Shown: one piece after another, positions 1-64,000 of the stretch
How the letters are laid out: every line of letters starts with the position of its first letter
Numbering within the stretch: the stretch's first letter is position 1
Source of the DNA: Thermodesulfobacteriota bacterium
Lineage (GTDB): Bacteria > Desulfobacterota > Binatia > Bin18
Direction of reading: 5' to 3'
DNA: 64,000 nt
Assembly (NCBI GenBank): GCA_964291405.2
Contig: OZ219926.1
Location: 32,001-96,000, forward strand
Made by a program: the position numbers and the translations under genes
Notes under the pieces: generated by a model
What the model was told of the DNA's origin: nothing
Database searches by the model: none
The model's input: the letters and a program-made list of their open reading frames with translations, nothing else

Positions 1-72
1 CTGACTCCATCCGACGTTCGCCTCATGCGAGAGCGAGAAATTTTGCACGTACGCGAACTTTCAGCCGCATAA
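1..72 (+). CDS. 3' end of an upstream gene, truncated by the window edge (...REREILHVRELSAA*)
   Basis: Frame 1 is open from base 1 to TAA at 70-72, just before the RBS of the next gene. Confidence 0.5.
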   Translation: MTPSDVRLMREREILHVRELSAA

Positions 73-96
73 GAGGCAAGTGAAGGAAGAAGGTTC

Positions 97-1842
97 ATGG
101 CAACTGCATTTGACCCCATTCTTATCGAAGTCATGAAAAACGAGCTGACCGCGGTTGCCGAAGAGATGGGCATTACCATGAAGCGGACGGCGCGCTCGCT
201 GGGCGCCAAGGAGGGCTCTGATTTTTCTACTGCGCTGGTCGATGCCCAGGGCCGGTTGATCGCCCAGGGCCTGACCATCGGTGTCCACCTCGGCTACATC
301 ATGGGAGTCATGCCGTGGGTGCTGAAGAAATTTGGCGACGACCTTCACTCCGGCGATGTGATTGTCTCAAACGACCCCTACGGTGGGGTGTCTCACTTCC
401 CGGACATCGTTCTGATCATGCCGATTTTCTGGCAGGAACAACTGGTCGGCTTTGCGGCCATTGTGGAACACCATACCGATATTGGCGGGCGCTTCCCCGG
501 CGGCATGGGCATCGCCAGTGCTGAGGTCTACGAAGAAGGGGTGTGTATTCCGGGGGTCAAGCTCTTTAGTCTAGGCGAGCTGAATCATGACTTAGTCGAT
601 ATGATTGCCGCCAACGTCCGGGCACCTGAGGATGTGCGTGGCGACCTGGACGCTCAGGCCGCGGCCTGCCGGCGCGGTGCACAGGGAGTCCAGGAGTTGC
701 TCGACCGCCACGGGCTGGAACAATTTGCGGCCTGCAACGAACAGTTGCGCCAGTACAGCGAACGGGCTATGCGGGCCTGCATTGCGGCCATTCCGGATGG
801 CTCGTATACATGTACGGACCTGTTTGAAGATGACGGCTTGGGTGGGGAAGGGGTCAACTTGCGTCTTACGGTGACCGTTGCCGACGAGTCCGTTCGGGTG
901 GACTTTGACGGCACCGGCCCACAGGTTCGTAGCGCGATCAACGTCCCCTTTAATCTCACCCGCGCCTGTGTGTACGTGGCCTTTCGGTCCATCCTTGAGA
1001 CGGATGCACCGGCAAACTCGGGTCTGATGGCTCCCATTCAGGTGACTGCTCCCGAGGGCTGTGTGGTCAATCCGCAATTTCCCGGCGCGGTCGGCGCGCG
1101 CGGGATGCTGATGTGGCGGATTATCGACATGATATTTGCCGCCCTGGCCCAGGCCATTCCCGACAAAGTCTATGCCGCGGGCGAGGGCGGGGCGAATTTG
1201 CTGGTGTATACGCCCCAGGTCGAGGCGGGCGTGCCGTCCATGCTGCTGGATATTTACACCTCGGGCTGGGGCGCGCGGCCCGATAGCGACGGTGTGGAAG
1301 GCGTCACTCCTATGGCTGCCGGCGGCGCCATGCGCAGCATTCCCGCGGAAATGATCGAGCGTGAATGTCCGGTTATGTTGGACGGATTCGGCTTTTTGCC
1401 GGACACCGGCGGCCCAGGGCAATATCGCGGAGCCCTGTCCGTGTATCGCAAATGGCGCTTTCTGGGCGATGGCCGGGTAATGCTCCGAACCTGTCGGGTC
1501 AAATCCGTCCCGTATGGGTTGGCCGGTGGAAAAGACGGCACCCCGTTTGCTGCCAGGCTGCGTTCCGGCGAAGCAGAAACCCAACTCCCACACGAAATGC
1601 TCATCGATACCGAGGTACGATCCGGAGAAACCCTGCTGCATGTCCAACCGGGTGCAGGTGGCTATGGCGACCCGCTCGCGCGTGACCCCCAGCTCGTCCT
1701 CGACGATGTGTTAGACGAGAAGATCTCGCCCGCGTACGCCGAGCGGGAATACGGGGTCGCCATTGACGAGAACACGGAGCAGGTTGACTGGAACCGGACG
1801 ACGCAACTTCGCGCGACATTGCGGTCTGACCTGGAGGCCTGA
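97..1842 (+). CDS. Hydantoinase B / 5-oxoprolinase family protein
   Basis: 581 aa; motifs DFSTA, NDPYGGVSHFPD, HHTDIGG, EEG, GGPGQYRG, GAGGYGDP. Confidence 0.93.
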   Translation: MATAFDPILIEVMKNELTAVAEEMGITMKRTARSLGAKEGSDFSTALVDAQGRLIAQGLTIGVHLGYIMGVMPWVLKKFGDDLHSGDVIVSNDPYGGVSHFPDIVLIMPIFWQEQLVGFAAIVEHHTDIGGRFPGGMGIASAEVYEEGVCIPGVKLFSLGELNHDLVDMIAANVRAPEDVRGDLDAQAAACRRGAQGVQELLDRHGLEQFAACNEQLRQYSERAMRACIAAIPDGSYTCTDLFEDDGLGGEGVNLRLTVTVADESVRVDFDGTGPQVRSAINVPFNLTRACVYVAFRSILETDAPANSGLMAPIQVTAPEGCVVNPQFPGAVGARGMLMWRIIDMIFAALAQAIPDKVYAAGEGGANLLVYTPQVEAGVPSMLLDIYTSGWGARPDSDGVEGVTPMAAGGAMRSIPAEMIERECPVMLDGFGFLPDTGGPGQYRGALSVYRKWRFLGDGRVMLRTCRVKSVPYGLAGGKDGTPFAARLRSGEAETQLPHEMLIDTEVRSGETLLHVQPGAGGYGDPLARDPQLVLDDVLDEKISPAYAEREYGVAIDENTEQVDWNRTTQLRATLRSDLEA

Positions 1843-1893
1843 CGGGAGACTGGACGGCCCGCCGCGTCAGACGCGTGGCCTGAGAGGAGAGCT

Positions 1894-3642
1894 ATGGCAT
1901 TTGATCCTATTCTGGTTGAGGTCGTGAAAAACGAGTTGGCCGCCATCACCGAAGAAATGGCGATTGCGGTGTGGAAAACCGGCCGCTCGGCTATGGTCAA
2001 AACCGGAGATTTTGCCACCGCTATCTGCGACGGCCAAGGCCGGTTAATCGGCCAGGGCTATGCGGCTCCGTTTCAACTGGCGTTCTTTATTGCGGTGATG
2101 CCCCACATCCTCAGAAAATACGGAGAAGACTTTGCGCCCGGCGATGTCATTGTGGTGAACGACCCGTATGCCGGTGTCACCCATATGCCGGACGTAATGA
2201 TCATTGCGCCCACGTTCTGGCAGGGGCAGCGGGTCGCCTTTACCTTAGCCTATTCGCACCACACCGATATTGGCGGGCGCTTTCCGGGCGGGTTCAGCAG
2301 CCAGTGTACGGAGACCTTTGAAGAAGGGCTCCGCCTGCCGCCGATCAAACTGTATAAAGGTGGGGAGCGCAACGAAGCCCTTCTGGAGACGATTCTGGCC
2401 AATGTTCGGGTATCCGACGAATGGCTGGGAGACGTGGAGGCGAAAATCGCGGGCTGCTGGCGCGGCGAGCAAGAACTGAAACGTCTACTCGAAAAATACG
2501 GCTTGGACACATTCAACTCGTGCTGTGACTATTTGATTGCCTATGCGGAAAAGGCCACCCGGGCGGCCATCAAGGAGATTCCTCCGGGCGAGTATGTGTA
2601 TGAGGATGCCTTTGAAGACGATGGTTTTGGCTCCGATGGTGTGGCCCTGCCGATCAAGGTGACCCTGCGCGCACAGGGCGAAACCTTGAGCGTTGACTTC
2701 ACCGGCACCAGCCCGCAGGCGCGCGGCGCGATCAACCTGCCGCTGAGCATGACGGAAGCGACGGTGTATGGCGCGGTCAAGAGTATTGTCAGCCCGGAGG
2801 TGTTAACCAATGTCGGCTTCATTCGGCCTATACAGGTCGTTGCGCCGGTCGGCACCCTGGTAAACCCGCGTTTTCCTGCCGCGGTCGGCGGCCGTGCCCC
2901 CTTATTCTTTCGGGTTTTTGATATGCTGTTCCGTGCCCTGGCTCAGGCATTGCCCGACCGGGTTCCCATCCCCGGAGAGGGTGGGGACGTGTTGCACTTC
3001 ACTGGTGAGAAGGAAGACGGGACACCGTTTGCGGTCATGGATATTTTCTTTGGTGGCTGGGGTGGACGTCCGCACAAGGACGGGATTGATGGCGTGGCGC
3101 CTATGGCCTTCGGGTCCTACGGAACGATTCCGGCGGAACTGCTCGAACGCGAATTTCCGCTGGTCGTTGACGGGTTTGGCTATGTGCCGGATACGGGCGG
3201 CGCCGGCAAGCATCGGGGCTCGGTGTCCATCTATAAACAGTGGCGCTTCCTGAGCCCCGGAAAAGTCATGGTTCGCACCAACCGTCTCATTCGGGCCTCC
3301 GGGGGGCTGGCCGGTGGCGCGCCCGGCTCGCTGTCCAAGAATATTCTGAACCCCGAAACAGAGAGCCGGGAACTGCCGCGCAAAGCCCATCTGCATATGG
3401 ATGTGAAACCGGGCGATCGTATCCACCACATCGTGTCCGGCTCGGGCGGCCACGGCAATCCCTTGGAGCGCGGTCCCGCCCAGGTGCTGGCCGACGTGCA
3501 GGACGAAAAGCTGTCTGTCGCGCAGGCGCGAGATCAGTATGGGGTGGTGATTGATGCGGCTGCGGCTGCGGCTGCGGTGAATATGCCGGAAACCGAGGCA
3601 CTGCGAGCCGCTCGCTTGCAACCAGTTGCGGCAGCAGACTAG
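1894..3642 (+). CDS. Hydantoinase B / 5-oxoprolinase family protein (paralog)
   Basis: 582 aa; NDPYAGVTHMPD, HHTDIGG, GGAGKHRG, GSGGHGNP; AGGAG RBS. Confidence 0.93.
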   Translation: MAFDPILVEVVKNELAAITEEMAIAVWKTGRSAMVKTGDFATAICDGQGRLIGQGYAAPFQLAFFIAVMPHILRKYGEDFAPGDVIVVNDPYAGVTHMPDVMIIAPTFWQGQRVAFTLAYSHHTDIGGRFPGGFSSQCTETFEEGLRLPPIKLYKGGERNEALLETILANVRVSDEWLGDVEAKIAGCWRGEQELKRLLEKYGLDTFNSCCDYLIAYAEKATRAAIKEIPPGEYVYEDAFEDDGFGSDGVALPIKVTLRAQGETLSVDFTGTSPQARGAINLPLSMTEATVYGAVKSIVSPEVLTNVGFIRPIQVVAPVGTLVNPRFPAAVGGRAPLFFRVFDMLFRALAQALPDRVPIPGEGGDVLHFTGEKEDGTPFAVMDIFFGGWGGRPHKDGIDGVAPMAFGSYGTIPAELLEREFPLVVDGFGYVPDTGGAGKHRGSVSIYKQWRFLSPGKVMVRTNRLIRASGGLAGGAPGSLSKNILNPETESRELPRKAHLHMDVKPGDRIHHIVSGSGGHGNPLERGPAQVLADVQDEKLSVAQARDQYGVVIDAAAAAAAVNMPETEALRAARLQPVAAAD

Positions 3643-3679
3643 TCGAGAGCTGGGCTGGCTGTCCTCTAAGAAGTCTTCC

Positions 3680-3790
3680 CTACTCGGACTGTCGTTCCTT
3701 CCGGCGTAATCCACTGTCCAGGAAGAAAATAAGAAAGCCTATGGCAGCAATGCCTAACATCACGAGAAAGACGATGCCTAATGGGTTCAT
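3680..3790 (-). CDS. 36-aa single-TM peptide MNPLGIVFLVMLGIAAIGFLIFFLDSGLRRKERQSE (not in the ORF track)
   Basis: ATG overlaps the upstream stop as ATGA at 3787-3790; GGAGG upstream; hydrophobic helix followed by a charged tail. Confidence 0.6.
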   Translation of the reverse strand: MNPLGIVFLVMLGIAAIGFLIFFLDSGLRRKERQSE

Positions 3791-3993
3791 GAAGAGACCT
3801 CCATTCCATCAAATAAATAGCCGAGAAGCGCAAATGCGAAGGTTGCAAGTACCCCAAGGCCAATAACCCAGGGCTGGACAATCTCTGGCTTGGTGATTGG
3901 TCCAAGAACGAGGGCTGCCAGAGCAATCTTGGCGGCATCCCAAAAGAATTTCGCCATGTTATCTTTTTGCTTCTCGTTGCGAAGAATCCCCAT
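3787..3993 (-). CDS. Small two-TM membrane protein (DUF6722-like)
   Basis: 68 aa from MGILRNEKQKDNMAKFFWDAAKIALAALV; two hydrophobic helices; family resemblance from recall only. Confidence 0.6.
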   Translation of the reverse strand: MGILRNEKQKDNMAKFFWDAAKIALAALVLGPITKPEIVQPWVIGLGVLATFAFALLGYLFDGMEVSS

Positions 3994-4073
3994 TTTTCGT
4001 CCCGTCGTCTTCAACAGAGCTATGCTCACCATACACCGTTTGGATAGACGATTCGATATGGTATAGGCTCCCC

Positions 4074-6119
4074 ATGCGTATAGGCTTTGATATTGGCGGA
4101 ACCTTCACCGACGTTATTGTAGTTGGCGACGACGGACGCCTGTTCACCACAAAGGTGCTCTCGCTGCTCGATCGGGTGGGCGAAGATATCGTCCGCTGCG
4201 TGCATGAGGTCGATGCGCAGGCCCAGGTCGAGGGCTTCGTCCACGGTACGACCATTGCCTCGAACGCCGTCATCGAAGAGACCACCGCGCGGACCGGACT
4301 GATCACCACCCAGGGCTTTCGGGACGAGCTCGAAATGCGCGGGCAGCGACGGCCCAATATCTATGATGCGGACTGGGACCGCCTGCCTCCTCTCGTGCCC
4401 CGTTCCCTGCGTTTGGAAGTCCAGGAGCGCATCCTGGGTAACGGCCATATTGAGCGCCCGCTCGATCCGACGCAAGCCCGAGTGGTGATCGACCAGCTTC
4501 TGGCCGCCGGAGTGGAAACGATTGCCGTTTGCCTGGTGAATTCCTATCTCAACCCTACGCACGAACGGCAGTTGGGACAGCTTATCGCTGAGGTAGCTCC
4601 GGATATGGTGGTGTGTCTATCGTGCGATATCCACCCCGAGATTCGCGAGTACGAACGCACCAGTACGACTGTCATTAACGCCTCGCTGATTCCGGTCGTT
4701 GATCGCTATCTCAGCCGACTGGAACGACACCTTTCGACCTATAGCGAGCGCGTTCTGATTATGCAGTCCAACGGCGGTATCATGAGTGCCCAGGCCGCCC
4801 GGCGCCGGCCCGCGTATATGATTGAGTCGGGCCCAGCTGCCGGCGTGCTGGCTGCGGCGCGCTTCGCCCATGAGACGCAGCAGGATCAGGTGCTCGCGTT
4901 TGACATGGGGGGGACGACCGCCAAAGCCTGTTTGATCGAAAACGGCGTGCCACTTGAGAAGCCGGGCGGGGAGATCGGAGGTGGCGCCACTATGACCACG
5001 CGTTTATTTGGCGGCGGTGGACATGCCCTGCGCGTCCCCTCGCTCGATATCGTGGAAGTGGGCGCTGGAGGCGGTAGTATTGCCTGGATAGATGACGGGG
5101 GCGCGTTACGGGTCGGTCCCCAGAGCGCAAGCGCGGACCCTGGCCCGGCCTGTTATGGCCGGGGCGGAACCGAGCCTACGGTAACTGATGCCAATGTGGT
5201 GCTGGGCTACATGAACCCTGAGGCTATCGCTGGTGCAACCTTGGCTATCGACTGCCAGGCCGCCTGGACTGCGGTTGAGCAAAAAATCGCTCAACCGCTC
5301 AATGTGGAAGTCCTGGCTGCAGCCTATGGTATCACCCAGGTGGCAAACGCGACCATGATGCGCGCCCTGCGGGCCGTTTCGACCGAACGTGGGCGAGACC
5401 CGCGTGACTTTACCCTGATCGCATTCGGCGGAGCCGGGCCGATGCACGCCGCCGCCCTGGCGGACAGCCTGAGTATGACGCGAGTTCAGATTCCGCTCTA
5501 CCCAGGCTTATTCAGCGCGTTTGGACTCCTCTTGGCGGACTATCGCCACGACTATATCCGTAGCGTGGCTGTGGCCTTGGACCAGCTCGACCCGCAGGCC
5601 GTGCTGCGTCACTACCAGGAGCTTGAGACCCAGGCGCGGGCCGAGTTGGCCGCAGAAGGCATTGCCGCGGATCAGATTCGTTTTGAGCGTCAGGTCGATC
5701 TCAAGTACGGCTATCAGGTCGCGGAGCTGAGCCTGCCTTTTCCCGACGTATCAGTCGCGGACATGCAGGACCGCCTGGCCCAACTCTTCACCGAAGCGCA
5801 CCGCCAGGCGTTTGGCTATGATCGAGCCGATACGATTGAGCTTGTCAGCGTCCGGCTGCGAGCCATAGCCTCCTCCGGCCCTCTACGCCTGACCGAGTTG
5901 ACTGGAACCGGGAACACCCCTACGTCTCCGGCCTCCCGCACGGCGTATTTCGGTCCCCAGGTAGGCGAATGCCAGGCCGCGGTATATCAGCGAACCGCTC
6001 TTGAACAGGCGCGGAGCGGGCCGCTCATTGTAGAAGAACCGGATACCACGGTGGTTGTACCGCCCGGCTGGACAGTCCAGTATGACGTAAGCGGGAATCT
6101 GCTCTTGCAGCATGAATAA
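4074..6119 (+). CDS. Hydantoinase A / oxoprolinase ATP-binding subunit
   Basis: Start reassigned to ATG 4074 (MRIGFDIGGTFTD); HGTT, REYERTSTT, ESGPAAG, DMGGTT, GAGGGSIA, FGGAG. Confidence 0.94.
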   Translation: MRIGFDIGGTFTDVIVVGDDGRLFTTKVLSLLDRVGEDIVRCVHEVDAQAQVEGFVHGTTIASNAVIEETTARTGLITTQGFRDELEMRGQRRPNIYDADWDRLPPLVPRSLRLEVQERILGNGHIERPLDPTQARVVIDQLLAAGVETIAVCLVNSYLNPTHERQLGQLIAEVAPDMVVCLSCDIHPEIREYERTSTTVINASLIPVVDRYLSRLERHLSTYSERVLIMQSNGGIMSAQAARRRPAYMIESGPAAGVLAAARFAHETQQDQVLAFDMGGTTAKACLIENGVPLEKPGGEIGGGATMTTRLFGGGGHALRVPSLDIVEVGAGGGSIAWIDDGGALRVGPQSASADPGPACYGRGGTEPTVTDANVVLGYMNPEAIAGATLAIDCQAAWTAVEQKIAQPLNVEVLAAAYGITQVANATMMRALRAVSTERGRDPRDFTLIAFGGAGPMHAAALADSLSMTRVQIPLYPGLFSAFGLLLADYRHDYIRSVAVALDQLDPQAVLRHYQELETQARAELAAEGIAADQIRFERQVDLKYGYQVAELSLPFPDVSVADMQDRLAQLFTEAHRQAFGYDRADTIELVSVRLRAIASSGPLRLTELTGTGNTPTSPASRTAYFGPQVGECQAAVYQRTALEQARSGPLIVEEPDTTVVVPPGWTVQYDVSGNLLLQHE

Positions 6120-6148
6120 CGTCCGGTCGTTTTTTGCTTCAGAACGAG

Positions 6149-6299
6149 AACCCACCCCGCCGCTGTACGGCACAAAGAGGAAACGTGTCCTTCAACAGAA
6201 CAGGTAGATGTCGACACGTTTCCTCTTTCCCTCCCAAGAGGGGATGGGAGAAGCACAAAATCCCCTCCTCGGAGGGGTGGCCGAAGGCCGGGGTGGGTT
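6149..6299. repeat. Composite palindromic repeat: inverted pair of family A units with a family C element nested at 6174-6228
   Basis: AACCCACCCCGCC...GGCAC | AAAGAGGAAACGTGTC...GACACGTTTCCTCTTT | CCCTCCCAAGAGGGGA...GGGGTGGGTT. Confidence 0.8.
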
Positions 6300-6324
6300 C
6301 CTGCCGTACTGAAGGGTAACTTTT

Positions 6325-8592
6325 GTGAGGCCGACATCCACTCCGGTAGTCAAAGATTTGGTCCTGATTGGCGGTGGCCACAGTCATGTCACTGTGCTGA
6401 AACGCTTCGGCATGAAGCCGTTGCCGGGTGTACGCGTGACGCTGATTTGCCGCGATACGCACGCGCCGTATTCCGGCATGTTACCCGGCTATATTGCCGG
6501 GCATTATACCTTCGATCAGGCCCATATCGATCTTGGACCGCTGTCCCGGTTCGCTGGAGCACGATTTTTTCACGATGAAGTGATCGACCTGGACCTGACC
6601 AACAAGCAGGTTGTGTGTCGCACCCGGCCGCCCGTGGCCTATGATGCCTTGTCCATTAATATCGGGGCCACGCCCGCTGTCGCACATATACCCGGTGCCG
6701 GGCACACCGGTGTGGCCGTCAAGCCCATAGACGGTTTTTGGCGGCATTGGGAACAGCTCCGCGAGCGCTGTCTGGCCCGGACCGCACGCACGACAATCGG
6801 CGTTATCGGCGGTGGAGCCGGGAGCGTGGAACTCTTGCTGGCCGTCCAATATCGCCTCGAACGCCTGCTCGCCCAGCAAAACCGGTCGGCCGACCATCTC
6901 GTTTTCTACCTCATCAGCGGGACACAAGAGATTCTGCCGACCCACAACCCACGCGTCCGGGCCGCGTTTCGGCGTATTCTTAAGCAGCGTGGTGTCGAGG
7001 TCCGAACGGATTGTCTCGTCACCGGCGCTGCCGAAGGTTGTGTGCGTTTTGCCGATGGCACCCAACTCGCTCTGGACGAGATGCTGTGGGTCACCACGGC
7101 CGGTGCCGCTGGCTGGCCGGGAGAGGCCGGCCTGGCCACAGACGAGCAGGGTTTTATCGCAGTGCAGGACACGCTCCAGTCCGTTTCCCATCCCGAGGTC
7201 TTTGCCGCCGGAGATATTGCCGCGGTCGTCAACCATCCCCGCCCAAAATCCGGCGTGTTCGCCGTACGCCAGGGCCCGCCGTTGGCGAAGAATCTCCGCC
7301 GTTTCCTGCGAGGCCAAACGGTCAAAGCTTTTGCGCCGCAAAAACAGTTTCTGAGCCTGATCTCTACCGGAGACCAATATGCGGTGGCCTCACGGTCGCG
7401 CTGGGCGTGTGAGGGGAGATGGGTCTGGAAGTGGAAAGACTGGATCGACCGGCGCTTTATCCGCAAATACAATGAGCTACCGGATATGCCCGACGACGAG
7501 CCAGCCCAGGTAGAGCAGGGACTGGCCGATGCGCACGTCCTCAAAGAGATTTCCGCCTTTGCCATGCGGTGCGGCGGCTGTGGGTCCAAGATCGGCAGTA
7601 CCGTCCTGAACCAGGCTCTAGCGCGCCTTGAGCCGGTTGACCGCTCTGATGTCATTGTCGGCCTGCACGCGCCGGACGATGCGGCAGTGGTCACCGTCCC
7701 GCCCGGAAAAGCGATGGTGCAGACCGTTGATTTTTTCCGGGCCTTTATTGAAGACCCGTTTGTCTTCGGCCAAATCGCGGCCACCCACGCCCTGGGTGAT
7801 ATCTTTGCCATGGGCGCGGAGCCACAGACCGCCCTGGCCATGGTCACCATCCCGTACGGTTTGGAACACAAGGTGCAGGACCAACTCACCCAGCTCATGG
7901 CCGGGGCCTTGGAGGTCCTCAACCGGGAACATACGGCTCTGGTTGGCGGGCATACCAGTGAGGGCAGCGAACTGGCGCTTGGATTTGCCATCAACGGTCT
8001 GGCAAGTCAGGAGGCCGTGCTGAAAAAAAGCGGTATGCAACCGGGACAAGCCCTGATTCTGACCAAGGCGCTGGGAACCGGCGCGCTGTTTGCCGCAGAC
8101 ATGCGACACCAAGCCAAAGGCCGCTGGATCGAAGCCGCGCTCGTCTCCATGCGACAGTCAAATCGGGCCGGAGCAGACTGCCTGCGTCAGTACGGCGCAA
8201 CCGCCATGACCGACGTGACCGGATTCGGCCTGCTGGGCCATCTGGTCGAAATGGTCCGGGCCTCGGCCGTTGACGCGGTTCTCAATATGGAACGGCTGCC
8301 GATCCTGCCCGGTGCTCTGGAGGTCGTTCTGCAGGGTATTTTTTCGTCCCTACAACCGCAGAATATTCGGCTGCGGCGAGCCATTCGCGAGGTGGAGCGG
8401 GCGACCCAACACCCGTACTACGCTCTGCTGTTCGACCCGCAGACCGCCGGCGGACTCCTGGCCAGCATCCCGGCCGAGCAGGCCCGGGCGTGTATCCGGG
8501 AGCTTCAGGTTCTCGGCTATCAGGACGCGGCTATTATCGGCACGGTGCAGGCGCAGGGTGATGCGCTTGAGCCGATTACGCTGCAAGTATAA
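6325..8592 (+). CDS. selD: Selenide, water dikinase SelD fused to an N-terminal FAD/pyridine-nucleotide oxidoreductase domain
   Basis: N-terminal [18 protein letters not shown]; C-terminal MRCGGCGSK (Cys form), [32 protein letters not shown]. Confidence 0.93.
8420..8592 (+). repeat. Direct repeat copy 1 (last 173 bp of selD)
   Basis: Aligns ungapped to 10667-10839 with about 14 mismatches (manual count). Confidence 0.92.
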
Positions 8593-8758
8593 GCCTTCAA
8601 GCAAGAGTTGTTAGGTGGGCTGAATATGTGTAGCCTGCGTCCAAAAGTACTGTTCAAGACTTCCATCGTTTCGAGACGGGATGAGGAAGCTTTCAGGTAT
8701 CCGATAGCAATACCGAGTAGCTGCCGACGGTGCAGATACAAGGCAATACGTCGATCTT

Positions 8759-10099
8759 ATGGAACAGATTAGGATAAAAAACTTTCGCTGCTTCCGCGAA
8801 GAGCAGACCGCACGCCTGGCACCCCTGACCCTGCTCATGGGAGAGAACAGCACCGGCAAAACCTCGTTCATGGCGCTGATCCGGGCGCTGTGGGATGTCT
8901 TCTACCGGTCCAGAGTTCCTGATTTTAAGGAAGAGCCGTATGACCTGGGCAGCTTCGATGAAATCGCCCATCATCGGGGAGGACGAGGGGGCCGTGCGGA
9001 TGCTTTTAAGGCGGGCTTTGACCTCGCTCTTGAAGATCGGGAGGGAGCAAGGGATGAACATGGCCACTTCGAGATAACTTTCGAAAAGAAAGGGACCGTG
9101 CCGGTTCCGGTGAGAAGATACCTTGCCTATAAAGATGTCTGGGTTGAAGAGCGACTCGAAGACTCACCTTATAACATTGGCTTCGGGATATCGAAGCGTG
9201 TCTGGAAACAGGAACTCACCAATATCGGGCGTATTCTTGCTGACACCGACGACGATACTCTGCTTCCCTTTTCTTCTCTTCTGCAGCGTTTACAATTGTT
9301 CTCCCAAGATTCCGACTCGCCCGGCTCACCTACCAATGAAGAGTGGAAACGAATCGAAAGACTTGCTGATCGTCTTAGATGGACGCTCTCCCGCCGTAGT
9401 TTCAACATCGGACCCTATGCCAGTGCTCCGGTCCGCTCCAAACCGCATCGAACCTATGACCCTGCACGCCCGACACGAGACCCCGTAGGCGACTACATTC
9501 CCATGTATCTCGCCAACATACATTTTCAAAACAAGGCAGAATGGAACGCTCTCAAAGACGCGCTCGAAGAATTTGGGAAAGAGGCTGGTCTGTTCGATGA
9601 AATCTCGATCAAACAGCTAGGGAAGAATGAAAGTGAGCCATTTCAGATCCAGGTCAGAAAATTCGGAAGCAAATCCAAGGGACCGCATCGCAATCTGATC
9701 GATGTCGGTTACGGTGTCAGCCAAGCACTGCCAGTCATCACCGAACTGCTGCGCCGCGACGCTCCGCCGATATTTCTGTTGCAGCAACCGGAAGTGCATC
9801 TCCACCCCAGTGCCCAGGCGGCCCTCGGAAGCCTATTCTGCCAGATCGCTGGACAAAAGCGGCAGCTCATAGTCGAAACGCACAGTGACCACCTGCTCGA
9901 TCGGGTGCGTATGGACGTGCGCGACGACAAGACGAAATTAAAGCCTGAAGACGTTTCCATCTTGTACTTTGAGCGTGACGATCTGGATGTTCGCATTCAT
10001 TCACTGCGATTTGATGAACAGGGAAACGTCTTGGACGCTCCGCCGAGCTACCGGCAGTTCTTCATGGAAGAGATGCGAAGGTCTTTATGGAAGAGATGA
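8759..10099 (+). CDS. ABC/AAA_15-21-type ATPase with DUF3696-like C-terminus
   Basis: IKNFRCF, Walker A GENSTGKT, signature DVGYGVSQ, Walker B region FLLQQPEVHLHP, H-loop VETHS. Confidence 0.88.
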   Translation: MEQIRIKNFRCFREEQTARLAPLTLLMGENSTGKTSFMALIRALWDVFYRSRVPDFKEEPYDLGSFDEIAHHRGGRGGRADAFKAGFDLALEDREGARDEHGHFEITFEKKGTVPVPVRRYLAYKDVWVEERLEDSPYNIGFGISKRVWKQELTNIGRILADTDDDTLLPFSSLLQRLQLFSQDSDSPGSPTNEEWKRIERLADRLRWTLSRRSFNIGPYASAPVRSKPHRTYDPARPTRDPVGDYIPMYLANIHFQNKAEWNALKDALEEFGKEAGLFDEISIKQLGKNESEPFQIQVRKFGSKSKGPHRNLIDVGYGVSQALPVITELLRRDAPPIFLLQQPEVHLHPSAQAALGSLFCQIAGQKRQLIVETHSDHLLDRVRMDVRDDKTKLKPEDVSILYFERDDLDVRIHSLRFDEQGNVLDAPPSYRQFFMEEMRRSLWKR

Positions 10100-10119
10100 A
10101 GTTTACAGGGGGCTGAATA

Positions 10120-10611
10120 ATGTGTGCAATTGTTGACGCCAACGTAGCTCACGAGGTGTTCGGAGACAGCCCGCCGCCTGCAGCAGAGAAATTCTTTGAG
10201 TGGCTCGAAAGGGGAAGTCGCCGGCTGGTTGTTGGTGGCAAGTTGCTCAAGGAGCTTGAAGATACTTCGCCAGACTTCAGACGCTGGGGGCCGACGGCCC
10301 AACTTTCTGGAAAAATGATAACCGTGGATGAAAGAGAAGTTGAGGCGAAAACACAGCAAATCGAACGTGAGGGTGTAATCAAGTCAGATGACCCTCATGT
10401 TCTTGCCTTGGCCCAAGTCAGTGGAGCCCGGCTATTATATTCTAACGACCAAGACCTCAGCGACGATTTCAGAGATAGAAGGTTCATCGATAGACCGCAA
10501 GGGAAAGTTTATACAACACGCAGAGATAGAAATGCTCCTCCAGCGCAGGATAATACGAGATTCCGTTCTACCCATCGGGAGTTGTTAAAAAGGAATGTCT
10601 GCCCAATCTGA
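10120..10611 (+). CDS. PIN-domain protein (putative RNase effector)
   Basis: AIVDANV, DDPHVLALA and LYSNDQDL match the PIN acidic pattern; starts 20 bp after the ATPase. Confidence 0.75.
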   Translation: MCAIVDANVAHEVFGDSPPPAAEKFFEWLERGSRRLVVGGKLLKELEDTSPDFRRWGPTAQLSGKMITVDEREVEAKTQQIEREGVIKSDDPHVLALAQVSGARLLYSNDQDLSDDFRDRRFIDRPQGKVYTTRRDRNAPPAQDNTRFRSTHRELLKRNVCPI

Positions 10612-10666
10612 TTGATTTCAGTCCAACTCGCCCTGCATCTGTAAATCCTAAGTCAAGGCTTCAAAC

Positions 10667-10839
10667 ACGCTCTGCTGTTCGACCCGCAGACCGCCGGCGG
10701 ACTTTTGGCCAGCATCCCAGCCGAGCAGGCCCAGGCGTGTATCCGGGAGCTTCAGACTCTCGACTATCAGGACGCGGCCCTTATCGGCACCGTACAAGCG
10801 CAGAGCGATGCGCTTGAGCCGATTACGCTGCAAGTATAA
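10667..10839 (+). pseudogene. Duplicated selD 3' end (direct repeat copy 2)
   Basis: Encodes [13 protein letters not shown]...EPITLQV* with no start codon; about 92% identical to 8420-8592. Confidence 0.9.
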
Positions 10840-10890
10840 CCGCCTGTGTTACAATCCGGTCGGACCTGACAAATCACTGGAGGTGTCTGT

Positions 10891-11709
10891 ATGCTTCACG
10901 GTCTCTCGGCGATATTTTTATATTCAGCGCTATCGATATCTTTCGTTTTTGAGGGTGGTAGTACGGAAAAGATGGGAACAGGATTCTTTATCAAGAATGA
11001 ATCCAACTCCTTTTTTGTTACAAATAGGCATGTAATTAGTTGTGGAGAGAAATTGGGGAAAATTCAGCGTATTATCATTGAAGGCAAATCTGGCAGTGGA
11101 GAACCACAGTACAAGGATGACTTTGTTTTTGACGCCCATGAGTGGAACGTAGAATTCCCCGAAAATAACGATGACGACATTGCTGTTCTGTATGGAGTTA
11201 GTGGTCGGCAAGAAGGGCAGCCAGTTCTCATTGACAGGGAAATGCTTGTTACCGAGTCATACTTTGAAGATGAAGGCAACCTAGGCGTGTATGATTATGT
11301 CGCGGTACCTGGGTTTCATCCAGGGTACGATCCTACTACTAATCGACCTCTCTTTCGCGGCGGTAACATATCTAGCGATCCAAGGTACGGTCACTCTTTG
11401 CGCATCAAAACCAGATTCGATAATTGCGAGGAGAACTTCGAGAGCAAGTACTATAAAAACCTAGTTGTCTATGAGACTTTTTCCTATCCCGGATCGTCAG
11501 GAAGTCCGGTGTTTGCACTCCAGAAAGGTATAAAGCCAGGTAAAGGGCTATCTTTTCCCGCATATAGGCCAACGAAACTAATAGGCATTCAGTCTGTGAT
11601 GAGATCTACAAATCTAGGAAAACAGACAGGCTTACACCATAGTGGCCTTTCCTATTTCTTCAAATCCTCCGCAATCCTTGAAATCCTTGACTCAATTCCA
11701 AAGAGATAG
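10891..11709 (+). CDS. Trypsin-like serine peptidase
   Basis: GTGFFI, triad motifs TNRHV / DIAVL / PGSSGSPV; AT-rich DNA; GGAGG RBS. Confidence 0.82.
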   Translation: MLHGLSAIFLYSALSISFVFEGGSTEKMGTGFFIKNESNSFFVTNRHVISCGEKLGKIQRIIIEGKSGSGEPQYKDDFVFDAHEWNVEFPENNDDDIAVLYGVSGRQEGQPVLIDREMLVTESYFEDEGNLGVYDYVAVPGFHPGYDPTTNRPLFRGGNISSDPRYGHSLRIKTRFDNCEENFESKYYKNLVVYETFSYPGSSGSPVFALQKGIKPGKGLSFPAYRPTKLIGIQSVMRSTNLGKQTGLHHSGLSYFFKSSAILEILDSIPKR

Positions 11710-11734
11710 TGCACGTAAGGGTAGGGCTGTCTTC

Positions 11735-11854
11735 TCACCGCTCCAATGCCGTCACAATCTCCCTAAAACGAGCAAGCCCGGACTCCAGGTTTTCAATGAT
11801 TTCGGTTGCCAGTTCATCGGGCTCAGGCAGATTATCGAAGTCGGCCAGACTTTT
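11735..11854 (-). pseudogene. 3' remnant resembling the C-terminus of a type I R-M methyltransferase (HsdM)
   Basis: KSLADFDNLPEPDELATEIIENLESGLARFREIVTALER* resembles the typical HsdM tail; the rest of the gene is absent. Confidence 0.7.
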
Positions 11855-11856
11855 CC

Positions 11857-12648
11857 TTATCGGACGTAGCGTCTGGATCGAGTACTGTTTGGAATGCGGG
11901 GCTGAAGTGCTCGCTGATTCCATATCCGCAAGGCGGAGATACACTTCTCACACTTGCAAGACCATGGATCGTGAAAGGACACTGTCATGATGATGCGATC
12001 CCAGATGAGAAACGCCCAGTAATGCCATTTACCAAAGGCCGCCTCTAAAACGCGAAAACGATAGTCAAAGATACCAGGATATCGGCCGTGCGTTTCATCA
12101 TTAGGAAGTTCTTTCATAGCTAGAAAATGGTCTGGGGGCTGCTCCGTTGGAGAAGTCTCGGTGCATTTGAGTTCGATATCTTCCGGTAGAATAGTGCTGT
12201 GATGGTGGAAATACAGGCCGCGTACGATTTTCCACGCTACTCGCGCTACACGGGTACCATCTTGACGCATTATGACGCGACCTGCTGGGAGATGTAGGCC
12301 GCTGGGCCGGGTTTCAAATTGGCGAAGTATTTTCTTCGCTAATTTCCGTTTCTTCGTACCCTTCCGAGAGTTCTCGAAAAATTGTTTGTATATGGCGTCT
12401 CCTGCCTCTGAGCCTAGTGCAAACGGAACCGTCGTTGCTATGAAATACTCCTCATCAGACGAGTAGAACGCGTTACAGTCTTTGTGAACCGGAATGGTGA
12501 TCAACTGGCTGAGGTTGTGTCGCTTCCTGATTTCTCGGGCGAACAGCGCCCGTGGCGGACAATGGTCATCACTATTATCTGGACGTGACAATGGATGGCC
12601 ACACAAATAGCAGAGTGTGGGATCCTTTTGACGGATTGATTCTTTCAG
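11857..12648 (-). CDS. HNH-like zinc-binding nuclease
   Basis: The frame extends upstream of the called TTG to include CYLCG; then DHCPPRALF and VHKDCN. Possible CTG start at 12648 after AGAGGT (start uncertain). Confidence 0.65.
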   Translation of the reverse strand: MKESIRQKDPTLCYLCGHPLSRPDNSDDHCPPRALFAREIRKRHNLSQLITIPVHKDCNAFYSSDEEYFIATTVPFALGSEAGDAIYKQFFENSRKGTKKRKLAKKILRQFETRPSGLHLPAGRVIMRQDGTRVARVAWKIVRGLYFHHHSTILPEDIELKCTETSPTEQPPDHFLAMKELPNDETHGRYPGIFDYRFRVLEAAFGKWHYWAFLIWDRIIMTVSFHDPWSCKCEKCISALRIWNQRALQPRIPNSTRSRRYVR

Positions 12649-12699
12649 TCTGTTACCTCTTCTGCGCTCTTCGATGGTGTTGACTTGGCAGGCTCTACA

Positions 12700-12741
12700 T
12701 CCCCTCTTGGGAGGGGTGCCGCGTCAGCGGCGGGGTGGGTT
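12700..12741. repeat. Family A palindromic repeat, single unit
   Basis: TCCCCTCTTGGGAGGGGTGCCGCGTCAGCGGCGGGGTGGGTT. Confidence 0.8.
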
Positions 12742-12750
12742 GTCCCCTAT

Positions 12751-13284
12751 TTACGTATAGGCTCTGAGAAAAAAGAAGACGAGCACGCCGGTGACCGAGA
12801 CGTAGAGCCAAATCGGGAAAGTGTAGCGCGCGATCTTCTTGTGGGACTCAAACTGTTTGCGGGCCGCATGGTAGAGCGTGGTGAAGACCAGGGGCAGGGC
12901 GACAATGGACAGCACGATGTGGCTGATCAGGATGAAAAAATACAGCAGCCGAATCGGTCCCTGGCCGGGAAAAGGGGTATCGCCATGAAAATGGTGATAC
13001 ACGATATAACTCACCAGAAAGAGGACTGAGAACACGAGCGCGGCCAGCATACAGCGTATATGCCTGTCCCGGTTGCCGCGCTTGATATTGACAAACCCGC
13101 CGATCAAACAGCAGGCGCACAGCGCGTTAAAACAGGCGTTGGCCGCCGGGAGGTAGGTCACCCACTCTCCCTCTGCCGTGGCCGCCGGCTTATAGTAAAT
13201 CAACCAGATCAAAAATCCGCTCAGGAGCAAGCCGAGGAGCAAAAACCAGGAAAACGGGTTGCGCGTCACGACCGGTGTTGGCAT
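12751..13284 (-). CDS. DUF420 family membrane protein
   Basis: LPAANACFN, HIRCML, FLVSYIVYH, ILISHIVLS, HKKIARYTFPIWLYVSVTG. Confidence 0.85.
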   Translation of the reverse strand: MPTPVVTRNPFSWFLLLGLLLSGFLIWLIYYKPAATAEGEWVTYLPAANACFNALCACCLIGGFVNIKRGNRDRHIRCMLAALVFSVLFLVSYIVYHHFHGDTPFPGQGPIRLLYFFILISHIVLSIVALPLVFTTLYHAARKQFESHKKIARYTFPIWLYVSVTGVLVFFFLRAYT

Positions 13285-13394
13285 GGGCTCGAAGCTAACG
13301 AGGGAAGGGATGGAGATCAAGTCTCCGCGTATCGCGCCCGCCGCACTATTCCGCTAGAATGCCGCACCACCAGAACAAAGCGAAGGAGGACGGT

Positions 13395-14180
13395 ATGCAG
13401 TTTGTCAGTCTGGAAGAAGCCAAGCAGGCATCGGGTCTGCGCCTGACGTTTGTGGCCAATGCGCCGAGCCCGTGGGGAGAAGCGATCAAGGGTATGCTCA
13501 AGACCAAGAATATTCCCTATACCGCCACGCTCTATATGCCCGGTGACCCTGCGGCCAATAAGGGCCTGGTGGAGTGGACGGGCGAAGATAGCGCGCCGTC
13601 CGCCATGTATGAAGACGAAGCGCCCCGGTCCGGCTGGGCGGAGATCCTGCTCCTGCTCGAACGCCTCCAGCCCGAGCCCAGCCTCATTCCGGCTGACCCG
13701 GAGCAACGCGCGCTGATGTTCGGGCTCTCGTATGAAATCTGCGGCGAAATGGGCCTGGGCTGGTCCACTCGTCTCATGATGTGTGATGCCGCCATAGACC
13801 CGAATGTCGACTATCCGATTCCGGCCGAGATGGGCCACTATCTTGGGGCGAAATACGGCTATCGGCCCGGCATCGGCCCGGAGGCGACCAAACGGGTGAC
13901 CGACATACTGACCCTCCTGTCTGCCCGCCTCAAAGCCGAGCAGGCAAAGGGCAACCGCTTCCTCATGGGTGAACACGTCACGGCCCTGGACTTCTACTGG
14001 GCCACGTTTTGCGCTCTGATGAAACCGCTGCCACCCGAGCACTGCAATATCATGGAGGTGTTGCGCGCGGCCTTAGAGTTCCCCAACCCGGCGATTGAAA
14101 AAGCGCTCGACCCCGCCCTGATCGAGCATCGGGACTTTATGTATAACGAGTACCTCGGGCTGCCCATGGTGCTTTCGTAA
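13395..14180 (+). CDS. Glutathione S-transferase-like protein
   Basis: PSPWGEAIKG near the N-terminus, FLMGEHVTALDFYW near the C-terminus; AGGAGG RBS; paralog of 47117-47896. Confidence 0.7.
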   Translation: MQFVSLEEAKQASGLRLTFVANAPSPWGEAIKGMLKTKNIPYTATLYMPGDPAANKGLVEWTGEDSAPSAMYEDEAPRSGWAEILLLLERLQPEPSLIPADPEQRALMFGLSYEICGEMGLGWSTRLMMCDAAIDPNVDYPIPAEMGHYLGAKYGYRPGIGPEATKRVTDILTLLSARLKAEQAKGNRFLMGEHVTALDFYWATFCALMKPLPPEHCNIMEVLRAALEFPNPAIEKALDPALIEHRDFMYNEYLGLPMVLS

Positions 14181-14218
14181 CACGACCGGGAGACACGAGC
14201 GTCTCCCGCTTCATTTCC

Positions 14219-14707
14219 ATGCCCATCCCCGAACGGTATAACCGCGGCTACAACCTTGGCGTTGGCGGCGCGGTCGTGCGTGACAGCCGTCTGCTGCTCG
14301 TGCGCCGGGCCTCACGACGGGGCAGGGGGAACTGGCAGGTGCCGGGTGGCTTTGTCGAGCCGGACGAAACCATTGAGCAGGCCGTTGTCCGTGAGGTCCG
14401 GGAGGAAGCCGGCGTGACCGGAGAGGTGCAGGGCGTCATCGGGCTGCGGAATCGGTGTGATTCCGACATCGGCAACAGCCTGTACATCGTCCTGCTGATG
14501 AAACCGCTGAGCGGTGAGCCGCAACCCGATATGGAAGAGGTTGACCGCGCCGAGTATCTGACCCTGGAGCAGATTGAGCAATTGGAGCAGGTGCCGCCCA
14601 TTAACAGGGAGATCGCCAGCCGCGTGCTCTCCCAGGAAAAATGCCTGCTGGCCCCGCAAGAGCTGATTCATCTGAACGGCAAACCCTACACACTCTTTGT
14701 TGGGTAG
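14219..14707 (+). CDS. NUDIX hydrolase
   Basis: Nudix box GGFVEPDETIEQAVVREVREEAG. Confidence 0.92.
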   Translation: MPIPERYNRGYNLGVGGAVVRDSRLLLVRRASRRGRGNWQVPGGFVEPDETIEQAVVREVREEAGVTGEVQGVIGLRNRCDSDIGNSLYIVLLMKPLSGEPQPDMEEVDRAEYLTLEQIEQLEQVPPINREIASRVLSQEKCLLAPQELIHLNGKPYTLFVG

Positions 14708-14768
14708 TTTCCACGCCTCGATATTGCTCCTATCATATTGGAGAATAGTGAGCTGTAGTCAAAAACGA
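14705..14768 (+). repeat. Imperfect direct repeat, copy 1, flanking the spondin gene
   Basis: TAGTTTCCACGCCTCGATATT (21 bp exact) ... TAGTCAAAAACGA; recurs at 16762-16823. Confidence 0.8.
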
Positions 14769-14787
14769 GTATGCTGGCTCTCTCAAT

Positions 14788-16764
14788 ATGCCCATGAACA
14801 AAAACATACTGCTCGTGATTTTTGCTCTCCTGTTGATTGTGGGGCCGGCCGCCATTGCCCACGCACAATCGGCCACCTATCGGGTGACCTTTGAGGGCAA
14901 ATGGACCACCAGTGTCACCCCTGGCGGAGTACCCGGCGGGGCACATTTCACGACGTTGATCGGTGCCGTGCATAACGACCAGGTCACCTTCTGGCGCAAT
15001 GGGGGCACGGCCAGTGCGGGGATCGAGAGTATGGCGGAGATTGGAGGTACGAGCACTCTCAAGGCCGAAATCAACGCCAGCTCGCACGCGCTCAGCGTTA
15101 TTGAGCGGGGGGGTAATATCGGTGAGACCGCCACCGCCACGGTCAATATCACAGTCACTCCCGATCATCCCCTGGTCACCCTAGTCTCAATGGTGGCTCC
15201 GAGTCCGGACTGGTTCGTGGGTGTCTCCGGCCTGTCATTGCGTGAAAGCAACAACTGGCTGGCGTCGAAGACGGTGGACCTGTTTCCGTACGATGCGGGC
15301 ACCGAGGACGGCACGGAGTTCTCGCTGAGCAACCCCGCCACCGATCCACGGGGGACGATCACCAGCATTAAGGGAACGGGCAAGTTCTCGAACGAGCCGA
15401 TTGCCACACTCACCTTCACCCTTCAGACAACGCCACCTCCGCCACCACCACCACCTCCGCCGCCCCCGCCGCCCCCGCCGCCGCCGAGCACAGGCGGCGG
15501 CGGGGGGAGCAGTCGGGACGACCACGGCAACACACCCGCGCGGGCAACCGCAGTCTCCCTCGATGAGACCGCGCCCTGGAGTTCGTCGACTGCCGGACAG
15601 ATCAACACTAGGCGCGATGTGGATTATTTCACTCTCACCACTCTATATGCCGGGGTGCTAGTCGTCGGGACCATCGGCTCGACCGATACCAAGGGCACGG
15701 TCTGGCAAGATGGTGAAGAACTGGCCATGGCAGACAGTGGAGGCGTGCGGCAGAACTTTCGGCTGCATGTCCGCGTAGAGGCCGGACCGGTGGTGATCGC
15801 CGTGACAGGCAATGGCCGCCGGACCGGGTCCTATACCTTACAGACCACCCTGCTGGCGGGCTATCTGGAGAACCCTGGGCCGGGGTCCTTTCAGAGTGGG
15901 ATTGGGGTGCTGTCAGGCTGGGTGTGTGACGCCGGGGAGATTGAGATCGAAATTGGAGACTCCGAACGACAGGTGGCAGCATATGGCACCGAGCGGGTGG
16001 ACACGGAAGAGACCTGTGGCGATACGAACAACGGCTTTGGGCTGTTATTCAACTGGAACCGGCTGGACGACGGGGAATATACGGTCGTGGCGCGGGTGAA
16101 TGGCGTCGAGTTGGGGAGAGTCACCGTGGATGGGATTGAGTTAGGTCAAGCCACGGTGACCGTGACGACTTTGGGCACAGAGTTCTTAAAGGACGTAGCG
16201 GGCGAGTGTATGGTGGAGAACTTCCCGATGGACGGAGAGATGGTCCGGCTGGTGTGGCAGCAGACGAACCAGAACTTCATGATAGCGGGTGAGAGTGCGC
16301 CGAGTGGGGAGAATTGGGCGGGGATGCCAGGTATCGGGTATCTGGAGAACCCCGGCCCCAATTCCTTTCAGAGTGGTCTTGGGGTGATCTCGGGCTGGGT
16401 CTGTGAGGCCGAGACGGTCGAGATCGAGCTGGGGAACCTCGGGCGACAGGTGGCGGCGTATGGAACCGAGCGGGTGGACACGGAAGCAACCTGTGGCGAT
16501 ACGGACAATGGCTTTGGGTTGTTGTTCAACTGGAACCGGTTGGGGACTGGGGAACACACGGTTGTGGCTTGGGTGGATGAGGTGGAATTGGGCCGGGCTA
16601 CGGTGCTGGTGACTACACTGGGGGAAGGGGTGGAGGAAGAGTTTCTGCGGGAGGCTGAGGGGGAATGTGTGATAGAGGAGTTCCCGACTGCTGGGGAAAT
16701 GGTCACGCTGGAGTGGCAGCAAGGGCTGCAAAATTTTGTGATTATCTCGTACGACTCTGAATAG
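14788..16764 (+). CDS. Secreted Spondin_N-domain protein with poly-Pro linker, DDHGN/PPC-like domain and duplicated C-terminal LENP...GFGLLFNWN module
   Basis: Signal peptide (AHA-Q); spondin motifs MAEIG, SMVAPSPDWFVG, PYDAGT; poly-Pro at about 15433-15486; two C-terminal repeats from about 15859 and 16336. Confidence 0.85.
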   Translation: MPMNKNILLVIFALLLIVGPAAIAHAQSATYRVTFEGKWTTSVTPGGVPGGAHFTTLIGAVHNDQVTFWRNGGTASAGIESMAEIGGTSTLKAEINASSHALSVIERGGNIGETATATVNITVTPDHPLVTLVSMVAPSPDWFVGVSGLSLRESNNWLASKTVDLFPYDAGTEDGTEFSLSNPATDPRGTITSIKGTGKFSNEPIATLTFTLQTTPPPPPPPPPPPPPPPPPPSTGGGGGSSRDDHGNTPARATAVSLDETAPWSSSTAGQINTRRDVDYFTLTTLYAGVLVVGTIGSTDTKGTVWQDGEELAMADSGGVRQNFRLHVRVEAGPVVIAVTGNGRRTGSYTLQTTLLAGYLENPGPGSFQSGIGVLSGWVCDAGEIEIEIGDSERQVAAYGTERVDTEETCGDTNNGFGLLFNWNRLDDGEYTVVARVNGVELGRVTVDGIELGQATVTVTTLGTEFLKDVAGECMVENFPMDGEMVRLVWQQTNQNFMIAGESAPSGENWAGMPGIGYLENPGPNSFQSGLGVISGWVCEAETVEIELGNLGRQVAAYGTERVDTEATCGDTDNGFGLLFNWNRLGTGEHTVVAWVDEVELGRATVLVTTLGEGVEEEFLREAEGECVIEEFPTAGEMVTLEWQQGLQNFVIISYDSE

Positions 16765-16823
16765 TTTCCACGCCTCGATATTTTTCTGATTACATTAAAA
16801 ATGATGAGTATAGTCAAAAACGA
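16762..16823 (+). repeat. Imperfect direct repeat, copy 2
   Basis: Matches 14705-14768; both copies start at the TAG of the preceding gene. Confidence 0.8.
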
Positions 16824-16884
16824 ACATTCCGGGCTGTAGGAGCCGCCGAGCTTATGCTAACCCTAATGGCAAAAGGGGAAATCT

Positions 16885-17703
16885 GTGAGCATGACTCCGC
16901 AACAAGAAAGGCTTGAACTGCGTGGAGATGGCGCGGCGCAGGACGTCCTTCAATTGTGCTACCATCGGGCTGGCCAGGGTCTGCCGCTGGTATGGCTCCA
17001 CTGGCTGTGGGGCGAGCCGGGCTGGATGGACTACCACCAACGGTTAGCCGAACGTTTTCAGGTGTTTGTTCCCGACCTGCCGGGCTATGGGCAATCCACA
17101 TTGCCGGAGTGGGCGAAGACGCCGCATGACTTAGCGGTGTTGCTGCTGCAATTCTTTGATGCGCTGTCGCTCAAACGGCCGATTGTCGTCGGCTCGTGCC
17201 TCGGTGGATGGGTCGGGGCCGAACTCGCCCTGCTCAGACCGGAGCGAATTGCCCAGTTGGTTTTGATTAGCCCGCTCGGCTTAGTGCAGGACTGGACCAA
17301 GGTCCCCAATCTCTTCTATACGGACCCGGCCCGCCTGCCGCAGTATCTTTTTCCGGACGCAGCTCTGGAGAAGGCTTCACTGTATGTTCCAGACCTGAGT
17401 AACTGGACCGACGCATTCATCAACAACCGAAACGCGAGTATCCGACTGGTGTTTGACCCCTACCTCCACAGTCGCAGCCTCCGCCATCACTTGCATCTTT
17501 TGACTACCCCAACGCTTGTCGTCTGGGGCGAGCAGGACCCCCTCTTGGCACCAGCGCACGCCGCGCTGTGGACCGCGTCGCTACCGCAGGCTCACAGCGT
17601 GATGATTCCGGGGGCGGGACATCTCCCGTATGTGGAGGATTGCGAGGCCGTTATCCAGGCTATTCGCACCTTCATTCCGACACATGAGAGGGGAGGAGCA
17701 TGA
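16885..17703 (+). CDS. Alpha/beta-fold hydrolase
   Basis: PDLPGYGQS, nucleophile elbow GSCLGG, WGEQD, AGHLP; ATGA-coupled to the following LLM. Confidence 0.85.
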   Translation: MSMTPQQERLELRGDGAAQDVLQLCYHRAGQGLPLVWLHWLWGEPGWMDYHQRLAERFQVFVPDLPGYGQSTLPEWAKTPHDLAVLLLQFFDALSLKRPIVVGSCLGGWVGAELALLRPERIAQLVLISPLGLVQDWTKVPNLFYTDPARLPQYLFPDAALEKASLYVPDLSNWTDAFINNRNASIRLVFDPYLHSRSLRHHLHLLTTPTLVVWGEQDPLLAPAHAALWTASLPQAHSVMIPGAGHLPYVEDCEAVIQAIRTFIPTHERGGA

Positions 17704-18857
17704 GAGTCTTTAATATGGTGCTGTTTGGCTGGCCGCATCTGCCCGACGATGCTCCCGTTGGCACGCCTGGATCGTATCCCCTTTCGAATCAGTATTTCGA
17801 TCCGGTCCAGGGAAACGCATTACTTCAACAAGAGCTGGACCGGATCACGCTCAGTGATGAGCTTGGGTTGGATGGCTTCACCTGTCAGGAGCATCATGGC
17901 GGCGGTGGATTTTGTGCCATGGTGCCCTCGACGCACCTCATGGCAGCAGCCGTCTCACAACGTACCAAACATCTTCAAGTGGCGGTCACTGGCACCTGCA
18001 TTCCGTTACACCACCCGCTTGCCATTGCGGAAGAGGTGGCCATGCTGGATCACCTGAGTAATGGACGTTTCATTTGGGGGGCGCTGCGTGGCTTTCCGAC
18101 CGAATACCTGTCCTACAACGTCAACCCGGCGGAATCTCAGGCTCGGTTTCGGGAAGGGTTTTCCTTAGTCCTGAAAGCGCTTTCGAGTGAGGGGCCGTTT
18201 GATTTTGACGGCCAGTTTTACCGCGTCCGGGACTATAATATCTGGCCCAAGCCCTTGCAGCAGCCCTATCCGAAAATCTGGATGGCGGCCAATAGCCTGG
18301 ACTCGCTCGATTTTGCGGTCAAGAATCGCACCTATATTGCCACGCCGTGGGTCAGTATCGAGCGGACGCGCTCGGTGCACGAGACGTATTATCGGCTGGC
18401 TCAAGAGCAAAGCATCACCATCCCCGAGGATTTTGATGACATGTTTGCCTCGATCTGCGCGCTATACGTTGGCGAGAGCGATAAAAAGGCGCGCCAGGAG
18501 GCTGAAACGCATTTAGAATACCACTTCTTCCGCGCGCTGGCGTCGTTTGATATCGGCACTGTCTCGCTTATCCCTGGGCATATGAGTGTCAATGGTATGC
18601 GCGATTGGCTCAAGAACGTCACGAGTAAAGACACGGGCAAGGCCATGGGCTATAGCGTCGATGAAGGAATTGAGAATGGGACGGTCATTTTAGGCGGCCC
18701 GGAAAGTGTGATCGCCCAAATCAAACGTCAACGCGAAGAGGGCAAACGCGGAACCTTACTGGCGATGTTTCAGTTTGGTTCCCTACCGGATGAACTCGCG
18801 ACGCAGAGCCTGCGCCTCTTTGCCCAAGAGGTCTTGCCTAAGATTCGAGCCATTTGA
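17700..18857 (+). CDS. Luciferase-like (LLM) flavin-dependent oxidoreductase
   Basis: QEHH, HPLAIAEEVAMLDHLSNGR, WPKPLQQPYP. Confidence 0.9.
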   Translation: MRVFNMVLFGWPHLPDDAPVGTPGSYPLSNQYFDPVQGNALLQQELDRITLSDELGLDGFTCQEHHGGGGFCAMVPSTHLMAAAVSQRTKHLQVAVTGTCIPLHHPLAIAEEVAMLDHLSNGRFIWGALRGFPTEYLSYNVNPAESQARFREGFSLVLKALSSEGPFDFDGQFYRVRDYNIWPKPLQQPYPKIWMAANSLDSLDFAVKNRTYIATPWVSIERTRSVHETYYRLAQEQSITIPEDFDDMFASICALYVGESDKKARQEAETHLEYHFFRALASFDIGTVSLIPGHMSVNGMRDWLKNVTSKDTGKAMGYSVDEGIENGTVILGGPESVIAQIKRQREEGKRGTLLAMFQFGSLPDELATQSLRLFAQEVLPKIRAI

Positions 18858-18972
18858 GGACGCGTCGTTCCACCCTCCGTCAAAACCGACCGCCCCGCCT
18901 TGGCCTTCGCCACTCTCTTCCCCGGCTAGCGCGCTATCTTGCATCACACGCCCCAAGAGGAGAGTTTTCCTA

Positions 18973-19128
18973 TCCCCTCCTTGGAGGAGTGGCCGTAGGC
19001 CGGGGTGGGTTGCCCTTGCATGGGCCGTGCGTCTGACCCACCCCGCCGCTGACGCGGCACATAAGGGGAAATGTGTCCTTACAACAGAGCAGGTAGATGT
19101 TGACACGTTTCCCTTTTCTCTCCCAAGA
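18973..19128. repeat. Family A units with a nested family C element (about 19063-19116)
   Basis: ACCCACCCCGCCGCTGACGCGGCAC followed by AAGGGGAAATGTGTCC...GACACGTTTCCCTTT, then CTCTCCCAAGA. Confidence 0.78.
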
Positions 19129-19199
19129 CGTGTGATGCAAATTACATTGCTCGGCGGCCCCTCGCTCCTCTGCGCAGTTCCTGTCTGCGACAGGGGCCA

Positions 19200-19335
19200 G
19201 GAGTGCGGGCTGGAAGCCCGCACGCGGCCAAGATGGCCGCTCTCCCAGACAGCATGAGGGAGAGCGGCCCGGGGCGGGGGCCGCCGGACCGGCTCCGGGA
19301 GGCTCACGACACAATATGCATCACACGTCACTGGG
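19200..19335. repeat. Family D repeat (REP-like hairpins GCGGGCTGGAAGCCCGC and GCGGCCAAGATGGCCGC)
   Basis: Inverted homologous copy at about 39965-40078. Confidence 0.72.
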
Positions 19336-19363
19336 TAGGTGGCCTGGGCTCTTGCTGGTGTCC

Positions 19364-19392
19364 TGGACGGTGGGCGTGTGGAACTCTATCGT
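19364..19392 (+). promoter_or_regulatory. Putative sigma70 promoter, probably leaderless MFS transcript
   Basis: TGGACG-17-TATCGT, 6 nt before ATG 19399; no SD. Confidence 0.45.
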
Positions 19393-19398
19393 AGCCCT

Positions 19399-20682
19399 AT
19401 GGCAGGCCAGGGTGACGGGCGCAGCGAGGGAGAGTCTGCGTTTTTTTATGGCTGGTGGATTGTCGTGACATGCTTTGTCAGCATGTCGATGGCCGGTGGT
19501 GTTGGTAATCTGTCCTTCCCCGTCTTTCTCAAACCGCTAACCGCGGAGTTCGGGTGGACCCGGGCTCAGGTCTCCGGCGGGATTTCGGCCTTTATGTTGG
19601 CCATTGCCCTCACCGCTCCCTTTGTCGGGCGCGCGGTGGGGCTGTATGGGCCGCGGGCGGTCATGATTCCGGCGGCCGTATTGGTGGGCCTGTGCCTGAT
19701 GCTGCTGTCTCAGATGACGGCCCTGTGGCAACTCTATGTGCTGCGTCTCGGGGTGGGGGTTGGGTTTACGGCTCTGGCCCACGTGCCGGTCAACATCGTT
19801 ATTTCACGCTGGTTTACGCGCAAGCGCGGTCGGGCCATGGGCACGGCCATGATCGGCACCCCGGTTGGCGGACTGCTGATGACGCCCTTTGCCTCGTGGT
19901 GTATCGAGTGGGTGGACTGGCGTCTCACCTTGTTGATCCTGGGCGGCCTGCTGTGGCTTATCCTGGTTCCGGTGTTGTTTGGGCTGCTGCGAGATACGCC
20001 GGCTGACCTGGGTCTGTTGCCGGACGGCGAGACGAGACCGGCCACGGACGACACACCGATCGATCCTGGCGTAGGGGAGGGGATATCCGCCCGCGATACG
20101 CTCCGCACCGGCCGTTTCTGGGCACTCATCGGCATCTATTTTCTGGCCTATGGCTGTCTCTTTTCCGTGATGATTCACCAGTACCCCTATTTTACGGATC
20201 AAGGCTTTTCCACCCAGTACGCGGCCCTGCTGGTGAGTGTGCTGCTCAGCGCGTCCGTGCTCAGCGGCCTGGGTTTTGGCTGGGCGAGTGATCGTTATGA
20301 CCCGATGCAACTGGCGGCGACCTGTTATGCCCTGGGTGGTATCGGCATAGCCCTGCTCTTATGGGCGTCTCCCGTATTTTCCGTGGTCGGCTTTGTTATC
20401 TGCTTCGGCTTCTTCTTTGGTGGCACCACCCCGCTGACCGCCCTCGTGACCGGGCGCATGTTCGGTATGAAGGCGCACGGTGTGATCTACGGTTTCTATC
20501 AGACCGTTATCTGTCTCAGCGGCTTCGTTGGCCCGACTCTCATGGGCTTTATCTACGACACGACCGGAAGCTATCAACTCGGGTTTAGCGGTATTGGCAT
20601 CGGTCTGTTGTGTGCTGCCGCGTTGATGCTGGTCGTGCGGGCGAGAACCATACTCCTTCCCGTGTCTGTCGCATCCACCTGA
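19399..20682 (+). CDS. MFS transporter (OFA/MCT-like)
   Basis: FFYGWWIV, EFGWTR, WFTRKRGRAMG; about 12 TM segments. Confidence 0.9.
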   Translation: MAGQGDGRSEGESAFFYGWWIVVTCFVSMSMAGGVGNLSFPVFLKPLTAEFGWTRAQVSGGISAFMLAIALTAPFVGRAVGLYGPRAVMIPAAVLVGLCLMLLSQMTALWQLYVLRLGVGVGFTALAHVPVNIVISRWFTRKRGRAMGTAMIGTPVGGLLMTPFASWCIEWVDWRLTLLILGGLLWLILVPVLFGLLRDTPADLGLLPDGETRPATDDTPIDPGVGEGISARDTLRTGRFWALIGIYFLAYGCLFSVMIHQYPYFTDQGFSTQYAALLVSVLLSASVLSGLGFGWASDRYDPMQLAATCYALGGIGIALLLWASPVFSVVGFVICFGFFFGGTTPLTALVTGRMFGMKAHGVIYGFYQTVICLSGFVGPTLMGFIYDTTGSYQLGFSGIGIGLLCAAALMLVVRARTILLPVSVAST

Positions 20683-20753
20683 ACAAACAGATCGGATTTT
20701 CCTCTTGTGGCTCAAATCTCCGGCTGATACAACTTTTTGCACAAGGATTAAGG

Positions 20754-20844
20754 AACCCACCCCGGCCCTACGGGCCACCCCTCCAAGGAGGGGAGCGGCA
20801 TTCATCTCCTCTTGGGAGGGGTGCTGCGAAGCAGCGGGGTGGGT
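20754..20844. repeat. Family A inverted doublet
   Basis: AACCCACCCCGGCCCTACGGGCCACCCCTCC...GGGAGGGGTGC...GGGGTGGGT. Confidence 0.82.
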
Positions 20845-20885
20845 GCCCGATGTTCGTTCCGAGCCGTCAATGAGGAGGGCCTGTT

Positions 20886-22103
20886 ATGAAGAGTCATTGG
20901 TTTCATTTAATGCCGTATCAAGATCTGCCCGAAGACTTCAGGGAAAAACATCCGAGTGTGTGGGTGGATGTTTCAAGTGAATTATTCGATCCTGCTCGGG
21001 GCCATCAATTTTACAACGAATATCTGGATCAACTGGAGTTTGCCGACAGCCTGGGGTTTGACGGCATTTGCGTGAACGAGCATCATGCCAACGCCTACGG
21101 CCTGATGCCATCACCCAATCTCATTCTGGCCGCGCTTGCCCGTCGAACGTCCAAGGCTGCCCTGATTGTGCTGGGCAACTCGATTGCGCTGTACAACCCG
21201 CCGATTCGCATTGCCGAAGAAATGGCCATGCTCGACTGCATATCGGGTGGCCGTTTTGTGGGCGGCTTTCCAGTCGGCACATCGATGGACACCAATTTTG
21301 CCTACGGCCAGACTCCTCTGACGCTACGTGAGAAATATCGGGAAGGCCACGATCTGATCATCAAGGCCTGGACCGAGCCCGAGCCGTTTGCCTTTAACGG
21401 CAAATACAACCAACTCCGCTATGTCAATATCTGGCCTCGCCCGGTTCAAAAACCGCATCCACCGGTGTGGATTCCAGGCGGCGGCAGCGTCGAGACCTGG
21501 GACTGGGTGGCCGAGCATGACTATATGTATGCCTTCCTGAGTTATTTCGGCTACGAGCCGGCCACGCAGGTGATGCGGGGCTATTGGGAGGCGGTAGACC
21601 GGGCCGGCCGGGACCGGAATCCCTACCGCGCCGGCTATCTACAATTCATCGGCGTGTCCGAGACGGACGCACAAGCGGAAAAGGACTATGCGGAGGCGGC
21701 CTCGTATTTCTACCACCGCTGTCTGCACGTTCCCGATCATTGGGCTGCCGCGCCAGGCTATTTGACGCTCAAGACCATCAAGTCGCTCAAATCGCCCTTC
21801 AGCTTCGAGCAGTTGGCCGACCTCAAATGGAAAGATTTTGTTGAGCAGGGCTATGTGATTGCCGGCTCTCCGGCAACTGTGCGCGAGCGGCTGGTGGAAG
21901 TCATTAAGGAAATGAATGTCGGACAGCTTTTCTCCCTCCTCCATTTTGGCAACCTGAGTCGCGAGCTAACCCGGAAGAATACGGAACTGTACGCTAGAGA
22001 GGTACTGCCGTTTCTGCGCGAGCAGTTGTGGAACGAGTGGGAAGACCGCTGGGCACCGCATCCGATGAATGAGGAAGATCGCATGCCGGTCGCGGCCCTC
22101 TAG
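20886..22103 (+). CDS. LLM flavin-dependent oxidoreductase
   Basis: NEHH, PPIRIAEEMAMLDCISGGR, WPRPVQKPHPP. Confidence 0.92.
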   Translation: MKSHWFHLMPYQDLPEDFREKHPSVWVDVSSELFDPARGHQFYNEYLDQLEFADSLGFDGICVNEHHANAYGLMPSPNLILAALARRTSKAALIVLGNSIALYNPPIRIAEEMAMLDCISGGRFVGGFPVGTSMDTNFAYGQTPLTLREKYREGHDLIIKAWTEPEPFAFNGKYNQLRYVNIWPRPVQKPHPPVWIPGGGSVETWDWVAEHDYMYAFLSYFGYEPATQVMRGYWEAVDRAGRDRNPYRAGYLQFIGVSETDAQAEKDYAEAASYFYHRCLHVPDHWAAAPGYLTLKTIKSLKSPFSFEQLADLKWKDFVEQGYVIAGSPATVRERLVEVIKEMNVGQLFSLLHFGNLSRELTRKNTELYAREVLPFLREQLWNEWEDRWAPHPMNEEDRMPVAAL

Positions 22104-22135
22104 GACGCCGGCCCCCTGAATGGAGATCGTTTGGA

Positions 22136-22909
22136 ATGCAAGAAGTGAAGGTTGCTATTCGGAATGGAAAATTTACCACCTCAATGCAGTGGGGCGGCAA
22201 TGGCGAGCCGCTCCTGTTCCTGCACGGTGCCGGTGGCCCCATGGTTGGCGCCCCGTTTCTCGAGGAACTCGCCCAGAATTTTACCGTCTACGCGCCGGCC
22301 CATCCCGGCTTTGGCCCTGGAACGGGTATTGAGCATATTGACGACGTGATTGACTTTGCCCTGTACTACCACGATTTTCTCGACGAGTTGCAGATCGATA
22401 GCCCGCATATCGTCGGCCACTCGTTGGGTGGCATGTTGGCCGCGGAGATCGCCGCGCTCGCCCCGTACCGGATCAATCGACTCGTGCTGGTCTGCCCGGC
22501 AGGACTGTGGCTCGATGACACTCCCATTCCGGATTTCTTTACCTTTAACCCGCAGCAGATGGTCGAACATGTGTTTCACGACCCCAGCGGTCCCATGAGC
22601 CAAATGTTCACCGAGCAGTTGCAATCCCCCGAAGCCCAACTCGAGATGTATAAATGCCTGGCCTCAACCGGGAAATTCCTGTGGCCGATTCCCGATAAAG
22701 GGCTCAAGAAGCGCATCCACCGGCTGCAACTGCCGACCCTGTTACTGTGGGGAGAATCCGATAAGCTCATTCCCCCGGTCTATGGGGGAGCGTTTCAACG
22801 CGCCATTCCCGGTTCGCGGTTGGTCCACTTCGCGAGTTCGGGTCATATGATTATGCTGGAGGAACAAGAGGCTTTTGTTGACGCGGTCTCGGACTTTTTA
22901 TTGGAGTAA
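22136..22909 (+). CDS. Alpha/beta-fold hydrolase
   Basis: LHGAGG, HPGFG, GHSLGG, WGESD, SGH. Confidence 0.9.
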   Translation: MQEVKVAIRNGKFTTSMQWGGNGEPLLFLHGAGGPMVGAPFLEELAQNFTVYAPAHPGFGPGTGIEHIDDVIDFALYYHDFLDELQIDSPHIVGHSLGGMLAAEIAALAPYRINRLVLVCPAGLWLDDTPIPDFFTFNPQQMVEHVFHDPSGPMSQMFTEQLQSPEAQLEMYKCLASTGKFLWPIPDKGLKKRIHRLQLPTLLLWGESDKLIPPVYGGAFQRAIPGSRLVHFASSGHMIMLEEQEAFVDAVSDFLLE

Positions 22910-22926
22910 CCCGAAAGGAGGGGAAT

Positions 22927-23307
22927 ATGATCAAGGCGAAATCGATCCGTCATACTGGGGTGCCGGTCTCGGATGTGAGAAAGGCAAAGAGATTCTATGG
23001 AGAGATTCTCGGCTTGGGTGAGATTGAGCGACCCAAGATCAAGGGCGTGCCTGGAGCCTGGTATGAGGTGGACGGAACCCAGGTGCATATCATTGGCCAG
23101 CGCAACACGATGGCCGACAAGGATATTCCGGGCATCGGGACCCATATCGCGGTCCAGGTCGAAGACCTCGAAGAGGCCAAACGCGTCCTCAAGAGAAGGC
23201 GGGTGAAGTTCCAGGAATTTGCTCCGCCGCCCAGTATGGGTTTGGCCCCGGTGGTCTTTGTGCGTGACCCGGACGGCAATGTCGTCGAGCTGCGGGCGGA
23301 AGCCTAA
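22927..23307 (+). CDS. VOC/glyoxalase family protein
   Basis: RHTGV, FYGEILG, HIAVQV, RDPDGNVVEL. Confidence 0.9.
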   Translation: MIKAKSIRHTGVPVSDVRKAKRFYGEILGLGEIERPKIKGVPGAWYEVDGTQVHIIGQRNTMADKDIPGIGTHIAVQVEDLEEAKRVLKRRRVKFQEFAPPPSMGLAPVVFVRDPDGNVVELRAEA

Positions 23308-23342
23308 ACGTACTGCCCCCTGAGCGGAATACGGTCGAGAGA

Positions 23343-23433
23343 AACCCACCCCGGCCCTACGGGCCACCCCTCCCAAGAAGGGAGCTTTTTTATCTCCTCC
23401 TTGGAGGGGTGCCGCGCTAGCGGCGGGGTGGGT
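23343..23433. repeat. Family A inverted doublet
   Basis: Same architecture as 20754-20844. Confidence 0.82.
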
Positions 23434-23468
23434 CTCTTTGTCTCAAGGCACAAGCAGGGAGAGGTCTG

Positions 23469-23954
23469 ATGCTGATCGAAATTTATCCAAAACCCGACGG
23501 CATGCAGCATATCAATCTCATGTTTTGCGAGGCCGAGCCTGACCCCGAGGACGGCTGGGTGCGCTCTCATATTGACGCGTTTCCCACCCCGCCCAAGCGG
23601 ATTTTCGAAGAGGAACGGGCCGGCCGGACATATACCACCCTCCAGTACGGCCAGTGTGTCATCGGGCATTCCATGTTCTATATCGAAAAGCACAAGGGCG
23701 TAGTGGACAAGCTGCTCGGGGTCTGCACGAGCGAGCTTGAGCGGGCCGCCCTGGACCAGCTTACCCGCAATGCGATTATCTCCCGCCTCGCGCTGGAACT
23801 GGATAAACACGCCCGGTTTTCGGTTGACGAGCAGGGCAATTTGACCATTGCCCTCAAGGAGATAGATGAGGCCGAGATTCACAAACGCCTGGGTGAGCTG
23901 ATAGCCGAAGAAACCCCTGTGCGGCCTGTCGAATCCATAGGAAGTGAGGCCTGA
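23469..23954 (+). CDS. Hypothetical protein (161 aa)
   Basis: GGAGAGG RBS; host-like codon usage; fills the gap in a co-oriented run. Confidence 0.7.
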   Translation: MLIEIYPKPDGMQHINLMFCEAEPDPEDGWVRSHIDAFPTPPKRIFEEERAGRTYTTLQYGQCVIGHSMFYIEKHKGVVDKLLGVCTSELERAALDQLTRNAIISRLALELDKHARFSVDEQGNLTIALKEIDEAEIHKRLGELIAEETPVRPVESIGSEA

Positions 23955-23955
23955 C

Positions 23956-24708
23956 GTGGCAGGGGTGGAGGGAAGAGTCGCGTTTATAACCGGAGCCGGG
24001 TCGGGTATCGGGCGCGCGACCGCGCGGGTCTTGGCTACAGGCGGCGCCGATATAGCGGTGACGGATATCAACTTGGCCGGGGCTGAGGAAACGGCTCAGG
24101 CCGTCGCTGAACTGGGCCGCAAGGCGCTCGCCCTTCAGGTCGATGTATCAGACCTCCATGCGGTTGACTCGGCAACGGCACAGGCGCGCCAGGAGTTGGG
24201 CGCGATTGATATTCTGTTCAGCAACGCCGGTATCGGAACCCAGGTCGCGTTTACGGACATGACTGAGGAGGACTGGGACCAGATGTTCGACGTTCATCTC
24301 AATGGGACGTATCACTGCTTTCGCGCGGTCTTACCTGAGATGAAAACGGCCGGCTGGGGCCGGTTGATCAGTACCTCCTCTATGGGGGCTTTTACCGGAG
24401 GAGTCCGTTTGGCCCATTACTGTGCGGCCAAGGCCGGTATTGCCGGACTCACGGTTGCCATGGCCAGTGAACTGGCGCGAACGGGCATTACGGTCAATGC
24501 CGTCGCTCCCGGTGTGATTGATACTCCGATGGTCCGTCAGAGTCCTGAACGTTGGGTCAAGAATATGACCAAGACCATTCCGATGCGCAAACTGGGACAA
24601 CCCGAGGACATCGCCCATGCCGCCGCTTATTTAGCCTCGGAAGAAGCCGGATTCATGACCGGTCAGATTCTCAGCCCGAACGGCGGCTCGTATATGAAGT
24701 GGTGTTAG
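23956..24708 (+). CDS. SDR family oxidoreductase (FabG-like)
   Basis: TGAGSGIG, SNAGI, YCAAK; GTG start at 23956 or 23944. Confidence 0.92.
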   Translation: MAGVEGRVAFITGAGSGIGRATARVLATGGADIAVTDINLAGAEETAQAVAELGRKALALQVDVSDLHAVDSATAQARQELGAIDILFSNAGIGTQVAFTDMTEEDWDQMFDVHLNGTYHCFRAVLPEMKTAGWGRLISTSSMGAFTGGVRLAHYCAAKAGIAGLTVAMASELARTGITVNAVAPGVIDTPMVRQSPERWVKNMTKTIPMRKLGQPEDIAHAAAYLASEEAGFMTGQILSPNGGSYMKWC

Positions 24709-24709
24709 G

Positions 24710-25465
24710 ATGCGACTGGCAGGAAAAACCGCACTGATAACCGGGGCCGGGTCGGGCCTGGGCCAAGCAACCGCCCAGCTTTTTGCTCAGGAGGGAGCGC
24801 ACGTCATTGTGGCTGACATCAGTCAGCGCCGCGCGGAGGCTGTCGCTGCCGAGATCAATAAAACAAACGCTTCTCCGGCCATAGGCATTCAGGCTGATGT
24901 GACCCAGAGTCAGGTCGTCCGCGATCTGGTTGAACAGGCCAAGAGCGAATATGGGCCGATCAACATCTTGGTGAACAATGCCGGGATTGCCCAGATCAAG
25001 GACCTGCTCGATATCACGCCTGAAGACTGGCAGCGCATGGTCGACGTCCACATGAAAGGAACCTTTTTGTGCACGCGGTCTGTGATCGGAGATATGATCG
25101 CCGCTCAGTGGGGGAGGGTGATTAACACCGCCTCTGTTGCCGGCATGACCGGAGGTCCGCAAAACGCGCACTACGCCGCGGCAAAGGCCGCCATTATCGG
25201 TTTTACCCGCTCGCTGGCCCTGGAGTACGCGCGGTCGGGCATTACCGTAAACGCGGTTGCCCCCGGATTGATTGAAACGCCCATGGTCAAACAAGGCACC
25301 GATCCTGCCGCCGAGAAGGTTGTGGATTTCTTTATCCGTCGCATTCCCATGCGCCAGATGGGCACACCCGCAGACATTGCCGCGGCCCATTTGTACCTGG
25401 CCTCGGACGATGCCGCCTATGTGACCGGACAGGTGCTGAGCCCGAACGGCGGCTATCTGGTGTAA
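24710..25465 (+). CDS. SDR family oxidoreductase (FabG-like)
   Basis: TGAGSGLG, NNAGI, YAAAK. Confidence 0.93.
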   Translation: MRLAGKTALITGAGSGLGQATAQLFAQEGAHVIVADISQRRAEAVAAEINKTNASPAIGIQADVTQSQVVRDLVEQAKSEYGPINILVNNAGIAQIKDLLDITPEDWQRMVDVHMKGTFLCTRSVIGDMIAAQWGRVINTASVAGMTGGPQNAHYAAAKAAIIGFTRSLALEYARSGITVNAVAPGLIETPMVKQGTDPAAEKVVDFFIRRIPMRQMGTPADIAAAHLYLASDDAAYVTGQVLSPNGGYLV

Positions 25466-25476
25466 GGCGTTTTTCC

Positions 25477-25505
25477 TTGACGTTTACGGACGCTGGTTGT
25501 AGCGT
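25477..25505 (+). promoter_or_regulatory. Putative sigma70 promoter, probably leaderless desaturase transcript
   Basis: TTGACG-17-TAGCGT, 6 nt before GTG 25512; no SD. Confidence 0.55.
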
Positions 25506-25511
25506 GGCGGT

Positions 25512-26447
25512 GTGAACGAAGCTTTTGAACACCGTTCGCTGGTTGACCGCACCCTGCTGCGCACCTTTCAGCAACGCCAGGACTTACCCTCCATTCTCCG
25601 GCTGACCCTCCATCTGTCCGCTTTCCTGCTGTGTGCGTACGGCGTGCTGCTCGTCACTCCGTATTCTCACGTTGCGGCAGGCTTGCTCTCGGTCGTGCTG
25701 AGTGGGATCTGGGCCTCATTGTTCGCTCCCTTTCATGAGTGTACGCATCAGACCGCCTTTAAGTCCGCCTGGCTGAACTCTCTGGGCGCATGGCTCAGCG
25801 GCTTCCCCTTTGGCATGGCACCGGCGGTGTACCGAGCCTTCCATTTCGATCATCATCGCTACACCCAATATGCCGATAAGGACCCCGAGCTGTTGTTCTT
25901 GGGAGGACAACCGGTGTCCTGGCCGACCCGATGGAAAAACTGGCTGCTCATGATTAGCGGCTGGGGCCTTATTCAGTTCAAAACAGGCGCTTTGGTGCGC
26001 TTTCCTTTCCTGGCTTATGAGAAATGGGAGGCTTTCGCGCCCTGGGCGCCGCTCGACCAGCGTCCCACATTGGCCTGGCAATCGGGGGTGATCGCCCTCT
26101 TTTGGGCCGGGCTGATTGTCGCGGCCTGTATCGGGCCCGCGGGTATGGGTTGGGTGCTGTTTGCGGGTCTTCTCAGCCATATGTTTCAAGCCATATGGGT
26201 GACCACCGAGCATACGGGATTGCCGAACGAAGGCTCTATTCTGGCGCGAACGCGTACCATGCAGACCCGGCCGTTTTTCAGCTGGTGGCTGTGGAATATG
26301 AACTTTCATGCCGAGCACCATGCCTGGCCGGCGGTCCCGTGGTATCGGCTGCCCGCCCTGCACCAGGAAGTGGCAGAACACCTCGACGCCACGGAGCGCG
26401 GCTACGCCCGGCTCCAGTTCAAGGTCTGGAGCAAGGTCGGGGTGTAA
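25512..26447 (+). CDS. Membrane fatty-acid desaturase family protein
   Basis: His boxes HECTH, HFDHH, HAEHH; PAVPWYRLP. Confidence 0.9.
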   Translation: MNEAFEHRSLVDRTLLRTFQQRQDLPSILRLTLHLSAFLLCAYGVLLVTPYSHVAAGLLSVVLSGIWASLFAPFHECTHQTAFKSAWLNSLGAWLSGFPFGMAPAVYRAFHFDHHRYTQYADKDPELLFLGGQPVSWPTRWKNWLLMISGWGLIQFKTGALVRFPFLAYEKWEAFAPWAPLDQRPTLAWQSGVIALFWAGLIVAACIGPAGMGWVLFAGLLSHMFQAIWVTTEHTGLPNEGSILARTRTMQTRPFFSWWLWNMNFHAEHHAWPAVPWYRLPALHQEVAEHLDATERGYARLQFKVWSKVGV

Positions 26448-26495
26448 TGTCGGTTGAGAGCTGACCGCGACGACCCCTCTATGCTCTCCGCTGAG

Positions 26496-26523
26496 GTAGG
26501 GGCGATTCATGAATCGCCCCTAC
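26496..26523. repeat. Family B GTAG-type REP palindrome
   Basis: Perfect 28-bp palindrome GTAGGGGCGATTCATGAATCGCCCCTAC. Confidence 0.85.
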
Positions 26524-26573
26524 GGGGTTAGCATGACAACCCGTCGTCGTATCTGCACCATTCCCCGCTCACC

Positions 26574-26602
26574 TTGACCCTCCGAAACCCAGCGTCTAGG
26601 CT
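26574..26602 (+). promoter_or_regulatory. Putative sigma70 promoter of the acyl-CoA dehydrogenase gene
   Basis: TTGACC-17-TAGGCT, then AGGAGG and ATG 26638. Confidence 0.5.
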
Positions 26603-26637
26603 CAAGCCAACCGCACATCAGGAGGTTAGGAATTACG

Positions 26638-27801
26638 ATGCTCACCGCACCGACGCGCTTTTTTACTGAAGATCATGAGATATTCCGTGAACAGGTTCGT
26701 AATTTTGTGACCAAGGAGGTCCATCCGCATATTGACCAGTGGGAAGAGGAGGCGCTTTTTCCAAAGTCGCTCTACCAGCGCATGGGTGAACTCGGGTTTC
26801 TGGGTATCCGCCACCCCGTGGAGTACGGGGGCAGTGCCGGGGATATCTGGATGACGCTCGTCTTTTGTGAGGAGTTGTGTCGCTGCCGGGCCTTGGGCTT
26901 ACCAACCAGCGTGCTGGTTCATACCGACATGTCTTCGACCCATATCGCGCGCAACGGTACGGCAGAGCAGAAAGAAAAATACCTGCGGCCCATGATTACG
27001 GGCGAGGCGGTCTGCGCCATCGGCGTGACGGAACCCTCGGGCGGGTCCGACGTTGCCAGCATCCGTACCACGGCAGTAAAAGATGGCGACTCTTACGTTA
27101 TCAACGGCGCCAAGATTTTTATCACCAACTCCGTGCACGCCGATGTCTTTTGCGTGGCTGCCAAGACCGACAAAGATGCCCAGGCGCGTGGTATCTCCAT
27201 GTTTCTTGTTGAGCGCGACACCCCCGGGTTCAGCTTGGCCAAAAAGCTGGACAAAATGGGCTGCCACAGTTCGGATACCGGCGAGTTGGTCTTTGAAGAT
27301 GTCCGCGTTCCACGTCACCATCTCTTGGGAGAGGAGGGCAAGGGATTTTATTATATTATGCAGAATTTTCAGGACGAGCGCCTGATTGCGGCCAGTATGG
27401 CCGTGAGCGCGGCCCAGCAAGCCCTCGAAGATACGCTCAGATACACGCGTGAGCGGCAGACGTTTGGCAAGCGGGTGTTTGATCATCAGGTCATATCCCA
27501 TGGCTTGGCGGATATGGCAACCGAATTGGAAGCCGCCCGTCAGTTGACCTATTACGCGGCCGATGTGCTGGCGAGCGGGCGTGACTGTAGTACCGAAGTC
27601 TCGATGGCAAAGCTGTATGGCTGTAACGTGGCCAACAAGGTCGCCTATGAGTGCGTTCAGATGCACGGTGGCTACGGCTATATGAAAGAATTTGCGGTTG
27701 AACGGTTCTACCGCGACATCCGTCAGACCACAATTGCCGGAGGGTCCGCCGAGATTATGAAGGAAATCATCGTCAAGCGCGGGCTGGACCGGGACCTATA
27801 G
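26638..27801 (+). CDS. Acyl-CoA dehydrogenase
   Basis: EYGG, TEPSGGSD, NGAKIFITN, RQTFG, QMHGGYGY, IAGGSAEI. Confidence 0.95.
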   Translation: MLTAPTRFFTEDHEIFREQVRNFVTKEVHPHIDQWEEEALFPKSLYQRMGELGFLGIRHPVEYGGSAGDIWMTLVFCEELCRCRALGLPTSVLVHTDMSSTHIARNGTAEQKEKYLRPMITGEAVCAIGVTEPSGGSDVASIRTTAVKDGDSYVINGAKIFITNSVHADVFCVAAKTDKDAQARGISMFLVERDTPGFSLAKKLDKMGCHSSDTGELVFEDVRVPRHHLLGEEGKGFYYIMQNFQDERLIAASMAVSAAQQALEDTLRYTRERQTFGKRVFDHQVISHGLADMATELEAARQLTYYAADVLASGRDCSTEVSMAKLYGCNVANKVAYECVQMHGGYGYMKEFAVERFYRDIRQTTIAGGSAEIMKEIIVKRGLDRDL

Positions 27802-27907
27802 GGATTTTATGGGAGGTAGACTCTATTGATATAGACGAATTTGATCCATACATTTGACAATGAACGATGGACAGGGAGGGCATTCGCTCAGGTGCTCGTA
27901 AAAAAGA

Positions 27908-28525
27908 ATGAAGGCGCCCAGCATGACAACGCCTGATACAGATACAATTGATCCGAGTTCCTTTCCTCGGGAGATACAGCAGCCTGAAAAATTTCTGGTG
28001 CCGTTTGACCCTGTTGCCCTAGCAGCAGGACAGATAGGTGAAGACTCTTTCACGTTCCGAGGTGGTGAGCAGGTAGAACTCTCGGAGATGGAAAGGGCGT
28101 TGACTCAACCCCTTGAGCCTATTGAAACGTCTGACGACGATATTAAGTCCCAAGCCCATCAATTCCACGATACCATACTCGCTTATGAGCGTCGCATCAA
28201 AGTTCTGAAGGAGCAAGCGGAGCTTGATGGATATTCGCTCAACTTTGCTTCCGAAGGCGCCTTTTTTGATTTCCTACAAAAAAACCTGATTATAAGACGT
28301 GGGCGACTTGTCCTTATGGAAAACGGTAATCTTCGAGCAATTTGGAAAAGTGAGAGGGAGACTCATATCGGACTTCAGTTTCTAGCCAACCAATCCATCC
28401 AGTATGTCATATTCACACGCCGAAAACCTCAGCTTCCTGTTTCGAGAGTAAGCGGGCGAGATACAATGGATGGCATAATGAAGCAGATTGAGGCGTTCGA
28501 CTTGGGTGATGTACTGTACACATGA
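27908..28525 (+). CDS. Hypothetical protein, candidate antitoxin/partner
   Basis: 205 aa, lower GC; ATGA overlap with the next gene; acidic N-terminal region and a beta-rich C-domain (LMENGNLRAIW). Confidence 0.7.
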   Translation: MKAPSMTTPDTDTIDPSSFPREIQQPEKFLVPFDPVALAAGQIGEDSFTFRGGEQVELSEMERALTQPLEPIETSDDDIKSQAHQFHDTILAYERRIKVLKEQAELDGYSLNFASEGAFFDFLQKNLIIRRGRLVLMENGNLRAIWKSERETHIGLQFLANQSIQYVIFTRRKPQLPVSRVSGRDTMDGIMKQIEAFDLGDVLYT

Positions 28526-28986
28526 CCGGAGATCAGATCCCCGACGCTCATCATATCGTTCGATATGTGAGACCGACACTTGTTGATGGTGAGGCCGTCG
28601 ATGGTAGCGCGTTTCTTCTGAGATCAAACGAAGAGAGGCTCTCTGTAAACTGGCTGGAAGTATTCGGGGGTAATGATGAGCATCGCCAACTCGGTGAAGT
28701 CCGACGCCTGTTCAGACTGAGACTGGCGAGAAACGGGCGGTTTGCAAAACTCAATGTGGGGGCGACGAAGCAGTACGTCTCAGAAGCTGCAGAGGAACTA
28801 GGGATTGTTGCCGCAGAGGAACTAGGGGTTGTTGAAGCGCCCTTGTCCCCCACAGACGAATTCGAAGCCGACCCCTCCCATGCCGAGATCATCGGCCTTC
28901 CGCCAGGAGAGAGCGATGAGGCGATGCTTGTCGGCGACTTGATCGCCGAGTGTGTTATCTACCTTCGCCCAGGAAGAACTGACTGA
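28522..28986 (+). CDS. Hypothetical protein with ART/RES-like motif pattern, candidate toxin
   Basis: IVRYV...SAF...LSVNW...DPSHAEI; fold assignment is an inference. Confidence 0.6.
   Translation: MTGDQIPDAHHIVRYVRPTLVDGEAVDGSAFLLRSNEERLSVNWLEVFGGNDEHRQLGEVRRLFRLRLARNGRFAKLNVGATKQYVSEAAEELGIVAAEELGVVEAPLSPTDEFEADPSHAEIIGLPPGESDEAMLVGDLIAECVIYLRPGRTD
28786..28833 (+). repeat. 24-bp in-frame tandem duplication (AAEELGIV/AAEELGVV)
   Basis: GCTGCAGAGGAACTAGGGATTGTT then GCCGCAGAGGAACTAGGGGTTGTT. Confidence 0.85.
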
Positions 28987-29048
28987 AGGTATATACGTCG
29001 GCACCCTGAGCACCGCTCCTGCTGGAGGGACCACTTGTGTGTGGCGAT

Positions 29049-32000
29049 TCATGTCGAGTCAGCGAGCGATCCAGCCAAGGCTATAGCTCTGGCGCGGACA
29101 TGAAACCAGGAGTCGATTGGCAGGACTCTTTCTATCTCATCAAGGTGGCCGAGGAATATCTGTAGGGATCTTTTCGGAGGCGGAGGTAAATGGGTCGCGA
29201 TGCGAGCCAGTCCTTCTTCAAGCCACTTGAACCATTCATCGTGTTCCTCATAGGCGGCAGCGGCTTGTAACAGGATTTGTAGGGTTCTTGCAATTTCTTC
29301 TGTGGACAGTCTTGGAACAATTCTTACAATCGCATCCACGGTCCCATTCGCCAAAGGCGTGCTGCGGTTTGTCGCCGCGACCATGCTAGCTGATTCCAAA
29401 AGCCTCAGATTCTCAAGTGGCTTGGTCGAGGCGTTCGTATCTCCCATCGTCCTTATGGTTTCCCATATGCGGTCCAGTTCCGGTTTACCCAAAGCAGAGA
29501 GCTGAGAAGCCGTTGCGAACCATTGCAGAAGGAACAGCTCAGTGCCGTCCGTCCGTGCTTCAAGCTTCTCAATGACCTCTTGTGGAAGGGGTTCCGTCGG
29601 TCGCTTATGGCCTTCAAGCGGTCCAGGCAGCCCGAGGACAAGCGGTTGTCCTCGATCGTCGGTCTGAGTGCGTGCGCGGCGAACGTCCTCCGACCGCGGT
29701 ACATAGCGCCCTTCGCGTTCATGGCGTGATGTAAGGACATAGAGCCGACTAAGGATTTCATTCCGCAATAGAATGTGGCTTGCAAAAAGCATCGGCTCCT
29801 GCCTAGCCTGCACGAAAGCCGCATAAGTCCCGGCCGCGGTCATGTTGCCGTAGAGCCATTTCTGAAAATTGTCGATCTCGACGAGAAAGGATGGCTCCAT
29901 CATAATACGAGCAATCAGGCCCGCCTGCATCCATGCGCCCATCCGCTTCCAGTAGCCGGGATACGTGGCCCCATTTTCCAGAAGATTGAGTCGATTGAGC
30001 ACGAATTCGTAGAGCATCTGAAGCAGGCTGTAGATATCAACGCCTTCCGGCTGTCCGAATTTCTCGTCCAAGAGCGTGGTAACGGCCATAGCCGCGAACT
30101 CGCGAAAACGTTCGTCTTCCTGGCGATACAGCGCGACGTCGAGCGCGCCGAGCAACGAGAACGGATTGCTTGTCGCGTGACATGAAGAAAGCGCATCCCA
30201 CACGCCGTCATTGTCAAGTTCGGTTACCCACTGCCCGGGGGTCAAGTCGTCGCGCAGCGCGCCGAGGCAACAGATATCGAGTCCAACCCGAACATCGCGG
30301 TTCAAGAGTGCTTTTCGGTAGGGCACGAGCAGGTCGCGAAAGTAGGATTCAGGTTCTTGCGCGTCAGGGTTTGGACCGATGAATCGTTCAAAATAAGATA
30401 GGGATTGCGGGACAAGGTCTGTCACATTGAAGGACGAATCCTGTTGTATTTTTTGGAGCAGTCTGGCCTGAACAACCGCGACGCCGTTCGTAGACTCCTC
30501 AAATATCGCGGCCAGCTCCTGGTCGGTGAGCTGGCGTGAGGTAATGGAGTCGAGAAGCTCACGAAAATCTGTCGCGGTCGGTCCAAGACGGTCAATGATC
30601 GTCCCAAGCGCATCACGCCGCACTTCCGGGCTTGGTGAGAGGAGAGCCCAGTCTGGCACCTGGGTCTGCTGGGTCACCCCCTCGTCATCAGTCCATTTCA
30701 CGACTACCTGCTGGTCATCGCCCTGGAGATCGACCAACACCCCCTTTCCGGCAACATCTTGAACGACGCTCTCCTGCTTTGTGGCGGAGACTTCCCTCGC
30801 GGCCGCAAACAGCTTGCTATTGACCAATTTGATATCCGGTCCTACCGAGAAGACGAGGTTCGTTTCAAAACCGCATCGGCGCGCAAACTCCGCATCTTGG
30901 GCGATGACCAGTCTACGAGCATCCTTCGGCAACTGCTCCAAAAAAAGATTTCCGTACATCTCTTGATTGTTTTCAAGGGCTGAAATCCCATTGGAGACCT
31001 CCAGCAGTGTCTTCTTGATTAAGTCCGCATTGGCGGGGCGTAGAGGATCAAGGATGAAGCGTTCGAGCCAACGCGTATAATGAGCTCGGCGGTCTTGCGC
31101 CCTGATAGTCGTGGGTAAAAGGAGGTTTCCTAAACGCAGAGATAACAGGTCTCGCATCCAACTGGCATAACGATCCTCTGCAATGTGCCGGGGTTTCCCA
31201 ATATCCACGTGCATCAGATAACGCCATACCCAGTTAGATTGCATTGTTGCCTGTTCTATAGTCAACGATTCGTCTTCCCACACGCGGTCGATACTGGCTT
31301 TGCCCACACGATGCAGGTTGATGGACAGGGCTAGCGTTTCCTCTGGAGTCAGGACACTGAGGGAATATATGCGGGCCATGGTCTGACGGAGAGTCTTCAG
31401 CTCTGCGCTTTCTTTCAATTGACCATTGTTCACTTGCGCCACTGTCAGCCAATGTGCCAATTCGTCAGACTCAAGCGGGATGAAGACAAAACCTCCCTGT
31501 CGAAGCTTGTGTCGTGCTGTCCAGTGATCGCCAACACTGATGCGTCCCTGAGAAACGAGGGAGCGCAAAACGTCCAACACGCAAACAAGAGGAACGGACT
31601 GTTCTGAAGGTTCGGTCAAGATCAGGTGCCTATTGATAAAACGATCATCAATACAGAGCGCATCGCAGGCGGCGATACCCGCCATCAAAGAGGTCGTCGC
31701 CTGTAGTCGGATTTCGCGTTTCTCAATCTGCTCGTCCTGATCAGTCGTGCGAGGTAGGAAGGAAGCTGCTCCCAAATCCACCGCATTGCGTAAGACATCT
31801 CGAATCCGTTCTATCTTTGTCACGAGATCAGCGCCTATATCGCCCGCTCCGATGAGTGCGGTCATTTCTTCCAGGACAGCCGGATGGATTCGAATATCCA
31901 GACCAGCAGCGGCCATGGGCTGCAACATAACGGCGTTTTGCAAGTAGGAGAGGGTGGTTCGATCGAGGTAAATCGGGCCTTGGAGGATTGGCGATGAGAG

Positions 32001-35000
32001 AGTCGCGTGCTCTGTCTGTCCCTGGCTGCTCAAAAACAGCCGTGCGCGCTGATAATCGGCCGCGGCGATTCTCCCCTCGGCGTGTAGCAGCGTGCAGAGG
32101 TCCATTGTTGAATGGATCAAATCGTCATACTCGCTCGTATCTGCTTGCTCTTCCATTAGTGACCCGGCTTTATGGATTGGTAGAACGCAAATGACCCGGC
32201 CGTTGTCCTGTCTTGCCTCATGTAAGAGCGTAGCCAGTTCGAGTCCTACCTCGTCGGTAAGAGACTTGGGAAGCTCGGTCACGTTGTCAGCAGCTCGAAG
32301 CCGTCCCTGATTTTGGAGGTCCCGAACCTGCTTGGCTGCGGCAATACGGGAAGGCTGATGAAAGCGAACCTGGTCTCTTTCGCGGAGTAGAAACTCCATG
32401 ATGTCGGGAGAAAGTTTGACGTGATGAAACGCCTCGACGGCCGTTTCCAGTAGGCCGAGATGGGAAAGGATCAGGATTGAGGTCACGTCCAATCCGATTG
32501 TCCAGTCCTGCTGCAATGCGACTGGATTCCGGCCGCCGGTGACAATCGGCAATATCCTTCGGCGGCGACCGTCCAATGCCGCAGTATTCTGATCGGGGAT
32601 ATAGAGCAGGAGATGCGCGAACGATATATTCAATTCGCTTGCCGCCAAGCTCATAGGTATCTCACCACTGAGCCATTTCCGTTCAACCTCCTCCAAACGA
32701 TCTCGGCGATTCGGCATCCATTCGGTGACGATCTCTTGTAAATTCATGGACCAAAGAGGGCCTTGGTCGGCGGAAGAAAGCTCGTAGGCGCGCTTGAGCC
32801 AGTTCGGATCGGCCTCATCATCGCGCCCGAGTCGAAAGTGCAGCCAATGGGCAGCCATCAGGATTCGAGGGTCGTCCGGTGCTTTTTGTGCGGCCAATTT
32901 GGCGAGTTGGAGCGCGCGGTCAGGTGTCAGACCCTGTTGGCCGGCGAGCTGAGCCAAAGTCATCAGTGCTTCAGGAGTAAGTGACTGCTGTCGAGGCCAC
33001 TCGCGCTCAATGATTGCCGCTATATGTTCCCAGTCGCCGGAAGCAATAGCGATATTGATGTCGAGTTGAAGATCATTCTGGTTTACCCGTTGGCTTAGGA
33101 ACCTGTCGTTGATCTCCTTTGATTCCTGAAGCCGACCTGCTTGAAACATCGCCCACGCTTGCATCTCCTTCAGTTCATCGCTCTGCGCAAGAATGTCGAG
33201 ATTCCCTCCTAAAAATTTGAGGACTGCGTCGTAGTCGAAGGAGGGGGGGGCGCTGAGGCACTTGGCGAGGTCTAGCGCATTCTCAACAGTCCGCTCACGG
33301 TCGAACAAGTCGTGGAGCAAAGGCTGAAGCGCTGCATGATCATTTACGGTCTTCAAATGAGCCACCAGGTTCTTTAGGTTGATAATATCTTTCGTCTGGT
33401 GATAAAGAAGTTCAAGTTGTTTACGAGGATCGTTCCCTTCATGGGCATCGATCATCACAGTCAAACGATTAGAGTGTACTTCGCCAAGGTCAGTTGCGTG
33501 TGCCGTTACTAGCACACGCGCCCTTTCAATCTGACCATCCTTTACCAGAGCCTCCACGTACATTGTGGCCACAAAGGCGGGAGGCATAACTTCACTCAGT
33601 CGTGTCTCATGTTGCTCCAGATAAGATACGAGATCATGGGGTTCCATGGATTGTTCAGCAAGCAGGCTCTCCGCTAGAATCTCATGGTCGTCGAGTCCGC
33701 CGAGCCGTTTTCTGTATTCCAGATATTGTTGTAGTGGCTCGACCTTGAAGGGAATTTTGAAGACATAAGCAAAAGGGATAAGCTTGACCGCCCGCGTACC
33801 TTCTTCTATGCCCTGACGTATCTCATCACGGACGACATCCGCGTTCGTAGGATTCGGGTCCATCAGCCGAAGCCAAAGACGCCAATCCGAAATGAATCCT
33901 ACCAAATCAGGGTCGGCGATATCCTTCATCCTCTGTTCGGCGAATTCTAGGCAGATAGCGGCGCGAGCATAATGTTTCTCAGCTTCCTCTCCCAAGGTCG
34001 GAGTGACGCCGGGATAAATAGGTACGGTCTCAAGTGCCCTCTCCCGATACTCGTCCGGTAACAACATGGCTGCGTTGATGATCCCTTCGATAAATGAGAG
34101 CGCAGGCATGTGCTTCCAATCGGGCTCGAAACTCTGGAGGCGCACCGCAGCTTCGTTCCAGCGTCCGACCTTGACCATGCAAAGAACCCAATTCCACCAG
34201 CCAATATCAGTGAAGAATTTGTCGTCGTCAGGTTCAGCTTGCTCGATGTACCAATCCAAGGCTGCACGCTCACCTTGTGAACGAATCAGAACGCCGAACA
34301 AACCGGTCCTAGAATCAGGGTCGTTACGATCCCTCAGCAGACGAAGCGCTTCATCGGGGTTGCCATCAGCCTCCGTGAGCAGAGCATCCAGAATAGAGAG
34401 GTCTCTGTCAGGATCAGTCTTCCGTAGCTCATCGCGAAGCTGTCGTGCGGAATCACGTGTTTCGGCATCACTGACGCATAATATTGCGGTCCGGTAGAGA
34501 ATCCTGTTTTTGGTAGAAGTGGATGCTGCGAGAAGATCGCCTTCATCGCCTACGCGCTGCCTCAGTTTTTGAATGTCCTGTCGTGCTCGGCGCTGATCAA
34601 ACATTCGGAGCATAAGAATTCGGGACAATTCTTCCTCTGCCTGATCGGTGTGAGCTTGTTGAATGATCGGGTCAGTTAGGGCCGAAACGTACCCGAACAT
34701 TTCCTGGAGCATACCGGCTAACGCTCGTTGGTCGGCAGGGATCGAAGCAATATATCCAGCCACAAGAATAGCAACCGTAATGTCTATCGATTCGTCTGCT
34801 AGATGACCGGCTTCACCCGTTCGACTTGAGTAGCTGTGGGCTAAGCGTGTGCGAATTTCCGTATCGCTGACGGCTCCGCCCATTATGAGCGCTTTTGCTA
34901 AGACTTTCAGATCGCCCGCAACGGGTGTGTCGGCAAGCCATTTCTGCAACACTGGATTGGTCAAAAAGTCCGGGGCAATGTACTGGTGGCCAATCCGATC

Positions 35001-35225
35001 TAGGATTCTTCTCCACCAGGAGTCCTCAATGTTTCCTCTCCGCAACCTGTCCAAGGTCTGGTCTAGATTGCTCTCCATCAGAGGCAAGTTGGTAGGTCCC
35101 CGCCCGGCCTTCCGCTCTGCATACAAGCGTGATGCATACTTAGCTGCATACTTGAAGGTAGCCTGAGCAACTGGTCGGAGAAGGGAAGCTAGAACTGATA
35201 GGGTTGGATCGGACATTTGCAGCAT
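29049..35225 (-). CDS. Giant helical-repeat (TPR-like) protein with central PIN-like motifs
   Basis: Uninterrupted ORF of about 2058-2070 aa; GAGGTG RBS before ATG 35225; Leu/Ala/Glu/Arg-rich helices; IGLDVTSILILSHLGLL, IYLDRTTLSYL, ALCIDDRFIN. Confidence 0.75.
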   Translation of the reverse strand: MLQMSDPTLSVLASLLRPVAQATFKYAAKYASRLYAERKAGRGPTNLPLMESNLDQTLDRLRRGNIEDSWWRRILDRIGHQYIAPDFLTNPVLQKWLADTPVAGDLKVLAKALIMGGAVSDTEIRTRLAHSYSSRTGEAGHLADESIDITVAILVAGYIASIPADQRALAGMLQEMFGYVSALTDPIIQQAHTDQAEEELSRILMLRMFDQRRARQDIQKLRQRVGDEGDLLAASTSTKNRILYRTAILCVSDAETRDSARQLRDELRKTDPDRDLSILDALLTEADGNPDEALRLLRDRNDPDSRTGLFGVLIRSQGERAALDWYIEQAEPDDDKFFTDIGWWNWVLCMVKVGRWNEAAVRLQSFEPDWKHMPALSFIEGIINAAMLLPDEYRERALETVPIYPGVTPTLGEEAEKHYARAAICLEFAEQRMKDIADPDLVGFISDWRLWLRLMDPNPTNADVVRDEIRQGIEEGTRAVKLIPFAYVFKIPFKVEPLQQYLEYRKRLGGLDDHEILAESLLAEQSMEPHDLVSYLEQHETRLSEVMPPAFVATMYVEALVKDGQIERARVLVTAHATDLGEVHSNRLTVMIDAHEGNDPRKQLELLYHQTKDIINLKNLVAHLKTVNDHAALQPLLHDLFDRERTVENALDLAKCLSAPPSFDYDAVLKFLGGNLDILAQSDELKEMQAWAMFQAGRLQESKEINDRFLSQRVNQNDLQLDINIAIASGDWEHIAAIIEREWPRQQSLTPEALMTLAQLAGQQGLTPDRALQLAKLAAQKAPDDPRILMAAHWLHFRLGRDDEADPNWLKRAYELSSADQGPLWSMNLQEIVTEWMPNRRDRLEEVERKWLSGEIPMSLAASELNISFAHLLLYIPDQNTAALDGRRRRILPIVTGGRNPVALQQDWTIGLDVTSILILSHLGLLETAVEAFHHVKLSPDIMEFLLRERDQVRFHQPSRIAAAKQVRDLQNQGRLRAADNVTELPKSLTDEVGLELATLLHEARQDNGRVICVLPIHKAGSLMEEQADTSEYDDLIHSTMDLCTLLHAEGRIAAADYQRARLFLSSQGQTEHATLSSPILQGPIYLDRTTLSYLQNAVMLQPMAAAGLDIRIHPAVLEEMTALIGAGDIGADLVTKIERIRDVLRNAVDLGAASFLPRTTDQDEQIEKREIRLQATTSLMAGIAACDALCIDDRFINRHLILTEPSEQSVPLVCVLDVLRSLVSQGRISVGDHWTARHKLRQGGFVFIPLESDELAHWLTVAQVNNGQLKESAELKTLRQTMARIYSLSVLTPEETLALSINLHRVGKASIDRVWEDESLTIEQATMQSNWVWRYLMHVDIGKPRHIAEDRYASWMRDLLSLRLGNLLLPTTIRAQDRRAHYTRWLERFILDPLRPANADLIKKTLLEVSNGISALENNQEMYGNLFLEQLPKDARRLVIAQDAEFARRCGFETNLVFSVGPDIKLVNSKLFAAAREVSATKQESVVQDVAGKGVLVDLQGDDQQVVVKWTDDEGVTQQTQVPDWALLSPSPEVRRDALGTIIDRLGPTATDFRELLDSITSRQLTDQELAAIFEESTNGVAVVQARLLQKIQQDSSFNVTDLVPQSLSYFERFIGPNPDAQEPESYFRDLLVPYRKALLNRDVRVGLDICCLGALRDDLTPGQWVTELDNDGVWDALSSCHATSNPFSLLGALDVALYRQEDERFREFAAMAVTTLLDEKFGQPEGVDIYSLLQMLYEFVLNRLNLLENGATYPGYWKRMGAWMQAGLIARIMMEPSFLVEIDNFQKWLYGNMTAAGTYAAFVQARQEPMLFASHILLRNEILSRLYVLTSRHEREGRYVPRSEDVRRARTQTDDRGQPLVLGLPGPLEGHKRPTEPLPQEVIEKLEARTDGTELFLLQWFATASQLSALGKPELDRIWETIRTMGDTNASTKPLENLRLLESASMVAATNRSTPLANGTVDAIVRIVPRLSTEEIARTLQILLQAAAAYEEHDEWFKWLEEGLARIATHLPPPPKRSLQIFLGHLDEIERVLPIDSWFHVRARAIALAGSLADST

Positions 35226-35360
35226 CTCACCTCGTACTACAGGCTTGAGTTTTTGTACCATGAACCGAAAAAGTAAGTATACATAATTGTAACCATAGTT
35301 ACCTCGCTCGTTTATAGTATTTTCACCGTCGGTCTGAGCGTTAAGCTGACCCTAGGCCAG

Positions 35361-35428
35361 GTACTGTCCTAATTTGAGGTTTTTCCCTCAACAGAAACAG
35401 TGGCTTACAGTTCAAAATAGGACAGTCC
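35361..35428. repeat. Small inverted-repeat (MITE-like) element at the island edge
   Basis: ACTGTCCTAATTTGA ... TCAAAATAGGACAGT (14/15 inverted match); half copy GGACTGTCCTAATT at 54181. Confidence 0.6.
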
Positions 35429-35563
35429 CCAAGGCTGATGCTACTTTACTTTGAATCTGTTATATTCTACTAAAGACGAGCAACACCTCTGGCGGTGTTA
35501 CATGTGGATGGTGTGGAATGGATCCGTTGTGTGGTGGAGATGTGGTATGTGGAGGAGGAATCC

Positions 35564-36049
35564 ATGGGAGTGGTGCTGGAGGTCGAAGTCCCACAAAGAG
35601 CGTTTAATCGTCGTATCCAACCCTTTGCTATTGCCCTTGCCGAAGTCTCCTGGCGCGTGAAGATGTTCACGCACGAGGGAGTGGTTCTGGCAGCCCTGTA
35701 TCTTGAGGAGCCGGACCTCATCCTCGCCATGGTCCTGTGGCCGAATGTAGATTCTGCGCGGCGTTTGTTCAAAGGACATTTTGAAGTTTGTTTATGCTCG
35801 GCGGCAGACCCGGTGGGGCGGGTGCGTCTTGCCGTGCAGATTGACCCTGCCATGGTCGAGGAACTCTTTGTCGCCGCCGAGTTGATTAACCCCAAGCCGT
35901 CAAAGGCGGGTGCGAAGCGGGCGGAAAAATATTTTACCGAGTTCCTGGCGTTAGGCTTCCCGGACTCTCAAGTCGTCTGGGCGCGGTCGTGCCGATGGCA
36001 GGATACGCCCGAGTACCTGGAGGCGACGACGCCCATCCGGGTGGGCTGA
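35564..36049 (+). CDS. Hypothetical protein (161 aa)
   Basis: Strong GGAGGAGG RBS before ATG 35564; no recognised motif. Confidence 0.6.
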   Translation: MGVVLEVEVPQRAFNRRIQPFAIALAEVSWRVKMFTHEGVVLAALYLEEPDLILAMVLWPNVDSARRLFKGHFEVCLCSAADPVGRVRLAVQIDPAMVEELFVAAELINPKPSKAGAKRAEKYFTEFLALGFPDSQVVWARSCRWQDTPEYLEATTPIRVG

Positions 36050-36051
36050 GA

Positions 36052-36133
36052 ACTTGTCCTGAGCGTACTTCGACTTCGCCCCCTCTGGGGCTACGCTCAG
36101 CACGAGCGCAGGTGAAGGAGTGTAGTCGAAGGG
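36052..36133. repeat. Family E palindromic repeat (CCTGAGCGTA...CTTCGACT...TACGCTCAG...TAGTCGAAG)
   Basis: Interleaved inverted repeats CTGAGCGTA/TACGCTCAG and CTTCGACT/AGTCGAAG; single copy in the window. Confidence 0.55.
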
Positions 36134-36262
36134 CAGGGCTCGCATTCGGACAAAAGACGTGGTATGCCGTGAACTCCGCTCATCTTCTTCCGGGTGACTG
36201 AAGTTCGGATGCCACTATACCGAAAGGCCGGCGATACGCCCGCCTTTCTACTGGGAAACCAC

Positions 36263-37333
36263 ATGCCTGAGAAAATTGAAAATTCCCATCTCACTGAGAT
36301 GACCCCCTTGGTCTCCCCTCGGACCGTCAAAGCCAAACTCCCGCTGACCGAAGGCGCGGCTGGCCTGATCATGCAAACCCGGCACGCGATCTGCGATATC
36401 CTCCACGGCCGGGACCGGCACCGCCTGCTCGTGGTTACCGGCCCGTGCTCCATTCATGATCCCCAAGCGGCCTATGAATACGCCGAGCGCCTTAAGCCGG
36501 TGATTGACGCAACACGTGATCATCTCGTTGTGGTCATGCGGACCTATTTTGAAAAGCCGCGCACAACCATAGGCTGGAAGGGACTGATTAACGATCCCCA
36601 TCTTGACGGGTCATGCGACATCCCGGCTGGTCTGGAACTGGCCCGTGAGATTTTACTCCATATCAACCATATGGGCGTGCCCTGCGCGAGTGAACTCTTA
36701 GACCCGGTGACACCGCAGTATGTCGCCGACCTGCTCAGTTGGGCAGCCATAGGCGCACGGACGACCCAGAGCCAGACGCATAGAGAGATGGCCAGTGGGC
36801 TCTCCATGCCGGTCGGGTTCAAGAATACGACCGGTGGGGAGGTTTCCGGGGCGATCAACGCCATGATTTCGGCTGGTCACCCGCATAGTTTCCTGGGCAT
36901 CAACGTCGATGGCATGACCTCGGTCATCAAGACCTTGGGGAATCCCGACCGTCATATTATTTTGCGGGGTGGGGGAGGGCGGCCCAATTACCGTCAGGAG
37001 GATATTGCGCAGGTGACGGACATGGTTGCCAAAGAAGGCATAGCGCGTCCCATTATGGTGGACTGCTCCCACGGCAATTCAAACAAGGACTATACCCGTC
37101 AGTCTGCGATCTGTCGGGACGTGTTGCGTCTGCGCCAAGAGCAAGAGTATGACGTTATGGGCATCCTCTTGGAGAGCAATTTGAAACCGGGGAATCAGTC
37201 TTGGAAAGAAGGCTCCCATCTCGAATATGGGGTGTCCATTACCGATGCCTGTATCGGTTGGGAAGAGTCGAGCGACTTACTGTATGAAATGGCTGAAGTG
37301 GTGCAGTCCAACCCGCTGGCTGTTCCCGCATAA
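36263..37333 (+). CDS. aroG: 3-deoxy-7-phosphoheptulonate (DAHP) synthase, class I alpha (AroF/G/H type; feedback isoform not determinable)
   Basis: GPCSIHD, YFEKPRTTIGWKGLINDP, IGARTT, DCSHGNS, SITDACIGW. Confidence 0.93.
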   Translation: MPEKIENSHLTEMTPLVSPRTVKAKLPLTEGAAGLIMQTRHAICDILHGRDRHRLLVVTGPCSIHDPQAAYEYAERLKPVIDATRDHLVVVMRTYFEKPRTTIGWKGLINDPHLDGSCDIPAGLELAREILLHINHMGVPCASELLDPVTPQYVADLLSWAAIGARTTQSQTHREMASGLSMPVGFKNTTGGEVSGAINAMISAGHPHSFLGINVDGMTSVIKTLGNPDRHIILRGGGGRPNYRQEDIAQVTDMVAKEGIARPIMVDCSHGNSNKDYTRQSAICRDVLRLRQEQEYDVMGILLESNLKPGNQSWKEGSHLEYGVSITDACIGWEESSDLLYEMAEVVQSNPLAVPA

Positions 37334-37676
37334 TAAGCGGCCAGGGCGGTTCGTCGGAAGACCAGTCTTCCGAGGCTTCTGTCTATACAGCCTGCTGGCG
37401 TGTATTGCCGTAGGGGCTGCCTCGTGTACCTATGCCGAGCGCAAGTGGAACCAGAAGGTTGCTGAGTTCAATAAAGGCATTGATCAGCAAATGGCACAAG
37501 CCGAAGGCAAGGCCGGTCGCTGCCAGGCCCGCGGCGGCGTCCTCTATAATGAGCAATGCTATATGCCCGATATGAACCCGGCCGTTCGGGACGAACAGAC
37601 GTGTCGTCTGCACGGCGGCCTGTTCATCAATGAGGAATGCCTGACTGACCAACGCCGGAACGTCTCATTTCAATAG
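37284..37676 (+). CDS. Putative small lipoprotein with two C-x3-GG-x6-C repeats (start uncertain)
   Basis: Hydrophobic stretch ending AASC; CQARGGVLYNEQC and CRLHGGLFINEEC. Confidence 0.5.
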   Translation: MKWLKWCSPTRWLFPHNKRPGRFVGRPVFRGFCLYSLLACIAVGAASCTYAERKWNQKVAEFNKGIDQQMAQAEGKAGRCQARGGVLYNEQCYMPDMNPAVRDEQTCRLHGGLFINEECLTDQRRNVSFQ

Positions 37677-37735
37677 CCGCCGGCAGCGGGTGACTGGGGG
37701 ACCGGCCAACCCATACCTCAAAAGAGGAGGAAGTC

Positions 37736-38215
37736 ATGGACGAACCTGGGGAGAAAGCAGAACTGGTTCGCGGAAGCTGTTTTTGTGGTGCTGTCCAGTT
37801 TGAGTTTACCCTGCCGACTCTCTTCTGCGGTCACTGTCACTGCTCGATGTGTCGGCGCATGCACGGGGCTGGCTATGTGACCTGGATAGGGGTGCCCACG
37901 CAACAACTCAGCCTGACTGCCGGGCAGGAGCAGTTGACCGTATTCGCCTCCTCGGAGCATGGTAAACGCTCGTTCTGCAATACCTGCGGCAGCTCGCTGT
38001 TCTGCCAGTCGAGCAAACATCCGGAGATCATGGATATTGTCCTGGCGAATCTGCACGATGTCATCGACCGCGAACCGCAAGCCCATTACTACTTCTCTGA
38101 TCGCGCGGACTGGACTGCCATAGGCGATGTCTTACCCCGCTTTGGCGGAGAAACCGGGACCGAACCCCTGGCAGCGGAGTCTGCCAGCCATATGACGACG
38201 GAGAAACACGCATGA
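37736..38215 (+). CDS. GFA / CENP-V family zinc protein
   Basis: GSCFCG, CHCSMCRR, RSFCNTCGS. Confidence 0.92.
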   Translation: MDEPGEKAELVRGSCFCGAVQFEFTLPTLFCGHCHCSMCRRMHGAGYVTWIGVPTQQLSLTAGQEQLTVFASSEHGKRSFCNTCGSSLFCQSSKHPEIMDIVLANLHDVIDREPQAHYYFSDRADWTAIGDVLPRFGGETGTEPLAAESASHMTTEKHA

Positions 38216-39048
38216 GTTACGGGCAGATTTTATATAACGCCCAGGATGGTATTGCGACGATTACGCTGAATCGACCGGAGAAGCTCAACGCCTGGACGAA
38301 CGTGCTGGAGCAGGAAGTCCGCCATGCCATGACTGAGGCGACGGCGGATGCGGCCGTCCGTGTGATTATTCTCACCGGCGCCGGACGTGGGTTTTGTGCC
38401 GGAGCGGATATGTCTCTGCTGAACGCGGTCCAAGAGCGGTCCGAAACCGCATCCGCGACCGAAAGACCGGTGGCCTTTCCCGGACCGATCTCCGGCGGGC
38501 TCGATCTGCCCCAGGCGTTCTCCTATCGCTATGCGTATTTCCCCACCGTCCCGAAGCCCATCATCGCGGCCATCAACGGTCCGGTCGCCGGCTTGGGGCT
38601 GATCCTCTCCCTGTACGCCGACCTCCGCTTTGCGTCGGATACGGCCGTCTTCACCACGGCCTTCTCGCGGCGCGGGCTCATTGCCGAACACGGGGTTGAT
38701 TGGATTCTGCCGCGGGTGGTCGGTCTGCCGAACGCTCTGGATTTGATGCTCTCGGCCCGAAAAATAACCGCACAGGAAGCCCTTCAAATGGGTCTGGTGA
38801 ATCGTCTCTATCCGGCTGACTCTTTTATGTCGGAAGTCCGGGACTATGCGCTTGAGCTGGCAACGATGGTGTCGCCGCGTTCCATGCGGGTCATGAAATC
38901 TCAGCTCTTTCGGGCTCAGGATGTTGATTTCGCAACCTCGCTGCAGGCCGGTCTGACCGAGATGACCGAGAGTTTCGGCAGCGAAGACTTTAAGGAAGGG
39001 GTGGCCCATTTTGTGGAAAAGCGTCTGCCCGAGTTTTCCGGCAAATAG
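38212..39048 (+). CDS. Enoyl-CoA hydratase/isomerase family
   Basis: LNRPEKLNA, FCAGAD, KPIIAAING. Confidence 0.93.
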   Translation: MSYGQILYNAQDGIATITLNRPEKLNAWTNVLEQEVRHAMTEATADAAVRVIILTGAGRGFCAGADMSLLNAVQERSETASATERPVAFPGPISGGLDLPQAFSYRYAYFPTVPKPIIAAINGPVAGLGLILSLYADLRFASDTAVFTTAFSRRGLIAEHGVDWILPRVVGLPNALDLMLSARKITAQEALQMGLVNRLYPADSFMSEVRDYALELATMVSPRSMRVMKSQLFRAQDVDFATSLQAGLTEMTESFGSEDFKEGVAHFVEKRLPEFSGK

Positions 39049-39081
39049 GGCGCTCACACATCAGAGTCCACGGAGGACAGG

Positions 39082-39942
39082 ATGCAAGTCGGGACGATCA
39101 AACAGATCTGGCGCTATCCGTTCAAGAGCATGCTGGGCGAACTGCTGGAGCAGACCGAGGTCAGCCCCCAGGGCGTGATCGGTGACCGGGGCTGGGCCGT
39201 GCGGGACGAGGTCCGGGGAGGGATTACGAGCGCCAAAAAAATCCCGACCCTGATGCACTGTCAGGCGCGCTATCCGGACAGCCCGACCAAGGAACAGATC
39301 GGCCCGGTTGAAATTACCGTTCCGGACGGCACGACCTTCTTGTCCAATGACCCGGACGCCGCAGCCCGACTCAGTCAGGCTCTGGACCGTCAGGTTTCCA
39401 TCTGGCCGATTCAGCCCGCCGAAAACCTGGAGCACTATCGACGCGGAAAGCCGACGCATAGCAATCCTGCCAAAGAGTTAAGAAGCCTCCTCGGTTTGGA
39501 GCCGGACGAACCCCTGCCGGATTTATCCATCTTCCCCAAAGAGATTCTGCAATACGCCTCGCCTCCGGGCACCTATTTCGATGCCTTCCCGCTACTGCTG
39601 GTGACCGAGGCCTCGTTGCAGCAACTGCGCTCCCTGAGTCCGGCTTCGCAGATCGACGCCCGGCGCTTTCGCCCGAATTTTTTGATTGAGACCGAGGATG
39701 CGGACGGTTTTGTTGAGACCTCGTGGCCGGGCAAACAGCTCCGCATCGGGAATATGACCCTCGACGTGACGATGAACTGCCTGCGCTGCGTTATGACCAC
39801 TCTCGGCTGCGCGAACCTGCCCAAAGACCCCAAGATCATGCGCACCCTGGTACGTGAGGCCAACCAGAATTTTGGGGTCTACGCCACTGTGAAAACCCCT
39901 GGGCAAGTGTCGGTTGGTGACCCGGTCGAGATTACAACCTAG
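39082..39942 (+). CDS. MOSC domain protein
   Basis: RYPFKS, GDR, RRFRPN, CLRC. Confidence 0.92.
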   Translation: MQVGTIKQIWRYPFKSMLGELLEQTEVSPQGVIGDRGWAVRDEVRGGITSAKKIPTLMHCQARYPDSPTKEQIGPVEITVPDGTTFLSNDPDAAARLSQALDRQVSIWPIQPAENLEHYRRGKPTHSNPAKELRSLLGLEPDEPLPDLSIFPKEILQYASPPGTYFDAFPLLLVTEASLQQLRSLSPASQIDARRFRPNFLIETEDADGFVETSWPGKQLRIGNMTLDVTMNCLRCVMTTLGCANLPKDPKIMRTLVREANQNFGVYATVKTPGQVSVGDPVEITT

Positions 39943-39964
39943 CCTTCATCGCCGAAATACACCC

Positions 39965-40078
39965 TCCCGAGACGTATGATGCATAGTGTGGCGTGAGCCT
40001 CCCAGGGGCCGCTCGCCCTCCTGCTGCCTGGGAGCGCGGCCATCCTGGCCGCGTGCGGGCTGGCAGCCCGCCCTCCGC
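39965..40078. repeat. Family D repeat (inverted relative to 19200-19335)
   Basis: CTGGGAGCGCGGCCATCCTGGCCGCGTGCGGGCTGGCAGCCCGC plus shared flank. Confidence 0.72.
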
Positions 40079-40159
40079 AAGGAGGCGCGATCCGGGTTCC
40101 ACCGCCGCGTGAAGGGCGCGAGCCGGCCTCACCCTTTGACGGAGACGTGCACAGGCCTC

Positions 40160-42964
40160 CTACTCGACCTCGGTAATCACAAAATTCTGTTGGTTCTGTT
40201 GCCACGCCAGCGTGACCGTCTGCCCCAGGGCCGGGAAGTCCGCCACCACACATTCCCCCTCGACGCCCCGCAGAAACTCCGCGCCCAGCGTGGTCACGCG
40301 TACCGTCGCCCGCCCGAGTTCTTCCCCGTCCACATAGGCCGTGACGGTATGCTCCCCGTCGTCCAGCCGGTTCCAGTTGAACAACAGCCCAAACCCGTTG
40401 TCCGTGTCGCCACACACTGCTTCGGTGTCCAGCCGCTCGGTGCCGTAGCCCGCCTCCTGTCGCTCCGTCTCTCCATTCTCTGTCTCGAACTCAATCTCCA
40501 CCGTCTCGGCCTCGCACACCCAGCCCGAAATCACCCCAATCCCGCTCTGAAAGGAGTTGGAGCCCGGATTCTCCAGATACCCCACCCCGGCCGTCCCGGC
40601 CCGGTTCTCTCCGGTCGGGGCGGGGCCGGCCGCGATCACGAAGTTCTGACGCGCCTCCTGCCACTCCAGCGTGACCCGCTCGCCGGGACTCGGAAAGTCC
40701 GCCACCACGCACTCTCCCTCGGCCTCCCGGAGAAAGTCAGGCCCCAGTGTCGTCACGCGCACCGTGGCCCGCCCGAGTTCTTCTCCGTCCACGTAGGCCA
40801 CGACGGTATGTTCCCCATCCTCCAGCCGGTTCCAGTTGAATAACAACCCGAAGCCGGTGTCCACGTCCCCGCAGAACTCTTCCGTGTCCTCCCGCTCTGT
40901 CCCATACGCCGCCTCCTGGGGCATCCCGTTCAGTTCGATCACGACCGACTCGGCGGCACACACCCAACCCGAGATAACCCCGATGCCGCTCTGAAAGGAG
41001 GCGGGGCCGGGGTTCTCCAGGGTGCCGACGACCAGGGTGGTCTCCAGGGTGTAGGCCCCGGGCTGACCCGCTACGGCGATGATGACCACCCCGGCGGCGA
41101 CCGGGACGCTGAGCCGGAAGTTCTGGCGCTCGCCGCCCCGGTCGGCGGTGGCAAGGACCTCCCCGGCCTGCCACACGGTGCCCCGCGTATCGGTGGCCCC
41201 GGTGGTCTCGACCACGAAGATGCCGGCCTGGGGGAGGTCGAGGGTGAAGTAGTCCATGTCGTTCGGACTGTTGAGCTGCCCCGGCGTGATGGAGGCCCAG
41301 GGCGCCGCCGGGTCGAGGGGAACCGGGGTCGCCTGCCCGGGTGTGTCCCCGTGCTCGTCTTGGGGGAGAGAGCCGCCACCCCCTCCGCTACCCCCATTCC
41401 CGCCGCTCGGCGGTGGTGGAGGCGGTGGAGGCGGTGGTGGTAGTGATGTATCGTTCCTCACCGCCCGGTCGGTAAAATCCCGCGCCTTGTTCCTGACCAA
41501 ATCCTGGACGGGTGTCGCCTCCGTTCCGGTTGGCGCCGTATAACTCAACCGCACCTCGTCGCTCGTTCCGACCGCAGTGAGAAGGGTCAATGTGACCGTA
41601 CTGTCGTCTATCGACACGCCGGTGACCTCGTTCGACTCGCCCCCGACGGTCACCGCGAACGCATCGGATGCTGGTACCGAGTTCTCATCCAGCATCTCGT
41701 CATAGCGCAACGTCAGCGTCGCGCCATTGACGACAAGCGGATCATCTGTGACTAACTGTGGCCAGAGGCCATCCACCTTGTGTCCCTCGACGTCTGTCAG
41801 GGCGTCGAGAATCAGTATCGCGTCCTGGTTGTCGCTGTCGCGAATGGTCCCGTCGTGCAGGTCCAGCGCGTCGGCTGCGATGCTCAACCCGTTGGGGTCT
41901 TCGTCCCCGATCTCCGGGACATCGTACCCGAGGAGGCGCAGGATACTCGCAGGGAAGCGGTCGACACCCTCGGCGACGGTATACCTGAACACCAGGACCG
42001 TTGTCCCCGACCCACTCTCGTATGACGCGGCTCGCTCATAGGAGCCGGTGCTGTCGAAGGTGAGCCAGAGTTGAGGGGTACCCGTAACCGTGACACTCTC
42101 GCTGAACGTCACCTCGATCTCGATCACTTCCCCGCCAGCGTAGGTTTGTCGGGCTGCGGGCATTGAGCTGATCGCCACGCTGCTCACACCCACGACGGAG
42201 GTCGTCACCGCCTGATTGACCAGCGCCGCGACGCGGTTGCCTGCCTTGTCCTGGATGGGATCAGTTCCGACGGTATAACTCACCGTCACCTGGTCGGTTG
42301 CCGCCACCGCCGAAGCGAGGGTGAGCGTGACCGCGCGGGCGCTGATCGATACGTCGATCACAGCTCGCTCCGCGTTGTTCACCATCACCGCATAGTCGCT
42401 GGCGGGCGTCCGCGAATACAACCAGAGTGTGTCGTTGTAGGTCAGCACGAGATGCGTGCCGTGTACCGCCGCTGTCTGGAGGACCGGCGTAATGCCGTCG
42501 ACTTCAAGTCTATATCTCGGATCCTCATGCGCCTCGTGCTCCAGGTCTGCGTCGAGGTCGGCATTGTGCTTTTTAATGCTGCCACCGTTTAACTTGAGTG
42601 CATTGGCGTCAATCGTGACGTCGGGGGCTTCGTCGGTGTCCGCTACGGGGTAGTGGAAAACCAGGGCCGTTGAGGGCGGGCCGCTTTGATAATCGGCTTG
42701 GCGGGTCTTGGAGCCGATGGTCAGGTCGATTTGCGGCGTGCCAGTGACGGCCACGACCTCGCTGAAGGTCACGGTCACTTCGATGATGTCGGCAAGTTTG
42801 TAATCGTAGTAAATAGGTAACTCATCCGTACGTGAGAAAGCGATACTCTCGATCATCGGGGCATCTGTCTGGCCCCCGACGCTAGGGGGGAATAGTGCCA
42901 CCATGAACACGAGTAGGGCGGCGGTGAGACTCAACCTCCGTATCAATACTCGACAGAGTCTCAT
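40160..42964 (-). CDS. Secreted protein with Ig-like/SwmB-like repeats, poly-Pro linker, DEHGD domain and duplicated LENP...GFGLLFNWN module
   Basis: Signal peptide; two IEVxVTFSExVxVTGTP units alternate with two LxLxY..L..P...AVxV units; C-terminal ~400 aa homologous to 14788-16764. Confidence 0.85.
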   Translation of the reverse strand: MRLCRVLIRRLSLTAALLVFMVALFPPSVGGQTDAPMIESIAFSRTDELPIYYDYKLADIIEVTVTFSEVVAVTGTPQIDLTIGSKTRQADYQSGPPSTALVFHYPVADTDEAPDVTIDANALKLNGGSIKKHNADLDADLEHEAHEDPRYRLEVDGITPVLQTAAVHGTHLVLTYNDTLWLYSRTPASDYAVMVNNAERAVIDVSISARAVTLTLASAVAATDQVTVSYTVGTDPIQDKAGNRVAALVNQAVTTSVVGVSSVAISSMPAARQTYAGGEVIEIEVTFSESVTVTGTPQLWLTFDSTGSYERAASYESGSGTTVLVFRYTVAEGVDRFPASILRLLGYDVPEIGDEDPNGLSIAADALDLHDGTIRDSDNQDAILILDALTDVEGHKVDGLWPQLVTDDPLVVNGATLTLRYDEMLDENSVPASDAFAVTVGGESNEVTGVSIDDSTVTLTLLTAVGTSDEVRLSYTAPTGTEATPVQDLVRNKARDFTDRAVRNDTSLPPPPPPPPPPPSGGNGGSGGGGGSLPQDEHGDTPGQATPVPLDPAAPWASITPGQLNSPNDMDYFTLDLPQAGIFVVETTGATDTRGTVWQAGEVLATADRGGERQNFRLSVPVAAGVVIIAVAGQPGAYTLETTLVVGTLENPGPASFQSGIGVISGWVCAAESVVIELNGMPQEAAYGTEREDTEEFCGDVDTGFGLLFNWNRLEDGEHTVVAYVDGEELGRATVRVTTLGPDFLREAEGECVVADFPSPGERVTLEWQEARQNFVIAAGPAPTGENRAGTAGVGYLENPGSNSFQSGIGVISGWVCEAETVEIEFETENGETERQEAGYGTERLDTEAVCGDTDNGFGLLFNWNRLDDGEHTVTAYVDGEELGRATVRVTTLGAEFLRGVEGECVVADFPALGQTVTLAWQQNQQNFVITEVE

Positions 42965-43009
42965 GTTGAAAAGTCCTTACCAGTAAAAACGAGGAAATCC
43001 GTTTTTTTC

Positions 43010-44086
43010 TTAATACCGCGCCATAACCTTGTCCTTAAAATCGGCCAGCACCTTGCGGGCGCTGGCCATTGGCGGAAGCAGGCTGACTTCTTTGAGTCCG
43101 TTTTTCTCCGCGGCGCGCAGCTTGTCAAGAATCTCGTCTGGTGTCCCCACGATGCACGAACCCTCGATGGCTTTGGGTGTGATAAAACGTCGCTCCTCGG
43201 GCATCAGAAACGTGCAGTGGCCATTGTGAATCTGGAGATAACGTTTCTCCGCCGGGGTCTCCATTTTTTTCACATAGGCGCAGTATTCGTCCCAAATATC
43301 GTGGATGGACGGAGGAATCATCTCTTCCTTGCCGGTGAACTCGTAGATTTCATAGGCAAAATGCAGGACCGCCGACACCCATGAGCCGCATTCGTCTATG
43401 ACCCGCTCCGAGGTGAGGTCCTCGCCCGGTTCCAGCACAACAACAGAGGTGAGCGAGACGGTATGATAGTCGCTCAGGTCCCGGCCCACTCTGGCGGCCC
43501 CCTGACCCACATAGTCCATATTCAGATTCAGGACGGCCTCCTGCTCGTTCAACACCGAGATCAGACCATCGCCAAATTCGCCGGCGGCTTTGAGGGCCAG
43601 CGGTCCATTGGCCGCCACAATAATTGGAATGGGATGCTCCAGGTCGATGAATTTCAAATCCTGGTGCAAAAACCGGATGGTCCGCGTGGTGTCATTGAAG
43701 GTGTACTCGACCTCCTCGCCTTGCAGAAGAGTCCGGAGGACGCGCAGGTACTCGCGGAAGTCACGAATTTTCATGGGATTCATGCCCATGACGCGCATGG
43801 CGGTATGTCCCGTCCCGATGCCGAGAAAGGCGCGGCCCGGCGCCAGCCGATTAACCGAAGCAATCGAGTGGGCGGTGACCGGAGCGATCCGGGTGCCGGG
43901 GATGGCGACCCCGGTGCCGAGTTTAATCCGTGACGTGTTTTGCGCCGCCACGGCCAGCGTGGCGTAGCAGTCGGACCAGATCATCTGGGAATCGGGCACC
44001 CAGGCCCGGTCATAGCCCAGGTCTTCGGCGAATTTAATGAGTTGCCAGTCTCCGATATTCGTTGCCACCGTGACGCTGAACTCCAT
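43010..44086 (-). CDS. LLM (Mer-like) oxidoreductase
   Basis: PDSQM, LGTGV, LGIGTG, AANGP; AGGAGG RBS before ATG 44086. Confidence 0.9.
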   Translation of the reverse strand: MEFSVTVATNIGDWQLIKFAEDLGYDRAWVPDSQMIWSDCYATLAVAAQNTSRIKLGTGVAIPGTRIAPVTAHSIASVNRLAPGRAFLGIGTGHTAMRVMGMNPMKIRDFREYLRVLRTLLQGEEVEYTFNDTTRTIRFLHQDLKFIDLEHPIPIIVAANGPLALKAAGEFGDGLISVLNEQEAVLNLNMDYVGQGAARVGRDLSDYHTVSLTSVVVLEPGEDLTSERVIDECGSWVSAVLHFAYEIYEFTGKEEMIPPSIHDIWDEYCAYVKKMETPAEKRYLQIHNGHCTFLMPEERRFITPKAIEGSCIVGTPDEILDKLRAAEKNGLKEVSLLPPMASARKVLADFKDKVMARY

Positions 44087-44275
44087 GGCCTCCTCCTTAC
44101 AGGGAAAAATTCTCTTGGGGGTCACCGGAGGCATACCATACCGGGGTGTCTTTCGCCATGTCCGGAGCAGCGCAAAACAATTGACAAACAGTAGGCCTGA
44201 ATGAGACAACCGCCTACAGGGTGGGCCGGAGGAGAGGAGAACGAGAGACCGGGGTCAGACGAAGGGAGGCGTCCA

Positions 44276-45421
44276 ATGGAAACATGCGATTTTCTCATTA
44301 TCGGAGCTGGTATAGCCGGGGCGTCGGTTGCCTTTGAGCTGGCTCCACACGGTCGGGTCATTGCCCTTGAGCGCGAAGCCGTGCCCGGCCATCATTCAAC
44401 CGGCCGGTCGGCCGCCGTCTTAACCCAGAATTACGGCAACTCCGTTATTCGACGCCTCACCCTGGCGACCCGACCGTTTCTGGAACATCCGCCGGACGGG
44501 TTTACCGAATACCCCCTGACCGCTCCCCGCCAGATGCTGTGGATCGCACGCGAGGATCAGAAGGCCGGTCTGGAGTCAACGCTTGGTGAGGCGCAGCGGC
44601 TGGTCCCCACGATTCGCGCGGTTGCACCCGCAGAGGCATACGCTCTGTGTTCTGCCTTACGACCCGGCTATGTCGCCTATGCCATCCTGGAGCCCCACGC
44701 CTTGGACTTGGACGTACATGCGATTCATCAGGGTTTCTTGCGGGGATTAAGAAACCGGGGTGGAACGGTGGTCACAAACGCCGAAGTGGTCCGGTTTCGG
44801 CAGACGGACGCGAGCTGGGAGGTCCAGACGCCCGACCAGCAATACGCAGCTGCGGTCGTGGTGAATGCGGCTGGGGCGTGGTGTGATGTCATTGGCCAGT
44901 TGGCAGGAGCGCACCCGGTCGGCCTGGTACCGAAACGCCGCACGGCCTTTACCTGTAACGGCCCTGCTGGGGTACCGCCGGAAGAACTCGCGGCGTGGCC
45001 GGTTATCATCGATAGTGATGAAGAATTCTATTTTAAGCCCGAGTCCGGCGGGATTCTTGCCTCTCCCGCGGATGAAACCCCGATGGACCCGTGTGATGTG
45101 TTTCCGGACGACTATGATGTGGCGGTTGCCATAGACCGTATTCAAAAAGCAACGACCTTGTCCATTGCCCATATTAACCGTAGATGGGCTGGATTGCGCA
45201 GCTTTGTCCCGGATAAAACACCCGTCGTGGGCATGGATAGCGAACGCGCCGGATTTTTCTGGCTAGCCGGGCAGGGCGGTTATGGTATCCAGACCTCGTC
45301 TGCGATGGGCCGTACCGCGGCCAGCCTGATAGTGAACCAGCGTTTACCTCAGGACTTAACCGATATGGGGCTCACGCCTGAGGACTTGGCGCCGATTCGG
45401 GTACAAGCGGAAAGAGACTAA
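44276..45421 (+). CDS. FAD-dependent oxidoreductase, D-amino acid oxidase family
   Basis: IIGAGIAG, HSTGRSAA, VNAAGAW, WAGLR, GQGGYGIQ. Confidence 0.9.
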   Translation: METCDFLIIGAGIAGASVAFELAPHGRVIALEREAVPGHHSTGRSAAVLTQNYGNSVIRRLTLATRPFLEHPPDGFTEYPLTAPRQMLWIAREDQKAGLESTLGEAQRLVPTIRAVAPAEAYALCSALRPGYVAYAILEPHALDLDVHAIHQGFLRGLRNRGGTVVTNAEVVRFRQTDASWEVQTPDQQYAAAVVVNAAGAWCDVIGQLAGAHPVGLVPKRRTAFTCNGPAGVPPEELAAWPVIIDSDEEFYFKPESGGILASPADETPMDPCDVFPDDYDVAVAIDRIQKATTLSIAHINRRWAGLRSFVPDKTPVVGMDSERAGFFWLAGQGGYGIQTSSAMGRTAASLIVNQRLPQDLTDMGLTPEDLAPIRVQAERD

Positions 45422-45430
45422 GGAGGGTAG

Positions 45431-46642
45431 GTGCGGAAGAAGGACAAGCGAATAAAGAGACGGGACGCGCTGAAATGGATTGCCGCTTCAGGTGCCGCAG
45501 CGTTCCTGGGGCGCTCTACATTGGTATCGCCGGTCTTTGCCCGAGATCAGAATATAGATCAGACCGTCCGCATTGGAGCCTTAATCCCCCTCAGCGGGGA
45601 TGCCGATACGTACGCCCGGCAGATGCGTCTTGGCATTGACACCGCGGTCGCCGAGATCAATGGCAGCGGCGGGGTCCTCGGCAGGAAGATCGCGGTTGAA
45701 TACCGCGACTCGGAAACAACTCCGGCGGTCCTGCCCGAGCGCTGCCGGGAGTTGGTTGACGAGTGGGGGGCGATCGCCCTTATCGGACCGTGGGCCGCGG
45801 CCGGGCGGAAGTATGCGGCCCGTTTTCTCTCCGAGCGCAACATTCCCCTGGTGAATGCGAGCAATCATGCGGGGGGCTTTTGTTCGCCCGTCCTGTTCTC
45901 CCTGGGCCCGACTACGAGTCAGGATGGACATGCCCTCGTCCGCTATCTGGACGAAGAAGAGCAGATTAAAGATTATTTCATGCTGGGTTCGTATCCCAGT
46001 TGGCAGAATACGATGTTCCGTCAACTGCGCCTTCCGATGTATCAGCGCGGCCACCACGTCCACGGCCAGGCCCTGACCTCAACTGGAGAGCGGCAGTTCC
46101 GGCCCATCATCCGCTGGATTCAAGAGACGAATACGGCCTCGGTGTTGTTTTGCGTGATGCGGAAGCATGGGCAAGAATTTCTCCATCAAGCCAGCGAGCT
46201 TGGTCTGCTGAATAAACTCACCGTCGGCTGGATCGGGTTTAACGACGCTCTGGTTGACGGACTCACGTCCGAAGAACTGAAACGGATTGTGACCTCGAGT
46301 CCGTTTGTCGCGAGTGACCCTGAAGGCGGTGTGCCCGATTTTGTTGCGCGGGTGCGCTCTCAGCACGGCAGCAATACTCCTGTTGGCTACCATGCCTTGA
46401 CGCATTATAACGCGGTGAAAGCGCTCAAGGCGGCCTGGGAAAAAAGCGGAGAGGTGAGTGCCGCTTCGGCACTCACGGGGCTGCGCGGGTTGAGCTTCGA
46501 GTCGCCGACAGGTCCGGTGGCCATAGACGCGGCAAATCAGCACGCAACCATGCCTATTGTGGTTGCCCGTGGCAGCAAGGAAGGGCTACAGCTTGTCAAA
46601 AGACTCGGCCCCCTTGACCCGGACCCAGGTTGCAGTATCTGA
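45431..46642 (+). CDS. Periplasmic substrate-binding protein (LivK/AmiC/UrtA-like) with Tat signal
   Basis: KRRDALK twin-Arg; IGALIPLSG, INGSGGVLGR, FESPTGPV. Confidence 0.85.
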   Translation: MRKKDKRIKRRDALKWIAASGAAAFLGRSTLVSPVFARDQNIDQTVRIGALIPLSGDADTYARQMRLGIDTAVAEINGSGGVLGRKIAVEYRDSETTPAVLPERCRELVDEWGAIALIGPWAAAGRKYAARFLSERNIPLVNASNHAGGFCSPVLFSLGPTTSQDGHALVRYLDEEEQIKDYFMLGSYPSWQNTMFRQLRLPMYQRGHHVHGQALTSTGERQFRPIIRWIQETNTASVLFCVMRKHGQEFLHQASELGLLNKLTVGWIGFNDALVDGLTSEELKRIVTSSPFVASDPEGGVPDFVARVRSQHGSNTPVGYHALTHYNAVKALKAAWEKSGEVSAASALTGLRGLSFESPTGPVAIDAANQHATMPIVVARGSKEGLQLVKRLGPLDPDPGCSI

Positions 46643-46656
46643 ATGCGGAGGAATGT

Positions 46657-47097
46657 ATGCCTGACTCAGAACCACTGTATCCGAAAAGATTCTTCCGCCG
46701 GTATGGTTGGCTCATCATGCTCGGGCTCCTGGGCGCGTGCGCTCCGCGACCGCAGGGTGACCTTGCGGCTCTGCGGCGAGCCGAAATCCCGAGCGACATC
46801 ACGGACGCGCGCGGTCGCGTCGTCTCAAGCCGAGCGCTGAAAGCCTATAAAACATCTCAAGTCCGCACAGTCGAAAAGCAGTACGCAACGGCTGACCATG
46901 CCCTGTCACAATTGCCGGGGGTTGTGGCGGTTCGACCCGGCTACGGGGTTGTGTATGTCTATACCAGTCGGCCTGCGGAAGTGCCGGCGGAATTTGAGGG
47001 GACCCCTGTCAGGGCCCTACCGCCGGAATTTGTAAACGGCGTCTCCGAAGAATGGGTGACGCCGGATCAGCTTCCACCGCTTGGTCAGGGCAATTAA
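46657..47097 (+). CDS. Hypothetical lipoprotein
   Basis: GGAGG RBS; lipobox LLGAC. Confidence 0.65.
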   Translation: MPDSEPLYPKRFFRRYGWLIMLGLLGACAPRPQGDLAALRRAEIPSDITDARGRVVSSRALKAYKTSQVRTVEKQYATADHALSQLPGVVAVRPGYGVVYVYTSRPAEVPAEFEGTPVRALPPEFVNGVSEEWVTPDQLPPLGQGN

Positions 47098-47116
47098 CAG
47101 CAGAAGGAGAAAATCT

Positions 47117-47896
47117 ATGGCCGAATATGTCAGTGTTGCAGAAGCAAGAAAGCAGTCCGGTATGCGGATGGTCCTGGGCCAAGGTATCCCTGGTCCGTGG
47201 GCGGAAGGGATTCGGGGCATTCTGGACGTGAAGAAGATTCCGTACACGCGCGGGCTGTTCGAGATCGGCTCCGACCACGCCGACCTGATTGCCTGGACGG
47301 CGCAGGCCTCCGCGCCGGCGATTGCCTGGAATGATGAACTCCCAAAATCAAACTGGGCCGAGCAGCTCTATTTGGCGGAACGCATCCAACCTGAGCCTGC
47401 GCTTATTCCGGCCGATCAAGCCGACCGGATCAAAATGTTCGGCTACGCCAATGAACTATGCGGCATGCACGGCTTTGGCTGGAGTCGACGCTTGATGATG
47501 GTGCATATGGGTCTGTCCACACCGGACCTGCCGGAAGAGCAACGGGCCTTCTTCCAAGCCTTTGGCACAAAATACGGCTACTCGCCTGAGGCCGCGGAAG
47601 CCGCTCCCGCGCGGGTCATCGCAATCCTGAACGCCCTGAGCAGCCTGCTTGAAGAGCAGCAGGCCCAGGGCAGTCGCTATTTTATCGGCACCAGGCTGTC
47701 AGCCCTGGACATTTATTGGGCCGGCTTCTCGCATCTGATTGAGCCCCTGCCGCCTGAGGAGTGCCCGATGCTCGAAGACTTCCGTCCGCTCTACCAGAAC
47801 CATGATCCCGGCGTGGCCGCCGCGGCCACACAGATACTCATGGACCACCGGCATTTCATCTACGCGGAGCACCTGGGTCTGCCCATGGATTTGTGA
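47117..47896 (+). CDS. Glutathione S-transferase-like protein
   Basis: PGPWAEGIRG, YFIGTRLSALDIYW; colinear with 13395-14180. Confidence 0.7.
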   Translation: MAEYVSVAEARKQSGMRMVLGQGIPGPWAEGIRGILDVKKIPYTRGLFEIGSDHADLIAWTAQASAPAIAWNDELPKSNWAEQLYLAERIQPEPALIPADQADRIKMFGYANELCGMHGFGWSRRLMMVHMGLSTPDLPEEQRAFFQAFGTKYGYSPEAAEAAPARVIAILNALSSLLEEQQAQGSRYFIGTRLSALDIYWAGFSHLIEPLPPEECPMLEDFRPLYQNHDPGVAAAATQILMDHRHFIYAEHLGLPMDL

Positions 47897-47910
47897 GGTT
47901 CGGCGGAAGG

Positions 47911-47938
47911 GTAGGGGCAATTCATGAATTGCCCCTAC
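47911..47938. repeat. Family B REP palindrome between convergent genes
   Basis: GTAGGGGCAATTCATGAATTGCCCCTAC. Confidence 0.85.
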
Positions 47939-47942
47939 AGGT

Positions 47943-48884
47943 TTAGCGCTGATGATAGAGCGGATGCCCCCGCACGCTGGTATGCACACGACTGAAGTGG
48001 TCGCCTTCCAAATTGGCAAAATAGAGGTCCTGCATATCCGGACCGCCGAACGCACAGTTGGTGGGAAAATTCAGCTTTTGCCCTTCGGGATCATCAATCA
48101 ACAGACTCCACTGCCCATTGGTATCCACTTTGATGATCTGATGGGCCGGAGCCATATTGACGCCCTGGTGGGCAATACCCTGGAGCGCATGTGAGCCGCC
48201 GATCTTGGCCGGCAGCGTGACGTAAAGATTGCCGTCAACGTCAAAGGCCATTCCGTCGGGCAGGGCGGGGAAGTCTTTGGAGTAGATTTCGGGTGGGCCA
48301 AAAGTCCCGTCTTTCTTGATTTGAATGCGCAGACAGTCGTCCCGGGTGCTTTCCAGCACGTAGACCGCGTCTTCATCCGGTGCGATGGCGGTGCCGTTGG
48401 CAAGGTAAATACCGGTGGCAACGACATCGCCTTGGCCGTCCGGGCGGATACGGACCAGCGCGCCATTCGGGGCCGGCTGGGCCAACTCGTCCAGCGCCTT
48501 TTCCAGCGTCGGAGCGCTCGAAGAATTGGAGACGTATAAATTTCCCTCCGCGTCATAGCTGGCGAAATTCGGCATAGTGAGCTTTACATCGCCCACCTGG
48601 TCGGCAATGAGCGAGACCTGGCCGTCCTGGGAAACGCGCATCACGGCCTGCTTGGCCAGGTCGCAGTAGACGATATTGCCTTCACGGTCCATGGTCACGC
48701 CGTTGGGCATGGAGCCCTCCGGTAACTGGACCACTTCACTCACTACCCCGTCCGGGGTCACTCGGTACACGATGCCGTCGCGACCCGCGCCATAGGCCGA
48801 GCCATCTTTATCAATGACCACGCCTTCGGCCTGAAGAACGCCTCGCCCAAAAATTTCTACCTGGTCCAGAGAAAATGTCGTCAC
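47943..48884 (-). CDS. SMP-30/gluconolactonase/LRE beta-propeller
   Basis: AEG, PNG, ANG, PDGMAFD, PTNCAFGG. Confidence 0.9.
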   Translation of the reverse strand: MTTFSLDQVEIFGRGVLQAEGVVIDKDGSAYGAGRDGIVYRVTPDGVVSEVVQLPEGSMPNGVTMDREGNIVYCDLAKQAVMRVSQDGQVSLIADQVGDVKLTMPNFASYDAEGNLYVSNSSSAPTLEKALDELAQPAPNGALVRIRPDGQGDVVATGIYLANGTAIAPDEDAVYVLESTRDDCLRIQIKKDGTFGPPEIYSKDFPALPDGMAFDVDGNLYVTLPAKIGGSHALQGIAHQGVNMAPAHQIIKVDTNGQWSLLIDDPEGQKLNFPTNCAFGGPDMQDLYFANLEGDHFSRVHTSVRGHPLYHQR

Positions 48885-48917
48885 AGGTATGCTCCTTTTG
48901 CTGTCCTCACGAGGCCG

Positions 48918-49334
48918 TTACGGCGTTGTCAGGCGCACCCGTTCCCCGTCCAGTTCAAGCGTGGTCTTGGAGTAGGTGAGTTTCTGAATGATCTTGCCGT
49001 CTTTGAAGTGCAGGACATCGATCCCACGGCGGGCTTCGTGTTTTTTCTCCTGGCCCTTCTCAAACGAAGGGGAGTCGAGCTGCCACCGGTAGAGCATTTT
49101 TTGATCGATCTCATCGATGAAGGTCTCTTCGTCCGTAAATTTGAACCCCCCATGATTGGCAAACCAGGGAGTCCAGGCCTGGCGCAGATTTTCCTTGCCC
49201 CTGACCCAGCCTCCGGTCCAGTTCTCGAAGTAAATCTCGTCGTGAAATAAATCCATTACGCCATCGAGGTCGTGCTCGTTCCAGGCAACCCCCCATTTGG
49301 CGAACGCGCTAGACATCTCGTCTCGTGTCAACAT
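48918..49334 (-). CDS. SnoaL/NTF2-like protein
   Basis: AWNEHDLD, RGKE, RGIDVLHFKDGKI; AAGGAG RBS. Confidence 0.85.
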   Translation of the reverse strand: MLTRDEMSSAFAKWGVAWNEHDLDGVMDLFHDEIYFENWTGGWVRGKENLRQAWTPWFANHGGFKFTDEETFIDEIDQKMLYRWQLDSPSFEKGQEKKHEARRGIDVLHFKDGKIIQKLTYSKTTLELDGERVRLTTP

Positions 49335-49354
49335 GGTCTTCTCCTTTCGTGAGG

Positions 49355-49382
49355 GTAGGGGCAATTCATGAATTGCCCCTAC
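49355..49382. repeat. Family B REP palindrome
   Basis: Identical to 47911-47938. Confidence 0.85.
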
Positions 49383-49385
49383 GTA

Positions 49386-50270
49386 TTACGATACGTCTTG
49401 GACTTGCTTGGCAAACGACCGAACCTCCTGAGCAATACTATCCGGGTCGCGGCTGAGCGGAACGGTGTATAAGACCTTCACCCCCAGGTCGCGGTAGGTT
49501 TTGATATCGTCCGGCGTGGTCCGGGTCGGGTCAGTCATAGCCGTCAGTTCGAGGTCGTCATAATTCCGTCCGGCCTCGTCCATGAGCCGTTTCAGTTGAT
49601 CCAGCATGGGCCGAATCTGGTTAAAGGTCAGCAGGGCAATATGCCACCCGTCGCCAAACCGGGCCACCCGTTTCAGGGCGTATACCGATTCTCCGCCAAC
49701 CCAGATGGGCGGGTGGGGTTTCTGGAGGGGGCGCGGGAGCACATTGACATCTTCTTCCAGCTTAACGAACTCGCCCGCATAGCGCGGGCTGTCTTCGGTC
49801 CACAGCGCCTTCATCATCTCGATATATTCACGCGTGCGCTTACCGCGGCGCTGAAAGGGAACGCCCAGCAGATTGAACTCTTCTTCAAGCCAGCCCACCC
49901 CGGTGCCGAGAATGAAGCGCCCGCCGGACAAGACATCGATGGTGGCGACCCGCCGTGCCACATCAAAAGGGTGGCGGTAGGGGACAATCAGGACGCTCAG
50001 GCCGAGCCGGACCTTTTCGGTAATCCCGGCGAGAAAGGCGATGGTATCGAACGGGTCCAGCCATTCCATGCTGGTATAAATATCGTAATTCGGTTTTCCG
50101 TCGTTATATTCCTCATACGGCCACGGCGAGGCAATGGTTTTGGGCAGGACAATATGATCACCGATAAGGAGCGAGTCGCAGCCTTCCTCCTCGGCAATAC
50201 GGGCAACATCCATGAGGACCTTCCGGTCACACACCGAAGCGCCGCCGGCTAAGTGCAAGCCGTATTTCAT
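49386..50270 (-). CDS. LLM, probable F420-dependent oxidoreductase
   Basis: GDHIV, DPF, LSGGRFILGTGVGWLEEEF, PRPLQKPHPPIWVGG. Confidence 0.9.
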   Translation of the reverse strand: MKYGLHLAGGASVCDRKVLMDVARIAEEEGCDSLLIGDHIVLPKTIASPWPYEEYNDGKPNYDIYTSMEWLDPFDTIAFLAGITEKVRLGLSVLIVPYRHPFDVARRVATIDVLSGGRFILGTGVGWLEEEFNLLGVPFQRRGKRTREYIEMMKALWTEDSPRYAGEFVKLEEDVNVLPRPLQKPHPPIWVGGESVYALKRVARFGDGWHIALLTFNQIRPMLDQLKRLMDEAGRNYDDLELTAMTDPTRTTPDDIKTYRDLGVKVLYTVPLSRDPDSIAQEVRSFAKQVQDVS

Positions 50271-50465
50271 GAATCCCCTCCTTTAGGCATCAATAGAGAA
50301 TAAAACTGCCCACGTCGTAGCGAAAAGATGCGTATCACGCAAGGGAGAATGCCCGGAAACGGCTGTGGCCTTGCTCCTCTAGATACTTTTCCCGGCATAG
50401 TATTGCTTGACAGCCTGAAAGAGTTACTTCACAGTTATTTTATTGTGGACGAGCAATGTAAGGTG

Positions 50466-51197
50466 ATGAGACGAAATGCAAGAACAGACCCGCACCAACG
50501 GAGCCCGTGGCTCTGGAGTTGTGGCCTGATCCTCGTTGCTTGCTGTGCTTTTCTGCTTTCGGCTTGCTCCTCCTCCAGTCCACTTGATCGATTGAAATCC
50601 CAGCTCGCCTCTGCGCCGGAATACGCCATTATTCTGAGTGATATGCGCGAAGAGGGAACGTTTTTCTCTTCGTATTTTCATCAATACCAAGTCGTACAGG
50701 GAGATAACTCCTGGACCACTGACTGGTTGCAAGTCCCGGAGTCCGTTTATCGCGCCAATGAGAATTTTCTCGGTATGACGCTCGCCTCCAAAACCCCTGG
50801 GGGCGAGAACAATGTCCCCCATCCGCCCGGTTATGATTACGTTGGCAATCCGCGCTACGGCTCGTGGCAGACGAATAGCAGCGGCATGTCGTTCTGGGCG
50901 TTTTACGGTCAATATGCGCTTATGCGCGACCTCCTCGGGATGGGACGGGGGTCCATTTTCCGGAATGACTATGATTCCTATCAACGCTCGCGCTCGGAGC
51001 GACGGCCATACTATGGCCGGACGGGAAGAGAATACGGGACGCGCGGCACGGTCACCCAGCAGCAGAAACCGTCTTTTTTCGCCCGCCGCCGCGCCAGGGA
51101 TGCCGCGCAACGACAACGTTTCCAGCAAAAATTCAACAACCGCTTTGGGCGGAGCAGCGTTCCGACGCGCTCGCGTGGCTTTGGCTTTGGCAAATAA
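50466..51197 (+). CDS. Lipoprotein with Arg/Gly-rich tail (YjfM/DUF1190-like position)
   Basis: Lipobox LSAC; YVGNPRYGSW, SFWAFYGQY; ends RSRGFGFGK. Confidence 0.75.
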   Translation: MRRNARTDPHQRSPWLWSCGLILVACCAFLLSACSSSSPLDRLKSQLASAPEYAIILSDMREEGTFFSSYFHQYQVVQGDNSWTTDWLQVPESVYRANENFLGMTLASKTPGGENNVPHPPGYDYVGNPRYGSWQTNSSGMSFWAFYGQYALMRDLLGMGRGSIFRNDYDSYQRSRSERRPYYGRTGREYGTRGTVTQQQKPSFFARRRARDAAQRQRFQQKFNNRFGRSSVPTRSRGFGFGK

Positions 51198-51213
51198 GCC
51201 GAAGAGGTAGGTC

Positions 51214-52059
51214 ATGACTCTGGACACTGTGATTCTGGCCAGTATCTATCTCCTGTCTGCCTATATCTTGTTCTGGCTGGGGAAACGTGTATTTGATTTC
51301 CTGCACCGCGATTTTCGCGTTCGCGAGGAATTGGTTGAGCGGAAAAACCCGGCCCTGGCGCTGGCCCTTGTGGGCTATTATCTCGGAGTTGTGTTTGCTA
51401 TTGGCGGAGCTATTGTTGGTCCGTCGAGCGGCCTGGTTGACGATGTGCTCGATCTGTTCCTGTACGGTATATTGGCCATCCTTCTGCTGAATATCTCAAC
51501 GCTGGTCAGCGACCGCTTGATTCTCTTCCAGTTCAGCAACACCAAGGAGATCATTCAAGATCAAAATGCGGGAACGGGCATCACCGCTGGGGGCGTGTAC
51601 GCAGCTACCGGCCTGATTCTGTTCGGCGCCATTTCAGGGGAGGGCGGCACGGTCTGGACGGCGATCGGCTTCTGGGTCCTGGGTCAACTAGCCCTGATCC
51701 TGACCGGGCTGGTATACGAGTGGATCACACCGTACAGCATTCATGACGAGATCGAAAAGGATAATGTTGCCGTTGGGGTCAGCTTTGCCGGAGCGCTGCT
51801 GAGCATGGGCAATATCCTGCGCCATGCGCTGAGTGGCGATTTTTATTCCTGGCAGGCAAATCTGCTGACCTTCTGCTCCCTGGCCGTGATCGGCCTGGTG
51901 GCGCTGCCGATTATCCGCTGGGCGACGGACAAAGTGCTCTTACCCGGAACGACGATTACGGCCGAGCTGGTGGAGCATGAACAGCCGAATCTCGGGGCTG
52001 CCTATATCGAGATGTTCTCCTATATTAGTGCGTCTTTTCTCATCACTTGGTGTCTCTAG
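51214..52059 (+). CDS. DUF350 membrane protein (tandem domains)
   Basis: EELVERKNPALAL and DEIEKDNVAVGV repeats; about 8 TM segments. Confidence 0.85.
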   Translation: MTLDTVILASIYLLSAYILFWLGKRVFDFLHRDFRVREELVERKNPALALALVGYYLGVVFAIGGAIVGPSSGLVDDVLDLFLYGILAILLLNISTLVSDRLILFQFSNTKEIIQDQNAGTGITAGGVYAATGLILFGAISGEGGTVWTAIGFWVLGQLALILTGLVYEWITPYSIHDEIEKDNVAVGVSFAGALLSMGNILRHALSGDFYSWQANLLTFCSLAVIGLVALPIIRWATDKVLLPGTTITAELVEHEQPNLGAAYIEMFSYISASFLITWCL

Positions 52060-53581
52060 TCTGCTGAAGCTGTGCCTGTTTGCCACGGGCTTGGCCGGCA
52101 TAGTCGCCGAGTTTGTGCTGTGCACGCTTGCGACCTACTTCCTCGGCAATGCGGTGTTGCAGTGGACGCTGATGATGTCCTTCATGCTGTTTGCCATGGG
52201 CCTGGGCAGTCATCTGAGTCGCTATTGCAGTGCGCACCTGTTGGACACCTTTACCGTTCTTGAGTTCGCGCTGTCCCTGTTGTGTGCCAGCGCCGCGGCC
52301 GCGGCCTACGTCCTGTCTCCTTTTCTCAATAATATAGGCGTGGTGATTTATCCGCTCGGCATTGCTATCGGCCTGTTGATCGGTATGGAGATCCCGCTCA
52401 TTACGCGGGTCAATGCCGCCCATGAAGAGCTCCGGGTCAACATTTCTTCCGTGCTGGAGAAGGATTATTACGGAGCGCTTATTGGGGGGCTGTTCTTTGC
52501 CTTTGTGGCCCTGCCGTATTTCGGATTGACCTATACTCCGATAGCGCTGGGTGCGGTGAACTTCGGGGTTGCCTCGCTCCTGTTGTTTCGCTTTCGGTCT
52601 TTGCTGAGCGCCCCGCGACTGCTGAGCGGCCTCTGGGCCGGGGTTGGCGCCGGGCTTATCGGACTGTTTGTCCTGGCGGAACCCATCCTCCTGTTTGGCG
52701 AGCAGGCCCTGTATAAAGATACGGTTGTCCTGGCCAAGCAAACGCCCTATCAGCGGCTAGTGGTGACGCGCTGGCGGAATGATTACTGGCTCTATATTAA
52801 CGGCAACCAGCAGTTCAGCAGCTACGATGAAGAGCGCTACCACGAACCGCTCGTCCATCCGGCGATGGCGCTGACCGGCAATCGCGCTGAGGTGCTCATT
52901 CTCGGCGGAGGCGATGGGTTGGCGTTACGGGAGGTGCTCAAATACCCCCAAGTCCAAGCTGTGACTCTGGTTGATCTTGACCCGGAGATGACAACCCTGG
53001 CCGCTACGCACCCGGTCTTCCTGCAACTCAATGCACACGCCTTGGCCGACCCTCGGGTGTCGGTTGTTAATGCCGATGCCTTTTCCTTTCTCCAGGACTC
53101 GCCGCATTTATTCGACGTGATTATTATTGACTTGCCCGACCCGAACTCCGCGGAACTGGCCCGGCTGTATTCGCTCAACTTCTATCGGCTGTGCAAGAAG
53201 CATCTCAAACGGGGCGGCACCCTGGTCACGCAGGCGACCAGCCCGTTTTTCAGCCGTCGGGCTTTCGTGTGTATCCAGAAAACGATGGCGGAGGCCGGCT
53301 TCAGCGTTTTGCCCTACCACAACCATATCCCGACGTTGGGCGAGTGGGGCTTCGTGTTGGGGGTGGGTGCCGAACTGCTTGCATCTGCGACCCTGAAGAA
53401 AACCGTACAAGAATTGTCCTTCCAAGAGGTTGAGACGCGCTTTCTCAACCAGGAGGCAATGATTGCCATGGTGCATTTTGGGAAGGGTGTTTTTCGGGAC
53501 ACCGAGGAGATCGAGGCGAATCGGGAGAGTAGGCCCGTTTTACCGTCGTATTATCAGCAGGGCAGGTGGGAGGTGTATTAG
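52028..53581 (+). CDS. speE: Membrane-anchored polyamine aminopropyltransferase (spermidine synthase-like)
   Basis: About 7 TM N-terminal domain (GMEIPL, DYYGAL); QTPYQ, YHEPLVHP, LGGGDG, VDLDP, DLPDP; start uncertain (GTG 52028 or ATG 51977). Confidence 0.88.
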   Translation: MRLFSSLGVSSLLKLCLFATGLAGIVAEFVLCTLATYFLGNAVLQWTLMMSFMLFAMGLGSHLSRYCSAHLLDTFTVLEFALSLLCASAAAAAYVLSPFLNNIGVVIYPLGIAIGLLIGMEIPLITRVNAAHEELRVNISSVLEKDYYGALIGGLFFAFVALPYFGLTYTPIALGAVNFGVASLLLFRFRSLLSAPRLLSGLWAGVGAGLIGLFVLAEPILLFGEQALYKDTVVLAKQTPYQRLVVTRWRNDYWLYINGNQQFSSYDEERYHEPLVHPAMALTGNRAEVLILGGGDGLALREVLKYPQVQAVTLVDLDPEMTTLAATHPVFLQLNAHALADPRVSVVNADAFSFLQDSPHLFDVIIIDLPDPNSAELARLYSLNFYRLCKKHLKRGGTLVTQATSPFFSRRAFVCIQKTMAEAGFSVLPYHNHIPTLGEWGFVLGVGAELLASATLKKTVQELSFQEVETRFLNQEAMIAMVHFGKGVFRDTEEIEANRESRPVLPSYYQQGRWEVY

Positions 53582-53589
53582 GGCGTAAT

Positions 53590-54141
53590 CTACGATTGTT
53601 CCCGCGGTAGAATATGGGAGAATTCGTACTCGTTGACGTATTTGCCGACAGCGGCTTCAAACTCGTCTTCGTCCCACTGTTCGATGGTCAGGGTGTTGTC
53701 TTCCGACGCGTCCATATAGTCCCAATAGATCATCTCGTCGCCGGCAACCCGCCCGTTGGGATGATAATAGCCGGCGCCACTTTCGGCCAACCGAAAATGG
53801 ATGCCTTGGTATTCGATTTCCTCAGGCGGGTCGTCATGCTGCCTGATATGCGCTCGCACGTCTTGACCCAGGGCTGAAAAATCTATTTTGCGCGAGATGT
53901 TCCATTCAACGCCATCGTCCTCTTCACGCTCAAGAAAGAACGAATCGTCTCCGGCGTCGAGTTCCCACTCCTGCGTTTTGGTGTCGTCAAAGGTATAGCT
54001 ACTCTGACTTTTGACCTGCCAGGTCTTGAGGTCATAGTCGACCAGATAGCCGACTTTCAGGTTTGAGAGGGTTAAATCACTGAGCGGGTCGAGGTCCGCC
54101 TGCTCGTCTTTTTTTCCAAAGAGTTTCTTCCAGAGAGACAT
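53590..54141 (-). CDS. DUF4178-like protein
   Basis: Acidic beta-rich protein; PPEEIEY, ESG, YWDY, IEQW; AGAGGAG RBS. Confidence 0.75.
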   Translation of the reverse strand: MSLWKKLFGKKDEQADLDPLSDLTLSNLKVGYLVDYDLKTWQVKSQSSYTFDDTKTQEWELDAGDDSFFLEREEDDGVEWNISRKIDFSALGQDVRAHIRQHDDPPEEIEYQGIHFRLAESGAGYYHPNGRVAGDEMIYWDYMDASEDNTLTIEQWDEDEFEAAVGKYVNEYEFSHILPREQS

Positions 54142-54215
54142 AAAGACTCCTCTGTTTACCCAAAAAATCCCTTCCTCGAAGGACTGTCCTAATTCGGAGC
54201 GTAGTGCCAATGAGG

Positions 54216-54254
54216 AACCCACCCCGGCCTGCGGCCACCCCTCCGAGGAGGGGA
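54216..54254. repeat. Family A palindromic repeat, single unit
   Basis: AACCCACCCCGGCCTGCGGCCACCCCTCCGAGGAGGGGA. Confidence 0.8.
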
Positions 54255-54264
54255 TAGAGGTGAG

Positions 54265-54972
54265 CTATGCCGAAATCCCCATCTTGGCCTTGAGGGCGGC
54301 CAGGGAATCATTCGCCTGGGTATTGCCTTGGCTCAGGGCCGCATCAATCTCATTATCGACGCTTTTATCGACATCGGCGACCTGGCCGTACGCCTGGGCT
54401 AAGGACTCGTCTTCTTCAACCTTGTTGCGCATCTTTTCCAGCATGGCGATTGTGCTGGATGAATCGACCTTGGCGAGTTGCTGGTTGATCTTCTTGGTCG
54501 ATGCCGCGGTACGTGCGCGGGCCTTTAAGGTAATGAGATCATTCTCATATTTGGTGGTCATGGATTTCAGCTTCTCGATCTTGCCCTGCAACTGGTTGGC
54601 CATGCTGTCCTGATTTTCCCAATCCTTAAGAGCCTGGGCCGCCCTCTGGCTGGCCTCTTCTTTCTTTTTCAGGGCTTCGGCCGCCAGACGCTCGGCTTCG
54701 GCCTGATCCATCTCGCCACTCTGCATCTTTTGCAGTAGCAGCATGGCCTTGCGTTCATACTCGGCCGCCAGAGATTTACTGCTGTCCGCGTCTTTTCTCA
54801 GGCGAATGGCCACGCTCTTGACCTCGGCTAAACTCGTCATACTAGCTTGGAGATCATTCTTGAGATCACGGATACCTTGCTCGGTCATGCGGATAGGGTC
54901 TTCCATGTTGTCAAGAACGGCATGGGCTTCGGATTGTCCGATTTTGAATAGGCGTTGAAAAAAACCTGCCAT
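54265..54972 (-). CDS. pspA: PspA/IM30 (ESCRT-III superfamily) protein
   Basis: MAGFFQRLF, MEDP, long coiled coil, LAALKAKMG. Confidence 0.9.
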   Translation of the reverse strand: MAGFFQRLFKIGQSEAHAVLDNMEDPIRMTEQGIRDLKNDLQASMTSLAEVKSVAIRLRKDADSSKSLAAEYERKAMLLLQKMQSGEMDQAEAERLAAEALKKKEEASQRAAQALKDWENQDSMANQLQGKIEKLKSMTTKYENDLITLKARARTAASTKKINQQLAKVDSSSTIAMLEKMRNKVEEDESLAQAYGQVADVDKSVDNEIDAALSQGNTQANDSLAALKAKMGISA

Positions 54973-54990
54973 AATATACCTCCGGATTGG

Positions 54991-55389
54991 TTAGTGCTTT
55001 GTATAGGAGAGTAGCTCTCCTGCATTCTCGGCCAGGGCCAGACTCAGCGCTTCAATCGAGCCTTCCAGTTCATTGCTGTCCAGATTCTCGATGCGCAGCG
55101 TGTCACGAAAAAGGATGGTCTGCGTCTCCTCGTCCAGCACAAAGGCGCCATGCACCAGGAGCCGGTTCATTTGCAGCAAACGCCGGAATAAATTCCCCGG
55201 CTCCTGCGGAATGGGCATAATGACCTGCTCCAACACGAGCAGGGGGTCCTCGCAGTCAACGATCAGGTTGTTGATGCCGCTGTCTTCGTCATTGACGATA
55301 AACAACTCCTGGCCTTCGTCCTCGTGCGTAATCGCGTAGTCCAAATCAAGCAACAGCGATTTTACTTTCTCAAAATACTCTGCTGGCAT
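54991..55389 (-). CDS. YbjN/CesT-like chaperone-fold protein
   Basis: LLQMNRLLVHGAFVLD, FRDTL, NLDSNEL; directly upstream of pspA. Confidence 0.75.
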   Translation of the reverse strand: MPAEYFEKVKSLLLDLDYAITHEDEGQELFIVNDEDSGINNLIVDCEDPLLVLEQVIMPIPQEPGNLFRRLLQMNRLLVHGAFVLDEETQTILFRDTLRIENLDSNELEGSIEALSLALAENAGELLSYTKH

Positions 55390-55407
55390 ACGTCGCTTCC
55401 TCCACAC

Positions 55408-56436
55408 TTATCTCTGGTTGGGACGTTCCTGTCCGATAACGATGAGTTGGTCTTCCAGTTGGATTATATAGTCGCTCGGTGGGTTTGCAAGAAACCTTGC
55501 CTGTGCCCGGCTTTCGACGGCTACAAGCAGGAGATTCTGTTCTCTTTTCAGTTCAATCAGCGCATCCACAAAAGCGTGGCCAACACAGGCTCGCGGCACC
55601 GGAATGGTGTACAGCGCACTCCCGAAGCGGTTGCTGACGAGTTCGTTGACCAGCAGGGGTACGCCACGGTTCAAGGCGGCCTGAACCAGCAAGTTGGTGC
55701 TCAATGCACCGGTGACAATCACTTCATCCGCCTTGGCTCGCTTGCCGTGAGCAATATTTTGCTGTTCAAGCAGTTCAACGCACGTATACAGGCTCGGGTA
55801 GGTGGTTTTGATGGTGAGCGTATCCAAAATCGTCTTGGCATCCCGCGTGTGGACCTCGCCCTGTTCATCAGCCAGCACGATGGCGACCTCTGCCTTTTGG
55901 GCATTGGCCCGTGCCAGGGTTTCCGGGCTGACGACCCCGCTGACAAATTGGACCCGTTCACCGTCCAAAGGATTCTCGGGCAAGTCGGCGATCAGCACAA
56001 TCGAACGGTGGCGGGCCTTTTCGTCGGCCCTGACCTCTTCAATAATTTCCTTGGCTTTATAATTCCAGCCGCACAGCACAATATGGCCGGTACTTGAGAG
56101 CGGTTTCATCCCTTTTCCCTCCTGCCGTCGGTTCTCAACAAAGGTGCTGGCCAGGGTGGCCGTCAGCATGCCGAGAAACCCGATGCCGAACAGCATCAGA
56201 AAGATGCCGACGATTCGGCCTCCCAACGAGGTCGGGTAGATATCCCCATAGCCGACTGTGGTAATGGTCACGAGCGTCCACCACACTGCGTCCACCACGG
56301 ATAACTGCGGCTCAAAAAACGAGATACCCGCCATTCCGGTGATGGAGATGACAACCAGCACCAGGAGGACCACGTCCAAATGGTCTTTCCGTAGCTGGTG
56401 GGCAAAGCGTCTCAAAAGGACCAGGATAGTGGGCAT
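55408..56436 (-). CDS. Two-TM potassium channel with RCK/TrkA domain
   Basis: Filter TTVGYGD; HIVLCGWN. Confidence 0.92.
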   Translation of the reverse strand: MPTILVLLRRFAHQLRKDHLDVVLLVLVVISITGMAGISFFEPQLSVVDAVWWTLVTITTVGYGDIYPTSLGGRIVGIFLMLFGIGFLGMLTATLASTFVENRRQEGKGMKPLSSTGHIVLCGWNYKAKEIIEEVRADEKARHRSIVLIADLPENPLDGERVQFVSGVVSPETLARANAQKAEVAIVLADEQGEVHTRDAKTILDTLTIKTTYPSLYTCVELLEQQNIAHGKRAKADEVIVTGALSTNLLVQAALNRGVPLLVNELVSNRFGSALYTIPVPRACVGHAFVDALIELKREQNLLLVAVESRAQARFLANPPSDYIIQLEDQLIVIGQERPNQR

Positions 56437-56445
56437 AGGGACAGA

Positions 56446-56847
56446 TTATGATTTGTCTGGCTTTTCCACGGGAAGCCCGGCCTCGGCCCAGCCGTTAAAA
56501 CCGGCTTCCAGATGGGCAATATTGGGAAAACCCATATCTTGTAAAGCATCAGCGGCCAGCGCAGACCGGCCTCCTGCAGCGCAATACACGACAATGCGTT
56601 TTTCAGGATCAACCTTTCCGGTGCAATACTGAGAGGACGGGTCGAGCCAGAATTCCAGCATACCGCGTGGTACATGCATGGCACTCGGAATCCAGCCCAG
56701 CTTCTGCCGTTCACGCACGTCTCGAATATCGAGAAGCTGCGTCTCTCCGGACTCTAACTCTTGCTGTAACTGTCCTACGGACAGGTTCTCAATACGCGTC
56801 TTCGCCTCCTCAACCATCTGCTCCGCAGTCTTCTTGAGTTTGAACAT
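56446..56847 (-). CDS. Rhodanese-like sulfurtransferase
   Basis: LDIRD, PRGMLEF, YCAAGGRS, GFNGW. Confidence 0.9.
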   Translation of the reverse strand: MFKLKKTAEQMVEEAKTRIENLSVGQLQQELESGETQLLDIRDVRERQKLGWIPSAMHVPRGMLEFWLDPSSQYCTGKVDPEKRIVVYCAAGGRSALAADALQDMGFPNIAHLEAGFNGWAEAGLPVEKPDKS

Positions 56848-56954
56848 ACCGGTCCTTTCTGCTGTATCTCTGCTGCAATGCTAGAAGGTTTCCTTAAGAA
56901 CGGCTACTCCCTGTTGTTATGGACTGGAGCCTACACCTGTCTCCGCATGTCTGC

Positions 56955-57224
56955 TTACTCCGGCCGACAGGTAAGGCTATCCCGGGGAGCGTTCTGACAG
57001 GCAATAGTGTCAGTGACACCTGAGGCGAGCAGGGCGCAGGCGTTGGTAATTGCCGCCATCTGGGCCTCATGCTCTGTCGCCCCGTCGACCTCGCGGCAGA
57101 CCTGCCGGCCGTGGAAGGTGATACAGACCTCACACCGCACCCCGCCTATCTGGAATGTCGAATACACGACGATAGCCATCACCGCCAGAATAATGCCAAG
57201 CGCCACCCAACTCGTCCGCTTCAT
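56955..57224 (-). CDS. Small single-TM, six-cysteine protein
   Basis: AAGGA RBS; N-terminal TM segment; CEVC plus four more Cys. Confidence 0.7.
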   Translation of the reverse strand: MKRTSWVALGIILAVMAIVVYSTFQIGGVRCEVCITFHGRQVCREVDGATEHEAQMAAITNACALLASGVTDTIACQNAPRDSLTCRPE

Positions 57225-57274
57225 AGCCAGGTCATATTCCTTTGTTTGCGAGACTGCTATATTTCCGCACGAAC

Positions 57275-57329
57275 AAAAAAGTAAACGTGTCCAGCATCTG
57301 TATGTCTATTGGAGGACACGTTTGCTCTT
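57275..57329. repeat. Family C ~55-bp inverted-repeat element
   Basis: AGTAAACGTGTCC...GGACACGTTTGCT. Confidence 0.8.
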
Positions 57330-57371
57330 CGGTGTGTAGCATAGCTCCAAACGCTCCGCAGCCGCTCCCAT

Positions 57372-58673
57372 ATGAACTGGATCTGGTTCGGCCTTATTGT
57401 CGGTTCTGTTGTGACCGCCGCTTTTACCGGCAAGATGGCTGAGGTCACGGCCGCCTCAATAGACTCGGCCAAATCTGCCGTGACGCTGGCCATCGGTCTG
57501 GTCGGCGTGATGGCCTTTTGGTTGGGCATGCTGCGCATTGTGCAAGTTGGCGGTTTTCTGCACGCCCTGGCGCGCTGGCTGCGTCCCCTCATGGTGCGAT
57601 TGTTTCCTGACGTTCCGGCTGATCATCCGGCTCTGAGTGCCATGATTATGAATATCGCCTCCAATATGCTGGGTCTGGGGAACGCGGCTACTCCCTTCGG
57701 CATCAAGGCCATGCAGGAGCTTGACAGCCTCAATCCTCATAAAGGCACGGCGACCAACGCCATGGTTTTATTCCTGGCCATCAATACCTCGAATGTTGCC
57801 CTGGCTCCCCTTGGGGTGATTGCGCTGAGAGCATCGATAGGGTCAGAAAACGCGGCGGGTATTTGGCTGCCCACTCTTCTGGCCACCTCATTCTCGACCT
57901 GCGTTGGTATTCTCGCGGCGAAGCTCTTGCAGAGACTCCCCGTATTCAGCGCGGGCGACCGCGCTGCTGAGCAGGAAGAAAATACCTCTGAGATCGACTT
58001 GCCGGAAGAGGAAACACTGGGCGCTGAGCAGTCGACTTCCCGACCGGGCTGTCTGCTGGCTCTCTTGTCTGTTGGAGCGATTGGGGTCGCCTTTCTCTTG
58101 TTCCTGCAATCCGGCTTGAGCGACGGTCAGCCGCTTGGTCCGCTGCTGCGTAACGCCGTATCGGCTTGGCTTTTGCCGGTGCTGATCGTGGTGATGCTCG
58201 GCTACGGCATTGCCAAAAGAGTGGCTATGTACGATGCCATGATCGAAGGAGCAAAAGAGGGCTTCCAGGTGGCCATCAGGATTATTCCGTTTCTTGTCGC
58301 CATTCTTGTTGCCGCTGGCATGTTTAGGGCTTCGGGTTTATTGGATGTGATGATTGCCGGCGTACAGCCTGTTCTGGGTCTTATCGGATTTCCCGCCGAG
58401 GCCTTGCCGATGGCTATCCTGCGGCCCTTATCCGGCTCTGGCGCCTACGCCATTATGGCTGAGATCCTACAAGCCGAAGGGCCGGACAGCTTGGTTGGCT
58501 ATCTCGTTTCCACGCTCCAGGGCAGCACGGAAACGACTTTCTACGTTTTAGCTGTGTATTTTGGTGCGGTTGGCGTGGTCCGTATTCGACACGCCCTAGT
58601 CGCCGGATTGACCGCGGATATCGCTGGGGTTATCGGAGCAGTTATCGCCGTCCAGTGGCTATTAATAGGATAA
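57372..58673 (+). CDS. SpmA/SpmB fusion (nucleoside-recognition Gate domain) membrane protein
   Basis: NMLGLGNAATPFGIKAM, RPLSGSGA, GSTETTFYV. Confidence 0.88.
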   Translation: MNWIWFGLIVGSVVTAAFTGKMAEVTAASIDSAKSAVTLAIGLVGVMAFWLGMLRIVQVGGFLHALARWLRPLMVRLFPDVPADHPALSAMIMNIASNMLGLGNAATPFGIKAMQELDSLNPHKGTATNAMVLFLAINTSNVALAPLGVIALRASIGSENAAGIWLPTLLATSFSTCVGILAAKLLQRLPVFSAGDRAAEQEENTSEIDLPEEETLGAEQSTSRPGCLLALLSVGAIGVAFLLFLQSGLSDGQPLGPLLRNAVSAWLLPVLIVVMLGYGIAKRVAMYDAMIEGAKEGFQVAIRIIPFLVAILVAAGMFRASGLLDVMIAGVQPVLGLIGFPAEALPMAILRPLSGSGAYAIMAEILQAEGPDSLVGYLVSTLQGSTETTFYVLAVYFGAVGVVRIRHALVAGLTADIAGVIGAVIAVQWLLIG

Positions 58674-58718
58674 CGGCCACTGGACGGGGTTCGTACGGCA
58701 GATTCATTCAGACCGGGA

Positions 58719-60140
58719 TTATTCGGGAGATGGAGCCGTCTGGGTGCCGGTGCGTAATTCTTCCATATCGTCTGGGTCGGGCATGACCACAAACTCCGGA
58801 TAGGCTTCGATGCCGAGTTCCATGGCATCTTGACCGACCTCTTCGACGCTGCGCGAAACCCGGACCCCAACGGTCTTTTCCAGCGCCAGCCACACCCCCC
58901 ACGAAGTCACGAAGGCAAACACCCCTATCGCCAGCACCCCGAGGAGTTGGACGCCGATATTGCCGCCCGCCGCGATACAGACCGCCAGCGTTCCCCAGAT
59001 ACCGGCGAACAGATGGGCCGGTATCGCACCGACCACATCGTCCAGCTTCATATTCTCCAGCAGTCTCATGCCGCCCAGGCACACCACCCCGCCAATCGCT
59101 CCGATGATGACTGCCCAATATGGCTTCACAATATCCGGTCCCGCGGTAATAGAGACGAGGCCGGCAATCGCACCGTTGAGAACGGCAAGCAGATCGATCC
59201 GTCCGAGTAAGGGTCGTGAGACGCATAAGGCAGCCACGACTCCCGCAGCCGCCGCCAGATTCGTGTTGGCAAGCACATTACTCATGGCCACCGCGTCCAC
59301 CGCGCCACCCAGGGCGAGTTGTGAGCCACCGTTAAAGCCGAGCCAGCCAAACCACAGAATGAGTACGCCTAAGGTCACGAAAGGGACGTTCGAGGGAGGG
59401 GTGGGTTTGACGCTGCCGTCAGGTCGGAACTTGCCCGTTCGCGGTCCCACGACCATGGCGCCGGCCAGCGCGGCCCAGCCGCCGGTCGAATGGACGATGG
59501 TGGAACCGGCGAAGTCCTGAAACCCCATTTCATTCAGCCAGCCTCCGCCCCAGGTCCAGGCTCCAATAATGGGATAGATAATTGCCGTCAAAACGGTCGT
59601 GAAGGCAAGAAACGACCACAGCCTGACCCGTTCGGCCAGGGTGCCGGATACAATCGAGGCAGCCGTCGCGACAAAGACCATCTGGAAGAACCAGTCCGAC
59701 ATGACGGCGTAGCCGTTGGCGATGACAGCGGCCAGAGCCTCTGCCTGGTCGGACAACAGGGCCAGTTCATCGGCCGAAGGGCCGTACAGAAAGGTCACCG
59801 AGCCGATCCAGGAGCCGACATCGACGTACATCAGATTGTAGCCGATGAAGTAATAGGCCAGACCTGCAACCGAGTACAACCCGATGTTCTTGAGACAGAT
59901 CACAGAAGCGTTCTTCGTGCGTACCGAGCCAGACTCCAGCATGGTGAAGCCCGCACACATCCACATCACCAGCGCTCCCCAGATGAGAAACGAAAAGGTG
60001 TTCAGAACAAACTGTGACTCTTCATCCACGGCCGCCTGTGCAGCATCGGCCTGTAACAGGAGGCTGAAAGCCACGAGCAACGCTCCTGTTCTCACAACAC
60101 TTCGACTAGACTTCCCTCGTCCATCTCTGCCTCTGTTCAT
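58719..60140 (-). CDS. amt: Ammonium transporter (Amt family)
   Basis: GFTMLESG, FFQMVF, DFAGSTIVH, WFGWLGFNGGS, DDVVGAIPAH; GGAGG RBS before ATG 60140. Confidence 0.94.
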   Translation of the reverse strand: MNRGRDGRGKSSRSVVRTGALLVAFSLLLQADAAQAAVDEESQFVLNTFSFLIWGALVMWMCAGFTMLESGSVRTKNASVICLKNIGLYSVAGLAYYFIGYNLMYVDVGSWIGSVTFLYGPSADELALLSDQAEALAAVIANGYAVMSDWFFQMVFVATAASIVSGTLAERVRLWSFLAFTTVLTAIIYPIIGAWTWGGGWLNEMGFQDFAGSTIVHSTGGWAALAGAMVVGPRTGKFRPDGSVKPTPPSNVPFVTLGVLILWFGWLGFNGGSQLALGGAVDAVAMSNVLANTNLAAAAGVVAALCVSRPLLGRIDLLAVLNGAIAGLVSITAGPDIVKPYWAVIIGAIGGVVCLGGMRLLENMKLDDVVGAIPAHLFAGIWGTLAVCIAAGGNIGVQLLGVLAIGVFAFVTSWGVWLALEKTVGVRVSRSVEEVGQDAMELGIEAYPEFVVMPDPDDMEELRTGTQTAPSPE

Positions 60141-60191
60141 GCTCGCCTCCAATCCTGTTTCGACTAACTGGCTGCCACAAGAACTACGAAC

Positions 60192-60243
60192 AAGAGTAAA
60201 CGTGTCTAGCTTTTTTGGATGATTGGAGGACACGTTTACTCTT
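60192..60243. repeat. Family C element
   Basis: AAGAGTAAACGTGTC...GACACGTTTACTCTT (15-bp perfect inverted repeat). Confidence 0.82.
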
Positions 60244-60309
60244 TCAAGCAGATGCATGCAGTCTTGGGCAATACCAGACCCATGCATGTATTCCGGGTAG
60301 GGGGAGTCC

Positions 60310-60615
60310 TCAGACCGATAAGGCTTCGGACTTCTCTACCGTATATTTCTTTGCGTCCAGGGCTCCCGCCAGCAGGCTGGGGGCTTCTTTGAGAAAATTT
60401 TGCAGATGCTCGGTCTGAAAGTGGGCGGCAAGTGCCTCTTCTGACTCCCATTCCTCGAAGAGAAAGAAGGTATGTTCAGCGGTTGCCGCAGTGTGGAACT
60501 GATAACTGATGCAGCCCGGCTCTTTGAGGGTCTCCTCCACCATCTTGACGGCAAGAGCCTTGGCGTCATTCCAGCGCTCAGCCTTGACCGGGATTGTCCC
60601 TGCAATAACGATCAT
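60310..60615 (-). CDS. ABM-domain (putative quinol monooxygenase) protein
   Basis: EPGCISY, FEEWES, AHFQTEH. Confidence 0.88.
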   Translation of the reverse strand: MIVIAGTIPVKAERWNDAKALAVKMVEETLKEPGCISYQFHTAATAEHTFFLFEEWESEEALAAHFQTEHLQNFLKEAPSLLAGALDAKKYTVEKSEALSV

Positions 60616-60959
60616 ACGCGTCCTCCTTATCCGTTGAAGTATCGGTCGGCTAAGATCACGGCAGACTTGAACTCAGGAGAGAGGAAGAAAGCGGGAAGTA
60701 ATACAAGGGGATGTAACCGGAGTCAGACTTTATGCATAGAACTACCGGTAACGTCTGTCAAACAAATAATTTTTTGAAACCGTCTGACGGGTAAACTACA
60801 AAAATGAATATTGGACTATAGTCAGAAGCGAATATTCCGGAATTTTGGGGTTATCCATTCAGTTAAAAATGGACACTTTCCGACATGCCTGCTTTGTGAA
60901 CTTCACGAGAAGAGCAGGGAAAGATACGGTGGGGGTCATATCACCAGAAGGAGGGCACG

Positions 60960-61829
60960 ATGTCGGATTTTGAATCTGTCTTGTATGAGATCCCCGCGGA
61001 GCACATAGCACGTATTGTGTTAAACCGGCCGGAGACACGAAACGCTCAGGATACCAAGCTGCTGTATGAATTGAATGCGGCCTTTGACCGTGCGGCGCAA
61101 GATGATGCAGTTAAGGTCATTATCCTGGCTGCAAACGGGCCTCATTTTTCGTCCGGCCATGATCTGCGAGAGCCCAACGTGTACGAGAAAATGTCTGAAT
61201 TCGAGACGGTGGGAACCTGGTGCGGGTTTACCTGTGCGGGTGCCGAGAGGCAGATGGCGCGTGAGAAAGAAATCTACGTTGGCTTTTGTGAACGCTGGCG
61301 TAATATTCCCAAGCCAACGCTGGCCGCGGTACAAGGCAAGGTTATTGCCGGAGGACTGATGCTGATCTGGCCCTGCGATATCATTATCGCCAGCGACGAT
61401 GCGCAATTCTGCGACCCGGTGGTGAACTTTGGTATTGGCGGGGTAGAGTTTTTCGCTCACCCCTGGGAAGTCGGCGCGCGGAAGGCCAAAGAGATGCTCT
61501 TCACCTCAGACTGGCTATCGGTCGAAGAGGCGAAGCAACTCGGCATGGTGAATCAAATCGTCCCTCGGGAGAAACTCGACGAAACCGTATTAGCCATGGC
61601 CCAAAAGATTGCAAAAAAATCCCTGTTTGCCCTGAAGCTGACCAAAGAGGCGGTCAACGTGGCGGAAGATGCGCAGGGTCGGGTCCAATCCATGCAAACG
61701 TCTTTTGCCTTGCATCAACTTGCCCACACCCACTGGCTGGAGCAGTATGGCGTACTCTTGGACCCAACCGGCTTACCGCCTGAAACGGCCAAAGCCATCG
61801 GCGCAAAACTCAAGCAGAAAGAGACCTGA
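60960..61829 (+). CDS. Enoyl-CoA hydratase family
   Basis: LNRPETRNA, FSSGHDL, KPTLAAVQG. Confidence 0.92.
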   Translation: MSDFESVLYEIPAEHIARIVLNRPETRNAQDTKLLYELNAAFDRAAQDDAVKVIILAANGPHFSSGHDLREPNVYEKMSEFETVGTWCGFTCAGAERQMAREKEIYVGFCERWRNIPKPTLAAVQGKVIAGGLMLIWPCDIIIASDDAQFCDPVVNFGIGGVEFFAHPWEVGARKAKEMLFTSDWLSVEEAKQLGMVNQIVPREKLDETVLAMAQKIAKKSLFALKLTKEAVNVAEDAQGRVQSMQTSFALHQLAHTHWLEQYGVLLDPTGLPPETAKAIGAKLKQKET

Positions 61830-61837
61830 GGACGAGC

Positions 61838-61890
61838 AAAGAGGAAACGTGTCCAGCATCTCAACGCTATTGGAGGACTCGTTTCCTCTT
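61838..61890. repeat. Family C element between convergent genes
   Basis: AAAGAGGAAACGTGTCC...GGACTCGTTTCCTCTT. Confidence 0.8.
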
Positions 61891-61894
61891 CGAG

Positions 61895-62920
61895 TTAGAA
61901 GGCTGTTTTCCAGCCTCCCTGGGGCTGGATGTTCTTGGCTTCAGGGATCACGCTGGCGCTAAACTGCTGCATCTGGTCTTCAAGCTCGGACAGTTGTCCG
62001 GACGGGCAGTCAAAGAAACATACCATCAGTCCATAGCCTTCTTTGGCAAAACCGTGGAGGTCTTCGAGGACTTGTTCTGCCGTGCCCGTACAGATGCGGC
62101 GTGGTTGCTCCTGACTGAGAGGGTCGGACGGTGAGGTGAGGCGGGCCGAACTCACGCCCATCATGATAAACTCATCGTGCGGACGACCGATTGCATCCAG
62201 CTCTTTTCGGATCAATGTTTGTTCTTTGGTGTAACGGTCCGGCCGCGCAAAGGGATCGAGAAAAATCGGATAAAAGCCGTCGCATAAGCGTGCTGCCCGT
62301 CGGGCGCCGCCAGGGGTGACGCCGCCATAGATAATCGGGGGTGGCTGTTGCAGCGGCTTGGGGTCCATGGACAGCGAGGCAAACTGATAAAAACGGCCTT
62401 GGTAGCTGACGACATCGTCCGTCCACGAGCGCTTGTAGACCTCTATACATTCGTCGGTCCGCGGGCCACGTTCGGCATAGGGAATACCGATGGCGCCGAA
62501 CTCCTCCTGCATCCAGCCGGCCCCAACTCCGAACAGCAGCCGCCCTTTTGAGAGCTGATCGATGGTCGCAAACTGGCGGGCGTCGCTAAGGGGGTTGCGA
62601 TAGGGGGAAATGAGGACACTCGTGCCGAGCTTGAGGCTGGTCGTCGTATGGGCAACGGCGCCCATCACCACGGCAGCGTCGAACATGGTATGGCGCGGCT
62701 CATAGGCTCGACTGCCTGAGGCGTTAGCGACATGCTCGCTTTCCGAGGCCATGGGCATACACACATGGTCCGGAAACCACATGGAGTGAAAGCCCAGGCG
62801 TTCCGCGAACTGGGCGGTTTCTACTGGCTGAAGCTGATCCGCGGGAAGGGAACGGGCCAGGACGTTCTGGTCATCCCGATAGGCTAGGCCGTGCGTAGTC
62901 GCATATATGCCAATTTCCAT
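61895..62920 (-). CDS. LLM, probable F420-dependent oxidoreductase
   Basis: WFPDHV, LGTSVL, LSKGRLLFGVGAGWMQEEF. Confidence 0.9.
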   Translation of the reverse strand: MEIGIYATTHGLAYRDDQNVLARSLPADQLQPVETAQFAERLGFHSMWFPDHVCMPMASESEHVANASGSRAYEPRHTMFDAAVVMGAVAHTTTSLKLGTSVLISPYRNPLSDARQFATIDQLSKGRLLFGVGAGWMQEEFGAIGIPYAERGPRTDECIEVYKRSWTDDVVSYQGRFYQFASLSMDPKPLQQPPPIIYGGVTPGGARRAARLCDGFYPIFLDPFARPDRYTKEQTLIRKELDAIGRPHDEFIMMGVSSARLTSPSDPLSQEQPRRICTGTAEQVLEDLHGFAKEGYGLMVCFFDCPSGQLSELEDQMQQFSASVIPEAKNIQPQGGWKTAF

Positions 62921-63017
62921 ACGTCTCCCTGTGTGCATATGTTATGGCGCTGTCTAGTCAATGAAGACATTGAGAGCGCGGACGCACGAGTGTTCTTTAC
63001 CCTACGAAGCGACCTGG

Positions 63018-63254
63018 TTAAGCGGCTTGCTTCCCCAGCGCGGCTTGGATTTCCCTATTGTCGGGAAAGACGCCGGTTTTGAGCTTGGAGTAAATTTTTG
63101 CCCCGTTGACAATGACCTCGAACCGGCCGTCGTCATACGGGACCAGGGTCAGTCCCTGAACCTGTTGTTTGTTGTGGGTCAATATATATTCCGCCAAACT
63201 GACGGCTTCGGGCTCATAGCTTCACGCTGCGCAATATTCAATTTGGATATTCAT
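63018..63254 (-). CDS. SelW/SelT/Rdx family selenoprotein, 78 aa, in-frame TGA (63224-63222) read as Sec
   Basis: MNIQIEYCAA-U-SYEPEAVSLAEYILTHNKQQVQGLTLVPYDDGRFEVIVNGAKIYSKLKTGVFPDNREIQAALGKQAA*; AGGAGG RBS; CxxU and GxFEV..NG..IYSK..TG.FP motifs. Confidence 0.9.
63191..63205 (-). promoter_or_regulatory. Putative bacterial SECIS hairpin
   Basis: mRNA CCGUCA-GUU-UGGCGG; stem begins 16 nt after the UGA; G in the apical loop. Confidence 0.6.
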
Positions 63255-63330
63255 ACTGCCTCCTGTCTGCGATCTGTACCACACTCGGGAATCAGGCTCA
63301 ACGAAATGAGCGGTGCGAGACAGGCTGACT

Positions 63331-63359
63331 TTGCTTTCTTGACCCGTGTGGTCTATGCT
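63331..63359 (+). promoter_or_regulatory. Putative sigma70 promoter
   Basis: TTGCTT-17-TATGCT upstream of AAGGAG and ATG 63403. Confidence 0.45.
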
Positions 63360-63402
63360 CCGGTCAAAGAAGCGTAAATTCCCTGTGTGAAGGAGAGGGA
63401 CC

Positions 63403-64000
63403 ATGAATTGGCGTGATCATTGTGGAGATAAGCTGGTCTCTGCTCAAGAGGCGGTCGGGTGTGTGCGTAATGGTGACTCTGTACAGTTCAATTGGTTACA
63501 CGCCACCCCGCTCTCGCTGTGCGAGGCCCTTCTCGGGCGTAAAGAAGAGCTGCGCGAAGTAAAAATTGGCACCATCGGTCCGCTTTTTGATTGGGACCAA
63601 CCTGGCGCGGACCAGGCCTTCACCATTCAGACTCCTTACTTAGGCACGACCACCCGTCCGCTCATGGGAAAAAAGAATATGGACTTCATTCCGGTGATGT
63701 ATTATCGCCGGGGTGAACTCCCCCCAGGCATAGTCTGCGACGTGTATATGACTCCGGTTTCCGCGCCCGACAAGCACGGTTATTGCAGTTTTGGACATAG
63801 CTTATTCATGTCCAAAACGATGGCTGCCGCGGCTCGGACGGTCGTAGCCGAGGTCCAGGAAGACTTTATTCGAACCGGCGGAGAGAATTATATTCATGTG
63901 TCTGAGATCGATTATTTTGTAGAACCCACGCGGCCTGCGGCCGAACTCCCGGCCACGCAACGCAGTGAAGAAGAAACTGCTATGACCGAGGTCATCTGTA
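63403..64000 (+). CDS. Acetyl-CoA hydrolase / 4-hydroxybutyrate CoA-transferase family, truncated by the window edge
   Basis: MNWRDHCGDKLVSAQEAV..., VSAPDKHGYCSFG, VVAEV, IHVSEIDYFVE; open to the end of the window. Confidence 0.88.
   Translation, partial: MNWRDHCGDKLVSAQEAVGCVRNGDSVQFNWLHATPLSLCEALLGRKEELREVKIGTIGPLFDWDQPGADQAFTIQTPYLGTTTRPLMGKKNMDFIPVMYYRRGELPPGIVCDVYMTPVSAPDKHGYCSFGHSLFMSKTMAAAARTVVAEVQEDFIRTGGENYIHVSEIDYFVEPTRPAAELPATQRSEEETAMTEVIC

Follow-up and report, generated by a model that had tools for sequence, protein, structure and literature searches.

A horizontally acquired island encoding a giant double-PIN protein with a predicted anti-invader role

The window analysed here (a stretch of 64,000 nucleotides from a Thermodesulfobacteriota genome, contig OZ219926.1, positions 32,001 to 96,000) contains a very large open reading frame, referred to below as the giant, which converges on a pair of small genes, A and B. 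The locus raises the question of what a protein of this size, with PIN-type motifs and no recognisable NTPase, might do for its host, and whether the two neighbouring genes form part of the same system. A first-pass annotation, made from the sequence alone, had described the giant as a single-chain sensor-RNase immune receptor; both 'immune receptor' and 'RNase' are labels that should be read as predictions. The features of the locus are collected in Table 1.

Table 1. Features of the island and of the giant protein, with positions in the window
Feature	Position	Strand	Remarks
Inserted island (A, B, giant, inverted-repeat element at right end)	27805..35434	.	~7.6 kb; junctions from alignment
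Gene A, 205 aa	27908..28525	(+)	variable N-terminal ~90 aa, conserved C-terminal ~115-aa domain
Gene B, 154 aa	28522..28986	(+)	one copy in this genome
Giant ORF	29049..35261	(-)	2,070 aa, ATG start; ~2,060 residues from probable start
N-terminal head module, residues ~16-195	34677..35216	(-)	swappable position; helical-looking
Helical, weakly TPR-like array, residues ~200-840	32742..34664	(-)	conserved along the family
HTH, Pfam PF24407 HTH_upst_double_PIN, residues 846-911	32529..32726	(-)	E 3.9e-13, 50 bits, cutoff 27
PIN-like domain 1 (PIN1), residues 915-1092	31986..32519	(-)	D925, E961, invariant FHQPSR (967-972)
PIN-like domain 2 (PIN2), residues 1093-1262	31476..31985	(-)	D1100, E1132, D1205/D1206, D1230; candidate active nuclease
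Helical spacer, residues 1263-1440	30942..31475	(-)	end = split point into two genes in distant relatives
C-module, residues 1441-2070	29052..30941	(-)	~630 aa
Element with 18-nt terminal inverted repeats, ~85 bp	35350..35435	.	inserted at island/flank junction

The giant protein and its domains

The giant was present in the ORF list as one intact frame of about 6.2 kb, as had been described. Translation probably begins at M13 or M16; the former is the first residue of a near-identical database copy, while the family consensus begins at the latter. A total of 237 database proteins matched the giant at E≤1e-3 and the ORF is therefore not a chance feature. Among the 120 matches listed, identity was 46-88%, many alignments covered the whole length and PF24407 was present in every protein. 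The giant is a full-length member of a large, widespread and horizontally moving family of predicted single-protein anti-invader systems. The absence of a Walker A motif was borne out by pattern search (neither [AG]xxxxGK[ST] nor the looser G..GK occurs), and no NTPase family was matched in Pfam or NCBIfam. Peak hydrophobicity, in the 19-residue window at residues 158-176, was borderline (mean Kyte-Doolittle 1.73). No family in PADLOC-DB 2.0.0 matched the giant, A or B at E≤0.1. The three Pfam families that describe this architecture have short models (PF24407 ~70, PF20698 ~140 and PF24388 ~54 residues), leaving ~1,700 residues of the protein without a family.

The head module gave no match in a Pfam search. 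A swap point at residues ~193-205 was seen in 35 of the 157 matched proteins, and the alternative heads among relatives include SIR2_2, HNH_2, DUF676, SMEK_N and caspase. The giant's own head also tops single-PIN TGP-type proteins (42% identity to the head of the canonical single-PIN member P0198) and NACHT-like proteins (P0269 and P0186, which have weak NACHT/AAA_16 matches). Several family members are almost headless, with homology starting from subject residues 1-12, and some of these may be truncated. The region that follows, earlier described as 'TPR-like', is a probable helical array whose Pfam TPR matches were all below cutoff (TPR_14 E 0.05, TPR_19 E 4.8e-4). The HTH forms three helices in the predicted model.

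The motifs IGLDVTS (residue 922), IYLDRTT (residue 1097) and CIDDRF (residue 1203) were all found as quoted in the first-pass annotation. Both first-strand PIN motifs named there are genuine, and an hhalign comparison shows that the halves are homologous (probability 95.8%, E 7.5e-9, 157 columns), but the later acidic pair is missing from PIN1, where 'VLP' lies opposite the 'IDD' of PIN2 in the alignment. Judged by alignment, only PIN2 keeps all four acidic positions. Conservation was assessed in 37 sequences with identity down to 25%: D925 of PIN1 was present in 37/37, while in PIN2 D1100 was present in 34/37, position 1132 was D or E in 30/37, position 1205 was acidic in 37/37 (D in 36), and both D1206 and D1230 were found in 37/37.

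A model of residues 830-1440 (pLDDT 87.8, pTM 0.83) has a PIN-like alpha/beta fold with a parallel sheet in beta-alpha-beta order, at modest Z in the fold search, and the PIN2 acids follow strands beta1, beta4 and beta5. The proposed PIN fold was supported by VIA, where PIN-domain structures led the search: 28 of the 50 matches listed aligned to the PIN region with Z 5.8-8.3 (for example 1o4w, Z 8.3, rmsd 3.2, 121/125 residues; 2dok, Z 8.1; 2hwy, Z 7.8), a Z of ~8 being within the tool's typical span for unmatched models and the alignments, which span about 90 to 400-450, being compatible with either PIN half as the matched one. Foldseek against the PDB returned nothing at E≤1e-3. The Pfam PIN family PF20698 (PIN-TPR-GreABC) scored 16.4 bits on the window protein, under the 27.8 cutoff, and was above cutoff in full-length relatives (57.1 bits in L034 and 51.1 bits in L032, two stretches each).

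In distant relatives the C-module is a separate gene of ~630-640 aa. The opening ~100 aa (about 30642-30809) are the counterpart of PF24388 (Permuted_GreAB-C) in relatives, the sole recurrent family in this module, which matched 14/37 C-modules at E≤1 (best E 3.6e-7; 26.8 bits in one relative, 0.2 short of the cutoff of 27) and gave no match in the window's own C-module. The swappable head, the HTH, the GreAB-C-like C-module and the split two-gene forms had all been overlooked in the first-pass annotation.

The island and the A-B gene pair

A, B and the giant are one ~7.6-kb low-GC insertion at a variable defence site. Empty sites were found in 7 same-genus genomes, in which 120-174 bp separate acd from ORF184/DAHP synthase, and in 4 congeners the same site is occupied by HicB, PIN toxins, a PDDEXK nuclease, or a type I RM system with SIR2. 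GC content is 52.9% in the island compared to 57.7% in the rest of the window, and GC3 is 46-57% compared to 66-68% in the flanking genes. The giant was found in 2/24 other same-genus genomes and in 0/16 genomes from other genera of the class; taxonomy is scrambled along the family tree, and distant relatives occur on 9 plasmid records. The congener empty sites, together with linkage of the pair to the giant in relatives, support horizontal acquisition of the island with A and B on board. Relatives of the giant adjoin defence genes, as had been expected: a PADLOC-family neighbour was present in 18/39 relatives' loci (23/122 nearest neighbour ORFs at E≤1e-10, all raw counts).

A and B share 4 nt, at the end of the first and the start of the second, and B converges on the 3' end of the giant across a gap of 62 bp. 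The pair adjoins the giant in 12/39 loci, the other 27 having no recurrent neighbour; the suggested co-occurrence was seen in those 12, but A-B is also found without the giant. Presence of the pair clusters on the giant tree (6 changes compared to a shuffled mean of 10.8, with 1/500 shuffles as low), and B identity tracks giant identity (Spearman 0.91, n=12, kin not independent). The predicted A-B complex scored 0.88, compared to 0.12 for the best of 3 controls, by a measure whose mark was reached by 116/157 solved complexes and 2/215 mismatched pairs. Repeated runs shared at least 98% of contacts, partner pLDDT was at least 91, and residues 88-205 of A are the predicted B-binding part. Of 18 metagenome loci in which a B relative is followed by 1.3 kb or more of sequence, 15 lacked the giant, and A-B therefore does not need the giant; in many metagenome loci the pair is alone or accompanied by a third gene, X. 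A and B are predicted to form a heterodimer, and would be a facultative accessory module that travels with the giant and not an obligate part of it. The 'ART-like' label given to the pair received no support from sequence-level searches of Pfam, PDB sequence profiles or Atlas, and no known family was found for A or B in these or in PADLOC.

Comparison with known systems and competing explanations

Among published systems, the nearest is the TPR-GreA/B-C-PIN conflict system predicted by Kaur, Iyer, Burroughs and Aravind (eLife 2021, PMC8195603). In that paper, such systems consist of a constant core topped by an N-terminal effector or adaptor that varies, lack an NTPase and have few conserved neighbours; their predicted cue is a hijacked transcription complex, and binding of GreA/B-C to RNA polymerase is itself a prediction. 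Set against that account, the giant family has the variable head on a constant core, a helical array with below-cutoff TPR matches, a PF20698-type PIN (seen through full-length relatives, the window protein itself being under cutoff), a GreA/B-C-type domain, no NTPase and a sporadic distribution over bacteria and archaea. The annotation's assignment of the giant to this NTPase-free TPR-like/PIN kind is upheld by PF20698 in relatives and by the PIN fold matches. Unlike the systems in that account, the giant has two PIN-like domains preceded by an HTH; its GreA/B-C-like stretch belongs to the permuted type and follows the PINs instead of preceding them, no GreA/B-C having been found between array and PIN, where the HTH (PF24407) stands instead. 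It also carries an extra ~530-aa C-terminal region, distant relatives encode its C-module separately, and 12/39 loci have a conserved two-gene neighbour. The giant probably belongs to a double-PIN, permuted-GreA/B-C branch of these systems. The names of PF24407, PF20698 and PF24388 imply that curators have seen this architecture; the branch is visible in Pfam domain names, and a literature search found no paper on it. New here are A, B and the giant as a single insertion with congener empty sites, the PADLOC-family neighbours, and the linkage and predicted binding of A and B.

Two other known types share parts of this design. With Avs and other NLR-like STAND antiviral receptors the giant shares the logic of an N-terminal effector combined with a C-terminal repeat sensor, and its head is also carried by the weak NACHT/AAA_16 proteins mentioned above; unlike them, it lacks a P-loop NTPase and Walker A. 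VapC is a ~130-aa stand-alone toxin with a VapB antitoxin and acts as a homodimer. PIN2 resembles VapC-type toxins in its PIN-like fold and four acidic positions, whereas the giant has two fused PIN copies, one degenerate, inside a 2,070-aa protein.

On balance, we consider it probable that the giant is a single-polypeptide, NTPase-free anti-invader ('conflict') system of the double-PIN branch, acquired horizontally, with A-B as a facultative addition. An invader cue would be sensed by the repeat array, by the HTH and GreA/B-C-like parts, or by both, and by analogy with the published idea this cue may be a hijacked transcription complex; sensing would free PIN2 to cleave RNA, the head may serve as a second effector or an adaptor, and the outcome would be growth arrest or abortive infection. 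A more elaborate version, which we regard as rather unlikely, makes the giant an NTPase-independent NLR-like receptor that watches the transcription machinery: the HTH and C-module would dock on an invader-seized polymerase or nucleic-acid complex, the PIN pair would act as an asymmetric 'VapC dimer' with a regulatory and a catalytic half cutting the emerging RNA, and A-B would be a plug-in trigger or brake for the giant or for an unrelated protein X. On this view the locus would hold a three-part system with no described counterpart so far.

The catalytic role given to PIN2 is the point on which a further explanation differs, in which the PIN pair is a non-catalytic scaffold or nucleic-acid-binding module, a covalently linked pseudo-dimer, the head is the sole effector and the giant is a sensor/adaptor resembling an NTPase-less NLR. 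The loss of the later acidic residues from PIN1, the clear enzymes at the head position in relatives (SIR2_2, HNH_2, DUF676, caspase) and the occurrence of the giant's head on NACHT-like proteins, where effectors usually are, all point that way; we nevertheless judge it improbable, as the four acidic positions of PIN2 persist across 37 sequences with identity as low as 25%, which would be difficult to account for if PIN2 neither catalysed nor bound metal, and some members (some maybe truncated) are nearly headless. A mainly selfish role for the island, as an addiction cassette with A-B as a toxin-antitoxin-like stabiliser and a giant that gives the host no protection, is likewise doubtful. The 4-nt overlap and predicted binding of A and B, their occurrence alone or with gene X in metagenomes, and the toxin-antitoxin genes at the same site in congeners are consistent with such a cassette, but A-B is missing from 27/39 giant loci, so that the giant persists and spreads without it, and no toxin family was recognised in either protein in the searches described. 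One same-genus genome (G006) retains A and B beside a decayed giant, which indicates that the parts can decay independently and says nothing on benefit. A housekeeping RNA-processing or transcription-associated factor of the lineage, already disfavoured, is very improbable: PIN and GreA/B-like domains are also known from core RNA metabolism and transcription, and the fold matches include the PIN domains of Utp24, Rrp44 and SMG6, but such a role sits poorly with the few same-genus genomes that carry the giant, the clean empty sites, the foreign composition, the scrambled phylogeny and the decayed copy.

The short element at the right end of the island had been described as a MITE-like inverted repeat marking the island edge. 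The repeat is present (18-nt arms at 35360-35377 and 35412-35429, 89% complementary, with 34 nt between), but it is an extra insertion at the junction in this genome only and not a general mark of the island; L001 and G006 carry this island without it. No target-site duplication was readable at the element. It is single-copy in this genome, and 8 related matches were found in 6/25 congeners at 1-2 copies each. The end coordinate of 35428 given for the giant in the first-pass annotation also covers this inverted repeat, which lies upstream of the gene.

The giant gene, its domains and its family

The giant was found to be an uninterrupted ORF carrying the three motifs quoted in the first-pass annotation (positions are listed in the table), and a pattern search of the whole protein, with a strict or a loose pattern, returned no Walker A, in agreement with that annotation. 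Hydropathy averaged 1.73, a borderline value, over the most hydrophobic 19-residue window. The giant was matched by 237 database proteins at E<=1e-3; identity was 46-88% among the 120 matches listed, many of them full-length, and mean column identity was 57% in an alignment of 40 family sequences. The giant ORF is certainly a genuine gene. The first 12-15 codons are doubtful, as the start in a near-identical database copy corresponds to M13 and that of the family consensus to M16. A near-identical copy (P0009; 1,577 of 1,579 residues) is 1,612 aa long and stops ~480 residues before the C-terminus of the window's protein, as aligned to residue ~1525; this short form may reflect either an assembly frameshift or truncation of the allele. 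No meaningful match to PADLOC or NCBIfam was obtained for the giant, A or B, the whole-family profile had no credible match among PDB sequences, and a promoter and terminator scan found no more sites than in shuffled sequence.

Coordinates of the features discussed (window positions unless stated)
Feature	Position	Strand	Detail
acd-ORF184 gap	27802-35494		7.7 kb, holding A, B and the giant
A	27908-28525	+	205 aa
B	28522-28986	+	154 aa
Giant	29049-35261	-	2,070 codons, ATG start
Small element	~35350-35435		~85 bp
Inverted-repeat arms	35360-35377 and 35412-35429		18 nt each
Antisense ORF	35470-35895
ORF184	35495-36049	+	184 aa
GC dip	10001-12000		48.4%
GC peak	40001-42000		66.7%
Head	giant residues ~16-195
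Most hydrophobic window	giant residues 158-176
Array	giant residues 200-840
HTH	giant residues 846-911		PF24407
PIN1	giant residues 915-1092		IGLDVTS at 922, FHQPSR at 967-972
PIN2	giant residues 1093-1262		IYLDRTT at 1097, CIDDRF at 1203
C-module	giant residues 1441-2070
Transposase gene, Binatia genome	L009:14264-15571
Peptidase-headed relative, Leptolyngbya boryana plasmid p1	L122:1358-7999		2,213 aa

The sole Pfam match above cutoff was to PF24407 ('HTH_upst_double_PIN'; 50 bits, cutoff 27), directly ahead of the two PIN-like domains, and the preceding array was TPR-like by below-cutoff matches only. PF20698, the PIN of the TPR-GreAB-C-PIN system, scored only 16.4 bits in the giant, and 57.1 and 51.1 bits in relatives (full-length or N-gene), with two matched stretches apiece. 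PIN1 and PIN2 were homologous to one another (hhalign probability 95.8%, E 7.5e-9, 157 columns). Conservation of the acidic residues was assessed in 37 sequences with identity down to 25%. In PIN2, D1206 and D1230 were present in all 37, D1100 in 34 and E1132 in 30 (as D or E), while position 1205 was acidic in 37/37 (D in 36). In PIN1, D925 was found in 37 and E961 in 35, FHQPSR was invariant, and a 'VLP' aligned with the 'IDD' of PIN2.

An AlphaFold2 model of residues 830-1440 was confident (pLDDT 87.8, pTM 0.83) and consisted of an HTH of three helices followed by two beta-alpha-beta units and a helical tail; in the second unit, conserved acids directly follow strands 1, 4 and 5. Foldseek found no match for this model in the PDB at E<=1e-3. 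In a Foldseek-independent search (VIA), the PIN region was aligned in 28 of the 50 rows listed, among them seven titled PIN or PilT-N and four entries of VapBC; most of the remainder we take to be PIN-like structures. The best was 1o4w (Z 8.3, rmsd 3.2, 121/125 residues), a modest score given that best Z values of 7-8 are typical of unmatched models according to the tool, and the others titled PIN or PilT-N were 2dok (Z 8.1), 2hwy (7.8), 2mdt (7.8), 5yz4 (7.2), 6md3 (6.7) and 4mj7 (6.2). The aligned ranges (~90 to 400-450) do not distinguish which PIN half was matched.

The C-module is a gene of its own in distant relatives. Split forms, in which an N-gene of ~1,260-1,535 aa is followed by a C-gene of ~640-650 aa, were present at no fewer than eight (>=8) of 39 genomic loci, and 97-99% of the module is spanned by 20 or more database clusters 628-640 aa in length; on an Agrobacterium fabrum conjugative plasmid the two genes overlap (1,529 aa and 639 aa, RefSeq annotation). 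The only recurrent family among 37 C-modules was PF24388 ('Permuted_GreAB-C'), matched at the first ~100 residues of 14 of them (E<=1, best 3.6e-7). The window's own C-module had no match to PF24388, and a full-length relative 55% identical to the giant reached 26.8 bits (cutoff 27). These weak profile matches suggest a GreA/B-C-like start to the module. PDB sequence profiles gave nothing credible for the C-module and the Atlas no usable match; the final ~530 residues had no match in either.

The N-terminal head is swappable, as 35 of the 157 matched proteins lost homology at giant residues ~193-205. Alternative heads were SIR2_2 (P0024, P0025), HNH_2 (L035, 32.5 bits; L034, 23.2 bits; cutoff 21), a DUF676 alpha/beta-hydrolase (L037, 27.7 bits; L036, 22.4 bits; cutoff 20.3) and SMEK_N (L010, 145 bits). 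The Leptolyngbya protein is annotated as 'caspase family protein' in RefSeq owing to its head, and matches giant residues 807-1447 (HTH, double PIN and spacer) at 22% identity; an IS110 transposase adjoins it. Pfam returned no match for the head of the window's giant. An exhaustive search found this head in 243 cluster representatives, including proteins otherwise unalignable to the giant; among the 149 mapped, 145 have it starting at or before residue 60. Two bearers (P0198, P0197) are canonical single-PIN TPR proteins (PF20698, 80.7 and 28.3 bits), and two more (P0269, P0186) have NACHT/AAA_16 matches below cutoff.

The island, its insertion site and its surroundings

The interval between acd and ORF184/DAHP synthase measured 120-174 bp in seven congeners and 594-953 bp in three more. 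The site is variable within the genus: it was empty in seven genomes, held A, B and the giant in three, and held other cargo in four (L118-L121), namely a gene for a HicB-like antitoxin in one, a gene for a PIN_3 toxin in another, a YhcG PDDEXK nuclease alongside a YgjP peptidase in a third, and, in the fourth, PIN toxins and transposases together with a type I RM operon that has a SIR2_2 gene embedded in it. Of 24 other genomes of the genus, two contained the giant; it was found in none of 16 genomes representing other genera of the class. Congener G017 carries the same island intact at the same site (80% identity); at this site in G006 the giant is reduced to residues 1-366 and 1647-2066. 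In G006 (L096, L097, L108) the decayed gene, with these two parts joined, still adjoins A and B, and another piece of the giant (residues 1393-2065) is found at a different chromosomal location. GC content was 52.9% in the island against 57.7% in the rest of the window, and GC3 was 56.7% for the giant, 46.1% for A and 54.2% for B, compared with 66-68% in flanking genes.

Among the named genomes of the 39 loci, the family was found in Binatia, Acidobacteriota, Alpha- and Gammaproteobacteria, Spirochaetia, Nitrospirota, Thermodesulfobacteriota and two archaeal bins, and its tree was discordant with taxonomy. Distant relatives occurred on nine plasmid records; a search of a phage collection found no relative of the giant. 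The 122 nearest ORFs (>=120 aa, within ~1.8 kb) at the 39 loci were screened, and PADLOC families (E<=1e-10) were matched by 23 of them at 18 loci, these being raw counts not set against a matched background. The matches included type I, IIG and III RM, DrmD, HmaA, BrxC/BrxF, ThsB-TIR, AbiEi, HEC-01A and SngC. Pfam analysis of 203 neighbours added HipA, Fic, HepT, PIN, GmrSD, CAP12-TIR and NADAR/PRTase-CE, as well as many transposases, one RepC and conjugation genes.

The MITE-like inverted repeat said to mark the island edge does lie at the junction, as part of a small element exactly between the island end and the flank; it is not a general mark of the island. The element is absent from the same island at locus L001 and in G006, so the repeat was rejected as a general boundary or hallmark of the island. 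It is present as a single copy in the window's genome, and related copies (76-90% identity) were found in 6 of 25 congeners, one or two in each, at unrelated places; no target-site duplication was discernible. Its behaviour is that of a miniature element of low copy number that landed at the junction by chance.

ORF184 lies beside DAHP synthase in every congener examined (82-97% identity) and has no family match. The antisense ORF is less conserved than ORF184 and is probably not a gene. Elsewhere in the window (mean GC ~57%) there is one GC dip and one peak (see table).

Relation to a published system and readings of the giant

This kind of system is already predicted in print. Among the literature found, the single-PIN system, TPR-GreA/B-C-PIN, is described only by Kaur et al. 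2021 (PMC8195603), where the core follows one of 13 variable N-terminal domains (EAD10, REase, HNH, PNPase, TIR, SIR2 and peptidases among them) and is mostly encoded by stand-alone genes. The protein is predicted there to dock on hijacked RNA polymerase via its GreA/B-C domain, the PIN to cut the transcript and the head to act as a suicide back-up. The giant family has this logic in common with it, as well as the type of PIN and even the head module. The giant family differs in having an HTH ahead of the PINs, two PIN copies, a GreA/B-C-like piece of the 'permuted' type after them and a large C-terminal region without a match, in occurring in fused and split forms, and in its facultative A-B partner. 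Our literature search, within the text accessible, found no paper on the double-PIN form, which the architecture tables of Kaur et al. (Figure 2 source data) may list; the names of PF24407 and PF24388 show that the double-PIN architecture is familiar to Pfam curators.

The earlier description of the giant as a conflict protein of TPR-like/PIN type, carried in a defence island that was acquired, was largely right, its function being predicted from sequence. We consider it probable that the giant is an anti-invader system with PIN2 as the nuclease. Set beside the exchanged heads on the one hand and the conserved PIN2 acids on the other, a PIN pair serving only as scaffold, with the head as sole effector, appears unlikely. 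A similarly low probability is given to the island being mainly a selfish addiction cassette. A housekeeping role, for an ORF so sporadic in its genus, is very improbable.

An NTPase switch is basic to most characterised bacterial receptor-type defences. The giant family, as predicted, would link its large repeat sensor straight to nuclease domains and a swappable head, without an NTPase; its members are common among environmental bacteria and turn up occasionally in archaea. Should the GreA/B-C-like part sense the state of RNA polymerase, as the published idea has it, the system would be a defence that detects hijacked transcription. The family is large and unexplored, and the window locus is a testable example of it, well delimited and intact: its intact copy and exact insertion boundaries make it a clean test object, and natural material is at hand in the decayed copy and empty sites of congeners, the split and fused forms and a candidate accessory pair.

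The A-B pair

The A and B genes share a 4-nt overlap and are convergent with the giant, facing its 3' end. Homologues of both were found in the same arrangement at 11 of the 39 giant loci, and co-directionally after the giant at a twelfth (L034); they were the only neighbour families to recur in at least 10 loci, the next being found in five. In a Binatia genome a DDE transposase gene lies between the giant and A-B. On the giant tree, presence of A-B required 6 changes, the mean over shuffles being 10.8 (1 of 500 shuffles was as low), and B identity tracked giant identity (Spearman 0.91, n=12, kin not being independent).

In metagenomes an A relative was located directly upstream of a B relative at 30 of 52 loci, and the giant was present at only 3 of the 18 B-relative loci with at least 1.3 kb downstream; A-B is therefore not dependent on the giant. 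Related genes of ~270 aa (X) preceded A-B in six of eight giant-less loci whose upstream ORF was compared, forming a three-gene X-A-B operon (loci L045, L055, L057, L059, L062 and L075). X was rejected as a relative of A, B or any part of the giant (hhalign probability <1%). Family searches identified none of A, B and X (A and B in Pfam, PADLOC and PDB sequence profiles; B in the Atlas matching unnamed clusters only), and the label 'ART-like' previously given to the pair is therefore without support. If A-B works with alternative partners, it would be a new modular component of the defence repertoire.

A complex prediction for A residues 88-205 with B passed with a score of 0.88, the best of three controls scoring 0.12; of 157 solved complexes, 116 attained the mark applied, as did 2 of 215 mismatched pairs. 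The prediction runs had at least 98% of contacts in common, with partner pLDDT >=91, and the modelling supports a putative binding of A to B.
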